64,000 nt of DNA from Clostridia bacterium (GTDB taxonomy: Bacteria > Bacillota > Clostridia > UMGS1883): positions 31,065 through 95,064 of the forward strand of contig JAUNBL010000003.1 in NCBI GenBank assembly GCA_030527235.1, in the 5' to 3' direction. The notes under the pieces are model-generated. The model did no database searches. It saw nothing but the letters and a program-made list of their open reading frames with translations, and was not told where the DNA came from. The translations under genes were made by a program, and so were the position numbers. Positions 1-64,000 of this stretch are shown here, piece after piece; the first letter of the stretch is position 1; every line of letters begins with the position of its first letter.

Positions 1-262
1 TGTAGGCAAGGACAGCTTGGTGGAGGATTCAATAATTTTCCCGGGAGTAAGCATAGGGAAGAACACCAAGATAAAAAAAGCTATAATCGGCACAGACGCG
101 ATTATAGGCGATGGAGTTGTAATAGGCGATAAAAAGGCAGACGTTGAGGAGTATGCGAACAAGTATTGCAGCGATGGGATTTCGCTTATTGCCGGAGGCA
201 TAAAAATCGGCAAAGGAATACGCATTGCGCCAAATTCTATGGTAAGACGGTCTATTAAATAG
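1..262 (+). CDS. glgC: glucose-1-phosphate adenylyltransferase, C-terminal fragment (5' end outside window)
   Basis: Left-handed beta-helix hexapeptide repeats (IIFPGVSIG..AIIGTDAIIGDGVVIGD); frame open to window start; lies directly upstream of glgD-glgA. Confidence 0.7.
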   Translation, partial: VGKDSLVEDSIIFPGVSIGKNTKIKKAIIGTDAIIGDGVVIGDKKADVEEYANKYCSDGISLIAGGIKIGKGIRIAPNSMVRRSIK

Positions 263-277
263 AAAGGGGGATATGAC

Positions 278-1402
278 ATGAAAGATACAATGGGAATTAT
301 TTTGACGAGAAACCAGGAAGTACGCCTGAATGAGCTTACTGAGATAAGAGATGTATCGGCGCTCCCTTTCGGAGGAAGGTACCGGCTTATTGATTTTGTG
401 CTTTCAAATATGGTCAACTCGGGCATTATCAATGTGGGCATAGCTACGCAGTTCAATTATTCTTCGCTTATGGACCATGTAGGAACCGGTAAGCCGTGGG
501 ACCTTAACAGAAAAGCATACGGTTTGTTCTTTCTTCCGCCGCAGGTGAGACTTGATGTGCGCGGCGGTGTGAGCGTATCCGGCGATGTCGATATTCTGCA
601 CGGAGTTTTGACGTATTTGCACCGAAGCCGCCAGAAATATGTTGTTGTAGCCAGCGGCAACGTTGTCTGTTCCATGACATTTGACGCTGCGCTTGAAGCG
701 CACAAGGCGTCCGGTGCGGATATTACGGTCATATACACAAACTTGGCTGAAAATGATGAGCAGCTGAGCCGCAGCACAACGTATTGCATAGATGATTCAG
801 GGAGGGTAAAAAATATATATCATAACCAGCCGAACCCAAAATACACGGCGGCAGGCATGGATATGTATATTATTGAGCGCGCGCTGCTGCAGTCGCTTAT
901 TGAAGAGGCTTACGCCAAAGGCAGCCATGATTTTATAACCGATATATTAGCGGCTAACATGAATTACTATAATATTTATGCATATCGTTACGATGGCTTT
1001 GTAAGTAAGGTTGATTCCATCAGGACATATTATAACACAAGCATGAATATGCTTGATACGCGTATCCGTCACGAGTTATTTGAAGGGTCTACACCGATAT
1101 ATACAAAAGTAAAAGACCAGGTGCCGACAAAATATCTTTCCAATGCAAAAGTAAAAAACTCGTTGATTGCGGATGGGTGCGTAATTGACGGCACGGTGGA
1201 GAACAGTATAATATTCAGAGGCGTTCATATCGGCAAAGACACTGTTGTAAAAAACAGTATCGTCATGCAGACAACTATAATACAAGACAAGTGCGACCTT
1301 GAAAATGTCGTGATAGATAAGGAATGCACATTAAGGAGCGGTAAACGATTAATCGGTCAGCCAAACTTCCCGTTTATTCTTCCTAAGCGAACCCTTATCT
1401 GA
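278..1402 (+). CDS. glgD: glucose-1-phosphate adenylyltransferase subunit GlgD
   Basis: NTP-transferase N-terminal domain (GIILTRN..LPFGGRYRLIDF) plus C-terminal beta-helix; position between glgC and glgA as in Firmicutes. Confidence 0.8.
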   Translation: MKDTMGIILTRNQEVRLNELTEIRDVSALPFGGRYRLIDFVLSNMVNSGIINVGIATQFNYSSLMDHVGTGKPWDLNRKAYGLFFLPPQVRLDVRGGVSVSGDVDILHGVLTYLHRSRQKYVVVASGNVVCSMTFDAALEAHKASGADITVIYTNLAENDEQLSRSTTYCIDDSGRVKNIYHNQPNPKYTAAGMDMYIIERALLQSLIEEAYAKGSHDFITDILAANMNYYNIYAYRYDGFVSKVDSIRTYYNTSMNMLDTRIRHELFEGSTPIYTKVKDQVPTKYLSNAKVKNSLIADGCVIDGTVENSIIFRGVHIGKDTVVKNSIVMQTTIIQDKCDLENVVIDKECTLRSGKRLIGQPNFPFILPKRTLI

Positions 1403-1415
1403 GAAAGGAGAGCAT

Positions 1416-2855
1416 ATGAAAGTTCTGTTTGTAACAAGCGAATGTGTTCCGTTTGTGAAAACGGGCGGACTGGGAGATGTTGCAGGCGCGCTCCCGCGCG
1501 AGCTGAAACGCCAGGGAGTGGATGTGCGCGTTATAATGCCGCGCTACGAAGCGATAGGTGCGCAGTATAAGGAACAGATGCGCTATATTGACCACATTTA
1601 CATTAAAATGGGGTGGCGCAGCCAATACTGCGGCGTGTTTGAACTCGAGCACAACGGTGTGATACATTATTTTGTGGATAACCTGTTCTACTTTGGCGCA
1701 TCGTCAATATATGGGCCGATTGCAGAAGACATTGAGCGATTTGCGTTTTTTGACAAGGCAGTACTCGCACTGCTTCAGGTGGTGGACTTTTTTCCGGACG
1801 TTATCCATGCCAATGATTGGCAGTCGGGTATGGTCAGCGTGCTCTTGCGCGCACATTACGGCGCAGACAGCCGATACGCCCGAATCAAGACGATATTCAC
1901 AATTCACAACCTTAAGTTTCAAGGTGTGTATGATAAAAAAACCATATCGGATGTATGTGAGTTAAATGCAACGTATTTCACACCTGACAAGCTGGAGTTT
2001 TATAAGGACGCAAGCTTCTTGAAGGGAGGCGTAGTCTATTCGGACTATATTACTACCGTAAGTCCGACGTATGCCGGAGAGATTCAAAACCCATTCTTCG
2101 GAGAGAGGCTTGACGGTTTGCTTCGCGCAAGAAACAACTGCCTTCGCGGTATTATTAACGGCGTTGATTATGATGAGTATAATCCGAGGACAGACCCGCT
2201 CATAGTTCAGACATATAACGCACGTGATGTTGTTGCGCAGAAAAAGGTCAACAAAGTGGAGCTTCAGAAAGAGCTTGGACTTGAGGTGGACGAGAATCGT
2301 TTTCTCATTGGTATGGTGACGCGGCTTACTGCGCAAAAAGGAATGGATTTGGTAGACTGTGTAATGGATGATATTTGCTATCACCAAAACATACAAATGG
2401 TTGTTCTCGGCACAGGGGAAAGACAATACGAGGATACGCTGCGCTTCTTTGAATGGAAGTACGGTGGTCGTGTAAGCGCGCAGATAAGGTTTGACAACAC
2501 GGTGGCTCATAAAATTTACGCTGCGTCCGATGCATTTTTGATGCCCTCGCTGTTTGAACCGTGCGGTTTGAGCCAAATGATAGCTATGCGCTACGGAACC
2601 ATTCCCATCGTGAGAGAGACCGGAGGTTTGCGAGATACAGTGGAGCCGTTCAATGAATTCGAGAACACCGGCACCGGATTTTCATTTACCAACTATAACG
2701 CGCATGAGATGCTTGGAATCATAGGCTATGCGCACAATAAGTTTTTCGACAGCAAACGTCAATGGCAGCAGATGATAAAACGGGCAATGGCAAAAGATTT
2801 TTCATGGGCAGCGAGCGCGAAAGAATATATTGACTTATACGCTTCCTTGTTGTAA
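1416..2855 (+). CDS. glgA: glycogen synthase (ADP-glucose type)
   Basis: N-terminal KTGGLGDV motif and GT1 C-terminal domain; 479 aa. Confidence 0.9.
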   Translation: MKVLFVTSECVPFVKTGGLGDVAGALPRELKRQGVDVRVIMPRYEAIGAQYKEQMRYIDHIYIKMGWRSQYCGVFELEHNGVIHYFVDNLFYFGASSIYGPIAEDIERFAFFDKAVLALLQVVDFFPDVIHANDWQSGMVSVLLRAHYGADSRYARIKTIFTIHNLKFQGVYDKKTISDVCELNATYFTPDKLEFYKDASFLKGGVVYSDYITTVSPTYAGEIQNPFFGERLDGLLRARNNCLRGIINGVDYDEYNPRTDPLIVQTYNARDVVAQKKVNKVELQKELGLEVDENRFLIGMVTRLTAQKGMDLVDCVMDDICYHQNIQMVVLGTGERQYEDTLRFFEWKYGGRVSAQIRFDNTVAHKIYAASDAFLMPSLFEPCGLSQMIAMRYGTIPIVRETGGLRDTVEPFNEFENTGTGFSFTNYNAHEMLGIIGYAHNKFFDSKRQWQQMIKRAMAKDFSWAASAKEYIDLYASLL

Positions 2856-2893
2856 AATACTACAGACATTTTTTTGAGAGGATTTGATAGAAC

Positions 2894-5368
2894 GTGATAC
2901 ATCAAGACATTGAGCTTACCGAAGCGCAAAAAATACTCAAAGAGGAGATACTCGGCAAGCTCAGCCGTCATTACGGACGGACACTTGAAGATGCAACGGA
3001 CGCACATATATATAAGGCGGCCGCCCTATGCGTAAGGGACGTAATTATGGAGAGATGGATACAATATCGCCGCCAGCAGCGTAAAACACAAAACAAAGAG
3101 GTCTTCTACCTCTCGTTTGAGTTTTTGATGGGCCGCGCGCTTGGGAACAATCTTCTTAATCTTGAGCTTACAAAGGATTACGACCAGGTATTGAAATCGA
3201 TGGGGCTTTCGCTTTACGAAATCGAGGATAAAGAGGCTGATGCGGGGCTTGGAAACGGTGGATTGGGTCGCCTTGCCGCATGTTTTCTCGATTCCTTGAC
3301 AACACTTGAACTGCCGGCTTTTGGCTGTTCTATCCGCTATGAATACGGATTGTTTAAACAAAGAATAGTTGACGGCGAGCAGGTAGAACTGCCCGACAAC
3401 TGGTTGAATGACGGAAACATGTGGGAAATAGCCGCTCCGGAAGAAAGCATGATTGTCCGCTTTGGCGGCAAGGTGTTTACGGAGAGTACAGATAGCGGCA
3501 TGTCCGTCAGATACGAAGACACCACTAACATTGTAGGAATACCATATGATATGCCTATCTGCGGCTACAAGTCGAATATTGTAAATACTCTGCGCCTTTG
3601 GAGCGCGCGCGCAGAAAAGGACCTGGACATTTCTGCCTTCAGCGAGGGAGAGTTAATGAAGGCGGTTGAGGATAAGGCGATGGCGGAGTCAATCAGCAAA
3701 GTGCTCTATCCCGAGGACTCCAATCCGGAAGGCAAGGCTCTCAGGCTGCGCCAGCAATATTTCTTTGTTTCCTGTACTCTGCAATGGATGATACAGCGCT
3801 TTAAGCGCCATCACAACGGCGATTTGTCGAAACTCTCGGAGCTTGTCGCAGTTCATATAAATGATACGCACCCGGCGATTGCCGTCCCGGAAATGATGCG
3901 TATACTTATGGACGAGGAAGGCATGGGCTGGGATGAGGCGTGGGATATTACCACAAAGATTTTTGCGTATACAAACCACACTATTATGAGCGAGGCTCTT
4001 GAAAAATGGCCTATGGACCTTTTCATGCGCCTACTCCCGAGAATTTGGATGATTACGGTGGAGATAAACCGCCGTTTACAGATTCGGCTTGAAGAAGCTT
4101 ATGGCAACGATATAGGCAAAATTAACTATATGCTCATTATTGCAAACGGGTATGTGAATATGGCAAATCTTTGCCTTGCAAGCTGTCATAAGGTTAACGG
4201 CGTATCCAAGCTGCATACAGATATTTTGCAAAACGATGTATTCCGGGATTACTATAATCTTAATCCCGAAAAATTTGTTGCGATAACAAACGGCATTACC
4301 TACCGAAGATGGGTGCGTCTGGCGAACCCTGAGCTGTCAGATTTGATTACAAAAACGATTGGTAAAGGCTGGGAAACAAACTGTGAAGAATTGAAAGCTT
4401 TAGCGCCTTTTGCCGATGACGCCGCATTTCGCGAGCAGTTTGCCAAGGTGAAGCTGGAAAAGAAAAAGCAGCTTGCGAAATATATACAGGAAAACAATGG
4501 CATTGAAGTTGACCCGAATTCCATCTTCGATGTGCAGGTTAAACGCCTCCATGAGTATAAACGTCAGCTGCTGAATATTCTTCACATAATGTATCTTTAT
4601 GACAGGATAAAACATAATCCCAAAGTGGAGATACATCCGCACACCTTTATTTTCGGAGCGAAAGCTGCCCGTGCTTATACCAGGGCAAAGCTTATTATTA
4701 AGCTGATTAATGACGTTGCGAAAATGGTAAATAACGACCCTGATGTAAACGGAAGAATTAAAGTCGTGTTTATTGAGAATTATGGTGTATCGCTTGCGCA
4801 GATGATTATTCCCGCAGCGGAAATCAGCGAGCAGATATCAACCGCAGGGCTTGAAGCTTCAGGGACGGGGAATATGAAGTTTATGGCGAACGGCGCGCTT
4901 ACTGTAGGGACATTAGATGGCGCAAATGTTGAAATGAGCGAATGTGTGGGGATAGATAACATCTTTATTTTCGGAATGAATACACCCGAGGTGAAAAGCG
5001 CTCTCCAATACGGCAGACCTGCGCCGCAGGATATTTATGCCTCTAATTCCGATATCCGCAGAGTGTTGGAAATGCTTATAGACGGGACTGTGAGCGGAAA
5101 TAAGACGTATTATGATTTGTATCAGAGTCTGCTTTTTGGTGACCGCAGCGGTTGCGCCGACAGATACATGGTCGTCAGGGACTTTGAAAGTTATGTGCAT
5201 ATTCATCAAATTATAGATAAGGCGTATCGTGCGCAGGACGAGTGGCAGAAAAAAGCTGTGCTCAATGTGGCTTACTCGGGATTTTTCTCAAGTGACAGGA
5301 CTATCAGCGAGTATAATGAAAAAGTATGGCGGCTAAACAAGTATAAAAAGCCAAAGAACGGGAAATAA
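2894..5368 (+). CDS. glgP: glycogen/maltodextrin phosphorylase
   Basis: EASGTGNMKFMANGALTVGTLDGANVE pyridoxal-phosphate site motif; 824 aa; GTG start. Confidence 0.9.
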   Translation: MIHQDIELTEAQKILKEEILGKLSRHYGRTLEDATDAHIYKAAALCVRDVIMERWIQYRRQQRKTQNKEVFYLSFEFLMGRALGNNLLNLELTKDYDQVLKSMGLSLYEIEDKEADAGLGNGGLGRLAACFLDSLTTLELPAFGCSIRYEYGLFKQRIVDGEQVELPDNWLNDGNMWEIAAPEESMIVRFGGKVFTESTDSGMSVRYEDTTNIVGIPYDMPICGYKSNIVNTLRLWSARAEKDLDISAFSEGELMKAVEDKAMAESISKVLYPEDSNPEGKALRLRQQYFFVSCTLQWMIQRFKRHHNGDLSKLSELVAVHINDTHPAIAVPEMMRILMDEEGMGWDEAWDITTKIFAYTNHTIMSEALEKWPMDLFMRLLPRIWMITVEINRRLQIRLEEAYGNDIGKINYMLIIANGYVNMANLCLASCHKVNGVSKLHTDILQNDVFRDYYNLNPEKFVAITNGITYRRWVRLANPELSDLITKTIGKGWETNCEELKALAPFADDAAFREQFAKVKLEKKKQLAKYIQENNGIEVDPNSIFDVQVKRLHEYKRQLLNILHIMYLYDRIKHNPKVEIHPHTFIFGAKAARAYTRAKLIIKLINDVAKMVNNDPDVNGRIKVVFIENYGVSLAQMIIPAAEISEQISTAGLEASGTGNMKFMANGALTVGTLDGANVEMSECVGIDNIFIFGMNTPEVKSALQYGRPAPQDIYASNSDIRRVLEMLIDGTVSGNKTYYDLYQSLLFGDRSGCADRYMVVRDFESYVHIHQIIDKAYRAQDEWQKKAVLNVAYSGFFSSDRTISEYNEKVWRLNKYKKPKNGK

Positions 5369-5393
5369 TCAACCACAAAGGGGGTTGATTGCC

Positions 5394-5594
5394 ATGAATA
5401 AGCTGGCATTGGTACTGGTAATTATAGGTGCGCTGAACTGGGGCAGCATCGGAGTTTTCGGTGTTGACCTTGTCGGTGTTCTGTGCGGAGGTCAGGCGTC
5501 AATCATAAGCCGGATTATCTTCACACTGGTCGGACTTGCAGGCTTGTGGGCAATAACAATGTTGTTCTCGCATGAACCAAGAGAAGCGCACTGA
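5394..5594 (+). CDS. DUF378 family small membrane protein
   Basis: LALVLVIIGALNWG..G motif, two TM helices; ATG at 5394 with AAGGGGG RBS (track start 5385 is TTG). Confidence 0.6.
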   Translation: MNKLALVLVIIGALNWGSIGVFGVDLVGVLCGGQASIISRIIFTLVGLAGLWAITMLFSHEPREAH

Positions 5595-5599
5595 AAGAA

Positions 5600-5638
5600 A
5601 ACAGCCTCCTAAAAAATTCGGGAGGCTGTTTTCTTTGA
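5600..5638 (+). terminator. rho-independent terminator
   Basis: aacagcctcc/gggaggctgtt stem followed by T-run. Confidence 0.7.
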
Positions 5639-5690
5639 AGCTTCGTTTGCCGAAAGAGCAGTCGTAGTAAAACTATGACATCTGCCGCTA

Positions 5691-6614
5691 TTAGGTCTGT
5701 TTCATAACAAGGACGCGGCAGCAGCCTGAAATTTCAAAACATGGTGCGGCGGCGGGGATAACAAAGCTGTCGCCCTTCTTGAAATTTTCTGAAATGCCGC
5801 CGCAGGAAACAGAGCCGAAACCTTCGGCGAAAAAGAGGAAGAACATCGCGTGTTTTGTCTCGAAACATCGTGTGGACGAAATAGTTTCCTCATTGAATTC
5901 AAAAAACTCGCAGCTGATATGCGCGCCGCATTTTTCGCGTCCGCGAGAACTCTCGCGAATTGTTACGTCAAGCGCCTGTTCAATGTGTAATTCACGCATG
6001 GTTCCGCTTTTATCGCGGCGGTTGTAATCAAAAACGCGATACGTGGCGTTTGAATTTTGTTGGAGTTCGGCTATAACCATACCTTTCCCTGCTGCGTGCA
6101 GTGTTCCCGCCGGAATAAGGAAAGCATCACCGGCGTGAACGTCTACATAGTTTAGCAAAGTGGTAATAGTGCCGCTGAAAATAGCATTTGCAAGCTCGGC
6201 CCGAGCGACAGGCTCCTTGAAGCCATATACAATTTGCGCGCCTTTGTCAGCATGTAAAATATACCACATTTCGGTTTTCCCCGTTACGCCGCATTGGTAA
6301 AAATCATCGGGATGAACCTGAACGGATAGGTCATTTTGCGCGTCAAGAAGCTTGAACAAAAGCGGGAAGCTTTCGCCGTTTTTGCCGGATGTGTTATAGA
6401 GAGAACCGCGCGTCTGGGCTGACAGTGTGTACAGAGACATGCCTTGATAACAGCCGTTGGCAACAGCGCTGCTTTCGTTTTCGTTGCATGAAATTTCCCA
6501 ACTTTCGGCTGCGCCGCCGACCGGAGTGTTTTTTCCATAAAGGGCATGCAGATTGTCTCCGCCCCAGATGTATTGTTTATATATGGGTATCATTTTGAGT
6601 GGGTAGACCTGCAA
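5691..6614 (-). CDS. manA: mannose-6-phosphate isomerase, class I
   Basis: YIWGG N-terminus, cupin core with QVHPDD metal-binding motif. Confidence 0.8.
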   Translation of the reverse strand: MQVYPLKMIPIYKQYIWGGDNLHALYGKNTPVGGAAESWEISCNENESSAVANGCYQGMSLYTLSAQTRGSLYNTSGKNGESFPLLFKLLDAQNDLSVQVHPDDFYQCGVTGKTEMWYILHADKGAQIVYGFKEPVARAELANAIFSGTITTLLNYVDVHAGDAFLIPAGTLHAAGKGMVIAELQQNSNATYRVFDYNRRDKSGTMRELHIEQALDVTIRESSRGREKCGAHISCEFFEFNEETISSTRCFETKHAMFFLFFAEGFGSVSCGGISENFKKGDSFVIPAAAPCFEISGCCRVLVMKQT

Positions 6615-6831
6615 AATATCAGCCTTCTTTTGTGTGGATTTATAAATTCGATGCCGAGCATGATGAAATTACCAGCTGCTGATACCAATATTACAATAAC
6701 ATTTTGCCGCTGTCAAGCGTTTTATAGCGCGCTCATATCGCGAGAGAAAGAGGAGGCTTTGGTGTAATTTTTGCAGCGAATTTTGTTGACATAAATTTGA
6801 TGTGGTGGTAACATAGCTATGGGTGATGTAG

Positions 6832-7332
6832 ATGGAGAATAAACAGAAAATTTCAGACAAGCGTGCGGTAATTTGCGGCGCGTTGATTTTAGCGGTGTTT
6901 CTGGCTGCTGTTATCTATTATAATTTCAATGACACTAAAGAAGAAGCCGTTATGGTAGGTGTGCATGTAAAAGGCGCTGTAGTCGAGGATGGGTATTACG
7001 AGCTTCCTCTTGGCAGCAGGGTAAAGGACGCTATCGCTGCGGCTGGCGGCGCTTCGGAAAACGCCGACCTTAATAATGTGAACCTGGCGGAGCATCTCAT
7101 GGACGGTGAAGAGCTTGTGATACCATATATTTTCCTCGGTAAGATAAACATTAATAGCGCATCGAAGGATGAGATTGCTCAAATAGAAGGTGTGAGTGAG
7201 GCTTTGGCGGCAAAAATTATACACTACAGACACAACAACGGCGACTTTGCAACGCTTGAAGAATTGTTGCGTGTGGACGGTATGTCGGAGGATTTATTGG
7301 CAGACATCCTGCCGAATCTTACTTTGAATTGA
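6832..7332 (+). CDS. comEA: competence protein ComEA (helix-hairpin-helix DNA-binding)
   Basis: N-terminal TM segment, SLBB-like middle, tandem HhH (INSASKDEIAQIEGVSEALAAKII..). Confidence 0.8.
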   Translation: MENKQKISDKRAVICGALILAVFLAAVIYYNFNDTKEEAVMVGVHVKGAVVEDGYYELPLGSRVKDAIAAAGGASENADLNNVNLAEHLMDGEELVIPYIFLGKININSASKDEIAQIEGVSEALAAKIIHYRHNNGDFATLEELLRVDGMSEDLLADILPNLTLN

Positions 7333-7374
7333 CGCACTGCGTGTTTTGCCGACAAAATTGCCGGCGCGAGGTAT

Positions 7375-8725
7375 TATGATGGACAATAAAACATTCAAAA
7401 ATTTTGTCGCACTTGCCTTGCCGCTTGTTGTGCAGAATGTAATCCTTTCTTCGGTGAATCTGCTGGACAATATTATGGTGGGTCAGCTCGGAGAAACAGC
7501 TCTCGCCGGCGTCAGCATGGCGAACAGGGTCTTTAACCTCTATAATATTATGATGTTTGGTTTATGCAGCGGAGCGATAATATTTTTCTCGCAATACTGG
7601 GGCAAACAAGACTCTGAGGGAATAAAAAATGTAATGTCGCTCACACTAATTGTGGCGCTTGCTACTGCAGCTGTGTTCTTTGCCGCTTCACAACTTTTTA
7701 CCAATGAAATTCTTACTGCGCTGTGTGGCAAAGAGAATGTGCAGATGATTGATTTGGGATGTAAGTATTTGAGAATCATGAGCGTGAGCTATGTGTTTTT
7801 TGCACTGATTTTTGTAATAAGCTCCGCTCTAAAAGCGATAGAAAAACCGCGCTTGGGACTCTACGCGGCAGTTATATCTCTCGGCTTGAACGCGGTTTTG
7901 AACTATTGTTTGATTTTTGGACGCTTCGGAATGCCGCGCTTAGAAGTGCGCGGCGCCGCGCTTGCTACACTTATTGCGCGCGCCGTTGAACTTTGTGCGC
8001 TTTTGGTATTGTCACACCGATACAAGGCTTTCATATATCCTAACCCCAAAAGGCTGTTTCGTTTACCGGCAGGCTTTGTGGCAAAGTGCATCTCTACAAG
8101 CATCATGGTGTTTTTTAACGAAACGTTTTGGGCTCTGGGAATAACCGTATATGGCGCTGTTTTTGCGCGCATGGGTGAAAATGTTGCCGCCGCACACGGA
8201 ATTGTGGGTACCGCAGAGAATTTTTTGTCTTCTTTGATTTTTGGAACGAGTGCAGCCGCTACCGTTATGATAGGAAAGGAAATCGGCTCGAAGAATATCG
8301 ACGGAGTGAAGCAGACAGTCGGTTTTTTTATAAGGACGAGTTTTATCTTGGGCGCTGTGACAGGAGTAATAGGGTTCTCTATTGCGCCGTTTATTGTGTC
8401 AATGTTTAATTTTACGCAGAGCTCCCGGGAGATTTCTGTGGCGATGCTCAGAGTATTGGCAATTTACATGCCGATACGTTCTTTTGTTATGACAGGGCTT
8501 GTCGGAATAATCCGCGCCGGAGGTGATACGCGATTTTGCATGACGGTGGACGTAGGCGGTTTGTGGTGTATTGGTGTGCCGTTAGCGTTTATATGCGCGT
8601 TTGTTTTGAAGCTTGATGCTCCCGTTGTATATGCCGCCGTACTGCTGGAGGAGCCTATTAAGTCGGTCTTTGCGATGCTGCGAATTAAAAGCGGGAAATG
8701 GATAAACGACCTGGTGAATGAATGA
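7375..8725 (+). CDS. MATE family efflux transporter
   Basis: 12-TM profile and MATE N-terminal signature (LALPLVVQNVI..NIMVGQLGETALAG). Confidence 0.8.
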
Positions 8726-8741
8726 CGCGAAAGGGGCAAAA

Positions 8742-10898
8742 ATGAAACAGACATTTACAGTTACAAAAATGACGTGCGCTTCATGCAGCGCACGAGTAGA
8801 AAAAATATGCTCGCACATTGACGGCGTGCGTGAGGTGCAGGTTAACCTCCTATCCGGGAGCATGGTCGTGGACTATGATGAAAACCTGACAGACAGCAGG
8901 GCGATTATAACGGCTGTAGAAGGTATCGGGTACGGGGCATATCTTGGAAAAAAGAGAGAGGAAGAACGCGACACGCTCAAGATGCGGCTGGTTGTTTCCG
9001 TATGTGCGCTTGTTCCGCTTATGTATCTTTCCATGGGACATATGTTGCATCTTCCGCTGCCGCACGGCATATTAAACATATCTCTCCAGTGCATACTGAC
9101 GCTTATAATTGCGGCTGTGAATTACAGCTATTACGTATCTGGAGCAAAAGCGTTAATGCATTTTTCGCCCAACATGGATACGTTGGTTTCCATCGGCACG
9201 CTTGCGGCGTTTGTGTCTTCGTTTTTGGCGCATTCAGAAGCTTATTTTGAGTCCGCCGGAACTATACTTACACTTATTACCGTTGGAAAATATTTGGAGG
9301 GCAGGGCAAAGCGCTCTACAAGAGCGGCAATTGCTTCGCTGATAAACCTGGCGCCCAAAAGTACGATTGTTATCCGCGGTGGAGTTGAGCGAGAAGTCCC
9401 TTTTGAAGATATACAAAGTGGGGATATTTGCGTTGTACGTGCCGGCGGTACAATTGCTGTAGACGGCGTAGTCACAAGCGGCAGCGGATTTGTGAACGAA
9501 GCGGCCGTGACAGGGGAGAGCGCACCTGTAAAAAAGGGGATGGGCGAGAGCGTGATAAGCGCGACGCTGCTCGACAGCGGCTATCTGACATACCGCGCCA
9601 CAAGGGTCGGTGAGGATACAACACTTTCTCAGATTGTACGTCTTGTAGAAGAGGCGGCAAATTCCAAGGCACCGATTTCACGGTTAGCTGATAAGATAAG
9701 CGCCGTTTTCGTACCGGTAGTTATGGCGATTGCTGTAATAACGTTTGTTGTCTGGTACGCCATGGGCGCAGGTGCTTCTTTTGCGCTCTCTATGGCAGTT
9801 TCGGTACTTGTAGTTTCCTGCCCATGCGCACTCGGGCTTGCAACGCCGGTTGCGATAATGGTTGGCACCGGACGCGGTGCACAGATGGGAATTCTGATAA
9901 AGAGTGCAGAGAGCCTTGAGGTCGCGCATCGTGTGGATACAATTGCAATGGACAAGACCGGAACCTTGACCATGGGTACCCCCGAAGTAGTATATTTTTC
10001 TGAAGACGCAAGGCTGCCGCAGGTGGCGGCGGCGCTTGAGGCGTACTCTGACCACCCGCTTGCAAAAGGAATTTGCCGACGTTTTGAAAGTGAAAAGAGT
10101 GTGGAAGGCTTTGAAAGCATAACAGGGAAAGGCGTGCGTGGGATAATAGACAAAAAAGCGGCGCTCGGCGGGAGCAAGGCTTTTTTGGAAGAGAATAACA
10201 TTGATGTTTCTTCCGCCGAGACAAAAGCGAAAGAAATAGGCTCAGAGGGAAGCAGCGTTGTCTATTTTTCGCTCGGCGGTGAGTTTTTGGGAATAATTGC
10301 GCTAGGTGATGCTCTGCGTGAAAACTCAGCTGAAGCTGTGCAAAAATTTTTCAAAATGGGACTTGACGTTTTGCTTCTTACGGGTGATAATATAGATGTT
10401 GCGCAAAGTGTAGCAAAAAAGTGCGGCATCAAAAATGTTTACGCATCTCTTTTGCCGTGGCAAAAAGATGAGATAATAGACTCGCTTAAAACTGAAGGCA
10501 GGTGCGTTGCCTTCGTGGGAGACGGGATTAACGATGCGCCGTCGCTTATGCGCTCAGACGTGGGAATTGCCGTAGGAGCAGGTACGGATATTGCGATGGA
10601 GGCAGCAGACATTGTGCTTATAAAAAACGATATCCGTTCAGCGGCAGTGGCTATAGGTCTGAGCCGCGCCTGTATGCGTACGATAAAGATGAATTTGTTT
10701 TGGGCATTTTTCTATAACGTACTCGGCATACCCATTGCGGCGGGGCTGCTCTATCTTCCGCTGCAGCTTACCTTAAATCCTATGCTGGCGGCGGCGGCCA
10801 TGAGTTTCAGTTCTATATGCGTTGTTTTGAACGCATTATCTTTGAGGAGGTACAGAGGTCATGAAAACAATAGTGAAAATACAAGGGATGACATGTGA
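8742..10898 (+). CDS. copA: copper-translocating P1B-type ATPase
   Basis: N-terminal HMA domain MTCASC, CPC transduction motif, DKTGTLT phosphorylation site, GDGINDAP. Confidence 0.9.
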   Translation: MKQTFTVTKMTCASCSARVEKICSHIDGVREVQVNLLSGSMVVDYDENLTDSRAIITAVEGIGYGAYLGKKREEERDTLKMRLVVSVCALVPLMYLSMGHMLHLPLPHGILNISLQCILTLIIAAVNYSYYVSGAKALMHFSPNMDTLVSIGTLAAFVSSFLAHSEAYFESAGTILTLITVGKYLEGRAKRSTRAAIASLINLAPKSTIVIRGGVEREVPFEDIQSGDICVVRAGGTIAVDGVVTSGSGFVNEAAVTGESAPVKKGMGESVISATLLDSGYLTYRATRVGEDTTLSQIVRLVEEAANSKAPISRLADKISAVFVPVVMAIAVITFVVWYAMGAGASFALSMAVSVLVVSCPCALGLATPVAIMVGTGRGAQMGILIKSAESLEVAHRVDTIAMDKTGTLTMGTPEVVYFSEDARLPQVAAALEAYSDHPLAKGICRRFESEKSVEGFESITGKGVRGIIDKKAALGGSKAFLEENNIDVSSAETKAKEIGSEGSSVVYFSLGGEFLGIIALGDALRENSAEAVQKFFKMGLDVLLLTGDNIDVAQSVAKKCGIKNVYASLLPWQKDEIIDSLKTEGRCVAFVGDGINDAPSLMRSDVGIAVGAGTDIAMEAADIVLIKNDIRSAAVAIGLSRACMRTIKMNLFWAFFYNVLGIPIAAGLLYLPLQLTLNPMLAAAAMSFSSICVVLNALSLRRYRGHENNSENTRDDM

Positions 10899-11088
10899 AC
10901 ACTGCGCAAAAGCAGTACAAGCCGAGCTGGAAAATGTCGCAGGAGTAATGAGCGTTAAAGTAGACCTGAAAAAAGGTACGGCAACTGTGAAAACAGAGGG
11001 TGCGTTTATCGACAAAGCGTTCAGTAACGCCGTTGAGCGTGCAGGCTTTACTTTTGTGAGCGCTCAGACAAAACGAGGAATATTTTAG
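10861..11088 (+). CDS. copZ: copper chaperone CopZ (HMA domain)
   Basis: GMTCEHC metal-binding motif; 75 aa; overlaps copA 3' end. Confidence 0.85.
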   Translation: MKTIVKIQGMTCEHCAKAVQAELENVAGVMSVKVDLKKGTATVKTEGAFIDKAFSNAVERAGFTFVSAQTKRGIF

Positions 11089-11127
11089 TGTTGCAATTTT
11101 ATAAGAAGTAGGTTATAATGAATATGT

Positions 11128-11216
11128 ACTGACCGCGAGGGTGCGTCCCGAACGAGAAGGCGAAATTTTTAGTGCTGTGCAAAATTGCGCCTTCTTAAGG
11201 CGCAATTTTTGTTGTT
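11128..11216 (+). promoter_or_regulatory. transcribed leader with mutually exclusive antiterminator/terminator hairpins upstream of the hyd maturation operon
   Basis: TTGCAA-17-TATAAT promoter at about 11092-11119. Terminator aaaattgcgcc/ggcgcaatttt + T-run (11181-11216). Segment 11156-11169 (gaaggcgaaatttt) can pair with 11181-11194 as the alternative structure. Confidence 0.45.
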
Positions 11217-11239
11217 ATACGAAAGAGAGGAATAATGTT

Positions 11240-11485
11240 ATGGAAAACAGAGTGGCAATTATCGGAATTATTGTTGAGGAGTATAATGCGGCCATGGAAG
11301 TGAACACACTTTTGCATGAGTTCGGAGAATACGTTATAGGACGAATGGGAATTCCATATCGCGAACGCAAAATCAGCATGATTTGCGTTATGCTGGATGC
11401 CCCGAACGATATTATCAGCGCTCTGAGCGGTAAACTCGGAATGATACGGGGAGTGAGCAGCAAGACGCTTTATTCAAAGACATGA
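11240..11485 (+). CDS. TM1266-like putative iron-only hydrogenase system regulator
   Basis: About 80 aa protein, MENRVAIIGIIVEE..; conserved position immediately upstream of hydE-hydG-hydF. Confidence 0.65.
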   Translation: MENRVAIIGIIVEEYNAAMEVNTLLHEFGEYVIGRMGIPYRERKISMICVMLDAPNDIISALSGKLGMIRGVSSKTLYSKT

Positions 11486-12510
11486 AAGAGCTTACCGATA
11501 AACTCTTTTATGAACGGAAGCTAACAAAGGATGAGTGGGTAAAGCTTTTGAAAAACCCATCTCCCGAGTATGCAGCAAAACATGCCGGCAAGCTTTGTAT
11601 GCGCGCTTATGGGAATAAAGTTTTTGTCCGCGCGCTAATTGAACTTACAAGCTTTTGCAAAAATGACTGCTTCTACTGCGGAATTCGCCGTTCTAACAGA
11701 TGTGCGCAAAGGTATCGCCTCGATGATAAAACTGTACTCTTGTGCTGCGAGAGTGCGTATAGCTGCGGTATGCGGACTTTCGTACTCCAGGGCGGGGAGG
11801 ATGAATACTTTAGCCAAAGTCATGTTTGTGCGCTGATAGCAGAGATTAAAACACGTTTCCCCGATTGTGCTGTAACGCTTTCCCTTGGTGAAAAAAGCAA
11901 AGAGGAGTACGCGGCCTACAGACGAAGCGGCGCCGACAGATACCTTCTTCGCCACGAAAGCGCGAACGAGGCGCATTACAAGCAGCTGCATCCATCGGAG
12001 ATGCGGCTTGAAAGACGAAAACAGTGCCTGTTTGAGTTAAAAGAGCTTGGATATGCAGTCGGAAGCGGATTTATGGTCGGAGTCCCGTTTCAAACCTGTG
12101 AGACGCTTGCGGAGGATATGCTGTTCTTAGAAAAGCTTTCTCCGGATATGATTGGCATAGGTCCGTTCATTCCGGCAGGAAATACTCCGTTTGAAACCTT
12201 CAAAAGCGGAAGCGGCGCTTTTACAATGTATTTGATTTCGCTTTTGCGGATAGCGTTTCCTTTGGCGCTGATTCCATCTACAACGGCGCTGGGTGTGATG
12301 GGCGGGCGAATCGGCGGAATACGGGCAGGCGCAAACGTAATCATGCCTAACTTCACCCCCGTAGAATATCGGGAAAAATATTCAATTTATGAAAACAAAG
12401 CCCGTTCGGGAGAAAACGCGGAAGATGCGATAGGACGCTTGCGCGAAGAGATGCGCGCGATTAGCCGCGAAGTCGTTATAGACCGCGGAGATAAGCGGAG
12501 GTGTATATGA
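11482..12510 (+). CDS. hydE: [FeFe]-hydrogenase maturase HydE (radical SAM)
   Basis: CxxxCxxC radical SAM motif (CKNDCFYCGIR), biotin-synthase-like length, operon context. Confidence 0.85.
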   Translation: MKELTDKLFYERKLTKDEWVKLLKNPSPEYAAKHAGKLCMRAYGNKVFVRALIELTSFCKNDCFYCGIRRSNRCAQRYRLDDKTVLLCCESAYSCGMRTFVLQGGEDEYFSQSHVCALIAEIKTRFPDCAVTLSLGEKSKEEYAAYRRSGADRYLLRHESANEAHYKQLHPSEMRLERRKQCLFELKELGYAVGSGFMVGVPFQTCETLAEDMLFLEKLSPDMIGIGPFIPAGNTPFETFKSGSGAFTMYLISLLRIAFPLALIPSTTALGVMGGRIGGIRAGANVIMPNFTPVEYREKYSIYENKARSGENAEDAIGRLREEMRAISREVVIDRGDKRRCI

Positions 12511-13925
12511 TGTATAACGCGAAATCCATGAAGGCTGAAGAATTTATCAGTCACGAAGAGGTAGAAGAGACTCTAAAGTATGCAGACAAAAATGCAGAAA
12601 ACGAAGCATTGATATCGGAAATTCTTGAGAAGGCACGCCTTGGCCGCGGGCTAAATCACACAGAGGCTTCGGTTCTTTTGGCGTGTGAAATTCCGGAAGT
12701 TACAAAACAAATATTTGACTTGGCGGAGCAGATAAAAAAGGATTATTACGGTAACCGAATAGTGATTTTTGCGCCGCTCTATCTTTCAAACTATTGTGTA
12801 AACGGGTGCGTATATTGTCCGTACCATGTAAAAAATAAACATATAGCGCGAAAAAAGCTTACACAGGAGGAAGTGGCGCGCGAGGTGATTGCATTGCAGG
12901 ATATGGGACACAAGCGGCTCGCGATAGAAGCAGGCGAGGATGAGGTCAACAACCCGCTTGAATACATACTTGAGTGTATTCATACAATCTATTCAATCAG
13001 GCATAAAAACGGCGCGATTCGACGTGTAAACGTGAATATTGCCGCTACTTCGGTGGAAAATTACCGCCGTCTTAAAGAGGCGGGGATAGGTACATATATT
13101 CTTTTCCAGGAGACTTACCATAAAGAGAGTTATTTGAAGCTCCACCCTACAGGGCCAAAACACGACTATGATTATCATACCGAAGCTATGGACCGCGCAA
13201 TGGCAGGAGGAATCGATGACGTGGGCTTGGGAGTTCTTTATGGATTGGAGCTTTACCGCTACGAGTTTGCGGCGCTTTTAATGCATGCCGAACATCTTGA
13301 AGCGGTTCATGGTGTAGGTCCACACACGATAAGTATGCCGAGAATTAAGCGCGCAGACGATATTGACCCCAGTGCGTTTGATAATTCGATAAGCGATGAG
13401 GTTTTTGCAAAACTGTGCGCGCTCGTCCGTATATCGGTGCCGTATACGGGAATGATTATTTCCACCCGCGAGAACCAGGCTGTAAGAGAACGAGTAATCC
13501 GTTACGGCGTATCGCAGATAAGCGGAGCATCAAGAACGTCCGTAGGAGGTTACGCCGAAGACGAACGTCCGCACGACACTGAGCAATTTGATGTCTCCGA
13601 CCAACGCACTCTGGACGAGGTGGTAAGATGGCTAATGCAAATGGGATATATACCCTCCTTTTGCACTGCATGTTACCGTGCAGGGCGCACAGGGGATAGG
13701 TTCATGGAATTGTGCAAGAGCAAGCAGATGCAAAACTGCTGTCATCCGAACGCGCTTATGACTCTAAAGGAATTTTTGCTGGATTATGCTACAGAGCAAA
13801 CGCGTGCAATCGGTGAAAAGATGATTGAAGCGGAGCTTCGGAACATACCCGGAGAAATGGTGCGTCGGCTTTGTGCCGAACACCTTGAAAAGATAGAGCA
13901 AGGTATTCGTGATTTCAGATTTTGA
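12501..13925 (+). CDS. hydG: [FeFe]-hydrogenase maturase HydG (radical SAM tyrosine lyase)
   Basis: CVNGCVYCPY radical SAM motif, C-terminal Cys-rich extension (CTACYRAGRTGD), 474 aa. Confidence 0.85.
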   Translation: MYMMYNAKSMKAEEFISHEEVEETLKYADKNAENEALISEILEKARLGRGLNHTEASVLLACEIPEVTKQIFDLAEQIKKDYYGNRIVIFAPLYLSNYCVNGCVYCPYHVKNKHIARKKLTQEEVAREVIALQDMGHKRLAIEAGEDEVNNPLEYILECIHTIYSIRHKNGAIRRVNVNIAATSVENYRRLKEAGIGTYILFQETYHKESYLKLHPTGPKHDYDYHTEAMDRAMAGGIDDVGLGVLYGLELYRYEFAALLMHAEHLEAVHGVGPHTISMPRIKRADDIDPSAFDNSISDEVFAKLCALVRISVPYTGMIISTRENQAVRERVIRYGVSQISGASRTSVGGYAEDERPHDTEQFDVSDQRTLDEVVRWLMQMGYIPSFCTACYRAGRTGDRFMELCKSKQMQNCCHPNALMTLKEFLLDYATEQTRAIGEKMIEAELRNIPGEMVRRLCAEHLEKIEQGIRDFRF

Positions 13926-13934
13926 GGTGATAGC

Positions 13935-15083
13935 ATGACTCTTAACGATACGCCGAACGCACAGCGTGTGCACATTGGTATTTTCGGCAGGCGCAACAGT
14001 GGCAAGTCCAGCCTTGTCAACGCTCTTTGCGGACAAAATGTATCAATTGTATCCGATGTACTTGGTACGACAACAGACCCGGTATCGAAAGCGATGGAAC
14101 TTTTGCCGCTCGGGGCAGTGGTGTTTTTCGATACGCCCGGACTTGACGACGAAGGAGAACTCGGAACAGAGCGTATACGCCGTTCACGGGATGTGTTACG
14201 CAAGTGTGACATTGCAATTATCGTGTGCGACGCTTCGGCTGGGATGGGAGAAATCGAGAACGAACTTGAACACGAGTGTAAAAAACGGGGAATTCCTTCT
14301 ATAACAGTGCTGAACAAGTGTGACATTAATAAATCTGACGGTCTGTGCGTGAGCGCCAAGACAGGAGAAGGGATAGAGGCGCTGAAGAAACGTATTGCAG
14401 CGATTCAGATTGGGCAGGCAAGGGCTTTGCTCGATGGTATTATAAAATGCGGTGACAATGTAATACTTGTAACGCCGATTGACTCCTCTGCGCCAAAGGG
14501 TAGGCTCATTTTACCTCAGCAACAGGCAATACGTGAGATTTTGGACTGCGGCGCCACAGCTATAGTCGTGCAGGAAAACGCGCTTCCCGGCGCACTTAAA
14601 ATGTGCACTCCAAGCATTGTCATAACAGACAGCCAAGTGTTTGAAAGTGTGGCAGAAGAAGTACCCGCTAATGTAAAACTGACTTCATTTTCAATTCTGT
14701 TTGCGAGGAAACGGGGAATCCTTGGCGCATCGATGGAAGGTGCAAAGGCGCTGGACAAACTTGCAGATGGTGATATAATTCTTATTAGCGAAGGCTGCAC
14801 ACACCATCGCCAGTGCGAGGACATCGGAACAGTGAAGCTGCCTGCATGGATTCGCAGGCGCTGCGGTAAAAATATATCTTTCGAGTATACAAGCGGCGCG
14901 CAGTTTCCGGAGGCATTGAATAAGTACCGTCTCATTATACATTGCGGAGGCTGTATGCTGAATCTGCGTGAGATGCATTTCAGATTTAGCAGTGCGGCAG
15001 CGCAAAATGTGCCGATTACAAATTATGGCGTTGCAATAGCGCATTTGAAAGGCATAGCGGAAAGGGCGCTGCAAGCTCTATAA
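13935..15083 (+). CDS. hydF: [FeFe]-hydrogenase H-cluster maturation GTPase HydF
   Basis: P-loop GRRNSGKSSLVNAL, DTPG G3 motif, C-terminal CxHx..HC cluster-binding region. Confidence 0.85.
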   Translation: MTLNDTPNAQRVHIGIFGRRNSGKSSLVNALCGQNVSIVSDVLGTTTDPVSKAMELLPLGAVVFFDTPGLDDEGELGTERIRRSRDVLRKCDIAIIVCDASAGMGEIENELEHECKKRGIPSITVLNKCDINKSDGLCVSAKTGEGIEALKKRIAAIQIGQARALLDGIIKCGDNVILVTPIDSSAPKGRLILPQQQAIREILDCGATAIVVQENALPGALKMCTPSIVITDSQVFESVAEEVPANVKLTSFSILFARKRGILGASMEGAKALDKLADGDIILISEGCTHHRQCEDIGTVKLPAWIRRRCGKNISFEYTSGAQFPEALNKYRLIIHCGGCMLNLREMHFRFSSAAAQNVPITNYGVAIAHLKGIAERALQAL

Positions 15084-15192
15084 AGCACAGACACAATCAC
15101 AATTAAACGATTGTGTCTGTTTTGTACACATGATTGCAGAAATAGTGTATTGATTTTAGAACTGCAATACAGTATAATATAAGATATAATGT

Positions 15193-16020
15193 CTATTGCG
15201 AACGCACTGATTTATAAGTATAGCTCTTGGAATTGCGGAATTCCGATGGTGTGCAGCCGACAGCTTGCTTGAAAACTTTCATAAAGTGCCGCTCTTCGTT
15301 GAACCCACACAAAGGAGCAATTTCTTTAATTGAAAGAGTTGTCTCAATGAGCAGTGATTTTGCCTTTTCCGTGCGGCAGTGCGTAATGTACTTTTTCAGC
15401 CCGATACTTTTTTCGCGCTTAATGAGCTTAGATATATATTCCTTGTTATAGTTAAAAATATTGGCGGCTTTTTCCACTGTAATATCAAGGTGGCAGTTAT
15501 TCTTTGCCCAAGCGCAAATCTGTTCTACAATGGCGTTTTCTTCTCCTACGGGGTCGGCGATTGCCGCCAACGCCTCGTGCACAAGTATTGTTGTGGCAAG
15601 AGAGGCGTCGTCCAGCCTGCGCTGAGCGAGGTAGAGCGTTTCCAAAAAAAGATTTGACAGGCGCGACGGGTCCTTTACATGCGCATATGCCGGAAAAGGA
15701 ATTGTTTCTTCATCGGAACAGTTAAAGTGCAGCCAATAAAAACATATCGGCTTTGTGCTTTCGCGGTAGCCCTCGTGCCAAACGTCTTTGTGCAGGAACA
15801 GAATATCGCCCGCTTCGACAACGTACTGATTGTTTTCTTCGGCAATGTACATGGTTCCGCTCTGCATCAGTATGAGTTCATGTGAATCGTTTACTTTGCG
15901 GGATAGGTGCTTCCACGGACGAGTGGTTTTGGTTATGCCGCACACACAATAATCAATCAATTTCACCGCCTCCTTTTGAAGGACTAAACATATTATAATT
16001 TCTGCGTTCAAAACTTGCAA
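15193..16020 (-). CDS. AraC family transcriptional regulator (cupin + HTH)
   Basis: C-terminal tandem AraC HTH; divergent from the secreted protease gene. Confidence 0.75.
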   Translation of the reverse strand: MQVLNAEIIICLVLQKEAVKLIDYCVCGITKTTRPWKHLSRKVNDSHELILMQSGTMYIAEENNQYVVEAGDILFLHKDVWHEGYRESTKPICFYWLHFNCSDEETIPFPAYAHVKDPSRLSNLFLETLYLAQRRLDDASLATTILVHEALAAIADPVGEENAIVEQICAWAKNNCHLDITVEKAANIFNYNKEYISKLIKREKSIGLKKYITHCRTEKAKSLLIETTLSIKEIAPLCGFNEERHFMKVFKQAVGCTPSEFRNSKSYTYKSVRSQ

Positions 16021-16050
16021 TATAAAAATTATAAAAGGGGAGAAAAATCA

Positions 16051-18174
16051 ATGAAAAAAATTATTTGCATCCTTCTGGCATTTGCGATGTTCCTGCCATG
16101 CTCTGTGTTTGCCGAAGACGGCGTGAAGATTTACATTAATTCGGTTATCCTTGATGCCGAGGGTATCATTACGGCTGAAAACCGCACAATAGTGCCGTTG
16201 CGGGCAATCTTTGAATCGCTGAACGCGTCTGTTGACTGGGATGATTCCACGAAAACCGTAACGGCGGTTCGGGGCGATACAACAGTAGCGCTGACCATAG
16301 GAGTTCCGCAAATTATCAAGAACAATTCCGCGACTGAGATAGACGTTGCTCCGGTTATTATAAACTCATCTACCTATGTTCCGGTAAGGGCGGTATCGGA
16401 GGCGTTTGAATGTGTTGTAGAATGGCACGCAGACGAACGGGCTGTGGTTATTTCCACTCCTTTTAACGATGCAGATAACGATGATAGCCTTGACGGAAAA
16501 TATGTTACTCTTGCACTTGCAGACGGGAAAATGATTGGAGTAGAAGGCGCTTCGTCAGATGACAGCGCGGCGCTTAGTGCACAAAATGCAAACGGAGACG
16601 ATTCTCAAACATGGGAAATTCTTTTCCAGAGCGAAGGCTTTTATACACTGGTTAACAAAAAAAGCGGCAAGGCGGTTGATATGCCTGCTTCCGATACTAC
16701 CCCGGGACGTGGCGCGACACAGTATTCAACAAACAACGGGGCAAATCAGCAGTTGTTTTTTGAAGAGAACGATGACGGTACATACAGGCTTAAGTTCAAA
16801 CATTCCGAACTCTATTTAACGAATTCCGACGGGAAGTTTACTCAGGAGGCGAAAGGCGACGCTCTTGCGCAATGCTTTACAATGCAGATTGTCGGCGAGG
16901 GTCCGATGAGCGCGATTAAATCAACTCCGGGATATCTTAACCTTGACGCAGAAACCAGAGAGCGTTTTGATTCTTATGTTTTCAAGACACGTTCTTATAC
17001 AACGAGCATATATAATCAAGCTCGTTCTCTCATAGCGGCGGAGAACTATGTGGAAAAGAGCGCGCAAGAGCAGTCCGCAATACTTGAACAATGCTTGACA
17101 TTTACTGCGTTTAACCTCGTTTATATAGGCGAGATTCCCAAGGAGGGTGAAACGACATATACAATTTCAAACAAGACCTATATAGACTCGTTTGACGTAT
17201 GGCGCGGAACAATGCTTCCTGTATGGAGCTATGATGTTGCAATGTCTGACGGGTATAGTGTGACGATTTACACAACAATAGAAGATTGTTCCGTTGTTGA
17301 AGACGGGGCTGCGGCATTGGCGCGCTTTCCGTTAGCGATAAGAAAGTATCTGCGCCGTCTTATCCACCGCGAAGATACCGCAAACAACTATAACGGTGGC
17401 GGTGACACCATATGGATTCGCCTCAGCTATATTCCAAGCCAGAACGCTATTGCTCAAACACTGGCGCATGAGCTTGGTCATGTGCTGGATACATCGCTGA
17501 CTACCGATGACTCCGTCTGGGAGAATGCGGCATTGAGCGACAGAGTGCCTGTTTCGGGATATGGTAATTCAAACCGAGCAGAGGATTTGGCTGAATTTTC
17601 ACGCCTTTACCATATGGCGAAACGCGACGAGAACATCATGAACGCACTTGAAACAGTTTACCCCAACAGAATAAGTGCGTACAGAGCGCTGCTTTACAGC
17701 GGCGACAAGGAGTATTATGCGCAATATAAATCCGACTACGAAAAATATCTCCCGTTTATTGATGCAGGAGAAGAAGCCGTGTACAATACGATAACGCTTG
17801 AAGGCACAGATTTGGTGCTCGGACTCGCAGACGATGCGACAGCGAGCGGAACCACGGTGGTGCTTGAGCAATACACGGGAAAAGAAACGCAGCAATGGCG
17901 TATCCGTACCACAAAGGACGGCTACAAAGTGATATTTAACAAAGCGGCTGATTGCTGTCTCAATGTGCCGGGGAACAGTACAGATAACGGGAAGAGCCTT
18001 ATTATCTGGAACGGCGGCGGGGGAAATAATGAAAAATGGACAATGAGCGGCGACGATAACGGCGCTGTCTTCTGTGTCAAGCATTCCAACCTTTACCTTT
18101 CGGCAGATACAGCTACTGCGACGGCGACTCAGTCGCAGACACAGAGTAAGTGGATTATAAAGAGCGTGGAATAA
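16051..18174 (+). CDS. secreted M34-family (anthrax lethal factor / Pro-Pro endopeptidase-like) zinc metalloprotease with copper-amine-oxidase N-terminal-like domain and two ricin-type lectin modules
   Basis: Signal peptide MKKIICILLAFAMFLPCSVFA; Cu_amine_oxidN1-like stalk domain; QxW-type beta-trefoil repeats; HELGH zinc motif with downstream EDLAEF third ligand. Confidence 0.6.
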   Translation: MKKIICILLAFAMFLPCSVFAEDGVKIYINSVILDAEGIITAENRTIVPLRAIFESLNASVDWDDSTKTVTAVRGDTTVALTIGVPQIIKNNSATEIDVAPVIINSSTYVPVRAVSEAFECVVEWHADERAVVISTPFNDADNDDSLDGKYVTLALADGKMIGVEGASSDDSAALSAQNANGDDSQTWEILFQSEGFYTLVNKKSGKAVDMPASDTTPGRGATQYSTNNGANQQLFFEENDDGTYRLKFKHSELYLTNSDGKFTQEAKGDALAQCFTMQIVGEGPMSAIKSTPGYLNLDAETRERFDSYVFKTRSYTTSIYNQARSLIAAENYVEKSAQEQSAILEQCLTFTAFNLVYIGEIPKEGETTYTISNKTYIDSFDVWRGTMLPVWSYDVAMSDGYSVTIYTTIEDCSVVEDGAAALARFPLAIRKYLRRLIHREDTANNYNGGGDTIWIRLSYIPSQNAIAQTLAHELGHVLDTSLTTDDSVWENAALSDRVPVSGYGNSNRAEDLAEFSRLYHMAKRDENIMNALETVYPNRISAYRALLYSGDKEYYAQYKSDYEKYLPFIDAGEEAVYNTITLEGTDLVLGLADDATASGTTVVLEQYTGKETQQWRIRTTKDGYKVIFNKAADCCLNVPGNSTDNGKSLIIWNGGGGNNEKWTMSGDDNGAVFCVKHSNLYLSADTATATATQSQTQSKWIIKSVE

Positions 18175-18190
18175 ATAAGGGGGAAGCGCA

Positions 18191-19429
18191 GTGGATACGT
18201 TATTTTACCAAGGAAATAGAGCCGAGCTTTACAAAGCGCTTAAGCCTGGCGATACAGTTATTCTCTTTTCCGGCACAGCTCCGCGGAAAACCGCTGATGA
18301 AAACTATCCTTTTTTTGCATCGCGTAATTTTGTATATCTTACCGGTATTGCTCGCGAAGATTTGATTTTTACTGCACAAATCACGGAAGGCAGCGTGAAA
18401 GAAATCTTGTTCATTCTCCCTCCTGACCTTTTAGCGGAGCGGTGGACCGGAAGCAGAATTAAAGCTGATGAAGCGTCGCAAATCAGCGGAATAAAAGAAT
18501 TCTGCTACACATCGGCATTCGATGAGTTTTTCAAGAATCTTTGCGAAAAAAACGGCGGGACGCTGTATATGGATTTTGACAAGCGTTTTGAAACAGAGCC
18601 GGATAATGAAACGTATATTCTTGCGAAGAAGGTCAGCAAGCTCTATCCGTACATGAAAATGCGAAACATTCACGGATACATTGCTGAAATCCGAACAATA
18701 AAAAAGCCCTGCGAAATTGAAGCCATGCGCAAGGCGGAACTTATCACGCGCGACGGGATTCTTGCCATGATGCGTGCATCCAAGCCGGATATGTATGAAT
18801 ACCAGTATAAAGCGGAGTTTGACTACGCGCTTGCGCAGCATGGGGTTTTAACGCCGATGTTTCCTTCGATAATTAGTGCCGGCAAAAATAATTTCTGTAT
18901 ACACTATTATGATTACCGCGGAATTGCTCGCGATGGAGATATGGTCTTGAACGATGTGGGAGCAGTATGGGACAATGAGGGGACCGATGTTTCGCGAGGC
19001 TGGCCGTGTAACGGAAAGTTCAGCGAAAAACAGCGCCTTCTGTACGAGTGCGCGTACGAAACATCCAACCACATGTTTGAAATATTAAAACCCGGCATAC
19101 CTATGCGAGACGTAGACACTCTTGTCCGTAAGTACAACTACGAGCTGCTGCATGACTTAGGCTTGGTGGACAGCTATGAAAACGCGGGCAAGCTTATTTG
19201 GCATGGCGGTGCACATCATGTAGGGTTTGACACGCACGACGTCGTCAATGTAGAAGGTAAGCTTACGCAGGCGGGTATGGTTTTTTGCGTAGATGTAGGA
19301 ATCTACTGTGAAGAGTGGGGGATTGGCTTCCGGCTGGAAGATAATTGCCTTATCACACAAACTGGCTGCGAAAACCTTTCCGCCATAATACCGAGAAGCA
19401 TTGCGGATATTGAAGCAGTTATGCAATAG
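18191..19429 (+). CDS. M24 family Xaa-Pro aminopeptidase
   Basis: Creatinase N-domain plus pita-bread fold; HGGAHHVGFDTHD motif. Confidence 0.75.
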   Translation: MDTLFYQGNRAELYKALKPGDTVILFSGTAPRKTADENYPFFASRNFVYLTGIAREDLIFTAQITEGSVKEILFILPPDLLAERWTGSRIKADEASQISGIKEFCYTSAFDEFFKNLCEKNGGTLYMDFDKRFETEPDNETYILAKKVSKLYPYMKMRNIHGYIAEIRTIKKPCEIEAMRKAELITRDGILAMMRASKPDMYEYQYKAEFDYALAQHGVLTPMFPSIISAGKNNFCIHYYDYRGIARDGDMVLNDVGAVWDNEGTDVSRGWPCNGKFSEKQRLLYECAYETSNHMFEILKPGIPMRDVDTLVRKYNYELLHDLGLVDSYENAGKLIWHGGAHHVGFDTHDVVNVEGKLTQAGMVFCVDVGIYCEEWGIGFRLEDNCLITQTGCENLSAIIPRSIADIEAVMQ

Positions 19430-19430
19430 C

Positions 19431-19631
19431 TCAATCTTTCCAAAGCTTTGCGGCAAGCTTTTCAATACGGTCTTTTCTGGCGGCGGTGTCATCTTCGTCA
19501 ATTTCGATGGAGATGACATCGCCTTCTTTTGCTTCCTTTGGCACAAGCGTTGCCGGCATGTCCGCCATATTTCCATCTTCCAGTTCCACCACGACAAAAT
19601 CACCTTCAAAACGGTCTATTATAACTTTCAT
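19431..19631 (-). CDS. DUF3006 domain protein
   Basis: 66 aa, MKVIIDRFEGDFVVVELEDG.. typical DUF3006; paired with the MBL-fold gene. Confidence 0.6.
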   Translation of the reverse strand: MKVIIDRFEGDFVVVELEDGNMADMPATLVPKEAKEGDVISIEIDEDDTAARKDRIEKLAAKLWKD

Positions 19632-19664
19632 CTCAAATCCTTTCCCCGAAACTGCGACAACAGT

Positions 19665-20519
19665 TTATTTTTCGGTTTTCACAGTGAAATTATTTCCATC
19701 GCTCGTAAATATGACGGTGCCGTCAATATCTGTTCTATAAATTGTGATATTGTGCGTTTCGAGCACTTCCAGAGCCTCATTTGTAGGATGATTGTACGAT
19801 TTCCCATCACAGGAAATTACAGCATATGTCGGGTTTACCCGCTCTATAAACTCTTTCTTGTTTGCAGATTTAGAACCGTGATGACTTACCTTCAAGACAT
19901 CTGCTGTTACATCAGATGTAATAAGCTCCTGACTCTCTTTTTCCGCATCGCCGGTGAGGAGAACTGAAGTATTCTTATATTCGATTTTGATAACTGCCGA
20001 GTAGTTGTTCAAATCGTCATATTCTTCAAGCGTAGGAGCGAGGCAACTGACGGAAAAATCTTTGTCTTGGCAAATAACCACGCCTTCTTTGGCTGTTTCA
20101 ATTTGGAGTCCTTTTTCATCAATGGCTTTGAGTAAATTTTCAAAAGCCTTGGTATTGTGAGTCACACGGGGCATGAATACGCGCTTAACGCCGAAGCTGT
20201 TTATTGCGTCGTCCAATCCCCCGATGTGGTCTGCGTGCGGATGTGTTGCAATCACATAGTCAAGTGTATCTGTGCCAGCCTCTCTTATAGCGCTTATTAC
20301 GCGGTCGGCAAAATTGACGTCTCCTCCATCAACAAGCATAGTTTCGCCATTTGGAAGGGTGATAAGCGAACAGTCGCCCTGACCAACGTCTATAAACCGC
20401 ACAACCAGATTGCCGTTTTGGCGCACAGTGCCAGAGGAAACGTTTAGCCCCGCTGGTGTACAGCCAAACAATGATAGGGCAACAAAGAGAGATATGAGTT
20501 CTTTCAGCATTTTTAACAC
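19665..20519 (-). CDS. MBL-fold metallo-hydrolase, ComEC C-terminal-domain-like (secreted lipoprotein)
   Basis: Lipobox LFGC, HxHxDH motif (ATHPHADHIGG), VSHHGS motif typical of ComEC-type lactamase domain. Confidence 0.7.
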   Translation of the reverse strand: MLKMLKELISLFVALSLFGCTPAGLNVSSGTVRQNGNLVVRFIDVGQGDCSLITLPNGETMLVDGGDVNFADRVISAIREAGTDTLDYVIATHPHADHIGGLDDAINSFGVKRVFMPRVTHNTKAFENLLKAIDEKGLQIETAKEGVVICQDKDFSVSCLAPTLEEYDDLNNYSAVIKIEYKNTSVLLTGDAEKESQELITSDVTADVLKVSHHGSKSANKKEFIERVNPTYAVISCDGKSYNHPTNEALEVLETHNITIYRTDIDGTVIFTSDGNNFTVKTEK

Positions 20520-20619
20520 CTCGTGATAAGTCTACAACATTATTTTGGAAATGTCAATTGACATCGTAATGTATATATGATATGATAAACACAATTCAAA
20601 TAAGCCGTATGGCTTAATA

Positions 20620-20790
20620 CGTGACATCGGTGCCCGGTAAAACGGGAGAATAGGGAATCAGGTGCAAATCCTGAGCAGTCCTGCTGCCGTGAAAGGCGAG
20701 CTGCTTCACAATATGCCACTGCGGTCTTTGCCGTGGGAAGGCGGGAAGCGGCGGTGAACCTCAGTCGGAAGACCTGCCGATGTTTGGGAA
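20620..20790 (+). promoter_or_regulatory. cobalamin (AdoCbl) riboswitch
   Basis: Conserved core AGGGAA-nnn-GGTGcAAaTCC, and B12 box GCCACTG at 20715-20721. Downstream hairpin gccttgac/gtcaaggc (20836-20855) followed by a U-rich tract as expression platform. Confidence 0.8.
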
Positions 20791-20895
20791 TTAAAGCAAC
20801 TTCACAGGGGCTTGAAGGGTGCGCTTTTTTAGTGCGCCTTGACTTTGGTCAAGGCTGTTGTTTAGTTGCAAAAAAAAATAAACGGAGGTATTTTT

Positions 20896-22062
20896 ATGCG
20901 ACGGACAATTAAAGCGCTATTTCTTACCTTGCTGCTGCTGTTTATTGCAACAACAGCTTTCGGAGCGCAGATTACTCCACAATTTCTCGCAAATGTTGCA
21001 AACGGAGGCTGTGATTGGACAGTGCTAAACATAGCCAGAAGTGAAGCGCGCGACAATTATGACGCATATATAAACGCACAACGCGAAAACGTAAGCGCCC
21101 GATACTCAGCAAACGGTGAATTTTCTTCATCCGTGACAGACACACAGCGTACCGTACTTGCTCTTGGAGCTGCGGGGGCAAATGTACGTGATTTCGGAGA
21201 GTACAACGGAGAAGCTATTGACCTTTTAGCTGATGCAACGTATAATATGAACCGTGATAGCGTTGACTGCCAGGGATTGACGAGCGCAGTTTACGGACTC
21301 TTGGCGTTGGACTGCGTAAGTACATTGGTGCCGTCAGATGCAAAGTTTACAAGGGAAGATTTTATCAACTCCATCATCTCTTACCGCCTTACCGACGGCG
21401 GCTTTACATACTGGGGTGAAAGCTATGACCCTGATATGACAGGCATGGTACTGCAGGCGCTTGCGCCTTATAAGGAGCAAGACAATGTAAAAGAAATAAT
21501 TGACAAGGCTGTGGAATTACTTGCGCAAAACCAGCTCGGAAATGGAGATTGTTCAAGCTGGGGCACGTCGAATCCCGAAAGCACCGCTCAGGTTTTGATT
21601 GCTCTTTGTGCGCTTGGCATCGATTATAGAACGGATGAACGATTTATAAAAAATTCCAATACGCTTTTAGACGGAATCGAAAAATACCGTCTGCCCGATG
21701 GCACATTTTCACATGAAGCAGGTGGTGATTCAAACTCTTTTGCCACGTACCAGGCAAACGCCGGCTTAATTGCAGCGGCGCGATTTGATGCGGGCAAGAC
21801 CTCTTTTTATAACTATGCAGACACAGCGGTTTGGCGTACAACGGCAAGTTTTGAGAATAATGTGGCGACAGTCTACAGCGATACAGCTACCGCTGCATAT
21901 TTCATTTCTGCCGAAATGGAAGATGATATTGTTAAAACGGTAAAGGTACAAAGTGTTGAACTGCAAAACGGAAAGAACGAATTTGCCGCTGAGTGCATAG
22001 GCTATGCTATGCTGCTCGACAAGCAAATGAGGCCACTTGTACGCCGTATAGAGGAAATATGA
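20896..22062 (+). CDS. secreted alpha/alpha-toroid protein with prenyltransferase/squalene-oxidase-type repeats, resembling the transcobalamin alpha-domain; putative cobalamin-binding component
   Basis: Signal peptide MRRTIKALFLTLLLLFIATTAFGA; repeated (T/P)DGGF / DGTF motifs typical of alpha6/alpha6 toroids; riboswitch-controlled; followed by DUF4430 gene. Confidence 0.5.
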   Translation: MRRTIKALFLTLLLLFIATTAFGAQITPQFLANVANGGCDWTVLNIARSEARDNYDAYINAQRENVSARYSANGEFSSSVTDTQRTVLALGAAGANVRDFGEYNGEAIDLLADATYNMNRDSVDCQGLTSAVYGLLALDCVSTLVPSDAKFTREDFINSIISYRLTDGGFTYWGESYDPDMTGMVLQALAPYKEQDNVKEIIDKAVELLAQNQLGNGDCSSWGTSNPESTAQVLIALCALGIDYRTDERFIKNSNTLLDGIEKYRLPDGTFSHEAGGDSNSFATYQANAGLIAAARFDAGKTSFYNYADTAVWRTTASFENNVATVYSDTATAAYFISAEMEDDIVKTVKVQSVELQNGKNEFAAECIGYAMLLDKQMRPLVRRIEEI

Positions 22063-22081
22063 CACGAAAGGAAGGGGTCTC

Positions 22082-22522
22082 ATGCTCAAATGGCTTGCCG
22101 ATACCGCAGTTGCAGGCGCGTTGATTGCAGCGCTGTTTACCCCCGTGGCTGATGTAAGTATTGATGAAATCATATACGAGCAATCGCCGTTTGCCACAGT
22201 AAGTGTTGAAGCATATACAGTAGGTGCAGACTATTTGCTTGAACCCACGGCTTTTGAAATTTTCCCAGGAGAGAATTGCGCCGAGTTTCTTGTTCGTGCA
22301 CTTGACGCTTCGGAAATAGAGTATACATATTCAGGCGCTGTCGATGAAGGATTTTATCTGCAGTCTATAGATGGTTACGGTGAGTTTACACACGGACCGA
22401 GGTCAGGCTGGCTGTATTTTTTGAATGATGAAATGCCATCCTACGGTATGACGGACATATTTCTTGACGAGGGAGATTGGATTCGTCTTGTGTATACTCT
22501 TTCGTGGGGAGATGACATATAG
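22082..22522 (+). CDS. DUF4430 domain protein (transcobalamin beta-domain-like), putative cobalamin-binding
   Basis: N-terminal hydrophobic anchor, GWLYFLNDEMP..DGDWIRLVY C-terminal motif characteristic of DUF4430; B12 riboswitch operon context. Confidence 0.6.
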   Translation: MLKWLADTAVAGALIAALFTPVADVSIDEIIYEQSPFATVSVEAYTVGADYLLEPTAFEIFPGENCAEFLVRALDASEIEYTYSGAVDEGFYLQSIDGYGEFTHGPRSGWLYFLNDEMPSYGMTDIFLDEGDWIRLVYTLSWGDDI

Positions 22523-22581
22523 AGAGACACATTTGACCTACGCGCTGAAGGCGCGCGGTTAACAATGCGGGGAGGAAAAAC

Positions 22582-23361
22582 ATGGGCAGCTCAAAGAAAA
22601 AGAACGTTGTGCTTTATATAATTCTTCGCCTGTTTGTATTGGCGATAATGGTGGTGCAGCTTTTACACGGGAATTATAGTAACGTGTTCTTATGCCTGCT
22701 GACGCTGATTCTGTTTATGATTCCCGTCATAATTGACCGGAAGTTTAACATCGAACTTCCGGGGACGCTTGAAATGATTATTGTCTTGTTCATCTTTTCT
22801 GCAGAGATATTGGGAGAAATACAAAATTTTTATAATATTATTCCGTATTGGGATATGATACTGCACACCATTAACGGGTTTATAATGGCGGCGATTGGGC
22901 TTGCTCTTATAGATATTTTGAACCAAAACCCCAACACGCATATAAATCTTTCTCCCGTATTCATTGTTTTGGTAGGGTTTTGTTTTTCGATGACAATAGG
23001 TGTTCTTTGGGAGTTTTTTGAGTTTGGTATGGACTCGGTTTTTCGCACCGATATGCAAAAGGACACGATTATAACGTCAATATCAAGTGTGGAGATAGAT
23101 GCGGCGCGCGACAATAATGCCGTTAAAATTGACTCAATAAAGAGTACGCGCATCATGTCAGATGGAGGCGCAACGGTCATTGACGGAGGTTATCTTGATA
23201 TTGGGCTTACAGACACTATGCAAGATTTGCTCGTTAACTTTTTAGGGGCTGTTCTCTTTTCATGCCTCGGCCTTTTCTATATTAAAAACCGTGGTAAGGG
23301 CAGTTTCTTAAAACGATTTATCCCGCGTAAGAGAAAGAGTAATGCACGATTAGAAAAATAA
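22582..23361 (+). CDS. multi-pass membrane protein of unknown family, third gene of the B12-riboswitch module
   Basis: At least five predicted TM helices then a polar segment and a final TM; no terminator between it and the DUF4430 gene; GGGGAGG RBS. Confidence 0.5.
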   Translation: MGSSKKKNVVLYIILRLFVLAIMVVQLLHGNYSNVFLCLLTLILFMIPVIIDRKFNIELPGTLEMIIVLFIFSAEILGEIQNFYNIIPYWDMILHTINGFIMAAIGLALIDILNQNPNTHINLSPVFIVLVGFCFSMTIGVLWEFFEFGMDSVFRTDMQKDTIITSISSVEIDAARDNNAVKIDSIKSTRIMSDGGATVIDGGYLDIGLTDTMQDLLVNFLGAVLFSCLGLFYIKNRGKGSFLKRFIPRKRKSNARLEK

Positions 23362-23397
23362 ATGCCGCAAGAAATTCACCTCCTTAAACACCGCCCC

Positions 23398-24150
23398 TTA
23401 TTGCAGCTGTCTTCCGGTGTGGTCAATTTTGTCGCTTGACGGAAAAATAAGATTTCCTACTGTGGAAAAAGTAAATCCCTTTTCTTCCAGATTATTTATG
23501 ATGTTTTCCAGAGCCGCTGCTGCATTTTTTGCACCTGTATGCATTAAAATAATGGAGCCGCTTTTGACACGAGACATTATGCGCTTTGGCATTTGCGCTT
23601 CGGAAAGTCCTTTCCAGTCAAGGCTGTCAACATCCCATTGAATACACTCTCGGCCGCTTTGACGCACGGTATTGACAACGCTGTTGTTGTAGTCGCCGCT
23701 CGGCACGCGGACCAGCTTTAACTCCTTGTCGATAACTTCTTTAATTGCACTGTCGCATTTGTCCATATCTGCAACTATTTCTGCATCTGAAAGCTGTGTA
23801 TACATAGTATGGTTGTAACTGTGGGAAGCTAATTCATGCCCGTCGGCATGAATTTTTTTTACGGCTTCAGGATATTTCTGTGCCCATGTACCGACAAGAA
23901 AAAATGTGCATTTGCAGTTATGATTTTTGAGCGTAGCCAAAATGGAGTCAATGTCGCCATCTTCCCATGCACAGTTAAAGGTCAGCGCAACCTTGTTGTC
24001 GCTGCGTTCAACGGAATAAATCGGAAGAATCTTCGGCGAAGTGGTTGCCTCCAGAACATTTTCTATTGAGAGCGGAAGCGCCACCACTGCCAAAACTGCG
24101 ATAAGTACAAACGTGAATATTGAATATTTGTCCATAACAAAAATTTTCAT
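23398..24150 (-). CDS. polysaccharide deacetylase family protein (PdaA-like, NodB homology domain)
   Basis: NodB motifs TFD-like (FNCAWEDGD), HSYNH, signal anchor; adjacent to cwlD. Confidence 0.7.
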   Translation of the reverse strand: MKIFVMDKYSIFTFVLIAVLAVVALPLSIENVLEATTSPKILPIYSVERSDNKVALTFNCAWEDGDIDSILATLKNHNCKCTFFLVGTWAQKYPEAVKKIHADGHELASHSYNHTMYTQLSDAEIVADMDKCDSAIKEVIDKELKLVRVPSGDYNNSVVNTVRQSGRECIQWDVDSLDWKGLSEAQMPKRIMSRVKSGSIILMHTGAKNAAAALENIINNLEEKGFTFSTVGNLIFPSSDKIDHTGRQLQ

Positions 24151-24860
24151 ATGCTTCCCTCCAAAACGGAATTGTAATATTTTATTATACCTGCGCAAAT
24201 TGCATCTGCAAGACGCACTTGATAAGTTTCGCTTAAAAGCAGCGCCTCCTCTTGCGTATTAGACATAAAACCGCATTCTACAATCACAGCAGGCATTGAA
24301 GCGTTTTTCATCAGGTAAAGCGATGAAGGGGCAGCCTTTGCCTGTCGCGTCTGGTTAGGAGGGTCTATTGCTCTTAGAGACTCCATAATGCTTTCTCCGA
24401 GCAGCGCAGACTGTGCAAATGTCTTTGAATACAGCACCTCTGCCCCGTAGTATGCCGAGGATGTAAAGTGATTCATGTGAATACTGACAAACATGTCGGC
24501 GTCCGTTTCACGCATTATTTTGAGCCGGTTTTGCATGTCGCTCCTTTTTTTGTTCTGCGCGCTTTCTTCATATATTCCGCGTTCGCTCTCACGTGTCATT
24601 GTCACAGAAAACCCCTGACTCACAAGTCGCTCGCGCAACACTGTCGCAACCGCAAGATTCAGCTCGCTCTCGGTTGTGTCCGTGGAACCTACAGCGCCGC
24701 CGTCAGGCGCGCCATGGCCTGCGTCAATAATAATGCGCCGAGTATTCTTGTGTACGAAACACTCAATTGGCATTTCTTTAGGCACACAAATTATGATTAG
24801 ACATAAAAGAGAAACGCATATCAGTAAAATAATTATTGCGCGTTGCAGTGTGATAAACAT
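24147..24860 (-). CDS. cwlD: N-acetylmuramoyl-L-alanine amidase CwlD-like (Amidase_3)
   Basis: IIDAGHG..GAVG motif, N-terminal TM anchor, GGGGTGGGG RBS before the ATG at 24860. Confidence 0.7.
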   Translation of the reverse strand: MFITLQRAIIILLICVSLLCLIIICVPKEMPIECFVHKNTRRIIIDAGHGAPDGGAVGSTDTTESELNLAVATVLRERLVSQGFSVTMTRESERGIYEESAQNKKRSDMQNRLKIMRETDADMFVSIHMNHFTSSAYYGAEVLYSKTFAQSALLGESIMESLRAIDPPNQTRQAKAAPSSLYLMKNASMPAVIVECGFMSNTQEEALLLSETYQVRLADAICAGIIKYYNSVLEGSI

Positions 24861-24927
24861 TAAATTTCCCCACCCCACAAAAAAATCCCCGATAACACAT
24901 TCTATTTGTGTGTTACCGGGGATATGT

Positions 24928-25479
24928 TTATTTCTTTGTCCCATATTTGAAGATTGAGAAAAGTCTTTGCTTAAAGTTTATCTTATGTTTGCCAAGTATA
25001 TAGCCAAATATGCAAAGTAGCATGTCAAAAATGCCAAAAAAAGGAATGAAATAGTCCGATGAAAAAACAGGAGAAAATACAGGAATGTTTATTCCGAAGA
25101 AAAGCTGCGGAACGTTTGCTTGTGCACCAGGTAAAAGAAGCGTGTAGGGCATGCCAAAAAGCCGCAGCAGTGTCAAAGAGTTCAGACGATAAAGAAACAA
25201 TGCAAGCAGCGCATGAAGAAAAGCGACAGCTGCGCCGACGGCTATTCCGTGTGCAACATTTATATCACTTTTGTCATAACTTTTATCATCGCTCGCGGCC
25301 ACGGAATAGCCCTCGCTCAACATGACCGACGCATAGCAAATAACAAGAAAGACGCCGTAGAGAACTTTACCCCAAGCGAACTTTACAAGCCATGCGAACA
25401 AAAACGATAGGGCGACGCAAATGAAGGCGAAAAAAACCTTCACCGCAAAAATTTTGAGCACGTGCTTTGCATAGCGCAT
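24928..25479 (-). CDS. hypothetical integral membrane protein
   Basis: Five or six hydrophobic helices, no recognised motif. Confidence 0.4.
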   Translation of the reverse strand: MRYAKHVLKIFAVKVFFAFICVALSFLFAWLVKFAWGKVLYGVFLVICYASVMLSEGYSVAASDDKSYDKSDINVAHGIAVGAAVAFLHALLALFLYRLNSLTLLRLFGMPYTLLLPGAQANVPQLFFGINIPVFSPVFSSDYFIPFFGIFDMLLCIFGYILGKHKINFKQRLFSIFKYGTKK

Positions 25480-25523
25480 AATTAGACCTCCGAAGTGAAT
25501 ATACTTTCAATAAAAGGAGTTGA

Positions 25524-26132
25524 ATGAGTGTGGAAAATAACGAGATAACATTGTGCGGGACAGTCGAAGAGGAGGCGGTATACAGCCATAACGTCCGCGA
25601 TGAAGCGTTTTATGTTTTCAAACTGCGTGTTCCCAGGCTAAGTGTAACTGACGACGTATTGCCCGTGACGCTCAGCGAGAAGCTGCTTTCGGAAAGCGAC
25701 ATAAAAGTTGGCAAGCGAATATGCGTTCACGGTCAGCTGAGGACATACAATAAACCGTCAGAAACAAGGCCGAAACTGATTCTCACAGTGTTTGCCCGCT
25801 ATATAACCGGGGAACAGGAGACCGAGAATCCAAATGACGTTATTTTGAACGGATATATATGTAAAAACCCTACATACAGAAAGACACCGTTCGGGCGTGA
25901 AATAACGGATTTATGTCTTGCTGTCAACCGTGCGTTCGGACGTTCGGATTACATTCCCGCAATAGCGTGGGGAAAAAATGCGCTCCGCACAAAGGATATG
26001 GAGGTTGGAACAAACATTATTGTGCGCGGAAGGCTGCAATCACGAGAATACAGTAAACGACTGGGCGAAAATGAATTTGAAACGCGGGTTGCGTACGAAG
26101 TATCCATAACGGATGTGGAAAACATTTCTTGA
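25524..26132 (+). CDS. SSB-like protein with tandem OB folds
   Basis: Two OB-fold-like repeats (ITLCGTV.., ILNGYICKNPTYRKTPFGREI..IVRGRLQSREY); no acidic C-terminal tail. Confidence 0.5.
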   Translation: MSVENNEITLCGTVEEEAVYSHNVRDEAFYVFKLRVPRLSVTDDVLPVTLSEKLLSESDIKVGKRICVHGQLRTYNKPSETRPKLILTVFARYITGEQETENPNDVILNGYICKNPTYRKTPFGREITDLCLAVNRAFGRSDYIPAIAWGKNALRTKDMEVGTNIIVRGRLQSREYSKRLGENEFETRVAYEVSITDVENIS

Positions 26133-26200
26133 ATATGATTTCAGTGCGGGGAAAACAATATGGTTGTAACCCGAAATCATATTAAAGGAGTAGTTTACAA

Positions 26201-26386
26201 ATGGCAAAGAATCTTACACCGCAGGCGAAAGCCGCGCTCAACAAGTTTAAGCTTGAAGCCGCGTCCGAAGTCGGAGTAACGCTTAACGAAGGATATAACG
26301 GCGACAAAACGAGCAAGGAAAACGGCAGCGTAGGCGGCCAGATGGTAAAGAAAATGATAATGCAATACGAGCAGAACATGCAGTAA
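26201..26386 (+). CDS. alpha/beta-type small acid-soluble spore protein
   Basis: KLEAASEVGV..GGQMVKKMI signature of alpha/beta small acid-soluble spore proteins; 61 aa. Confidence 0.85.
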   Translation: MAKNLTPQAKAALNKFKLEAASEVGVTLNEGYNGDKTSKENGSVGGQMVKKMIMQYEQNMQ

Positions 26387-26401
26387 AGCATTTCCCGTTA
26401 A

Positions 26402-26436
26402 GGGCCGGCACGCTGATACGTGCCGGTCTTTATTTG
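26402..26436 (+). terminator. rho-independent terminator (bidirectional, between the spore-protein gene and queG)
   Basis: ccggcacg/cgtgccgg stem then tctttatttg. Confidence 0.7.
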
Positions 26437-27230
26437 AAAATGTTAAGGTTGCGTATAAGCACATTCTTGCCGCGCCATGAAAAAGCGCGATTGCCGTAGC
26501 GGTTAAGGAATTCTTTGTTTGAAAGAGGTTCTATTTCAGAAAGGGAAATACTTTCTTTAATGTCAACGCAGAACTCTTTCATCGGAGAAAATGAAACGTT
26601 GTTATGCGGGCATACCTTCTGACAAATATCGCATCCAAACACGTATCCCGAACGGTGTAAAATTTCCGCTTCGTCATCGGTCAGCCGGCCTCGTTTTTGT
26701 GATATATATGAAGCGCAGCGCAGAGCGTCCAAACCGTCGTTGAGAGCTGTGCCGGGGCAGCTCTTGACGCACATCCCACAGTTTGCGCAGCCTCCCTTTA
26801 ACGGGGGGTCTGTCGGCAAATCTAAATCTGTGCGAATATAACCTATAAAAAAGTATGTCCCGTAAAGCGGCGAAATAACAAGCGCATTTTTCCCCTGAAT
26901 ACCAATGCCGGCAGCCACAGCAAGTTTCTTTTCCACGGGTGCGCCCACATCGGTAAAACAAGCCGCCTTTTGCGCGCCTATCTCGTTACGTAAAAAGTGA
27001 GCGGTTTTTTCAAGCTTGTCTTTCACAATAACGTGATAGTCGAGACACTGTGTATAATACGACAGATTGCCGGTGCGATTGAGTGCGGAACAGTAATAGG
27101 GGAAAGCGCACATTATACAGGTATCTGCACCATCAAGAGTAATCCCCACACTTTCAACACCTTCTTCTCGGAGAAAAGCAAGAAGCTTGTTCTTATCTGA
27201 TTGAGGCTGTTGCAATGCTGACACTTTCAC
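26430..27230 (-). CDS. queG: epoxyqueuosine reductase QueG
   Basis: Two 4Fe-4S ferredoxin motifs (CANCGMCVKSCP, CDICQKVCP) in a QueG-length protein. Confidence 0.8.
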   Translation of the reverse strand: MKVSALQQPQSDKNKLLAFLREEGVESVGITLDGADTCIMCAFPYYCSALNRTGNLSYYTQCLDYHVIVKDKLEKTAHFLRNEIGAQKAACFTDVGAPVEKKLAVAAGIGIQGKNALVISPLYGTYFFIGYIRTDLDLPTDPPLKGGCANCGMCVKSCPGTALNDGLDALRCASYISQKRGRLTDDEAEILHRSGYVFGCDICQKVCPHNNVSFSPMKEFCVDIKESISLSEIEPLSNKEFLNRYGNRAFSWRGKNVLIRNLNIFK

Positions 27231-27942
27231 ACCCCATTTTTATCAAAAGTATAGAACACGCTGCACAGGTTGCGCCGGTTGTGTAGATATCGTCAACCAA
27301 AAGTGCGTTCCCGCCGAGCTTCAAGTCCGATATCGGAGCGAAAGAGCGTTTCGCATTTTCATATCTCTGGGCAAGGGAAAGCTCAGACTGGCGCAGCGAA
27401 TCGTCTTTACGGACAAGCGTTGGAATACACTCCTTGCCGAGAAGTTCCGCAAGAATGCGTGCAATAAGCTCAGATTGGTTATATTCGCGTTCACGCATTC
27501 TTGCAGAGGAAATCGGAACGAAAGTGACAAAATCCATTTCAGTGAGCGCGTCTTGCTCAACAATATTGCGGAAGATAAGATAGGCAAAGGCAGTGCAGAG
27601 CGACGGGTCGTTGTTAAATTTCATTTTAATCAGCGCCTCGCGCACATCTCCCTTGTATAACAGAGGAACAAAGTTTTTCTTAAAAACATATTTGCGGCTG
27701 AGACAGGTATGACATATCGGCAGAGAAAACTCACTGCGCAGCTCGCCCGAACAGCGCATACACAGTCTGCCTGAGGGTCGCGGGAGAGAATTTTCGCAGT
27801 CTTCGCATATGCCGTGCTTTTCGTTGGGGTTCATAATTTTGCCGCAAAACGCGCAGCGAGGAGGGAAGAGCAGGCTTGACACAAATTCCCATGCGCGTTT
27901 TGTAAGATACTTAGCCTTGGATTTTTGCTGCGGCATCTTCAA
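27193..27942 (-). CDS. comFC: ComF family protein (ComFC, phosphoribosyltransferase-like)
   Basis: N-terminal Zn-finger CxxC..CxxC, C-terminal PRTase motif LLVDDIYTTGAT. Confidence 0.75.
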   Translation of the reverse strand: MKMPQQKSKAKYLTKRAWEFVSSLLFPPRCAFCGKIMNPNEKHGICEDCENSLPRPSGRLCMRCSGELRSEFSLPICHTCLSRKYVFKKNFVPLLYKGDVREALIKMKFNNDPSLCTAFAYLIFRNIVEQDALTEMDFVTFVPISSARMREREYNQSELIARILAELLGKECIPTLVRKDDSLRQSELSLAQRYENAKRSFAPISDLKLGGNALLVDDIYTTGATCAACSILLIKMGCESVSIATASIR

Positions 27943-30196
27943 ATCTCCTTTTCAGCATACTGTATCTATCCGTAATACGGTTGTTGTCAACCATGCGGCG
28001 AATTGTATCCTCACTGCCGACAAGCACCACCATTTCACGCGCACGCGTAATGGCTGTGTAAAGCAGATTGCGAACCATAAGCATTGGTGCAGTAGGAGAT
28101 ACCGGAATTATTACTGCACGAAACTCACAGCCTTGGCTTTTGTGTACAGTGAGAGCGTACGCCAATTCAAGATTGTCTGTTTCTGCGAAGTCGTATTCGA
28201 CAATTCTTTCATCTTCAAATTCTACACGCATTAAATGGTCGCGGTTTGATATTGCCGCGATGACACCTATATCGCCGTTATATATTCCGTGCCCTTCGTC
28301 CGAACCATCTTTTTTTGTCCAAAGTATGTCGTAGTTGTTCTTAATCTGTATGACTTTATCTCCCTCGCGAAAACGCGAAAGCTCTCCGCCCTTTTCCTCC
28401 TTATCCTCCGCAGGGGGATTCAGCACCTCCTGTAGCCGCGCGTTTAACGACTCAACACCGTACGCGCCTTTGCGAGAAGGACATAGCACTTGTAAATCCC
28501 AGAGCGTACTGTAGTCATAGGTGCGCGGAAGGCGGACGCTCGCAAGTTCCGTTACGGTGGCGGCTGTGTCGGCGGCGCAGCGTGAAAGAAAGAAAAAATC
28601 TTTTGCTCGTTCGCTCAGTATTGGCATTTCGCCGTTGTTAATGCGGTGCGCATTGGTAACTATAAGACTTTCGCGCGCTTGGCGAAAAACTTCGCACAGG
28701 CGAACGATGGGGAAAACCTCGGAGCCAATTATATCTCGGAGCACATTTCCCGCTCCGACAGACGGCAGCTGGTCAACGTCTCCCACCATTATCAGACGCG
28801 AACCGCTGCGCATAGCACGAAGGAGTGAAGCCAGTATCGTTATATCCACCATACTCATCTCGTCCACAATTACAGCGTCGGCATCAAGCGGATTCTCTTC
28901 GTTGCGTGCGAAAACAGTTCCTGTACCGTCGTTCATATCAACCTCAAGCAGTCTATGAAGCGTTTTGGCCTCACAGCCGCACGTTTCACTCATCCGTTTT
29001 GCCGCCTTACCGGTAGGTGCGGCAAGACTGACATGAAGAGAGGCGTTTGTCATAATTTTGAGCAAAACGTTAATTATTGTGGTTTTACCGGTTCCGGGGC
29101 CGCCGGTGATAACAAGGACACCGTTTTCAATACCTGCTCTGACCGCGCGTTCCTGCTCAGACGAAAGCTCAACGCTGCAGTCACGGCAAGTGCATTTAAT
29201 CAAAGCGTCCGCATTGGGAATTTCAATCGGATGCGACATGGCGAGCCTGACTAAGCGTTCCGCTGCGGCAATTTCCATATTGTAAAAAAGAGGAAGATAG
29301 CACATGTCTTCGCTTACAATTAAATGCCCTTCAAGCAGCATTTGGGTGATGGCGTTCTCTATATCGAACAGTTCACAGCCTAAAAGCGACGCGCAATAAG
29401 GGATAAGCGGCTCACGTGGATAGCAAGTATGTCCGTTTTGTACTGCTGACGAAAGCGCGTATTTAATTCCTCCGCAGATACGTGCGGGATGAGTGGGACT
29501 GATTCCCATTGAAACGGCGATTTTGTCTGCGGTCTTGAATCCGATGCCTTCAATGTCATCGCAAAGAATAAACGGATTTTCGCGGACAATGTCAATGGCA
29601 AGCTGTCCGTATCTATTATGTATTTTTAGCGACAAGGTTGGGGAAATCCCAAACTGCTGAAAGAACATTACTGTCTGTGATGCTTCCTGACGCAGTAAAA
29701 ATGATTCTGAAATTTTTTGTGCCCGCTTGGGAGATATTCCCTTGACCTTCGTAAGCGCAAGCGGGTTAGTCCTTATAATGTCAAATGTTTCATCACCGAA
29801 AGTATCCACAATCTTGCGGGCGGTAGCAGAGCGAATTCCGCTTATGATTCCTGAAGCAAGATATGTGTATATAGCTTCGCTTGTCTCGGGCAGCGTATGC
29901 TGAACGCTCACAACGGAAAACTGCTCGCCGTAGTCCGGGTGTGTGGTCCAGCTTCCGGTGAGGCGTACGGTTTCACCCGCGCAGACAAACGGCATTTTCC
30001 CCACGGCGGTTATAAGAGTTCCCTCAAATACAACCTCACATACCGTGAACAATGTGTCGCTGCTCTGATAACGTATCTCGTGTATTTCACCATCAATAGT
30101 TATATGTGACATTTCACAACTCCGTTTATGCAATAATCTTATTTTCCAAAGAATGTATAATACTGCTGCCGAAAGAAAAAAGCTCAGAAAATACAT
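27911..30196 (-). CDS. recD2: RecD2-like SF1B ATP-dependent DNA helicase
   Basis: Walker A ITGGPGTGKTT, HhH N-domain, SH3 and C-terminal helicase motifs; 761 aa. Confidence 0.85.
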   Translation of the reverse strand: MYFLSFFLSAAVLYILWKIRLLHKRSCEMSHITIDGEIHEIRYQSSDTLFTVCEVVFEGTLITAVGKMPFVCAGETVRLTGSWTTHPDYGEQFSVVSVQHTLPETSEAIYTYLASGIISGIRSATARKIVDTFGDETFDIIRTNPLALTKVKGISPKRAQKISESFLLRQEASQTVMFFQQFGISPTLSLKIHNRYGQLAIDIVRENPFILCDDIEGIGFKTADKIAVSMGISPTHPARICGGIKYALSSAVQNGHTCYPREPLIPYCASLLGCELFDIENAITQMLLEGHLIVSEDMCYLPLFYNMEIAAAERLVRLAMSHPIEIPNADALIKCTCRDCSVELSSEQERAVRAGIENGVLVITGGPGTGKTTIINVLLKIMTNASLHVSLAAPTGKAAKRMSETCGCEAKTLHRLLEVDMNDGTGTVFARNEENPLDADAVIVDEMSMVDITILASLLRAMRSGSRLIMVGDVDQLPSVGAGNVLRDIIGSEVFPIVRLCEVFRQARESLIVTNAHRINNGEMPILSERAKDFFFLSRCAADTAATVTELASVRLPRTYDYSTLWDLQVLCPSRKGAYGVESLNARLQEVLNPPAEDKEEKGGELSRFREGDKVIQIKNNYDILWTKKDGSDEGHGIYNGDIGVIAAISNRDHLMRVEFEDERIVEYDFAETDNLELAYALTVHKSQGCEFRAVIIPVSPTAPMLMVRNLLYTAITRAREMVVLVGSEDTIRRMVDNNRITDRYSMLKRRFEDAAAKIQG

Positions 30197-30243
30197 ATAA
30201 AATCACCCCGGTAACACACTATGTCAACGGGGCGAATAATGTA

Positions 30244-31422
30244 CTAAAGCCGTGCCTTTATCGCTTCTGCCGCATCAAGTTTTTCCCACGTAAAATTCAC
30301 GTCTGAGCGTCCGAAATGACCGTAGGCGGCAGTAGATAAATATATCGGGCGGCGCAAATTAAGCCGCTCAATAATGACAGAAGGGCGAAGGTCAAACTCT
30401 TGCATAACTATTTTCTCCAACGCGCGGTCAGAAATAACTCCGGTGCCAAACGTGTTGATGTTGATGGAAACCGGCGCCGCTATGCCTATCGCATACGCAA
30501 ACTGTATTTGACATTTCGCCGCCGCACCGCTCGCCACAATGTTCTTGGCAACATAGCGCGCCATGTAAGAGGCGCTGCGGTCAACCTTGGTAGGGTCCTT
30601 CCCGGAAAAGCTTCCGCCGCCATGCGGCGCGTAGCCGCCGTATGTATCCACAATGATTTTACGCCCGGTAAGACCGCTGTCGCCTTGCGGACCGCCTGTT
30701 ACAAATCTGCCGGTCGGATTAACGATAAAGCGTGTGGCGTCATCAAGTAATTTTGGCGGTACGGCAGGGAAGATAACATGCTTTAACAAATCCTCTTTAA
30801 TTATTTCCTGCGATACGTCGGGTTGATGCTGAGCGGAAATAAGTACCGTATCTACACGAAGCGGCGTATCGTCTTCGTCAAATTCCACGGTGACCTGAGT
30901 TTTTCCATCCGGACGCAGATATGGTAAAATGCCGTCCTTGCGTACCTTTGCCAGGCGCATGGCAAGCGCTTGCGAAAGGTTGGCTGTGATAGGCATAAAA
31001 CTGTCTGTTTCTTTGGTCGCATAGCCGAACATCATACCTTGATCGCCTGCGCCTAAATCAAAACTGCCGGAACCGCGCAGTTCCAGCGCATTGTCCACAC
31101 CCATGGCAATATCCGGCGACTGCTCGTGGAGCGTGTTTAAGACCGCACAGTTTTCATAGTGGAAACCCATCGAGGGGTCGGTATAGCCGATACTTTTAAT
31201 TGTCTTTCTCGCAATAGCTCCAATATCGGAATAATGTGCAGTAGTAATTTCTCCGAATACCATAACAAGCCCTGTTGAAGCGCAAACTTCGCAGGCAACG
31301 CGTGCTGTTGGGTCGTGGGCGAGAATATCATCAAGTATTGCATCCGCAATTTGGTCGCAGACTTTGTCAGGATGTCCTTCTGTAACTGACTCTGATGTAA
31401 AAAGCTTTCTTTTGTTCTGCAT
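30244..31422 (-). CDS. metK: S-adenosylmethionine synthetase
   Basis: [18 protein letters not shown]-terminus, GGGAFSGKD motif. Track ORF extends further 5', but the ATG at 31422 follows a GGAGAGATTG RBS. Confidence 0.9.
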
Positions 31423-31436
31423 AAATACAATCTCTC

Positions 31437-31991
31437 CTAATTTATTATAACGCCGAAAATACCAAACGAAATGAGCGAGACGATTACGCCCGCGATGCAT
31501 ACTCCGCACAGAATAGACAGAAATGCGTCTTTGAATTTGTAATTGAGAAAAGCCGCCGCGAGTGCGCCTGTCCATGCGCCTGTCCCGGGCAGGGGAATGG
31601 CAACAAAGATACACAACCCCCAGAATTTATAACGTTCTATCTTATCGCGATTTTTTTCAACCTTACGCTCCATCCAACGCGGAAACCATGCGAGAATCTT
31701 CGTCTTTTGAAGCGCACGGCAAAGGGGAGTTATAAGGAACAAAATGAACGGCACAGGAAATAGATTTCCAAGCAGCGCCGTAATATAAGAGGCAATCGGA
31801 TGCAAGTCCAAAGCATACGCTACCGGAAGCGCACCGCGCAGCTCAACTACGGGAATCATGGAAATCAAAAACACATATACATAGTTCGCAGCTTCGACGC
31901 CGAATCCGAGAAAGGTTACAATGCTTTCAGCAAAATTGTTCATGAAAAGTTTTATGCTCTCAACCATATACATACGCCTCTCATTGTTCAA
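31437..31991 (-). CDS. small multidrug-export-like (COG2426) membrane protein
   Basis: About 180 aa, 4-5 [10 protein letters not shown] motif typical of this family; immediately upstream of metK on the same strand. Confidence 0.5.
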
Positions 31992-32259
31992 ACTCTATTT
32001 ATTTTATATGCTTTTTTAGGCTTTGTCAAGACAAATAACTTTATATCTCACCCGTTCGATTGCACAGTCGTTAATAATTTATTGTACTGTAAAATTTTGC
32101 GTTTGGGAAAAATTTTTTGCGCAAAAGCTACAGCAACATAATTTTAGCATTTTTCGCTTTCATGAAGCTTGTATGATGTAGCATGGAAGATATGCGAAAA
32201 AGAAAATGAGGACGGTTTTTCCATCCTCATTTTGGAATTATGCGGAAAACATCTGCGCG

Positions 32260-32931
32260 TTATACTTTGCTGAAGCTCGGAGGGCTGGCATTGGTATCTC
32301 CAAAATGGTCGGCAGGAGATGGGCTTGACAAGTCGAAATATATTCGAGAGTCTGAAGTAACTCCGAAATCCTTGTTTGAACCAGTGTCTTGTACTCGGTT
32401 AAATGCTTCACGGAAAAGTGCGTTGTGGGCCTCTTCGCGATTCAACAGGAAGTCAATCGTTTCTTTTACGCGTTTATCGTTAATTTGGCGGTAGAGATAT
32501 TCATAAACTACCTTTGCCCTTTGCTCAGATGCGATATTGGACAGTAAATCCGCACATAAGTCCCCCGTTACCGTAACATAATCCGAAGTCCAAGAGTATC
32601 CCGATGAGTTTATAAGCCCCGGATTCAAACCCAAAATTACATGTGTCTGAATTTCGCCGGAGGATACAGCGCTGTAATCCACATCGTGACCATTCAGTAA
32701 ATTGATGGTTTGCGCAACCATTTCCATATGGCTGAGTTCCTCAGCGGCAATGTCCATAAACAAATCTTTAATTGCCGGGTCTTTGATTCTGAAACTCTGT
32801 GACATATACTGCATCGCTGCTTTCAACTCGCCATTGCCGCCGCCGAGTTGTTCCTGGAGAAGTACAGCATATTGCGGATTTGGCTGCTCTACTCCCACAG
32901 GGTGAAATAACTGCTTTTCATGCTTAAACAT
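32260..32931 (-). CDS. manganese catalase family protein (CotJC-like spore coat protein)
   Basis: Ferritin-like di-metal motifs (ELKAAMQYMSQ, EELSHMEMV). Confidence 0.75.
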   Translation of the reverse strand: MFKHEKQLFHPVGVEQPNPQYAVLLQEQLGGGNGELKAAMQYMSQSFRIKDPAIKDLFMDIAAEELSHMEMVAQTINLLNGHDVDYSAVSSGEIQTHVILGLNPGLINSSGYSWTSDYVTVTGDLCADLLSNIASEQRAKVVYEYLYRQINDKRVKETIDFLLNREEAHNALFREAFNRVQDTGSNKDFGVTSDSRIYFDLSSPSPADHFGDTNASPPSFSKV

Positions 32932-33132
32932 AAATACACTCCTTTCCTGACATTATTATTTGCAATTAATCAAATTCGATTCAATTTGCTTAATTTGCGT
33001 GCTTGCTATATTTTCTTCTTGAAATAGGCGCAAGAATATGTTATACTAAACAAAATATCGTAGCGTGGAATGTAATATTGCTTTTTTCATTACCGCGCGT
33101 GGCAGATACAATAAAATTTGAGGTGTTGTAAA

Positions 33133-33726
33133 ATGAGCGAATTTGAAGACAATAACATTGCCGAAACGGTAAAAACTGAGGTGCAGACGCCTTCACAGCC
33201 GCCGACAGGCAAATTCAAAAAAGAAGCGGCGGAGTGGATACAGGCAATAGTGGTGGCGGTTGTCCTCGCTCTTATAATCCGTACATTTATTTTTACTGTC
33301 GTAAAAGTTGATGGTCCATCAATGGAAGAAACGCTGCACCACGAGGAGAGGCTTATTGTCTGGAGGCTTTTATATCAGCCTACACAGGGAGATATTATAA
33401 TTTTCCACCCTGCCAAAGCGCCTGAGAAATGCTATGTTAAAAGAATAATTGCCACAGAGGGACAAAGTGTTTACGTAGACTATGAAAACAATCAGGTTTT
33501 GGTGGACGGTTACCCTATAGATGAGCCGTACATACCCGAAGCGATGCGCCCGATTTACACTTCCAAAGAGATGATTGTACCGGAAGACAGCGTGTTCGTA
33601 ATGGGTGATAACAGAAACCACAGCAGCGACAGCCGTGATTCAACGGTGGGATTTGTGAAGAAGAGTTCAATATTGGGAAAGGCGGTAATCAGATTCTGGC
33701 CGTTTAATAAGCTTACGGTATTTTAA
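33133..33726 (+). CDS. lepB: signal peptidase I
   Basis: Catalytic GPSMEETL (Ser) and VMGDNRNHSSDSR boxes. Confidence 0.85.
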   Translation: MSEFEDNNIAETVKTEVQTPSQPPTGKFKKEAAEWIQAIVVAVVLALIIRTFIFTVVKVDGPSMEETLHHEERLIVWRLLYQPTQGDIIIFHPAKAPEKCYVKRIIATEGQSVYVDYENNQVLVDGYPIDEPYIPEAMRPIYTSKEMIVPEDSVFVMGDNRNHSSDSRDSTVGFVKKSSILGKAVIRFWPFNKLTVF

Positions 33727-33728
33727 GT

Positions 33729-34568
33729 ATGAATAATATAAATTGGTTCCCTGGGCATATGACAAAAACTGCTCGTATGATAACCGCAGATATAAAAAAT
33801 GTAGACTGCGTAATAGAAATAGTGGACGCGCGTTGCCCGATAAGCAGCAGCAACCCTATGTTGCCCACGCTCACAAAGGGAAAGGCGAGTATCCTTGTCA
33901 TGAATAAATGTGACCTTGCCGATGCAGAGGCGACCAAAAGGCATAAGGCTCGTTATGAACAGGAAGGCAGGCGCGTTATGTGCGTATCGGCAGTGAAAGC
34001 GGTAGATGCTAAAGTCCTTGTCGATACAGTTAGGATAATGCTTGCGAGCAAAATAGAGCGCGACCGCGCCCGCATGATGATAAACCGTCCGCTTCGAGTG
34101 ATGGTGTGTGGTATCCCCAATGTAGGTAAGAGTACGTTCATTAATTCGCTGATTCGCCGTGGCGCCACGCAGACAGCGGATCGTCCCGGCGTTACGAGAG
34201 GAAAGCAATGGATTTCGCTAAAGGGCGGAATTGATGTTTTAGATACGCCCGGTATTCTCTGGCCAAAATTTGAGGACGAAAGGGCGGCGCAGCGTCTTGC
34301 ATTTATCGGCGCCATCAAAGATGATGTGCTTGACATAGAAGAACTCTGTGCGCTGCTTTTGGAGCATCTCGCTCAGAACTACGCAAGAAATCTTGAGGAA
34401 AGGTACAGTATTAAGGTTGCCGAGACTGATGGCGGCAAACTGCTTGAGGCGATTGCCAAACGAAGAGGATTTATTGTGAAAGGCGGCGAGACGGATACGC
34501 AGCGCGCAGCGGCAGTGGTCCTTGACGAGTTTCGTGCGGCAAAGCTGGGCAGGATAACGTTTGAGTAA
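33729..34568 (+). CDS. rbgA: ribosome biogenesis GTPase YlqF/RbgA
   Basis: Circularly permuted GTPase: NKCDL, then GIPNVGKST, DTPG. Confidence 0.85.
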   Translation: MNNINWFPGHMTKTARMITADIKNVDCVIEIVDARCPISSSNPMLPTLTKGKASILVMNKCDLADAEATKRHKARYEQEGRRVMCVSAVKAVDAKVLVDTVRIMLASKIERDRARMMINRPLRVMVCGIPNVGKSTFINSLIRRGATQTADRPGVTRGKQWISLKGGIDVLDTPGILWPKFEDERAAQRLAFIGAIKDDVLDIEELCALLLEHLAQNYARNLEERYSIKVAETDGGKLLEAIAKRRGFIVKGGETDTQRAAAVVLDEFRAAKLGRITFE

Positions 34569-34579
34569 GGGGTGGAGAA

Positions 34580-35215
34580 ATGCCGAGAAAAACAAATGAA
34601 CAGCTCCGCGAAAAGCTTTTCTCCATGCTTGAGCTTGAACGCACGCTAAAACGCAAGGGCTTTTGTGCAGTTGCGGGGGTTGACGAGGCGGGACGCGGTC
34701 CTCTTGCCGGAGAAGTCTATGCCGCTGCCGTAATTCTTGATACAGACAATGAAATATTGGGACTTGATGATTCTAAAAAGCTCTCCCCGAAAAGGCGCGA
34801 AGAGCTTTTTGAAATAATTATAGCACGCTCGGCCGCCTACAGCGTTGCGACGGCGAGCGTGGAGGAAATTGATGCTCTTAACATACGGAATGCTACATAT
34901 TTGGCGATGAACAGAGCCATAGCAAAGCTAAAGTTTGCGGCGGATTATGTGCTTGTGGATGGCGATGCCGTTACCAACTGCCCTGTTGCACATGAGTGCG
35001 TCATAAAAGGGGATTCAAAAAGCGCGTCAATTGCCGCAGCGTCTATCATGGCAAAGGTATCGCGGGATTTAGCTATGCTTGAAGAAGCAAAGAGATATCC
35101 TTGCTACGGGTTTGAAAAGCACAAAGGGTATGGTACAGCGGAGCATATTGCCGCAATACAAAAATATGGTCCGTGTGAAATACATCGGAAATCGTTTATA
35201 AGGAATTTTGTATGA
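34580..35215 (+). CDS. rnhB: ribonuclease HII
   Basis: GVDEAGRGPLAG active-site motif. Confidence 0.9.
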   Translation: MPRKTNEQLREKLFSMLELERTLKRKGFCAVAGVDEAGRGPLAGEVYAAAVILDTDNEILGLDDSKKLSPKRREELFEIIIARSAAYSVATASVEEIDALNIRNATYLAMNRAIAKLKFAADYVLVDGDAVTNCPVAHECVIKGDSKSASIAAASIMAKVSRDLAMLEEAKRYPCYGFEKHKGYGTAEHIAAIQKYGPCEIHRKSFIRNFV

Positions 35216-35595
35216 TGCAAAAAAGAGATATGGGAAATAAAGGCGAGGATGCGGCGGTTCGCTCTTTGAAACGCATGGGCTATAAAATCAAGGAGCGAAA
35301 CTACAGTGTTCCGCTTGGTGAGATTGATATAATTGCCACGGATGGGGAATATACTTGCTTTGTGGAAGTAAAAATGCGTAAAAATACACTCTACGGCGCG
35401 CCCGTGGAGTTTGTAGATAAGAGAAAGCGGCAACGAATCATAAAGGCGGCAATGATATATATGAAAACCCATGGCATTAGTGATATGCCGCTGCGTTTTG
35501 ATGTCGTTTCCATTATAGGAGATGCGGAATACGAAAAACAAAAAAGTTGGGAAATAGAGGTGATAAAAAATGCGTTTAGCGTATCCGATATTTGA
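35212..35595 (+). CDS. YraN family (UPF0102) endonuclease-like protein
   Basis: GE..A..L..GY..L..N..GEIDIIA motif; conserved position after rnhB. Confidence 0.7.
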   Translation: MMQKRDMGNKGEDAAVRSLKRMGYKIKERNYSVPLGEIDIIATDGEYTCFVEVKMRKNTLYGAPVEFVDKRKRQRIIKAAMIYMKTHGISDMPLRFDVVSIIGDAEYEKQKSWEIEVIKNAFSVSDI

Positions 35596-36484
35596 CGCGC
35601 ATTGTGACAGTGCGGTAAAAAGAAGTCTTGATGGAGAAGAGAATCAGTTTCGTTGCTCGGATATGCTGTGCTTTCCGGCATATCTTCAAGTCTTTGCTGT
35701 ATGCGCGGAGGGAAAGGCAAACGCGTTTTCTTTTACCGAGGAGACAATTTTACGCCTGCTTCGTTCTTTGAGAAAAAATGATATTACCGTGGTAAAAGGG
35801 CGCCAGGAAATCTTTGACACGCAACGTGGCGCAATTTTGGCAATTGAGGGGGCGGATGCGCTTCATGGAAGCTTGGCAGCGCTGCGCCACTTCTATCGTC
35901 GAGGAGTGAGAGTGTTGACGCTGACTTGGAATAATGACAACGATGCGGCTTCCTCTGTAACAGCTGTACAGGATAACGGTTTGAAGCCCTTTGGCAGGAG
36001 ACTGATTCGCGAATGTGAAGCGTTGGGAATAACGGTGGATTTATCGCATATATCAGACAAGGCTTTTTTTGAAGCGGCGAATCATTCACGCCGCCGCGTG
36101 ATATGCTCACATTCCAATTCTCGTACTGTATGCCCGGACTTTAAGCGGAACATAACGGACAGCCAGTTCAAAACGCTTATCAAACTCCGCGGTGTGGCGG
36201 GGATTAATCTTTGCGCCGACTTTTGCGGATTGGGAAGAGATATGCGCGCAGTTACAGCGCATATTGAACATTTTTGTGCACTGGGAGGCGAGAAGAATAT
36301 TGGTATAGGAACTGATTTTGACGGCGTTTCTGAGCTTCCGAAAGGCTGTGATGGAGCGCGATGGCTCCATGAGCTTTTTGAAGCACTTTTACGTCTTAAT
36401 TATCCGGAAAAAACAGTACGTGCTATTGCATTCAAAAACTTTTACGAACTTTTTTATGAAAACATGAAAAAAAGTATTGCATAA
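35570..36484 (+). CDS. membrane dipeptidase (peptidase M19 family)
   Basis: FDAHCD N-terminus, DLSHISD, HSNSR motifs. Confidence 0.75.
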   Translation: MRLAYPIFDAHCDSAVKRSLDGEENQFRCSDMLCFPAYLQVFAVCAEGKANAFSFTEETILRLLRSLRKNDITVVKGRQEIFDTQRGAILAIEGADALHGSLAALRHFYRRGVRVLTLTWNNDNDAASSVTAVQDNGLKPFGRRLIRECEALGITVDLSHISDKAFFEAANHSRRRVICSHSNSRTVCPDFKRNITDSQFKTLIKLRGVAGINLCADFCGLGRDMRAVTAHIEHFCALGGEKNIGIGTDFDGVSELPKGCDGARWLHELFEALLRLNYPEKTVRAIAFKNFYELFYENMKKSIA

Positions 36485-36528
36485 ATTTGCATTTTGATTT
36501 ATAATAATGCAAACAGGAGATGATAAGA

Positions 36529-37710
36529 ATGAAAATCGAGGAAATAATCAAGCTTGATAAAGCCAATTATTTGAATACTTTTGGTGACAGGATTCCGGTT
36601 GCGTTTGAACGCGGAGAAGGAGTGTATTTATACACTGAAGAGGGCGAGAGTTATCTTGATTTTTTCGCGGGAATAGCTGTAAATGCGCTTGGACACGCGC
36701 ATAAAAATTTCACAGAAGCTCTGCATGAACAACTTGACAAACTGCTGCATACTTCTTCGATTTACTATGTAAAAAACCAGGCGCTGCTTGCGCAAAGGAT
36801 AACGCAAAATTCATGTGCTGACAAGGTGTATTTTGCTAACAGCGGTGCGGAAGCAAACGAAGCGGCGGTGAAGCTTGCCAAAATTTATTTTTATAAGCAG
36901 GACAAGAATAAGACGGATGTTATTACCCTCAGGTCCTCTTTTCACGGGCGTACAATGGCAATGGTGGCGGCGACCGGGCAGGAGAAATATCAAAAACCCT
37001 ACTATCCGCTTACGCCGGGATTTTCACATGTGCCTATAAACGATATAGCGGCGCTCAAGGCGGCGATAACAGATAAAACATGTGCTATACTAGTAGAACC
37101 GATTCAAGGTGAAAGCGGTGTACATCCGCTTGAGATGTCGTATGCCAAAAAGCTGCGCGAGCTTTGTGACGAAAAAGATATTATTTTGATATTTGACGAG
37201 GTTCAGACAGGGATGGGACGAACGGGGCATCTTTTCGCTTACCAAATGCTCGGCGTCGAACCGGATATATTTACACTTGCCAAAGCGCTTGGGGGAGGAA
37301 TACCAATCGGGGCAGTGTGCGCAAAAGATTTTGTGGCGAAAGGCTTTGAACCCGGAGACCACGGCGGCACCTTCGGCGGGAATCCTTTTGCAACGGCCGC
37401 AGGCCTTGCAGTGTTTGATATAATTGAAAAAGAACATCTTTGCGAAAATGCGGCGATAATGGGAAAGTATCTGGCGGAAAAGGTAAAGGCGCTGTCGCTG
37501 CCACAGATAAAACAAATACGTCAGTTTGGATTAATGATTGGGATTGAAACGGAGGACGGTGCTGCTCAACTGTGGCAAAAAAGTCTTTTTGAGCATAAGG
37601 TGCTTGTGGGCTCTGTGGCAGGGAAGATACTGCGTGTGCTGCCGCCTCTCATAGTTGAGCGCTTGCAAATTGACGAATTTGTCGAAAAGTTGAGTGAGAC
37701 GGCAAAATAG
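36529..37710 (+). CDS. argD: acetylornithine aminotransferase (class III PLP aminotransferase)
   Basis: PLP-lysine region DEVQTGMGRTG..TLAKALGGG; adjacent to argF. Confidence 0.8.
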   Translation: MKIEEIIKLDKANYLNTFGDRIPVAFERGEGVYLYTEEGESYLDFFAGIAVNALGHAHKNFTEALHEQLDKLLHTSSIYYVKNQALLAQRITQNSCADKVYFANSGAEANEAAVKLAKIYFYKQDKNKTDVITLRSSFHGRTMAMVAATGQEKYQKPYYPLTPGFSHVPINDIAALKAAITDKTCAILVEPIQGESGVHPLEMSYAKKLRELCDEKDIILIFDEVQTGMGRTGHLFAYQMLGVEPDIFTLAKALGGGIPIGAVCAKDFVAKGFEPGDHGGTFGGNPFATAAGLAVFDIIEKEHLCENAAIMGKYLAEKVKALSLPQIKQIRQFGLMIGIETEDGAAQLWQKSLFEHKVLVGSVAGKILRVLPPLIVERLQIDEFVEKLSETAK

Positions 37711-37771
37711 CAAAGTAGTAAAGTAGTAAAATAGTAAAATAGAAGATTGACAGACGCCCGCGGAGGTTTTA

Positions 37772-38737
37772 ATGGATAAGCTTCTTTTGAACGCGGAGCA
37801 GATAAACCGACTTAACGAGAAGATAGCCGCTGAAAGTGAAAGCGGCGTAGTTGATTTGACTAAAGCCGAGTGTCCGCGCTATGCGGTAGCGCTGCGGCGT
37901 ACTGCGGTTTATATCGAGCCAAAGGCACGAAGTGGGAGAGAGCTTTTTGATTATAATCGCGAATCAGTGCTTCTGCCCTATGAGCCGATACTTGTTTTGG
38001 ATGACTGCGGCGAGTTTTATCGTGTACGCGCAAGGAACACACAAGGATATGTTTTGCGGGACACAGTCGCTGTTACATATGACAGAGCTTTATGGTTGAA
38101 TTTTGCAAATCCGAGCAAATTCCTCGTGGTAACAGCTGACATGCTGGGCGCTTTGTCAATGGGGACACGTATTCCGTGCGATGAAAATTTTTGCGTGATG
38201 GTGCCGTCAATAAAACGCGGTGAAATGAGTGTTGAAACATATCACATAGACAATATGTACGGACTGAGAGTCGGATACTTACCGCTCACGCAAAAAAATA
38301 TTTTCAAACAGCTTGCCCTTTGCGTGGGTGATGTGTATGGCTGGGGCGGAAGTTTTGATTCGCGCGACTGCTCGGCGCTTATTAGTGAGGTTTACGCGTC
38401 GTTCGGAATATTTTTAGGGCGCAATGCGGCGAATCAAATGTTCTGCGGCACAAGGCACATTGATTTGAGCGGAAGTTCTGCGTGTGACAAAGAAAGACTT
38501 ATTATGTCGTTGCCGGTAGGTTCGCTCGTTTACTTTCCGGGACATGTGATGGCATACATAGGCGCCTTTGCGCAAAAACCTTATATTGTGCACGCAATCT
38601 ACGGCTATGGGCCTCAAAAAGCGCGCATATTACCAAATAGTGTAATAATAACTGATATGGATATTATAAGAACAAAAAACGGAGAGAAGTTTATTGATAA
38701 TATAACAGACGCCGTAATATTTACACAAAAGGAGTAA
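37772..38737 (+). CDS. NlpC/P60 (C40) peptidase with N-terminal SH3b-like domains
   Basis: Catalytic Cys region DCSALISEVYASFGI and C-terminal His. Confidence 0.7.
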   Translation: MDKLLLNAEQINRLNEKIAAESESGVVDLTKAECPRYAVALRRTAVYIEPKARSGRELFDYNRESVLLPYEPILVLDDCGEFYRVRARNTQGYVLRDTVAVTYDRALWLNFANPSKFLVVTADMLGALSMGTRIPCDENFCVMVPSIKRGEMSVETYHIDNMYGLRVGYLPLTQKNIFKQLALCVGDVYGWGGSFDSRDCSALISEVYASFGIFLGRNAANQMFCGTRHIDLSGSSACDKERLIMSLPVGSLVYFPGHVMAYIGAFAQKPYIVHAIYGYGPQKARILPNSVIITDMDIIRTKNGEKFIDNITDAVIFTQKE

Positions 38738-38743
38738 TTTTTA

Positions 38744-39661
38744 ATGAAGCATTTAATTTCCCTTCACGATTTAACACAAGACGAGATTTTAGAAATTTTG
38801 ACTCTTGCGCTTAAACTCAAGAAAGAGCAGAAGGAAGGAGTTTTGCACCCTGTGCTGCGAGGCAAGACTCTCGGCATGATATTTACGAAATCATCTACGC
38901 GTACAAGAGTGTCTTTTGAGGTGGGGATGAGCCAGCTCGGTGGGCAGGCGCTGTTTCTTTCGGCAAACGATATTCAGCTCGGACGCGGGGAGACGATTTA
39001 CGATACTGCGAAGGTGCTTTCACGATACCTTGACGGTATTATGATACGCACATTTGATCACAACGATGTGCTTGACCTTGCCAAATACGGCTCTATTCCA
39101 ATTATAAACGGACTTACGGATTTGCTTCATCCTTGTCAGGTGCTTGCCGATTTACAGACTGTTTGGGAGCATAAGGGCAAGTTACAAGGATTAAAAATGG
39201 CGTTTCTCGGCGATGGAAACAATGTCGCTCATTCGCTGCTGTATGGCTGTGCCAAGGTTGGTATGGACATTACCATTGGCTCACCTAAAGGTTATACGTG
39301 CAACGAAGAGATTGTTGCTGGCGCAAAAGAAGATGCAAAGGAAAGCGGTGCGGTGATAACAATTACAGAAGACCCTGTTGAAGCAATTAAAGATGCCGAT
39401 GTGGTGTATACCGATACATGGTGTTCTATGGGCCAGGAAAAGGAGAAGGCTGAGCGCGTGAAAATCTTTGGCGCTTATCAGGTAAACTCTCGGCTCTTTG
39501 CACACGCCAAGGAAGATGCCATCTTTATGCATTGTCTGCCGGCGTATCGTGGTTTTGAGATGACTGAGGATATAATTGACGGAGCCCACAGCGTGGTGTT
39601 TGATGAAGCGGAGAATCGCCTCCATGCTCAGAAAGCGGTTATGGCGCTCTTAATGAAATAG
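38744..39661 (+). CDS. argF: ornithine carbamoyltransferase
   Basis: STRTRVSFE carbamoyl-phosphate motif, HCLPA motif. Confidence 0.9.
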   Translation: MKHLISLHDLTQDEILEILTLALKLKKEQKEGVLHPVLRGKTLGMIFTKSSTRTRVSFEVGMSQLGGQALFLSANDIQLGRGETIYDTAKVLSRYLDGIMIRTFDHNDVLDLAKYGSIPIINGLTDLLHPCQVLADLQTVWEHKGKLQGLKMAFLGDGNNVAHSLLYGCAKVGMDITIGSPKGYTCNEEIVAGAKEDAKESGAVITITEDPVEAIKDADVVYTDTWCSMGQEKEKAERVKIFGAYQVNSRLFAHAKEDAIFMHCLPAYRGFEMTEDIIDGAHSVVFDEAENRLHAQKAVMALLMK

Positions 39662-39699
39662 CAAACTGCAGCTTTAGCTAACAACAGATGAAATGAGGA

Positions 39700-40188
39700 A
39701 TGATTGGCATGGGCGAGAACAAGTTTTTTGAAGTGCGCCATGCTGTGGAGGCTGATGCCTCGGCGATTGCGCAGATAACTCGCGACGCTTTCGGCAGGTA
39801 TTGCGCCATGGCGGATTTGTCAACGTGTGATGCACTTTGTGAAACGCCGGAGGATATCATACGCGACATTAAAGAGAAAATTGTGTTAGTGGCCTATATA
39901 GATGACGAAGTCGTTGGCAGTGTACGTGTGACGGTGAACGAAGCGGAAAAAACCGCGTATCTTTCACGCTTTGGAGTGAGCATGAAATACCAAAATCTTG
40001 GCATAGGAAAAGCGCTCATAAATATGGTGGATATTACAATGCGTTCGATTGGCGTTCGCGAAATTTCTCTTCATACGGCATCAAAAGCCTCCGGACTGGT
40101 GAGGTTTTATTACGGCAGAGGATATTATATTGATTCTACGGATAAAAGCAGAGGGTATATTCGTGCGCTTTTGGTGAAAAAATATTAA
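39700..40188 (+). CDS. GNAT family N-acetyltransferase
   Basis: Acetyl-CoA motif VSMKYQNLGIGKALI. Confidence 0.7.
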   Translation: MIGMGENKFFEVRHAVEADASAIAQITRDAFGRYCAMADLSTCDALCETPEDIIRDIKEKIVLVAYIDDEVVGSVRVTVNEAEKTAYLSRFGVSMKYQNLGIGKALINMVDITMRSIGVREISLHTASKASGLVRFYYGRGYYIDSTDKSRGYIRALLVKKY

Positions 40189-40205
40189 AGCCCGGATTGA
40201 TGTAA

Positions 40206-40242
40206 AATGTCCCCGGACCATTGGTTCGGGGACATTTTTTAA
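40206..40242. terminator. bidirectional rho-independent terminator
   Basis: atgtccccggacc/ggttcggggacat stem flanked by A-run on one side and T-run on the other. Confidence 0.75.
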
Positions 40243-40418
40243 AACTCTGTTTCAATATCAAACGGCGGCGCAAACTCGTAAAGTTCCCTGTACGCTTCGT
40301 ACTCCGCCTGTGTTTGGGGAGGTATTGGTAAAAATCCAGTACACTCCGTTGTAGAAACAGCGACTCCGAATTCATCGAGAAATTCGTCAGGCAGCGGCCT
40401 GCGCTTTGCTTTTTTCAT
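40239..40418 (-). CDS. small hypothetical protein (59 aa, MKKAKRRPLPDEFLDEFGVAVSTTECTGFLPIPPQTQAEYEAYRELYEFAPPFDIETEF), not in the supplied ORF track
   Basis: Hand-translated minus-strand ORF with GAAGGGGTGAAA RBS 6 nt before ATG; ends at the bidirectional terminator. The track lists a different-frame 79 aa ORF here that lacks an RBS. Confidence 0.35.
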   Translation of the reverse strand: MKKAKRRPLPDEFLDEFGVAVSTTECTGFLPIPPQTQAEYEAYRELYEFAPPFDIETEF

Positions 40419-40481
40419 CGCATTTCACCCCTTCATTGTTAGTATGTCTAACCTTACTTGCGTCCATGCAAGGCAAAAAAA

Positions 40482-40556
40482 GTTTTTCAAAAAAAGTATT
40501 GACAACGTGAATAAACAATGCTATTATAATAACAACAATAGTTACTATTATTAAAA
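40482..40556 (+). promoter_or_regulatory. sigma-A type promoter with A-tract UP element and overlapping PerR/Fur-box-like palindrome
   Basis: TTGACA-17-TATTAT; palindromic TTATAATAAcaacaatagTTACTATTATTAA spanning -10 and +1 region. Confidence 0.45.
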
Positions 40557-40569
40557 CGGTGGTGACAGT

Positions 40570-40929
40570 ATGCATAAGCATAGCCGGCAGCGGGATGCGG
40601 TACTGACTGTTTTACGCAATACGAAAGAGCATCCTACTGCTGAGGTGATATATGAAGAAGTAAAAAAGCAAGTCCCAAATATTTCTCTCGGTACGGTGTA
40701 CCGTAATTTGAGACTGCTTGTGGATATGGGTGAGATTCTGGAATTGATTACACCTTCATGTTCGCGTTTTGACGGCGATATCAGTGAGCACTATCATTTC
40801 ACCTGCCGCTCTTGCGGACGAGTGTATGACCTGCCGTCCGAAGCGGTAACAAAGCCTTCGGCAAAGATGGATGGATTCAGGTTTGAACACTGCCGCATGG
40901 ATTTTAGCGGAATATGCCCTGATTGTTAA
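40570..40929 (+). CDS. perR: Fur family transcriptional regulator, PerR-like
   Basis: Winged-helix N-domain, HxH and CxxC..CxxC metal sites; adjacent rubrerythrin. Confidence 0.8.
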
Positions 40930-40976
40930 GGCGAAAAGCCACTACAATAAAATTATTTGAAAGGACGTTGTTTAGT

Positions 40977-41519
40977 ATGAAAAAATTTGTTTGCACCGTA
41001 TGCGGTTATGTACACGAGGGCGATACTCCTCCCGAAAAATGCCCGCTTTGCGGAGCGCCTGCTTCCAAGTTTGTAGAACAGGCAGCAGAGAGAGTGTGGG
41101 CTGACGAGCATAAAGTAGGAGTTGCAAAGGGCGTTGACGAGCGAGTTGTTGAAGGACTGCGCGCGAATTTCAACGGCGAGTGCAGTGAGGTTGGAATGTA
41201 TTTGGCAATGGCGCGCCAAGCGGTTCGCGATGGATATCCTGAGATAGGTGAGTTTTACAAACTTGCAGCATGGGAAGAAGCGGAGCATGCGGCTAAATTT
41301 GCTGAGCTTCTCGGAGAGGTTGTATACTCGGATACCAAGAAAAATCTTATGGTGCGTGTTGAGGCAGAGAACGGGGCTACAGCCGGTAAATTGGAGCTTG
41401 CAAAGCTCGCGAAGGAGCTTAATTATGATGCGATTCACGATACTGTTCACGAAATGGCTAAAGACGAAGCAAGGCACGGAAAAGGCTTTGAAGGCTTATT
41501 AAAGAGATATTTTGGATAA
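40977..41519 (+). CDS. rbr: reverse rubrerythrin (N-terminal rubredoxin-like CxxC..CxxC plus ferritin-like di-iron domain)
   Basis: CTVCGY..CPLCGA then ExxH di-iron motifs ([18 protein letters not shown]). Confidence 0.85.
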
Positions 41520-41539
41520 TCGCGGATAATCGCAACAAA

Positions 41540-41600
41540 TAGTGGGCTGTGGCATTCCGATTCAATAATCGTTTTGCCACAACCCATTTTGTCTTTTTAA
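41540..41600 (+). terminator. terminator hairpin after rbr
   Basis: gtgggctgtggca/tgccacaacccat stem with large loop then tttgtcttttt. Confidence 0.5.
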
Positions 41601-41768
41601 TTTGCGTTTATTTTCGCTTACCTTTATCGCAACTGCTCAAACTTTTTTTGGGTCACATCATTGACAACCGCAGAAAGGGTTCGACGTTTAATGCGAAAAA
41701 ACACTTGCATATTGGAAGATAAAAGGGTATAATAATATGAAAAGAGTTTAGAGAAAGAAGGGGATAGT

Positions 41769-42326
41769 ATGGTCGACAATTATTTGCAGATAGCTTCTCG
41801 TATTAAAGAGCTTCGTGTGATTTGCGGCTTGTCAGTCGCCGAAATAGCGGAAGGTTTGGGCGTTTCGGAGGATGTATATAATGGATATGAAAACAGCGGG
41901 GAGAATATTCCCATTAGCGCGCTTTATTACCTTGCAAACCGTTTTGGCGTGGACATGACCGACCTGCTTACGGGTAAATCACCGAAGCTTGACACGCTCT
42001 CAATAGTCAAAAAAACAGAGGGGTTGAGCATTGACCGTTACAGCGGGTACATGTTTGAGGAAATTGCGTACAAGTTTAAAAACCGCAAGATGGAGCCGAT
42101 GATAGTTCATGTGGACCCGCTTCCTGAGGGCAATACTACAGAACTTGTTACTCACGGCGGGCAGGAGATGAACTTTGTATTAAAGGGTTCCATCGCTCTT
42201 ATTTATGACGATGCGGAGTATGTTTTGAACAGTGGGGACTGCTCTTATTTTGACCCCACGCATCCTCACGGGCAAAAAGCGCTCGGCGGCAAACAGGCAG
42301 TATTTCTCACCGTAATTTGCGAATAA
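41769..42326 (+). CDS. XRE-family HTH regulator with C-terminal cupin domain
   Basis: HTH_3 N-terminus (IKELRVICGLSVAEIAEGLGVSEDVYNGYE) and cupin His motifs. Confidence 0.7.
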   Translation: MVDNYLQIASRIKELRVICGLSVAEIAEGLGVSEDVYNGYENSGENIPISALYYLANRFGVDMTDLLTGKSPKLDTLSIVKKTEGLSIDRYSGYMFEEIAYKFKNRKMEPMIVHVDPLPEGNTTELVTHGGQEMNFVLKGSIALIYDDAEYVLNSGDCSYFDPTHPHGQKALGGKQAVFLTVICE

Positions 42327-42343
42327 GAAGGGAGAAGGAGAAC

Positions 42344-44011
42344 ATGCTCCTTGACAGATTTTTACCGAGAATAGATTTTGATTCATATGAAGATTTCAAA
42401 AAAAACTACAAGGTAAAAGTACCGGATAACTTTAATTTTGGGTTTGACATTGTAGACGCATGGGCAGAACAGGATGAAAGCAAAAAAGCTCTTTTGTGGA
42501 TTAATGACTTTGGAGAAGAAAGAGTATTTACCTTTGCCGATGTGCGAGATTACTCGAACCGCATCGCTAATTTTTTTGTAAGCCTCGGCATCAAAAAAGG
42601 CGACAAAGTGATGCTGCTTTTGAAACAACGATACCAATACTGGATGTGCGCCGTTGCGATTCATAAAATAGGCGCGGTGCTTATTCCTGCGAGCGTGCAG
42701 CTTACAAAAAAAGATTTAGTTTACAGAATTAACGCGGCAGATGTTAAACTAATAATTTCCACTGATGACCACACACTGGCTCAATGTGTGGAGGACGCCG
42801 AAAAGGAAACAAATTCGTTGACGGCAAAAGTTTTTGTAGGAAGCGAGCGGACGGGCTGGCTTAATCTTGACATTGAGGCGGACAAGTTTCCGCCGGAATT
42901 TGAGCGTCCCGATGGAGAATCGGCGACAATGAAGAACGATTTGTTCTTGATATACTTTACTTCCGGGACAACGGGAATGCCTAAAATGGTTGCGCACGAT
43001 TATTCGTATCCGTTAGGGCATATTACGACCGCGAAGTATTGGCACCACGTAGAGGAGGACGGTCTGCATCTTACTGTGTCGGACTCTGGTTGGGCAAAGT
43101 TCGGCTGGGGGAAAATTTATGGGCAATGGATAGCGGGGGCCACAATTTTTGCTTATGACATGGAAAAATTTGTGCCAGCAAAAATGCTTGAGATAATGCA
43201 AAAGTATCCGATTGTAACCTTTTGCGCTCCTCCTACAATGTACCGATTTTTCATAAAAGAAGATTTGACAAAATATAACCTTTCGTCAATAAAACATGCC
43301 ACAATTGCTGGAGAACCGCTTAACCCTGAGGTTTTTAATCAGTTTTACGATGCGACGGGGCTTAAAGTACACGAGGGATTCGGGCAATCAGAGAGTTCTG
43401 TTATGCTTGCGAACTTTAGGGGCTGGATAGAGCCGAAACCGGGTTCAATGGGCAAACCTTCGCCGCTCTATGACATTGACTTGTTGGACGAAAACGGAAA
43501 CAGCGTTCCGACCGGTGAGGAAGGCGAACTGGTTATTAAAATGAAACACGCAAGACCGTTGGGATTGTTCATAGGCTATTATGAGGGCGGGGAGATTCGC
43601 ACTGACCATATAGAAAATGATGTTTACAATACTCATGATTTGGCGTGGCGCGACAGCGATGGCTATTATTGGTTTGTCGGTAGGAGCGATGATGTTATCA
43701 AGTGTTCCGGATACAGAATCGGACCTTTTGAGGTTGAGAGCGCTCTTTTGACGCATAAAGCGGTCGTTGAGTGTGCGATTACCGCCGCACCTGACCCGAT
43801 TCGAGGTCAAATCGTTAAGGCAACAGTGGTGCTTGCGAAAGGATATGTCCCATCGGAAGAACTGGTGAAGGAACTCCAAAATCACGTTAAGACTACAACG
43901 GCGCCATATAAATATCCGCGAATAGTTGAGTTTGTAGATGAGTTGCCGAAAACGCTGGGTGGAAAGATAAAGAGAGCGCAGCTTCGCCATGAGGCGGAAA
44001 ATAAGAAATGA
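42344..44011 (+). CDS. AMP-forming acyl-CoA synthetase (medium-chain type)
   Basis: AMP-binding motif YFTSGTTGMPK, C-terminal GKIKR lysine. Confidence 0.8.
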   Translation: MLLDRFLPRIDFDSYEDFKKNYKVKVPDNFNFGFDIVDAWAEQDESKKALLWINDFGEERVFTFADVRDYSNRIANFFVSLGIKKGDKVMLLLKQRYQYWMCAVAIHKIGAVLIPASVQLTKKDLVYRINAADVKLIISTDDHTLAQCVEDAEKETNSLTAKVFVGSERTGWLNLDIEADKFPPEFERPDGESATMKNDLFLIYFTSGTTGMPKMVAHDYSYPLGHITTAKYWHHVEEDGLHLTVSDSGWAKFGWGKIYGQWIAGATIFAYDMEKFVPAKMLEIMQKYPIVTFCAPPTMYRFFIKEDLTKYNLSSIKHATIAGEPLNPEVFNQFYDATGLKVHEGFGQSESSVMLANFRGWIEPKPGSMGKPSPLYDIDLLDENGNSVPTGEEGELVIKMKHARPLGLFIGYYEGGEIRTDHIENDVYNTHDLAWRDSDGYYWFVGRSDDVIKCSGYRIGPFEVESALLTHKAVVECAITAAPDPIRGQIVKATVVLAKGYVPSEELVKELQNHVKTTTAPYKYPRIVEFVDELPKTLGGKIKRAQLRHEAENKK

Positions 44012-44020
44012 GGGCTGAAT

Positions 44021-44584
44021 ATGGAAAGATATAATAAATTAAAACAGCTTGTGGTCGAACGCAAAGCTGAGTTTGACAACGTGATGGACTTTTTGGAAAA
44101 TGAGACGGAGTATCTTACAGCGCCCGCATCTACAAGATTCCATCTTTGCCGTGCAGGGGGGCTTTTGGAACACAGTATGAACGTAGCTGAGAATATGCTT
44201 CGTTTGAAAAGCGCGGTTGCTCCGCACATTTCCGATGAGAGCTGTGTTATTGTTGCGCTGCTTCACGACGCCGGCAAAGCAGGTATGCCGGGAGAGCCAC
44301 TCTATATTGCAAACCAGCCCACAGAGCGCCAGAAAATGTATGGATACGGCGCGAGCATACCGTACAGAATTAATGACAAGCTTGATTATATGAGTGTGCC
44401 GCTTCGCAGCCTTTACCATGCATTGCCGCGCATCGAGCTTACCGAAGAGGAAACACAGGCTATCATGTATCACGACGGACAGTACGTAGACGATAACAAA
44501 AGCGTGGCTACGCATGAGGCGCCGCTTACATTGCTGTTGCAGTATGCTGACAGCTGGAGCACGTTTGTAACAGAGAAAAAATAG
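44021..44584 (+). CDS. HD domain phosphohydrolase-like protein
   Basis: H..HD metal motif (LLHDAGKAG) and upstream His (RFHLCRAGGLLEH). Confidence 0.5.
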   Translation: MERYNKLKQLVVERKAEFDNVMDFLENETEYLTAPASTRFHLCRAGGLLEHSMNVAENMLRLKSAVAPHISDESCVIVALLHDAGKAGMPGEPLYIANQPTERQKMYGYGASIPYRINDKLDYMSVPLRSLYHALPRIELTEEETQAIMYHDGQYVDDNKSVATHEAPLTLLLQYADSWSTFVTEKK

Positions 44585-44594
44585 GAGGAAACCA

Positions 44595-45863
44595 ATGAGC
44601 AAAATAGAGACCAAATGTGTACAAGCGGGGTACACTCCCAAAAACGGCGAACCAAGAGTTGTGCCTATTGCTCAGAGCACTACATACAGTTATGATTCCA
44701 CGCAGACTGTGGGAGATCTCTTTGACCTGAAAGCGGACGGTTATTTTTACACACGCCTTGCAAACCCCACTGCCGCTGCGCCAGAGGAAAAGCTCACAGC
44801 GCTTGAAGGCGGAGTTGGTGCGATGATGACAAGCGCCGGTCAGAGCGCGTCGATGATTTCGCTGCTAAATATTTTAGGCGCGGGAGATCATGTGGTTTGT
44901 TCGAGTTCTATTTACGGCGGTACGTTTAATCTGTTTAATGTCACAATGCGTAAGATGGGTGTAGACTTTTCGTTTGTAAGTCCTTACGCCTCGGAAGAAG
45001 AGCTTAATGTGGCAATGCGCGGTAACACGAAGGCAGTATTTGGCGAATCGCTTGCGAACCCTTCTCTTGCCGTGCTTGATATTGAAAAGTTTGCGCGAAT
45101 TGCGCACGCTCACGGCGTTCCACTTATTGTGGACAACACTTTTCCGACGCCGATTAATTGCCGACCCATAGAGCATGGTGCGGATATAGTAGTGCATTCC
45201 ACGTCCAAATACCTGGACGGACATGCGGTAGCTCTCGGCGGTGCGATAGTAGACAGCGGGAGATTTGACTGGTCAAGCGGCAAGTTCCCTGAGTTCACCG
45301 AGCCGGACAAGTCCTATCATGGCACAGTATACACCCGTGATTTTGGCAAAGCAGCGTATATAACCAAGGCGAGAGTACAGATGATGCGCGATATCGGCGC
45401 GGCTCCTGCACCGATGAATGCGTTTTTGTTGAATATGGGTATGGAAACCTTGCATATCCGTATGGAGCGTCATTGCGCTAACGCTTTACGCGTGGCGGAA
45501 TTCTTGTCGGATAGCGACAAGATAGATTGGATAAACTATCCTTCGCATAAGAGCAGCAAAGATTACGAACTGGCAAAAAAATATATGCCTAACGGTAGCT
45601 GCGGCGTAATTTCGTTTGGAGTAAAGGGTGGACGTGAAGCCGCTGTAAGATTTATGGACAGTCTGAAAATGGCTTCGATTGTGGTACATGTGGCGGACCT
45701 TCGTACATGTGTCCTCCATCCGGCTTCGTCAACGCATCGTCAGCTTTCCGATGCCGATTTGCATGCTTGCGGTGTATTTCCTGAGCAGATACGCATGAGC
45801 GTGGGCATTGAAAATGTTGAAGACATCATTGCGGATATTAAACTTGGTCTTAACGCCATTTAA
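44595..45863 (+). CDS. metY: O-acetylhomoserine aminocarboxypropyltransferase / sulfhydrylase (PLP-dependent)
   Basis: PLP-lysine motif [10 protein letters not shown], Cys/Met-metabolism PLP family length. Confidence 0.85.
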
Positions 45864-45881
45864 CAAAGGAAGGATAAGCTG

Positions 45882-47708
45882 ATGGAACCGCAGAATATAC
45901 GAAACATAGCAATAATCGCGCATGTAGACCACGGTAAAACCACACTCGTGGACGCCATGTTAAAGCAGAGCGGCGTTTTTCGTGATAATGAGCAGGTAGA
46001 AGAGCGCGTTATGGATTCAAATGACCTTGAGCGAGAGCGTGGTATTACAATCCTGGCTAAAAATACATCGCTTGTGTATAAAAATGTAAAAATTAATATT
46101 ATCGACACACCCGGACATGCTGATTTCGGCGGCGAGGTCGAGCGCGGGCTGAAAATGGCGGACGGAGTACTGCTTTTGGTGGATGCTTTTGAAGGCTGTA
46201 TGCCGCAAACACGATTTGTGCTAAAAAAAGCTCTTGAACTGAACCTTTCGCCAATCCTTGTTATTAACAAGGTTGACAGACAAAATGCCCGACCTTATGA
46301 CGTGACCGACCAGCTGCTGGAGTTGTTTATAGACCTTGACGCAACAGATGAGCAGCTTGATTCACCTGTGGTTTATGTTTCCGGGCGCGACGGTTGGGCC
46401 AGCCTTTCGCCGGATTCGCCGAAAAAAGACCTTAAAGTTCTTTTTGACCTTATTGTAGACAAAATCCCGTCGCCCGAAGACACGCGCAGCGGGGCGTTTC
46501 AGATGCTTGTTTCCAATATCGATTACGATGAATATACCGGAAGAATTGCAGTTGGTCGAATAGCGCGAGGCAGCGTACAGCTTAATATGCCGATTTCAAT
46601 TTGCAGAGGTTCTGAAAAACATTATCATGCTAAAGTCAGCAGACTCTACAACTATAACGGACTTCACCGTGATGTTATTGAAGAAGCTTCTGCGGGTGAG
46701 ATTGTGGCAATATCCGGTGTGGAAAAAATAAATATAGGTGACACGATTTGTAGCCTCGATACGCCGGAGCCGCTTGAGTTCAAAGCAGTTGATGAGCCGG
46801 TGCTTTCCATGACGTTCAGTGTAAACAACGGCCCGTTTGCGGGCAAGGAAGGCGACTATGTAACATCGCGGCATATCCGAGACCGGCTCCAAAAAGAACT
46901 TGAAAGCAATATAAGCCTCCGCGTGGAAGAAACAGATTCTCCGGATAGTTTTGTAGTTTCAGGGCGCGGTGAACTCCACCTGTCAGTGCTTATTGAAAAC
47001 ATGCGCCGCCAAGGGTACGAATTTATGGTTTCAAAGCCGCAAACCATTAACAAAGTCATAGACGGTGTTCTCTGCGAGCCAGTGGAATACCTTACGGTAG
47101 ATGTACCTGATGAATTTACGGGTACAGTAATGGAGGGCATTGGTACGCGCAGAGGCGTACTTGCGAACATGACGCCGTCCGCACAAGGATACACAAAGAT
47201 GGAGTTCACAATACCGTCAAGGTTTTTGATTGGATACCGAAGCGAGCTATTGACAGCGACAAAGGGCAATGGCGTTATGAGCCATGTGTTTGATTCCTAT
47301 CAGCCATTTTCCGAAGTGGATTTTAATGTGCGTTCCCGCGGAAGCCTTGTTGCATATGAGGAAGGGGAGGCTGTTGCCTACGGTCTTTTTAACGCTCAGG
47401 ACCGCGGAACTTTATTCGTTTCTCCGGGTGAAAGAGTGTACGAAGGAATGGTTGTGGGCGAAAATTCGCGTTTGGAGGATGTTGTTGTAAATGTATGTAA
47501 GCGCAAGGCGGCGACAAACATGCGTGCATCGGGCTCAGATGAGGCATTGCGACTCACTCCTCCGCGTATAATGAGTCTTGAAGAGTGCCTTGAGTTCATT
47601 GCAGAAGACGAGCTTTTGGAGGTAACGCCGGAGCACCTCAGAATAAGAAAAAGGATATTGAGCGCCGACTTGCGCGCAAAGGAAGTTAACCGTTCAAAAA
47701 AGAAGTAA
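45882..47708 (+). CDS. typA: translational GTPase TypA/BipA
   Basis: [30 protein letters not shown]; 608 aa. Confidence 0.9.
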
Positions 47709-47721
47709 GGAGGTTTTTCTC

Positions 47722-48303
47722 ATGGCGAACAACATAATTGCAATTGGCAGACAATACGGAAGCGGCGGGCGCGAGATAGGCGAAGCGCTTGCGAAAAAAC
47801 TTGGCGTAAAATGCTATGACAAAGAGCTTATCACTATCTCTGCCCAGAAGAGCGGAATGTGCAAGGAGCTTTTTGAGGACATGGACGAAAAGCCGATTAA
47901 GGCAATGTATTACATGGAGGTTGCGCCTTTTGCACAGGCGCAGTACCCGATAAACCATCAGCTGTTTTTGGCGCAGATGAATGTCATCCGTGAAATTGCT
48001 CAGCGTGAGAGCTGCGTATTTATAGGGCGTTGTGCGGATTATGTTTTGGCTGAGCACGAGAACTGTCATAGCGTATTTGTGCACGCACCTTTTGCTGACA
48101 GAGTAAAACGTGCAATGGAGCGTACGGGACTTGAGGAGAGAAAGGCGGAGAAACTTGTTCGTAAAATTGACCGCGAACGCGAAGCGTATTACGATTTTTA
48201 CACCTCAAAACTTTGGGGCGCAGCGGATACATATGACCTTTCGCTTAACAGCTCTGCTTTCGGCACACAAAAATGCGTAGATATTATTGCCGGCATTCTT
48301 TGA
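47722..48303 (+). CDS. cytidylate kinase-like family protein
   Basis: P-loop-like IIAIGRQYGSGGREIG N-terminus. Confidence 0.6.
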   Translation: MANNIIAIGRQYGSGGREIGEALAKKLGVKCYDKELITISAQKSGMCKELFEDMDEKPIKAMYYMEVAPFAQAQYPINHQLFLAQMNVIREIAQRESCVFIGRCADYVLAEHENCHSVFVHAPFADRVKRAMERTGLEERKAEKLVRKIDREREAYYDFYTSKLWGAADTYDLSLNSSAFGTQKCVDIIAGIL

Positions 48304-48385
48304 TAAGATGCGGCGAAAAACAGCCTTTTGCCTGCTAACGTACGCTTGAACGGAATTTAGTACACAGAAGAAGGAAAATGAAAAG

Positions 48386-50374
48386 ATGAAAAAGACTATA
48401 TGTTTGATTTGGGTTTTCATAATGCTGTGCGCGCATATTTGCAAAGCGGAAAAGACAGTGCACTATATTGAACTTGATGAAGCGGTTACTTCACAGTTTA
48501 CCGCGTCAATGAGTGTTCTTAACAGAACGGGAGGGAATTACTTTAATTTCTATGTAGGCGACGGGTCGGTAGCGGGTGAGGGAGATAACTATCTGGCGGT
48601 AAAACTCTCGCAGATAGTACTTGTCTCTTCAAAATGCAAAGATGAGATTAAAATGTTCTTCCCCGGAGGCGCCCAGAATATTTGGACTGATTTAGATATT
48701 GTGTTTGACGGCAGCAGCACGAGCGTTTACATAAATGGGGAACATATAGGCACGCTCGAAAACTGTTATTCTATGGAGGAAATTAACGCCTCGGTTTTTA
48801 GATTAGGTTTCTCACCGTGGAGTGCAGACGTGTCCGCAGATGCGGAATACAGAGACATCAAAATATTTGATTACGCAATGAGCGGAGAGGAAATTGCCAA
48901 GCTGCGTGCGGAAGAAACACCGCTTATAGGCGGAGAGGTAATTGCTTTTGAAGGCGAAACTTTCGGTAATCCGCTTGTGAGAGATATCTATACGTGCGAC
49001 CCTGCCGTTTTAGTGGACGGCGACACCGTATACCTTTACGCAGGGCACGATATGTCCGACAGCGGATACTATTATATTCCGGAATGGGTGTGCTATTCGA
49101 GCCGTGATTTGATTAACTGGAAATATGAAGGCGTGCCGCTCACATCGGCCGATTTCAGCTGGGGAAGCAGCACAGAGTCCTGGGCGGCACAGGTGATTAA
49201 GTATAAAGATAAATATTATTACTATATATGTAAAAACGGAAGCGGGATTTCGGTTGCCGTGTCAGACAGTCCGATTGGTCCTTTTAGGGACGCACTTGAC
49301 GGGGAAAGGCTGATTTTGCCATGGTGGACTGATGCCGCGCATTCCTGGGACGATATTGACCCCACTGTCTGGGTTGAAAATGAAGGCGAGGCAGATGAAC
49401 AGCGCTATATTATGTGGGGCAACGGCGTTTGTTATTTAGCTTGTCTTAACCCGGACATGATTTCCATAACTGATATTAACTCGGATGGGGAGATTACAAA
49501 AGGTGAGGATATAGTAACAGTTGAAATCACAGACGTCCCGGAAGGTACGGGCGGATTTACAGAGGCGCCGTGGATATACAAAAGAGCCAAGGACTACTAT
49601 CTTTTCTTTGCAAACGGCTGGTGGGAGTGTTTAAGCTACGCGACGTCGGAGGACATACGCGGTCCCTACTCATACGGAAATATGCTGATGGAATACGGCG
49701 CCACGAGCAACACTAACCACCCCGCAGTTTTTGATTTTAACGGCAAAACGTATATGCTCTACCATACCGGTGCGCTGGCGCGCGGCAGCGGATACAGACG
49801 CAGCGTATGTATTGCGGAACTTATATTTACAGACAGCGGCATAGAATCAGTCCCGGAGAGTTCGAGCGGCATTGCTGCAGCTGCGTCAATGATTAAGAAT
49901 ATCAATCAAAGCGCTTCCGTCCAATATGTGCCGTTTATAAACAATCCGGACGTTAAACCAAAAACCGACATAGTTTCCGGAGAAATATCCTGTGCGCCCG
50001 CAGCGCTTTGGCAGATAACACGCGGCCTGTACGATGGCGGCGACGGCTTTGTTTCCATTCAGGCGGAAGACCGCATGGGATTTTATATTACCGACTCAGA
50101 CGGTGAGATTAAGCTTACACATGATGAGAACGGCATTACCGAAACAAAAAAACAGCGTACGTTCCTTCGCATAAAAGGTCTCTGCGGGCAGGGGGTCTCG
50201 TTTGAGAGCGTATCCTCTCCGGGGATGTATCTGACGCTGACAGACGGAAAACTTACCTTAACTAACGGTGAAGATGCACGCGCCGCCTCCTTTGTCGTGG
50301 ACGATGCTCCGCACTATTCGCTCAGAGGAAAGCTGCAATCAGCGATAGAAAAATTCAAACAGGATACGCAATAG
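48386..50374 (+). CDS. secreted glycoside hydrolase family 43 enzyme with N-terminal lectin-like module and C-terminal AbfB-like carbohydrate-binding domain
   Basis: Signal peptide; GH43 catalytic Asp region CDPAVLVDGDTVYLYAGHD; 662 aa. Confidence 0.7.
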   Translation: MKKTICLIWVFIMLCAHICKAEKTVHYIELDEAVTSQFTASMSVLNRTGGNYFNFYVGDGSVAGEGDNYLAVKLSQIVLVSSKCKDEIKMFFPGGAQNIWTDLDIVFDGSSTSVYINGEHIGTLENCYSMEEINASVFRLGFSPWSADVSADAEYRDIKIFDYAMSGEEIAKLRAEETPLIGGEVIAFEGETFGNPLVRDIYTCDPAVLVDGDTVYLYAGHDMSDSGYYYIPEWVCYSSRDLINWKYEGVPLTSADFSWGSSTESWAAQVIKYKDKYYYYICKNGSGISVAVSDSPIGPFRDALDGERLILPWWTDAAHSWDDIDPTVWVENEGEADEQRYIMWGNGVCYLACLNPDMISITDINSDGEITKGEDIVTVEITDVPEGTGGFTEAPWIYKRAKDYYLFFANGWWECLSYATSEDIRGPYSYGNMLMEYGATSNTNHPAVFDFNGKTYMLYHTGALARGSGYRRSVCIAELIFTDSGIESVPESSSGIAAAASMIKNINQSASVQYVPFINNPDVKPKTDIVSGEISCAPAALWQITRGLYDGGDGFVSIQAEDRMGFYITDSDGEIKLTHDENGITETKKQRTFLRIKGLCGQGVSFESVSSPGMYLTLTDGKLTLTNGEDARAASFVVDDAPHYSLRGKLQSAIEKFKQDTQ

Positions 50375-50389
50375 GCAGCATAGCTGCAT

Positions 50390-50441
50390 CGTAATACGAG
50401 CGCCCGTGCAGATAAATACTACTGCACGGGCGCTCGTATTC
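50390..50441. terminator. 19-bp perfect hairpin between convergent glycoside hydrolase genes
   Basis: aatacgagcgcccgtgcag/ctgcacgggcgctcgtatt; no flanking T-run. Confidence 0.6.
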
Positions 50442-50453
50442 ACGGTAAAATGG

Positions 50454-52379
50454 TCAATAGTTCAGCCAAACTGCCATTTCTTCACTTGGGTTGCGGTTTC
50501 CCCACAGCGCGTACGGCACGGCGCGGATACGTATTGGCTCATATTCATCTTTTGCAGTTTTATAAAGCGTATCCTCGCCGCAATCTCGGCGAATAAGGGC
50601 ATCGCCCTCAATGACATTTACGCCGCAAAGCGTTTCCGGCTCATATATAACCGTGAAATTGCTATCTTCCTTATTTTTCAGGCGTATTGAACAGATAAGC
50701 TCGGTATTGTCAATGGATTCAAGACAGTACACTATAGGTCCGCGAACAATTGCGCCTTTGCCTGCATCTGCACGTACATGTGGATTCGCAACCACAATAT
50801 CCACATCAATATTAAACGCAAGAGATACAGTATCGCCGTCTTTCCAATCACGCGTTATATATGCGTAGCCGCGTTTAACTTCTGCCGGCACAACGCTTCC
50901 GTTTATACTAAGTGTATATCCCTTGGACCAAGACGGAATGCGTACAGCAAAGGTATAACGTCCCTCGGACAACGCGAAAGAGGCGCCATCACCCCATGGC
51001 AGAGAACTTTTTTGCGAAATGGTAACTTTTTGATTACCGATGTTAAGAGCAGCTTCGCTTCCAATAAATAAATGTGCATACACGGTGGATGAATCTGACG
51101 AGTAGATGTACGTGCCAAGGGAAGTAATCATTCTCGCAAGGTTCGGCGGACAGCAGGCGCAGCCAAACCATTTGCGCCGGCGCGATGCTACATGCCCTGT
51201 TACGGCGGCTTTTTGCGTTGCTTCCTGCCACACCTCAAGTGGATTTACGTAGAAAAATTCCGTCCCGTCTATGCTCATACCCGAAATAGAGCCATTGTAT
51301 ATAACTCGCTCTAACACATCGCTGTATTCGGAGTCAACATTCAGCTCCAGCATTTTTTTTGCAAAAAAAGCAAGTGAGATAGCTGCGCACGTCTCATTAT
51401 ATACGGTATCATTTGGCATATGGTAATTGAATGAGAAAGCTTCTCCGTGGCCCTGTGAGCCAATGCCTCCCGTGATGTACATTTGTTTTCTGGTCACATT
51501 GTTCCAAAGCGCCTTGCAAGCTGACACAAGAGACTCATCCTGCGTTTTTGCCGCGAGCCCAGCCATGCCGGTGTAAAGGTAGCCTGCGCGCACCGCGTGA
51601 CCTGTTGCTTCGGCCTGCTTACGCACCGGTTTATGTGCCTGGCAATAGCAAAGGTCCACCTTATCTATCTTTGCGCCCCAACCCGTAATATTGCCGCGTT
51701 TTTCCAATTCTTGCTGGAAGAAATTCGGTTCTTTGCCACGTTCGTTTATCACATATTCACATAAGCGTAAATACCGCTCCTCACCAGTTGCCTCGTAGAG
51801 TTTAATAAGCGCAAGTTCAAATTCCGGATGTCCGGGATATGCATGGAGCTTTCCTTCTTCGGGACCGATTGTTTTGTCGATAAGATCTGTAAAGCGACAC
51901 ACCACATCAAGAAGCTTTGTCTTTCCTGTTGCCTCCGCATAGGCAACTGCGGCTTCTATCATATGTCCTGCACAGTACAGCTCATGCCAGTCGCAAAAAT
52001 TTGTAAATTCTTTGCCCTTTTCTTTTATTAGAAAATAAGTGTCTATATATCCGTCTTCCCGCTGAGCCTTGGCAATGAGGTCAATCGCTTCATCACATCT
52101 TTTTTCAAGCTCCTTGTCCTCGTGCGTGGCAAGTGAATATGAAGCAGCTTCAAGCCATTTTGAGAGGTCGCTGTCCTGAAAAACAAATCCGTGAAACTCT
52201 CCTTCGCATACTTTAGCGGCGATTTTGAAATTTTGTATTGCGCCACTTTTGTCGGCGTCCTCTATTTCATCGTTAAGCGCCTTCCATTGATACGGTATTA
52301 TAGAACCGCGCGCAAGCGCTTCATAACGATTCCAAAAGTCGTCATCAATTTTAACGTTTTTAATTTTTACAAACTCCAT
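50454..52379 (-). CDS. glycoside hydrolase family 127 (beta-L-arabinofuranosidase, DUF1680)
   Basis: GH127 N-terminal signature (YQWKALND..QNFKIAA), about 640 aa, Cys-rich Zn site region (CACCPPN). Confidence 0.8.
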   Translation of the reverse strand: MEFVKIKNVKIDDDFWNRYEALARGSIIPYQWKALNDEIEDADKSGAIQNFKIAAKVCEGEFHGFVFQDSDLSKWLEAASYSLATHEDKELEKRCDEAIDLIAKAQREDGYIDTYFLIKEKGKEFTNFCDWHELYCAGHMIEAAVAYAEATGKTKLLDVVCRFTDLIDKTIGPEEGKLHAYPGHPEFELALIKLYEATGEERYLRLCEYVINERGKEPNFFQQELEKRGNITGWGAKIDKVDLCYCQAHKPVRKQAEATGHAVRAGYLYTGMAGLAAKTQDESLVSACKALWNNVTRKQMYITGGIGSQGHGEAFSFNYHMPNDTVYNETCAAISLAFFAKKMLELNVDSEYSDVLERVIYNGSISGMSIDGTEFFYVNPLEVWQEATQKAAVTGHVASRRRKWFGCACCPPNLARMITSLGTYIYSSDSSTVYAHLFIGSEAALNIGNQKVTISQKSSLPWGDGASFALSEGRYTFAVRIPSWSKGYTLSINGSVVPAEVKRGYAYITRDWKDGDTVSLAFNIDVDIVVANPHVRADAGKGAIVRGPIVYCLESIDNTELICSIRLKNKEDSNFTVIYEPETLCGVNVIEGDALIRRDCGEDTLYKTAKDEYEPIRIRAVPYALWGNRNPSEEMAVWLNY

Positions 52380-52521
52380 ATGAATCAACTCCTTTAGCTA
52401 CATAATACAGAAAAATGTTTCTTATGTAAATATGCTTTTCCGTATTTTAAGTGTATTTTTCGGACATTCTTTATCTATGTCTGCAAACAAAACTTGAACA
52501 TAAAAAATTTTTTGTGTTTTT

Positions 52522-52562
52522 TTCAAAAAAAGTATTGACAACGAATTAAGCTTCGGCTATAA
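52522..52562 (+). promoter_or_regulatory. consensus sigma-A promoter with UP element for tRNA-Asn
   Basis: tttcaaaaaaagtaTTGACAacgaattaagcttcggcTATAAT, 17 nt spacer. Confidence 0.55.
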
Positions 52563-52590
52563 TCTTTCAAGTAAGCTGATTTTGAAATAT

Positions 52591-52666
52591 TCCTCAATAG
52601 CTCAGTCGGTAGAGCATGCGGCTGTTAACCGCAGGGTCGTTGGTTCGAGTCCAACTTGAGGAGCCA
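52591..52666 (+). tRNA. tRNA-Asn (anticodon GTT), CCA encoded
   Basis: Cloverleaf folds by eye: acceptor tcctcaa/ttgagga, D-arm gctcagtcggtagagc, anticodon loop cTGTTAa, T-arm gttggttcgagtccaac. Confidence 0.9.
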
Positions 52667-52670
52667 TATA

Positions 52671-52713
52671 TACTGAACGATTTGGATGCACTCCAAATTG
52701 TTCAGTATTTTTG
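52671..52713 (+). terminator. tRNA terminator hairpin; its 5' arm is copy 1 of a repeated motif
   Basis: tactgaacgatttgg/ccaaattgttcagta 15-bp stem then TTTTTG. Confidence 0.6.
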
Positions 52714-52772
52714 CGCCTTTGCGGGCTTTTTGAAAAATGGGCATTCAATGGTTTTTGGTAGATGCACCCACC

Positions 52773-52819
52773 GATTTGACAGGACTTGAACCGGGGATAC
52801 CCACTAAAAAGCTGAAATA
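52773..52819 (+). repeat. repeat copy A of GATGCAC..CAGGAnTTGAACCGGnGATA motif (diverged)
   Basis: Aligns by eye with copies at 52888 and 53483. Confidence 0.4.
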
Positions 52820-52887
52820 CAGCAAAAAAACATTCAGAAAATCAAATTCAAAATTCAAATTGAAAAACAGTAAAAAGCATATGTGAA

Positions 52888-52945
52888 CAATTTGGATGCA
52901 CAACAACTTTTTCAGGATTTGAACCGGAGATACACAAATTTATAT
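52888..52945 (+). repeat. repeat copy B: tgaacaatttggatgcacaacaactttttcaggatttgaaccggagatacacaaattta, upstream of gene at 53025
   Basis: Near-identical to copy at 53483-53540; contains TTGAAC -35-like hexamer. Confidence 0.55.
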
Positions 52946-52957
52946 AGAATACAAATC

Positions 52958-52996
52958 AGACGATAGTTTCTAATTAGAGATTATCGTCTTTTTTTG
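52958..52996 (+). terminator. hairpin plus T7 tract (member 1 of tatcgtcTTTTTTT terminator family)
   Basis: agacgatagtttctaa/ttagagattatcgtct then ttttttt. Confidence 0.55.
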
Positions 52997-53024
52997 TGCT
53001 CAAAAACGAAAGGACAGGATGAAT

Positions 53025-53402
53025 ATGAATCAGACGGAGTTTGAACATTGGCAAAAAGTTATGGACAGCAGCAAATATAGATGGGTTGAGGATGTCGTTG
53101 CTCGCCATAATGGTCATGGTTCTTTATATTACACCGGCGGTGAAGACGGCATCTATATGCGCATCTCCGCAGAGGGAAAGCTTACGATTGGAGAATATAA
53201 GGACGCATTTCCTCATATTGGAGAAGCAACATTTATTCCAAAAGCAGAGCATCAATACGATAGCTATAGCAAGGCTTTTGAGGCAGCCTGTAAGCTCGGT
53301 GGCGTACAGTTTCTCGCAGATATGTTTTCAAACGTTCAAATACCGCAAGAGCCGATTCCAACCGATGAAAGCGACAGCAATGGTATGAATATGGAAATGT
53401 AG
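53025..53402 (+). CDS. hypothetical protein (126 aa), first gene of element region
   Basis: ORF with AAAGGACAGG RBS; acidic C-terminus; no recognised motif. Confidence 0.4.
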   Translation: MNQTEFEHWQKVMDSSKYRWVEDVVARHNGHGSLYYTGGEDGIYMRISAEGKLTIGEYKDAFPHIGEATFIPKAEHQYDSYSKAFEAACKLGGVQFLADMFSNVQIPQEPIPTDESDSNGMNMEM

Positions 53403-53482
53403 CTTGTAAGAACAAGGTGTTATATATTACTACACTGATATCTTCCGTTTTGAGAACTTGAAACGCTATGACGGCATGTGCT

Positions 53483-53540
53483 GAACAATTTGGATGCACA
53501 ACAACTTTTTTAGGATTTGAACCGGAGATATATAAATTTC
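53483..53540 (+). repeat. repeat copy C: ctgaacaatttggatgcacaacaacttttttaggatttgaaccggagatatataaatttc, upstream of gene at 53571
   Basis: Near-identical to copy B. Confidence 0.55.
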
Positions 53541-53570
53541 TTAAAATACAAAATACAAGGAGAGATGCAC

Positions 53571-54227
53571 ATGAAAAATAACAGACTTTTAGACCAAATG
53601 CTGAAAATGCTTCCAAAGCACGAGCGAGTGAGCTATGAAGCAGCCACAGCGAGAATTGATGTTATCATTGACGGAAGTCCTAAATTCTACATACGGGAAA
53701 GCGGCGGCGTTACCTTTCCTGCAAATATGCTACATGATGATTTGTCCCGCAATTTACACGATGAGATTGTGCTGACAAGAGAGTGCGTGTCGGAATATTT
53801 GTTTGCAATGGACAATGCCTCCGATCTAAAGGCGTATGACTTTAATATGCCATACAAAAAGATTTTGGAATATAACGGTGTAGTGCTTGGCGGATTAGAA
53901 ACCAAAGACGGCGAATACAATTTTACAACCTGGAATTATGTCAAAGGAAGCTTGTACCACGGTCATTATTACGGAAAAGACTATAAAAAGGCAAAGGAGG
54001 ATTTTGTAACACGGTCAGGTCTTGTGAATGAAAACAGATTATTTACAGAAAAAGAAATGACCGCAATTTACAGAAGTGTTTCGGAAACGCTTGAAAGCGG
54101 ATATGAGCTTGACGATGAACAAATCAAGCTGCTAAAAGATATAAGAGATAAAATTGAATATGCTGTCCCAAGCCTTGATGAAACGGTCTGCGAGTCAAAC
54201 AATCAAGAATACGGACAGTCATTATAA
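53571..54227 (+). CDS. hypothetical protein (218 aa)
   Basis: AAGGAGAG RBS before ATG at 53571; no recognised motif. Confidence 0.4.
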   Translation: MKNNRLLDQMLKMLPKHERVSYEAATARIDVIIDGSPKFYIRESGGVTFPANMLHDDLSRNLHDEIVLTRECVSEYLFAMDNASDLKAYDFNMPYKKILEYNGVVLGGLETKDGEYNFTTWNYVKGSLYHGHYYGKDYKKAKEDFVTRSGLVNENRLFTEKEMTAIYRSVSETLESGYELDDEQIKLLKDIRDKIEYAVPSLDETVCESNNQEYGQSL

Positions 54228-54240
54228 CAGGAGGTATAAA

Positions 54241-55398
54241 ATGTTTACGGCAAATATAAGATATAATGATTCAAGTGCAAATATTGAATTTCCCTGCGAT
54301 AATAGCTATTTATATTCCAAGCTTATGGAGATGCGTGTATCAGAGCAAACATATCAAGATCTAAAGCTGTTTGTGAAAAAAATAGACTATGATGCGTTAT
54401 CATGCCTTGAGGACAACTTCGTTGATTTAGGCGAACTGAATTTTTTGGCACAGCGGTTAGACAGTTTTAGTTATCAGGAGGTAGTTAAGTTTAATGCTGT
54501 TGTTAAAGAATTCGGCATTAAGACGATGCCGGAGTTTATCAATCTGACATATAATATGCATTACTATACCCTGCTGCAAGACTTGAGCAGCGCTGAAAAA
54601 ATCGGCAAAACGTATATGCTTACGAGAAATGGCGGAATGTCTGAAAAAGAAATATTGGAAACGGATTTTGAAAAAATCGGGAAACAGCTTATTGAATCGG
54701 GACGAGGCAGACTTACAGAGCATGGTCTGTTATTTGTCAATGATGATTTGCCATATGACCATGAATATAACGGAGTAACACTGCCGTGCTTTTTTTATCG
54801 CGACTGCTTATTTACTGTATCGATGGGATATGACGGTAAAACAAGCTATGTGCATTTGCCCGATGTACCGTATGCAATATCAAATGCAGTTAACAGACTC
54901 GGCGCAGCTTCACCGATGGATTGTAAAGTGGAATTTGAGCAATTTGGTATAGAAAATATTGATTTGCAGGAAAGACTCAAAGCTGTTGTGGTGAACGAAG
55001 GAATATACAAGCTAAATGAAATTGCGGCGGCGATTCATGAAATTTCAGATTACGAGGAACTGCAGAAATTAACAGATATTATTGAATTTTCAGGGCGAGA
55101 GGACGGTGACACAATTATAAGTCTCGCAAAAAATATTGATGAATTCATATTCTACCCTGATGTTGCAGATGCAGATGCGCTTGGCAGAGCAATAATTGAA
55201 GAAAATGAGGAATATCACATTCATCCGGATATTGCGGACTATTTTATGTTTGAGCAGTATGCAGAGGAAATAATGCGGGAATGTGACTGCAAATTCACGG
55301 AAAATGGCGCAGTCTTATTAAAAAGTAAAACGCTTACCGAAATTCTCAGAGAGGAACAAAGCGGTGAATGCATTAACAGAGGTATTGAATCGATGTAG
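54241..55398 (+). CDS. expanded ArdA-like anti-restriction protein (386 aa)
   Basis: By-eye similarity to Tn916 ArdA: GELNFLAQRLDSF vs ArdA IGELNRLWEMVSEL, and acidic C-terminal module FYPDVADADALGRAIIEENEE / IADYFMFEQYAEEI; paralog of 58690..59931. Confidence 0.45.
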   Translation: MFTANIRYNDSSANIEFPCDNSYLYSKLMEMRVSEQTYQDLKLFVKKIDYDALSCLEDNFVDLGELNFLAQRLDSFSYQEVVKFNAVVKEFGIKTMPEFINLTYNMHYYTLLQDLSSAEKIGKTYMLTRNGGMSEKEILETDFEKIGKQLIESGRGRLTEHGLLFVNDDLPYDHEYNGVTLPCFFYRDCLFTVSMGYDGKTSYVHLPDVPYAISNAVNRLGAASPMDCKVEFEQFGIENIDLQERLKAVVVNEGIYKLNEIAAAIHEISDYEELQKLTDIIEFSGREDGDTIISLAKNIDEFIFYPDVADADALGRAIIEENEEYHIHPDIADYFMFEQYAEEIMRECDCKFTENGAVLLKSKTLTEILREEQSGECINRGIESM

Positions 55399-55474
55399 GT
55401 AGTTAAAATACAATTAGCAAATACAAATGGTTGGAACAAACAAAAACATAGGACAATTATACGGGAGGATAAAG

Positions 55475-56659
55475 ATGAACAAGAACAATCTTACAAAACA
55501 AGAACGAATACAAGAACATATCAAAGAATTTTTGAATGACGGAGAAGTTCATGGAATTAGAAAAATATACGATTATGTTGATATGAAGCTTAAAGAGGAT
55601 GGCGAATACATCTTTGAAATCAACACATATGTTAATATAGCAATTAAAAAACTTATTAACGATGGCGAATATGCTCGGGTTGCAAAAGGGTTATACCAAA
55701 AAGGCGGAACACCTTATATAGCACAAAGGAAACCATCAAATTCAAGTAAAGAGCGTAAAAGCAAGATGGCATCAGTTTCTGTGAGTGATTTTGCAAACAA
55801 GGCGCGCGCATTGCTTAAAGGAAGACCATCGGTATCTAACATAACTGACGCTGAAAGTAAAAACTATGAGTCAATCAAAAGCTTTATGGAAACACAGCTT
55901 GATATCATAAAAGAAACGGCAAATAAGCTAAAAAGCATCTCGGCATCAACTGCAGCAAACGAAAAAATATGTGAGTATTTCAAAGAGATACTTGACGACG
56001 GCTATCCGCATAAGATGCAGGAAATTCAAAAGTATATATATGACAAAATGCTTGAGAACAACGAGTGGAATAAGGAAATAATGCCATGCGTATTTTACAA
56101 AACCATAGGCAATTTGGTAAACGATGAGGGTAATCCATATATAAAGGTGAAACACGGTGTATATCAGAAGGAACAAGAAGCGACGCACGATGTTAGGGAG
56201 TTTTCGCTGAATAATCTTGAAGACTTGCTTGATGACGGTTTTATGCTATCGGAAGATGCGATTGACCTGGAATTTCAGAATTATTTGCTTCAGGACGATA
56301 CAAAAGAACCAAAAGAAGAAGTAAAAAATATGATAGACAACATTAAGCAAGCGGTTAGCAAAACCGTTGATGGAGTTTCCTATCTAATGGCGTTTATTGA
56401 AGATTGTCAAAATGACAGAGAAAGCATGAAAAAATATTCCATATTAGAGATGAAATCCGGCAAATATATAGTTTTCCAAGAGCATGAAAAATATAAGCTT
56501 GGGGAAGAAAATGACAGAATAATTTTTAATGACGAGGCCGATGCAAATATGACTCTTGAACTTTTAAATGATGTAAGCGACGGCTGTTTTGTTCTCCTTG
56601 ATGAAGACATTGATGAAAAGCTACAACCGACAGACGAAATGACGATGGACGGCATGTAA
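55475..56659 (+). CDS. acidic protein with two tandem HARE-HTH-like winged-helix modules
   Basis: Internal duplication: IQEHIKEFLNDGEVHGIRKIYDYV..YARVAKGLYQK and ICEYFKEILDDGYPHKMQEIQKYIYDKM..YIKVKHGVYQK, each ending in the RVxxGxY motif characteristic of HARE-HTH. Confidence 0.45.
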   Translation: MNKNNLTKQERIQEHIKEFLNDGEVHGIRKIYDYVDMKLKEDGEYIFEINTYVNIAIKKLINDGEYARVAKGLYQKGGTPYIAQRKPSNSSKERKSKMASVSVSDFANKARALLKGRPSVSNITDAESKNYESIKSFMETQLDIIKETANKLKSISASTAANEKICEYFKEILDDGYPHKMQEIQKYIYDKMLENNEWNKEIMPCVFYKTIGNLVNDEGNPYIKVKHGVYQKEQEATHDVREFSLNNLEDLLDDGFMLSEDAIDLEFQNYLLQDDTKEPKEEVKNMIDNIKQAVSKTVDGVSYLMAFIEDCQNDRESMKKYSILEMKSGKYIVFQEHEKYKLGEENDRIIFNDEADANMTLELLNDVSDGCFVLLDEDIDEKLQPTDEMTMDGM

Positions 56660-56809
56660 TTATGATTGGCCGAAGCATCGGTTTCAAACCAAAAGGATAT
56701 ATTAGGCAATTCCCGAAAGAAGGCGCTTGAAAGCTTGTGCAGTACGCAGATTGATTTTTTTGATTTATATGATAAAATAAATACATATCAAAACAAGGAG
56801 GTGGCTGCT

Positions 56810-57892
56810 GTGATAAAAAACGGAAGCATTATGGCGGGAGACATTGAAACCGCAAGGCTTGCTGATGGCAAAATTATTCCTGTGCTGGGGGAGCTTATGC
56901 CGCTTTATCTGCAAAAGGAAAATGACATAATGGGCTGGCTTTCGGGCAGAGCGATAGACAGCCGCAGAACGAATGCCAGACTGCTGAAAAAAGCAATGCG
57001 GATTACAGCTTTATGCGACGCCGATGTTGTATTAAGAGTTCACGCGGCAACCATCACAGATAAATATTGGTTCAAAGAAGAAGACAGCCGACTTTGCTAT
57101 GACGATGTAAAATTCAAAGAAAATGTTTTTGATAAGCTGGTGCTCTGCGGCGATCCCGACAGCTTTAATAACGAGGGCGATTCAACGCCGGAGCTTACCA
57201 ATACGGGCAGCTTTGAAAAGTGCTGGCGGATAACGGACGGCGTTTGGTGGTTGTATAAGCAGGGAAACGATAACGAAAGATTTTCCGAATTGTTTATATA
57301 TCTTCTCGGCAAGACGCTTGGCTTTAATATGGCTTATTATGAGCTTGAGGACGGATATATCAAAAGCCGTGATTTTACCGCCGGCGCAGAGGTGAACTAC
57401 GAGCCGATGCACAGCCTTGTGGGAGAGGACGAGGACTACCAAAGGAGCTTTGAAATTCTAAACAGTCTATGCCCCGGCGCCGCAAAGGATTTTGTAAAGA
57501 TGATATATCTTGATACAATCTGCTTTAATATGGACAGGCACACGAGGAACTACGGCGTTTTGAGAAATACTGAAACAGGCGAAATAATAGGCTTGGCGCC
57601 CAACTTTGATAATAATATTGCGCTGATAGCCCGGGGATATCCGAAAAACATTGAAAGAACCAATGACAGGCTTATAACGCTTTTCGGACAGTTTATTTCC
57701 GATAATGCTGCGGCAATGGCATATTATGATGAAATAGACAGGAGCATTCTTACAGAGGAGCTGCTGAATCACTTGATTGACCAAACAGGCTTTGAGGTTG
57801 ACAGAGAGCATATAGTAAAATTTATTATGTCGGGTGACGCGGTTGTTTGTGAGATGGCGTCGGGACAGGAACACGGTTTGAAAATGGAATAG
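56810..57892 (+). CDS. HipA-like / CtkA-like serine-threonine kinase domain protein
   Basis: HipA_C-like motifs: GSFEKCW (G.Q.K-like), catalytic NMDRHTRNYGVL (cf. HipA D-x-H-x-K-N), LAPNFDNNIAL (cf. LAPAYD). Start set at GTG after AAGGAGG; the track ORF extends 144 nt further 5'. Confidence 0.55.
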   Translation: MIKNGSIMAGDIETARLADGKIIPVLGELMPLYLQKENDIMGWLSGRAIDSRRTNARLLKKAMRITALCDADVVLRVHAATITDKYWFKEEDSRLCYDDVKFKENVFDKLVLCGDPDSFNNEGDSTPELTNTGSFEKCWRITDGVWWLYKQGNDNERFSELFIYLLGKTLGFNMAYYELEDGYIKSRDFTAGAEVNYEPMHSLVGEDEDYQRSFEILNSLCPGAAKDFVKMIYLDTICFNMDRHTRNYGVLRNTETGEIIGLAPNFDNNIALIARGYPKNIERTNDRLITLFGQFISDNAAAMAYYDEIDRSILTEELLNHLIDQTGFEVDREHIVKFIMSGDAVVCEMASGQEHGLKME

Positions 57893-57914
57893 CTAATAAT
57901 TGAATAATTAAAAT

Positions 57915-57954
57915 CAGACGGTAATTTCTTAATTGAAGTTATCGTCTTTTTTTA
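57915..57954 (+). terminator. hairpin plus T-run (member 2 of terminator family)
   Basis: cagacggtaatttctt aatt gaagttatcgtct ttttttt. Confidence 0.5.
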
Positions 57955-57982
57955 TACAAAAAATGTATAGGAGGAATATGTA

Positions 57983-58354
57983 ATGGCTAAAAGAATTGAA
58001 GCTTGCCGAGAGGAACAAAGCAACGAAATTAAATACGACCTTATTGAGGTAGTAGAACAGAAGGCGCTTTTTACCAATGCACGGCTTACAGATGAAGATG
58101 TTTCTGACGGATTATATTGTTATCATCTGCGCTATTCCGACAGCGAAAACGGCTTTATAAGCATTGAACCGAGGGTTGGTGTAAACCACGGCGGATCGGT
58201 TATAACAAAATTTCCGATTGATTTTGGTGATGACGGATATATCTCGTTTGACGATGATACCTCGCCCAATTTTCTTGGCGAACATATGACAATATGGGAA
58301 TATGTGCAGACTGATTTTGAACAGGAACAAACAGGCGGCATAAATCAATGCTGA
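57983..58354 (+). CDS. hypothetical protein (123 aa)
   Basis: ORF with GGAGGAATATG start context; no recognised motif. Confidence 0.4.
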   Translation: MAKRIEACREEQSNEIKYDLIEVVEQKALFTNARLTDEDVSDGLYCYHLRYSDSENGFISIEPRVGVNHGGSVITKFPIDFGDDGYISFDDDTSPNFLGEHMTIWEYVQTDFEQEQTGGINQC

Positions 58355-58384
58355 CAAGGAACTATGAAAGAAGGGAGAGATAAT

Positions 58385-58678
58385 ATGAACGGATTTCCAA
58401 GCAAAGAAATTGTTGACAGCATAAGGCGGCAATATCCGCCCGGCACACGGATAGAGCTTATATCAATGGACGATCCCTACAGCAAGCTTGAACCCGGCGA
58501 CAGGGCTACCGTTACGGGAGTTGATGACATTGCCACCGTACACTGCAATTGGGACAGCGGAAGCTCTTTGGGACTCGCCTACAGCGAAGACAGATTCAGG
58601 AAGCTTACCGAACAGGAAATTGCCGAGGAACAGAAGCAGTCGGAGCAACCAAATGACGGCATGAATATGAACTTGTAG
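58385..58678 (+). CDS. DUF4314-like small protein
   Basis: G..I.LISMDDPYSKLEPGDRATVTGVDDIATVHCNWDSGSSLGL matches my recollection of the DUF4314 pattern common in Clostridia conjugative elements. Confidence 0.4.
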   Translation: MNGFPSKEIVDSIRRQYPPGTRIELISMDDPYSKLEPGDRATVTGVDDIATVHCNWDSGSSLGLAYSEDRFRKLTEQEIAEEQKQSEQPNDGMNMNL

Positions 58679-58689
58679 GAGGTATAAAA

Positions 58690-59931
58690 ATGTCTTTGAA
58701 AGAAAAATTAGCATTAGAATTAACGACAGTTAATCCTGTCAGCGGTGAATATATTTATACAGATTTGCTTCTTCCTGCATTGCCCTTTGAGATTGAGGAT
58801 GCAATGCAGAGAGCAAGAATCACAAGTAACTATGCCGATATGCTTGATATATCGGTTCTAAACTGCGCATATTTGCCGGAGCTTACCGACACAATGCTGG
58901 ATGGAGCGTCAATCAAGGAGCTGAACCTGTTTGCAAAACGGCTGCAGACACTAAGCGATGACGAGATATACGCACTAAACGGTGTGTTTATGCAGCAAAA
59001 GGAAAACGGGATGTATGAAAACGGCATATCAATGGAGGAATTGATAAACCTTACATACGGTCTTGACGCTGTCCCTATTGTTCACGGAATAGATTCCGAT
59101 GAGAAAATCGGTGAATTTGTGATTGACAACAACCTATGTGAAGAACTTGTCGGAACAACGCCGGATTCAATAAGGTTTTTGGATAAAGCCTTAATCGGAA
59201 AGGCGCACAGAGAATCCGAAAAAGGTCAGTTTGTTGCGGGAAACTATGCGGCAACGGCAATCTATTCATTTCCGCAGGAGTATAAAGGCGTAAGCAGAGA
59301 AAAGTTAAAAATCAATAACGACATTGCGTTTGTATTGGAGGTTGCAGAAGCTCCGGTAAACGACAGCCGGGAAACAGCCGAAACTGCCGAAGCCTTGTAT
59401 CTCCCAATACCCAAGTCGGATGCTGATGAATTGGCGATTGCCCATAATGAAAAATGCATTGAGGATTGCGTATATTATGATTTTAAAAGCGCTATCCCCG
59501 GCATTGACAGCGAGATGTTCACAGATATGCAGGACTTTGACAAGCTCAATGAAATTGCCGACAGGTATATTTCGTTTTCGGTGTCAGACAAAATCAAGCT
59601 TAAAGCGGTTGTCGCAAAGGAATGTCCTAAAGCCTTGGAGGATGTAATTGATATTTGCAATAACTTGCGAAGGTACGAGCTTTCATATTACAGCGATGAT
59701 GCAAATAATTTTGCTAAGGAATATCTTTCACATCATCTGTCATCAGACTTTGACTGCAAGATATTTGACGGTATTTCCCTTGATGCGCTCGGTCAAAACA
59801 TTATCAAGGTGTTGGGTGCGACCGTCACACCTTATGGCATAGTATCGGAAAGGGACGGCAGCCTTTTTGAAATAAAAAACAAGCACGAGGAAGCCTTGGA
59901 TCAAGACTTCGGAGAAATTCAGCAATGCTGA
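58690..59931 (+). CDS. expanded ArdA-like anti-restriction protein (413 aa), paralog of 54241..55398
   Basis: Shares LP(F)..SIKELNLFAKRLQ..INLTY blocks with the 54241 gene and ArdA-like ELN.L motif. Confidence 0.45.
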   Translation: MSLKEKLALELTTVNPVSGEYIYTDLLLPALPFEIEDAMQRARITSNYADMLDISVLNCAYLPELTDTMLDGASIKELNLFAKRLQTLSDDEIYALNGVFMQQKENGMYENGISMEELINLTYGLDAVPIVHGIDSDEKIGEFVIDNNLCEELVGTTPDSIRFLDKALIGKAHRESEKGQFVAGNYAATAIYSFPQEYKGVSREKLKINNDIAFVLEVAEAPVNDSRETAETAEALYLPIPKSDADELAIAHNEKCIEDCVYYDFKSAIPGIDSEMFTDMQDFDKLNEIADRYISFSVSDKIKLKAVVAKECPKALEDVIDICNNLRRYELSYYSDDANNFAKEYLSHHLSSDFDCKIFDGISLDALGQNIIKVLGATVTPYGIVSERDGSLFEIKNKHEEALDQDFGEIQQC

Positions 59932-59944
59932 GAAAGAGAGGATA

Positions 59945-60337
59945 ATGATAAAAATGAGAGTTTTGGCAGTAAAAATGGAAGAAAATTTGTTTGATGAGCT
60001 AAAGGCACATGTTAAAAAGTCAGGGCTGACCATGCAGCAATATGTTAATACAACGCTTGAAAGAGATATTCATTCACAGGCACAGACGCAGACGCAGGAT
60101 AATCAGCCAAAGGTATGGGAAAAGGACGAGGTCGAAAAGGCAATTGACGCATTCATTTCTCAAAACGGCAGAGTTCCTCGTCAGACTGAATTCAAAAACG
60201 AGAACGGTCTGCCGTCATACAAGGCGGCGGCAAGATGCTTGGACAGCTCCCCTGCTCAATATGCGCAAAGGCGCATGGATGAAACGGGAATTGCTGAACA
60301 AGAACAGGAAGCCGAAGATTTTTCAATGAGTATGTGA
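59945..60337 (+). CDS. ribbon-helix-helix (CopG/Arc-like) domain protein
   Basis: N-terminal MRVLAVKMEENLFDELKAHVKKSGLTMQQYVNTTLERDI fits the ribbon-helix-helix beta-alpha-alpha pattern. Confidence 0.5.
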   Translation: MIKMRVLAVKMEENLFDELKAHVKKSGLTMQQYVNTTLERDIHSQAQTQTQDNQPKVWEKDEVEKAIDAFISQNGRVPRQTEFKNENGLPSYKAAARCLDSSPAQYAQRRMDETGIAEQEQEAEDFSMSM

Positions 60338-60339
60338 AC

Positions 60340-60376
60340 AGGCGGTATCTTCAAAAGAGGGTATCGTCTTTTTTGT
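60340..60376 (+). terminator. hairpin plus T-run (member 3 of terminator family)
   Basis: aggcggtatc ttcaaaagag ggtatcgtct tttttt (G-U containing stem). Confidence 0.5.
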
Positions 60377-60713
60377 GTACCATGAAAAAGCAGGAAGGGA
60401 GAATAAAGCGGTGGATGAAAGAAACGAAAAGCTTTGCAGGGAAATCGGTGTGACCGCAGCAGATATCATATGTCTTTGGTGCGCATACGAGGAAACGCCG
60501 GAGGAGTTTTGCACATCCTTGATGTGCTCCGCAAGATATGAGGACAAGGAAAATATTATTGCAGATATGCGTTCGGACGCAGACAGGATATCCGCTGCGG
60601 TATATGAGATGGACATAGACGTATTGGATACACTGTACAGAGATTTTGGGATTTCCCTTACAGAATATTCCGACAGTCTGAACAGATCGCTTACAGGCGA
60701 GACTATAACCTAA
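60375..60713 (+). CDS. hypothetical protein (112 aa)
   Basis: ORF only; Cys-containing, acidic. Confidence 0.35.
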   Translation: MYHEKAGRENKAVDERNEKLCREIGVTAADIICLWCAYEETPEEFCTSLMCSARYEDKENIIADMRSDADRISAAVYEMDIDVLDTLYRDFGISLTEYSDSLNRSLTGETIT

Positions 60714-60734
60714 ACACAGATGTCCCCCGCCTCG

Positions 60735-60875
60735 CAAGAAGGCGAGTTCCATTTCAGAATTTCAGTGGGGGAAATAATCCCCCACTGAAACCCTGAGGAG
60801 CTAACGCTCCCTGTGTAGGTTGCAATCTGTCGCAAGCTCTGCTCCTTGCAAGCAAAGCAGAGCGTTGCTCCGATT
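60735..60875 (+). other. cluster of perfect hairpins in a 300-nt non-coding gap (candidate oriT-like or structured RNA region)
   Basis: tttcagtggggg aaataa tcccccactgaaa (13-bp stem), gcctcgc aagaa ggcgag, gctctgct ccttgcaagcaa agcagagc. Confidence 0.4.
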
Positions 60876-61006
60876 TAAAGCAAGCAGGAGATAAAACAAT
60901 ATGCGGAGCTTTTAATGCGGATTGCGGCGGATATGACGCACGGCGGAGTAAAGTGCATCAGCTTTTACAAGCAGTACATAAAGCAAGAATATGAGGAGGA
61001 GTCAAA

Positions 61007-61492
61007 ATGTTAAAAAATATTGATGTTATAAACAAAATTCATGAGGAATGCAGACAGATTGACGCATTGTCGGCAAGAATTACGGCGATATGCGATATGG
61101 AGGAGCTTGACATTTTCGAGCTTGCAGACAGCAAGGACGGAATATTTACAGACAGCATACAAAGGCACATACTTTCTGTGGCGGCGCTTCTGAGGCTTCT
61201 GACAGAGGACTATAAAGCAACGCTTGTATCAACTGACTTTTTCGCTGACGAATTTTTGGGACATACAAGACGCATAGAAGCCGACAAGGAGGTTTTGTGC
61301 GAGGAATGGGATTCGGTTATGGAGGAAATATGGAGTCTTGAGGCGTTTTGTGAAACGGAGCTGAAAAGCTATCTGCAAATGACGCAGAGCTGCTATCGTC
61401 ATGAATTCGAGCCGATCAAGATTGTGTTCGGGGAGGATAGCATATGTCAAGACGGTTTTTGGGAAATACCAAGCTGTTCCCCTTCGAGGTAA
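61007..61492 (+). CDS. hypothetical protein (161 aa)
   Basis: ORF with GGAGGAG RBS; no recognised motif. Confidence 0.4.
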   Translation: MLKNIDVINKIHEECRQIDALSARITAICDMEELDIFELADSKDGIFTDSIQRHILSVAALLRLLTEDYKATLVSTDFFADEFLGHTRRIEADKEVLCEEWDSVMEEIWSLEAFCETELKSYLQMTQSCYRHEFEPIKIVFGEDSICQDGFWEIPSCSPSR

Positions 61493-62115
61493 TGATGCAG
61501 GAAATCCCTACTGCCGTCCAAATAGCAAGAGAGGACAGAAGGGCGTTCGTCAGATATGTTAATTTATTGAATCGCTTTCTGCGGGAAAAGGATTTGGACA
61601 TAATTATAGAAAGAGTAACAGGCGAGATACATAATATGATGTTCGACGAGTTTCTGTTCAAAAGCGCACGGCATAAATCGGATTTCTATACAGCCTACAA
61701 CCGATATATTACATCGGTCGGAAACGAAAAGGTAAAAAATGAAAGGATAGCCGTGTTATATTTATTGAGCGCCGAGGAAAGACTGAGCAATATGCTTCGG
61801 AACTTCGCTGCAGGCAAGAGCAATTCCCTCGCAGGCGCTGTCGGCGGCATTGGCGAGGCGGGATACAGCCTGTATCATACTGCAAGATATATATTAGGGC
61901 TGCCATCGCAGATATGCGCCGAGGACATAACGGAAGACGGGATTATATCGGACGGCGTCCTGTGCATTTTAATAAACGGATTGCTGCTTGCGGAGTACGG
62001 AAATGCAGCGCTGACGGGAGAATATAAAAAAGCGGCGCAGCATTTAAAAACACCGCACAGAGAAAAAAGCCACAGATACAGCTACAAGGATCAAGCAATA
62101 AGAGTAAAGATGTAA
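61492..62115 (+). CDS. hypothetical protein (207 aa), translationally coupled to the preceding gene (TAATG overlap)
   Basis: ATG overlaps upstream stop; GAGG RBS; the track's longer version 61444.. overlaps the upstream gene by 49 nt. Confidence 0.4.
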   Translation: MMQEIPTAVQIAREDRRAFVRYVNLLNRFLREKDLDIIIERVTGEIHNMMFDEFLFKSARHKSDFYTAYNRYITSVGNEKVKNERIAVLYLLSAEERLSNMLRNFAAGKSNSLAGAVGGIGEAGYSLYHTARYILGLPSQICAEDITEDGIISDGVLCILINGLLLAEYGNAALTGEYKKAAQHLKTPHREKSHRYSYKDQAIRVKM

Positions 62116-62128
62116 AGGAGGTATTGTT

Positions 62129-62242
62129 GTGGGATATGTAATAGTATTCGCTATAGGTGCATTTTTCGGATTCGGAATGATTTGTGCGTTTACAATCAGC
62201 GGACAGGAATCAAGAAAAGAAGAAAATATTGATAACATATGA
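62129..62242 (+). CDS. predicted 37-aa single-TM peptide (VGYVIVFAIGAFFGFGMICAFTISGQESRKEENIDNI), not in the ORF track
   Basis: AAAGGAGG RBS 7 nt upstream of GTG; hydrophobic helix then charged tail; followed by terminator. Confidence 0.3.
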   Translation: MGYVIVFAIGAFFGFGMICAFTISGQESRKEENIDNI

Positions 62243-62265
62243 GCTGAAAATCAATTCATGGAAAA

Positions 62266-62310
62266 GGGCGGTCATTTTACGGAGCAATCCGTGAGATGAC
62301 CGCTTTTTTC
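62266..62310 (+). terminator. rho-independent terminator
   Basis: ggcggtcat..atgaccgc stem with nested acgga/tccgt, then ttttttcg. Confidence 0.55.
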
Positions 62311-62452
62311 GTTTCAGGAAGAAAGTGAGGCGTTTGAGGTGTCAAATCGTATCAGGGACGCACCTTAGATTGGGCAAACACAAATGCGGTCGCTGCTTTC
62401 TGAAACAAAACAGCCGACCGTTTAACGAAAACCCAAACGGAGGTGAGAGAAG

Positions 62453-63466
62453 ATAGGCAGAAATATCAAAAGTCCGTTTGGCTGGGTAGGCGGAAAGGGA
62501 TCATCAAAGCACATAATCCTTCCGAGCTTGCCGCTTGGCTGCGACAGGTTTATAGAGGTGTTCGGCGGAGGCGCAACAATTCTTTTGTCAAAGCTTGCGG
62601 ATAAGTTTGAGGTGTATAACGATTTTAACTCGGATCTGGTAAATATGTTTATGTGTATACGAGATATGCCGTTGTCCTTTGTGAGAGCGGTAGGATGTTT
62701 TCCGCTGGTCAGCAGACAGGAATTTAAGCTGCTGCAGGATTTTCTGCAGCGCAAGCAATTTGATTACAGCCTTATCGAACAAGAAAAGAAAGCTGCAAGA
62801 GAAATCTTTAACGAAGAAGAAGCGAACCGAATTTGCACGATCCTACAGGGACGGACGGAGCTATACAATGTGGACAGAGCAGCGGCGTTTTATAAAGTAA
62901 TACGCCTAAGCTACGGAAGCAGCGGCAAAAGCTTCGGAAGTCAACCGGAGAATTTGGGTAAGACGCTTTTAGACATTTATGCGATATCAGACAGGCTTAA
63001 AAATGTTGTCATTGAAAACAAGGATTTTGAAAGCCTGATTAAGCAATACGACAGAACAAACTCCGCATTTTATTGCGATCCCCCGTACTATCAGTCAGAG
63101 GGCTTTTACGAGGTGGAGTTTGGCACAGAGGACCATCTGAGACTGAGTGAATGTCTGCATAGCATAAAAGGCAAGTTTCTGCTTTCGTACAACGATTGCA
63201 GCTTTATAAAAGACTTGTATAAGGATTGTATGATTTACGAGTTTTCCCGTCCGCATTCACTTGCCCAGCGATACAGAGCAGGGAGCGTGTTTAAAGAACT
63301 GCTTATATCGAATTTTGATATGAATGAACGAAGAAAAAGCGAACCCGTACAATTAAATTTATTTGGAGATGAGATATATGCAAGAGACCTTTTACAAGAC
63401 TATAGGCAGAAAAGGCAGAACAACTATACCGTTATGTATGAGGCTTGTCTTAGGGATAAGAGATAA
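62453..63466 (+). CDS. Dam-like (D12 class) N6-adenine DNA methyltransferase, orphan; apparent non-canonical start
   Basis: Conserved N-terminal KSPFGWVGGK and FGGGA (motif I) and DPPY (motif IV, CDPPYY). These lie upstream of the first canonical start (TTG 62528). In-frame stop at 62444; candidate ATA at 62453, 9 nt after GGAGG. Confidence 0.65.
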   Translation: MGRNIKSPFGWVGGKGSSKHIILPSLPLGCDRFIEVFGGGATILLSKLADKFEVYNDFNSDLVNMFMCIRDMPLSFVRAVGCFPLVSRQEFKLLQDFLQRKQFDYSLIEQEKKAAREIFNEEEANRICTILQGRTELYNVDRAAAFYKVIRLSYGSSGKSFGSQPENLGKTLLDIYAISDRLKNVVIENKDFESLIKQYDRTNSAFYCDPPYYQSEGFYEVEFGTEDHLRLSECLHSIKGKFLLSYNDCSFIKDLYKDCMIYEFSRPHSLAQRYRAGSVFKELLISNFDMNERRKSEPVQLNLFGDEIYARDLLQDYRQKRQNNYTVMYEACLRDKR

Positions 63467-63692
63467 TACATTATTAAGGTTCACGAGAACCGACAAGCAG
63501 GTAATCATCACACCGATGCGGGAATGTGAAAGCGGCATATGTGAAATGCACAGAAAAAGCACGCTTGACGCATCCGAAATCGAAACCTTAATCGGCGAGA
63601 TATCTGATGAAAGTCTGGCGCAGATGATACCTGTCATTGTAAACAAATTAAAGAAAAGCGCCGGAGCAGCTTCCGGCAGCGAGGAAAACTGA
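63378..63692 (+). CDS. AbrB/MazE-type (swapped-hairpin) DNA-binding protein
   Basis: IGRKGRTTIPLCMRLVLGIRDNTLLRF resembles the AbrB/MazE/SpoVT looped-hinge motif. Confidence 0.45.
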   Translation: MQETFYKTIGRKGRTTIPLCMRLVLGIRDNTLLRFTRTDKQVIITPMRECESGICEMHRKSTLDASEIETLIGEISDESLAQMIPVIVNKLKKSAGAASGSEEN

Positions 63693-63755
63693 AATAAAAC
63701 GCATCGTAAAAAACACTCCCCGACGCCATGCCGCTTTGGTGCGGAAAGGAACTAA

Positions 63756-64000
63756 ATGAAATATTTTGATATGTTTTCGGGAATCGGCGGCTTTCGTGCA
63801 GGGCTGTCTCAAATTGACGGAATGCAGTGCATCGGTCATTGCGAGATAGATAAATATGCAGACAAAAGCTACCGAAGCCTGTTTAATACAGAAGGAGAGT
63901 GGTTTTGTAATGATGCAGCAGCAATCAAACCGGAGGAAATGCCGGACTTTAATCTCTTGTGTGCGGGATTTCCCTGTCAGAGCTTTTCAATCGCAGGAAA
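63756..64000 (+). CDS. DNA (cytosine-5)-methyltransferase, N-terminal part (3' end outside window)
   Basis: Motif I FSGIGGF and motif IV GFPCQSFSIAG; ORF open at window end. Confidence 0.8.
   Translation, partial: MKYFDMFSGIGGFRAGLSQIDGMQCIGHCEIDKYADKSYRSLFNTEGEWFCNDAAAIKPEEMPDFNLLCAGFPCQSFSIAG

Follow-up and report, generated by a model that had tools for sequence, protein, structure and literature searches.

Genes and features of the locus

Two neighbouring genes of a Clostridia genome were analysed within a window of 64,000 nucleotides (the whole stretch of DNA under study). The gene at 55475-56659 encodes a protein with tandem winged helices, hereafter protein 1, and the gene at 56810-57892 encodes a protein kinase of the HipA/CtkA fold (Table 1). 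They are separated by 150 nt that contain a promoter-like site and in which no terminator is predicted. The terminator-like hairpin beyond the kinase gene belongs to a set of three, the related copies lying at 52958-52989 and 60340-60369 (repeat D3, 75% identity over 67 nt).

Both genes are located to the right of a tRNA-Asn gene that is the probable integration site and left edge of a mobile element. To the left of this tRNA gene lie chromosomal glycoside hydrolases, and directly downstream of it the G+C content falls from about 0.47 to 0.37-0.40. Within the window the genes of the element run on one strand and include two ArdA-like anti-restriction genes, LPD28, DUF4314 and an orphan Dam-type (D12) methylase, as assigned with Pfam. 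This setting supports the placement of both genes as cargo in the anti-restriction/establishment region of an integrated conjugative element. The window covers about 11 kb of the element and, because oriT and the relaxase lie beyond it, the 'leading region' position given in the initial annotation is one that we infer.

Table 1. Coordinates of the genes and sequence features, in window positions
Feature	Position	Strand	Details
tRNA-Asn (GTT)	52591..52666	+	ARAGORN
ArdA-like anti-restriction gene	54241..55398	+	385 aa, pI 4.45; Pfam ArdA E 3.6e-10; RBS AGGAGG
Protein 1, tandem winged-helix	55475..56659	+	394 aa; ATG 7 nt after GGGAGG
Winged helix, copy 1 (modelled)	55496..55702	+	aa 8-76, end RVAKGLYQK; AlphaFold2 H8-20, H28-41, H49-62, E66-70, E73-76; repeat profile E 3.8e-29
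Winged helix, copy 2 (modelled)	55952..56170	+	aa 160-232, end KVKHGVYQK; AlphaFold2 H160-173, H181-194, H204-215, E222-226, E229-232; repeat profile E 3.9e-32
C-terminal module of protein 1	56435..56602	+	aa 321-376, b-b-b-a-b; model pLDDT >90; no Pfam family
Met-rich C-terminal tail of protein 1	56636..56656	+	EMTMDGM; like the tail in most full-length family members
Promoter-like site, 150-nt gap before kinase gene	56751..56778	+	TTGATT, 16 nt, TAAAAT with TG; consensus scan only, 9/12 positions
HipA/CtkA-fold Ser/Thr kinase	56810..57892	+	360 aa; GTG 7 nt after AAGGAGG; identical to NCBI MAG protein P0001
Glycine-rich ATP-binding (P-) loop	57197..57220	+	TNTGSFEK, aa 130-137; alignment of 50 homologues
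Catalytic loop	57527..57550	+	NMDRHTRN, aa 240-247; D242, R243, H244, N247 invariant or nearly so (50 homologues)
Mg-binding motif	57593..57616	+	LAPNFDNN, aa 262-269; D267 invariant (50 homologues)
Terminator-like hairpin, then T-run, 3' of kinase gene	57916..57947	+	one of 3 related copies
LPD28, DUF4314, second ArdA-related gene	57983..59931	+	Pfam LPD28 4e-30, DUF4314 1.5e-29

The tandem winged-helix protein

Protein 1 had been described as internally duplicated, with each copy ending in a (R/K)VxxGxYxK motif, and had been assigned to the HARE-HTH family. When residues 1-140 are aligned locally with the remainder of the protein, the score is 103, where shuffled sequences reach 36 +/- 6 (maximum 67); this bears out the duplication, and the repeat unit measures about 75 aa. 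The terminal motif is present in both copies. Structure prediction with AlphaFold2, a check proposed in the initial annotation, yielded tandem winged helices (mean pLDDT 86), each copy running H-b-H-H-hairpin, and on this model each repeat is a winged helix.

The winged-helix fold thus holds, but the HARE-HTH label fails the sequence tests. Neither PF05066 nor any other Pfam family matched protein 1 at E<=1 or its 43 family members at E<=0.01, and a profile of the repeat retrieved only noise from the PDB. The N-domain of the RNA-polymerase delta subunit is the founding member of the HARE-HTH family; aligned by hhalign to that of B. subtilis, the repeat profile obtained a probability of 0.5%. 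What the repeats share with HARE-HTH is a winged helix of about 75 aa and a wing with a hydrophobic-x-x-G-x-aromatic motif. A wHTH fold with a C-terminal hairpin wing does not discriminate HARE-HTH, since it is common to many wHTH families. In structure, the copies match the winged helices of cullin WHB, linker histone and Rpa2 better: the best single-domain Foldseek matches are generic winged helices (cullin WHB, TM 0.8), and S. aureus delta appears at rank 27 (TMt 0.59, rmsd 2.3 A, 25% identity). Furthermore, the residues that are invariant in the winged-helix family (D-G-x-x-H, Y and G-x-Y-Q) are, to our knowledge, not a HARE-HTH signature.

Kleisin homology was also considered for protein 1 and rejected. 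MukF, MukE, RPC62 and JetA head the Foldseek PDB matches by E-value (8e-4 and weaker), but at TM ~0.15 and rmsd ~25 A, and these matches are taken as a by-product of the tandem winged helices and long helices in the protein. Nothing informative was found by Foldseek among viral structures.

Outside the repeats, the C-terminal module of protein 1 also occurs as a small stand-alone protein and fused to other proteins; P0133, P0134, P0139-P0147, P0157 and P0159, among others, match only residues ~315-380. The protein-1 family itself is small: a set of 1.84 billion proteins yielded 43 representatives, and a second set, of 5.8 billion, 10 clusters. Its relatives were recovered by exhaustive HMMER search, a word-indexed search having missed even protein 1 itself. 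Protein 1 matched no named family in Pfam, NCBIfam or PHROGs, the PHROGs matches being to families of unknown function, and the annotated plasmid collection held 0 relatives. We regard the family as new and, as yet, unnamed.

The genomic contexts available for this family comprise six loci only. The closest homologue of protein 1 (36% identity, in L094) is preceded by ArdA-like homologues (35-41% identity), and in a further locus, L093, the winged-helix gene again adjoins ArdA. Judged by these loci, the conserved neighbour of the winged-helix family is an ArdA-like gene and not the kinase; the steadiness of this link makes the family a candidate anti-restriction accessory.

The kinase and its family

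The initial annotation had recognised HipA C-terminal kinase motifs in the second gene product, joined to a non-canonical N-terminal half. Both motifs, the catalytic loop and the Mg-binding segment, are confirmed. Pfam HipA_C (PF07804) is matched marginally, at 31.0 bits where the cutoff is 30.5 (E 2.5e-7), with several close relatives falling just under it at 27-29 bits; NCBIfam gave no match and PHROGs returned only families of unknown function. The AlphaFold2 model (pLDDT 86, pTM 0.87) falls inside the HipA/CtkA fold: the top 26 Foldseek matches are all HipA, CtkA or HipT (E 1.4e-7 to 1.4e-4, probability 1.00), with HipA at 1.4e-7 and CtkA at 3.4e-7. As for the N-terminal half, the description stands at the level of sequence, there being no match to Pfam HipA_N or Couple_hipA at E<=1, but not at that of the fold. 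Foldseek alignments to full-length HipA span ~440 columns, and the N-domain is therefore probably HipA-like.

On the evidence of its sequence the catalytic residues of the kinase are intact. Among 50 homologues the P-loop shows no variation at T130, N131, G133, S134, E136 or K137, nor does the lysine of the YK motif vary, and low pLDDT at aa 124-133 is consistent with a mobile loop. Comparison with the published motif suggests that TNTGSFEK is equivalent to the HipA loop S150-VAGAQEK, in which case a hydroxyl residue would be conserved where the autophosphorylated Ser150 sits. When the kinase family was aligned with E. coli HipA by hhalign, the catalytic loop alone was aligned (E 0.08), giving the residue pairs D242/D309, N247/N314 and D267/D332; the motifs also align with DRHNGN and APIFD of CtkA.

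HipA proteins of E. coli and Shewanella thus resemble the kinase in modelled overall fold and probably in the N-terminal part too (4pu5 E 1.4e-7; 3hzi TMq 0.61). They differ in length (440 aa against 360 aa), in showing no detectable sequence similarity beyond the catalytic loop, and in their genetic company, as no HipB-like gene adjoins the kinase in the window or in its relatives. By sequence, the family is closest to CtkA (JHP0940) of the Helicobacter pylori tfs3 ICE, the sole match of the family profile among PDB sequences (E 1.8e-4). CtkA shares the HipA-superfamily Ser/Thr fold (Foldseek E 3.4e-7, TMt 0.63) and is also a solo, variable cargo gene of a conjugative element, carried without an antitoxin. 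Nevertheless, identity in structural alignments is only ~17%, and the kinase of the window is extended N-terminally by a domain of ~125 aa that is missing from CtkA, which aligns from query residue ~155. Its host, moreover, is a gut anaerobe of the Gram-positive type, and nothing points to an effect on eukaryotic cells.

The kinase family is far larger than that of protein 1. It comprises 2,506 clusters at E<=1e-3, with thousands of full-length relatives at 50-66% identity, and is present in 451 of 185,579 species genomes, all matches listed being from Clostridia/Bacillota. Distant relatives only, mostly labelled 'hypothetical protein', were found in the annotated plasmid collection, where the single gene context looked at told nothing further, and tblastn gave distant matches to Helicobacter and Campylobacter plasmids. 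Genes neighbouring the kinase encode TrbL, a VirB4-like ATPase, MobL relaxase, T4CP, ArdA, YodL, DUF4314, LPD28 and integrases; several loci, L002, L003 and L005 among them, are without a recognised conjugation gene within the flank examined. These sequence surveys depict a very large, Clostridia-specific and fully uncharacterised kinase clade, borne as a solo gene with ever-changing neighbours on conjugative elements of gut Clostridia.

Relation of the two genes and their possible roles

In the initial annotation the two genes were put forward as a possible novel toxin-antitoxin or abortive-infection pair. In such a pair the kinase would act as the toxin, after the manner of HipA, while protein 1 would take the place of HipB as a DNA-binding antitoxin or as a sensor. 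HipA toxin genes are normally preceded by an HTH antitoxin gene (HipBA), and the arrangement in the window has this appearance: the genes adjoin each other on one strand without a predicted intervening terminator, the kinase is folded like a HipA toxin, and the wing of copy 1 attracts weak PADLOC AbiEi matches (E 0.006). Elsewhere, however, the two genes are essentially not found together, an outcome that the initial annotation itself had named as refuting, and this speaks against such a partnership. Among 86 kinase loci, a winged-helix family ORF was found within +/-6 kb in L018 alone, where a single-domain protein lies ~440 nt upstream, and the partner is missing from the other 85. One further element (L089-L092) carries both families, with three genes between them and the order reversed. 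In that element a 125-aa gene immediately precedes the kinase; it was also compared with the winged-helix family and is not a relative. The upstream neighbours of the kinase are extremely diverse, 76 of them matching 65 Pfam families with TrbL commonest at 7/76 and no recurrent HTH or antitoxin gene; the commonest neighbour cluster is seen in 10 of the 86 loci. Relatives of protein 1, for their part, occur without the kinase in L093 and L094. In L094, two ArdA-like genes and the double winged-helix gene are followed by homologues of window genes 59945 and 60375, and the block that comprises the kinase, LPD28, DUF4314 and the second ArdA-related gene (to 59931) is missing. Given that the same backbone exists without it, the kinase block in the window looks inserted. 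Type II toxin-antitoxin genes typically overlap or are tightly coupled, in contrast to the 150-nt gap and promoter-like site seen here, and protein 1 is an acidic, multi-domain protein of 394 aa as opposed to the ~90 aa of HipB. We therefore consider a toxin-antitoxin or abortive-infection pair highly improbable, and knowing that the pairing fails spares experimental effort. The distribution of the sequences indicates that the genes are chance neighbours; a looser functional link between the families retains a small probability, in that both occur on the same element in the window, L018 and L089-L092.

A reading in which the kinase stands alone but serves the current host of the element is possible, if on the unlikely side. 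The gene would then provide single-gene abortive infection, or encode an addiction toxin curbed by its own HipS-like N-terminal domain and, in some relatives, by a DUF6788 domain or a neighbouring DUF6788-ATPase. Defence genes are frequent on mobile elements, and about 23-30% of kinase relatives are indeed fused to an N-terminal DUF6788, with a gene for DUF6788 and an AAA/STAND-like ATPase directly upstream of the kinase in ~6 loci. The full-length HipA alignments point to a HipA-like N-terminal part, of which the equivalent piece in HipBST, HipS, is the antitoxin (PMC9325769). The kinase also matches eight PADLOC PDC-M03A models (best E 1.1e-11, aa 178-374). PDC-M03, however, is a two-gene candidate system of HipA and a HIRAN-domain protein (PMC13245101), PDC systems being candidates that are not validated. 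The required HIRAN gene is absent here: PDC-M03B/HIRAN was not matched in the six neighbouring proteins scanned, protein 1 included. Moreover, the kinase of the window sits among anti-restriction and not defence genes, and no phage-related trigger is evident. That one or both ORFs could instead be remnants or mis-calls, their kinase or winged-helix likeness incidental, might be thought from the marginal HipA_C score and from a protein 1 without a named family. It is effectively refuted, with next to no probability left to it, by the strong RBSs and confident structure models of both genes, the motifs retained in the homologues of both, and the catalytic residues that are invariant across thousands of full-length kinase relatives.

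The explanation that we favour, and consider reasonably probable, is that the two genes are independent cargo in the anti-restriction/establishment region of an ICE at tRNA-Asn, with the kinase as a solo, element-borne effector. The kinase would have come into the window within an inserted cassette, seemingly with a promoter and terminator of its own, and would phosphorylate host or recipient proteins as the element enters or resides in the cell. Conceivable targets are proteins that serve in defence or otherwise handle nucleic acids or, following the example of HipA, translation factors. The kinase may be synthesised early from the incoming DNA or may arrive ready-made by type IV secretion, and the two routes could operate together. 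Such action on recipient proteins, which the initial annotation had raised for recipient defence proteins as its last alternative, is compatible with all observations, and a role in anti-defence or host manipulation is suggested by context and by analogy. Phosphorylation by the kinase of phage T7 (gp0.7) has been shown to put host defences out of action (PMC13645617), and this enzyme, which is likewise encoded by an invader and is made early, offers a functional analogy for the proposed mechanism. It is nonetheless of an unrelated kinase lineage and acts for a phage and not a conjugative element, and the kinase described here is known from sequence and model. Transfer of proteins has a precedent in the T4SS of F-like plasmids, which moves plasmid-encoded proteins, SSB, PsiB, PsiA and ParA/ParB among them, into recipients (PMC8406263). 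Should the kinase indeed modify proteins of the recipient, conjugation would have in it an equivalent of the T7 kinase and CtkA, and its action would bear on the spread of elements through gut communities. Under the same explanation, the winged-helix protein would most likely act alongside the ArdA-like protein in one establishment programme. The protein is acidic overall (net charge -23, pI 4.8), which speaks against a classical DNA-binding repressor and makes binding to protein or to modified DNA more likely.

The two proteins do share one feature with other cargo of Clostridial elements, a C-terminal tail that is acidic and rich in Met and Leu, with the consensus ...[DE]n-G-[MFI]-x-[ML]-x-[ML]. 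Such tails end kinase, winged-helix, ArdA-like and DUF4314 proteins as well as many unrelated cargo proteins. Of 120 kinase homologues, 59 end in [GSTDEN][MFIL]x[MLF]x0-2, about half being without the tail. Across the kinase loci, 28 ORFs with at least two Met in the last seven residues were observed where 9.2 were expected (Poisson 4e-7). Overlap with an RBS or start codon was considered as the origin of the tails and rejected, the intergenic gaps being 10 to 170 nt.

Two roles are conceivable for the tail, one as a signal for transfer and the other as a degron. In the tfs3 ICE, CtkA, PZ39 and Fic carry a common C-terminal tail that is needed for T4SS-dependent activity (PMC5536186). By analogy with CtkA, the acidic, Met-rich tail may therefore be a recognition signal; both tails are common to unrelated cargo of their own element, whereas that of CtkA is basic (KRRR). 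In its boldest form, which we put forward tentatively as rather unlikely, the tail would be a substrate signal for Gram-positive conjugative type IV secretion, by which the kinase and its neighbours are injected into the recipient as proteins ahead of or with the DNA. The kinase would then be a bacterium-to-bacterium effector that phosphorylates defence or housekeeping proteins of the recipient. The shared tail is a testable handle on the questions of which proteins Gram-positive conjugation machines move and how these are recognised. Within the window, Met-rich tails are found in 4 of 13 ORFs of the element against 1 of 51 chromosomal ORFs (Fisher p 0.005), the tail of the kinase itself, EHGLKME, being a weak example.

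The kinase and its setting

The product of gene 56810-57892 is an intact HipA/CtkA-fold kinase, carried as a single cargo gene of conjugative elements and placed here amid anti-restriction genes. To the left of the tRNA-Asn lie chromosomal glycoside-hydrolase genes; to its right the G+C content drops to 0.37-0.40 from about 0.47, and all genes from there on form a single + strand run. The run includes two ArdA-related genes, LPD28, DUF4314 and an orphan D12-class methyltransferase, followed near the window end by a small AbrB/MazE-like ORF; the last two are consistent with an anti-restriction gene set. Such gene content is typical of the anti-restriction/establishment end of Bacillota conjugative elements. 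The segment may be a 'leading region', the relaxase and oriT lying beyond the window.

Features of the element segment (window positions; aa, residues of protein 1 in its AlphaFold2 model)
Feature	Position	Strand	Details	C-terminal tail
tRNA-Asn(GTT)	52591-52666
Repeat D2, three copies	52668-52710; 52878-52920; 53476-53518		43 nt
Repeat D1, two copies	52884-52992; 53482-53590		about 109 nt
Terminator-like hairpins	52948-53014; 57906-57972; 60340-60369
Gene 53019				...SNGMNMEM (53382-53402)
ArdA-related gene 1	54241-55398	+	Pfam ArdA 3.6e-10	...RGIESM (55381-55398)
Protein 1 gene	55475-56659	+	ATG, 7 nt 3' of GGGAGG; 394 aa	...EMTMDGM (56636-56656)
Winged helix 1	aa 8-76
Disordered basic linker	aa 84-100
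Helices	aa 103-156
Winged helix 2	aa 160-232
Helical region	aa 245-318
Compact b-b-b-a-b module	aa 321-376 (56435-56602)
Promoter-like TTGATT-16-TG-TAAAAT	56751-56778		in the gap before the kinase gene; consensus match only
Kinase gene	56810-57892	+	GTG, 7 nt 3' of AAGGAGG; 360 aa	...HGLKME (57872-57889)
Predicted hairpin terminator	57916-57947		3' of the kinase gene; consensus match only
LPD28	57983-58354	+
DUF4314	58364-58678	+		...DGMNMNL (58658-58678)
ArdA-related gene 2	58690-59931	+	related to gene 1
Gene 59945	59945-60337			...EDFSMSM (60317-60337)
D12-class N6-adenine DNA methyltransferase	62528-63466	+	orphan
AbrB/MazE-like ORF	63363-63692

The kinase gene begins 150 nt after the gene for protein 1, the tandem winged-helix protein, and its start agrees with the NCBI call for an identical MAG protein (P0001). 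A longer TTG-initiated ORF from 56666 finds no support in the homologues, all of which start near 'NG.LMS.D'.

The kinase scored 31.0 bits against Pfam HipA_C (threshold 30.5), a phmmer search of the PDB returned CtkA alone, weakly, and a 50-sequence family profile matched CtkA (1.8e-4) with no other real match. The structure model (pLDDT 86, pTM 0.87) found HipA (4pu5) as its best PDB match (1.4e-7), in alignments of about 440 columns that span the full length, with CtkA (3.4e-7, TMt 0.63) and HipT also among the best; these matches place the protein inside the HipA/CtkA fold, as the initial annotation had proposed from its motifs. Across 50 homologues of 49-66% identity, the P-loop residues T130, N131, G133, S134, E136 and K137 are invariant, as are K150, D267 and, in the catalytic loop, R243, H244 and N247, with D242 nearly so. 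Alignment to E. coli HipA by hhalign paired D242 with D309, N247 with N314 and D267 with D332, at a non-significant E of 0.08. We infer that the window protein is an active kinase. It adds a new, uncharacterised member to the HipA/CtkA kind, in a genetic setting like that of CtkA.

The family comprises 2,506 clusters at E<=1e-3, and relatives are encoded in 451 of 185,579 species-representative genomes. Nearly all of the best 80 loci are labelled as Clostridia or related Bacillota (Oscillospiraceae, Ruminococcaceae, Eubacteriales), a few MAG labels being different. Where genes were called, relatives stand beside conjugation machinery: a VirB4-like ATPase, NlpC/P60, three integrases, a DNA methylase, LPD28 and MobL at locus L001; TrbL, VirB4, MobL, Toprim and T4CP at L004; a methylase, SpoVG, DUF4314, ArdA, YodL and Tad-like pilus genes at L006-L008; and VirB4, NlpC/P60, GNAT and serine recombinases at L089-L092. 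Conjugation genes were absent from the examined flanks of a few loci (L002, L003, L005). An N-terminal DUF6788 domain occurs in about one quarter to one third of relatives (28 of the top 120; 26 of 86 loci by ORF length), among them P0048, P0091, P0114 and others (...GYISRKVINGKERFYLQW...), and at about six loci a separate gene encoding DUF6788 and an AAA/STAND-like ATPase lies directly upstream of an unfused kinase (L004 8001-9389; L006/L008 6039-7916). The fusions and upstream genes suggest that DUF6788 is functionally linked to the kinase clade.

The winged-helix protein and the question of a pair

The internal duplication of protein 1 is real, its self-alignment score being 103 against 36 +/- 6 for shuffled sequences. 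Of the HARE-HTH label given to the repeats by the initial annotation, the winged-helix fold stands (AlphaFold2 model, pLDDT 86) but sequence tests do not support the family membership: Pfam searches of protein 1 and its relatives gave no match to PF05066, and hhalign against the RNA-polymerase delta N-domain (query sequence 100% identical to PDB 6zfb_D) returned a probability of 0.5%. The top single-domain Foldseek matches were the cullin WHB (TM 0.8, rmsd 2.0), a linker-histone domain and the Rpa2 WH, with S. aureus delta (8x6g_E) at rank 27 (TMt 0.59, 25% identity). We class the repeat as a winged helix of a new family, which is possibly a distant relative of HARE-HTH. In a profile of 25 repeat copies, the signature E-x-L-x-D-G-x-x-H ... 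Y-x-(K/R)-V-x-x-G-x-Y-Q is invariant or nearly so. With a pI of 4.8 and a net charge of -23 the protein is acidic, and its winged helices carry net charges of 0 and -4, values that do not point to a classical repressor.

The family is rare, with 43 representatives at E<=1e-3 among 1.84 billion proteins and 10 clusters in a set of 5.8 billion; the plasmid collection, Pfam and NCBIfam gave no match, and PHROG no informative family. The module at aa 321-376 forms a mobile domain of its own, occurring also alone in proteins of 60-120 aa and fused to various other N-terminal regions. It follows the pattern SI.E..SG.Y.V.E..G.Y.LG...DR..FYDE.EAE..L..LND....C.VL.DE and matches no Pfam family. Ranked by Foldseek E-value, the nearest structures to the whole model were tandem winged-helix kleisins and related proteins (MukF/MukE at 8e-4, RPC62, JetA), at TM-scores of only about 0.15, and the likeness is probably architectural only.

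The sequence observations of the initial annotation were largely right; its proposal that the two genes form a novel toxin-antitoxin or abortive-infection pair was not supported. All ORFs of 88 kinase-bearing loci were translated and searched, using both protein 1 and the profile of its winged-helix repeat, and beyond the window L018 alone scored (E 1.1e-14), through a 287-aa protein with a single winged helix that ends about 440 nt upstream of the kinase. The 578 proteins within four genes on either side of the kinase at 86 loci fell into 416 clusters, the commonest present in 10 loci. In Pfam, the 76 neighbours directly upstream hit 65 families, with TrbL first (7 of 76), followed by integrases, an AAA ATPase and GNAT, and no recurrent HTH or antitoxin among them. 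At L089-L092, a single-domain relative of protein 1 lies three genes downstream of a DUF6788-kinase, in reversed order.

The nearest homologue of protein 1 (P0121 at L094; 36% identity over 321 aa) has no kinase beside it. Two ArdA-like genes, 35-41% identical to window gene 54241-55398, precede it, and behind it come homologues of window genes 59945-60337 (40%) and 60375-60713 (33%). Against this backbone, an additional block separates protein 1 from gene 59945 in the window; it contains the kinase, LPD28, DUF4314 and ArdA-related gene 2. A further relative, P0170 (L093), also adjoins ArdA, with no kinase within 6.7 kb. From these two contexts, the winged-helix family has its conserved partner in an ArdA-like gene, and the kinase is without a conserved partner. 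Shuffling of cassettes between related elements, which exchange cargo genes, is the best explanation for the adjacency seen in the window.

Shared C-terminal tails and kinase action

In the window, most proteins of the element close with an acidic stretch and then an alternating Met/Leu-rich tail (see the table). Nearly all full-length members of the winged-helix family carry one (GMTMC, DMTMSGL, GMQGMSGM, EMGGMQM, GMEMSM, LTMTM, DMSMSM, GMSLSM), and the pattern [GSTDEN][MFIL]x[MLF]x0-2 closes 59 of 120 kinase homologues (DEDNSMGLTL, EDENGFGLTL and GQGMQMD are examples). Among 895 non-redundant ORFs of the kinase loci, 28 have at least two Met in the last seven residues against 9.2 expected (Poisson 4e-7), 27 of the 28 on the kinase strand; in the window the same holds for 4 of 13 element ORFs and 1 of 51 chromosomal ORFs (Fisher p 0.005). 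Intergenic gaps of 10 to 170 nt rule out a by-product of overlapping translation signals. A limited literature search found no description of the motif. The tail could be a T4SS substrate (secretion) signal or a degron. Such tails were likewise seen on many unrelated proteins of related Clostridial conjugative elements (L001, L004, L054, L066, L067 and others). What makes the locus of interest is how large the uncharacterised kinase clade is, together with this shared tail, and not the gene pair.

By analogy, the kinase may act on host or recipient proteins to the benefit of the element, which three precedents make plausible. The H. pylori tfs3 ICE carries the gene for CtkA as variable cargo, and CtkA activity depends on the Tfs3 T4SS and on a C-terminal tail that CtkA has in common with PZ39 and Fic, two cargo proteins unrelated to it (PMC5536186). 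The T4SS of an F-like plasmid delivers proteins encoded by the plasmid to recipients, SSB, PsiB, PsiA and ParA/ParB among them (PMC8406263), and the phage T7 kinase disarms defence systems broadly by phosphorylation (PMC13645617). Alternatively, the kinase could be a stand-alone defence or addiction toxin benefiting the host of the element, a reading based on its match to the PADLOC PDC-M03A models (1.1e-11); the candidate system PDC-M03 requires a HIRAN partner (PMC13245101), and none was matched among the six neighbouring proteins scanned.

Repeats, hairpins and ArdA paralogues

Three copies of a 43-nt sequence, D2 (TGAACAATTTGGATGCAC...), lie at the element edge; the first directly adjoins the 3' end of the tRNA-Asn and is palindromic (CTGAACGATTTGGA...TCCAAATTGTTCAG). 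Two of the copies extend to the longer repeat D1, located just 5' of the first two genes of the element. These repeats could be related to att, bind a regulator or act as a repeated promoter, possibly a single-strand one. The related terminator-like hairpins (AGACGrTAnTTTCT...ATTATCGTCT plus a T-run) have conserved flanks, with 75% identity over 67 nt, and each lies 3' of a separate gene block, one immediately 3' of the kinase gene; they may mark cassette boundaries for the exchange of cargo modules. At least two long ArdA-related paralogues (about 385-447 aa) occur per element, in the window, at L006 (1699-4301) and at L094 (5-2136), and these have a common N-terminal region in addition to the ArdA domain. 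The gene order of DUF4314 followed by a 58690-like gene is conserved in the window and L006.
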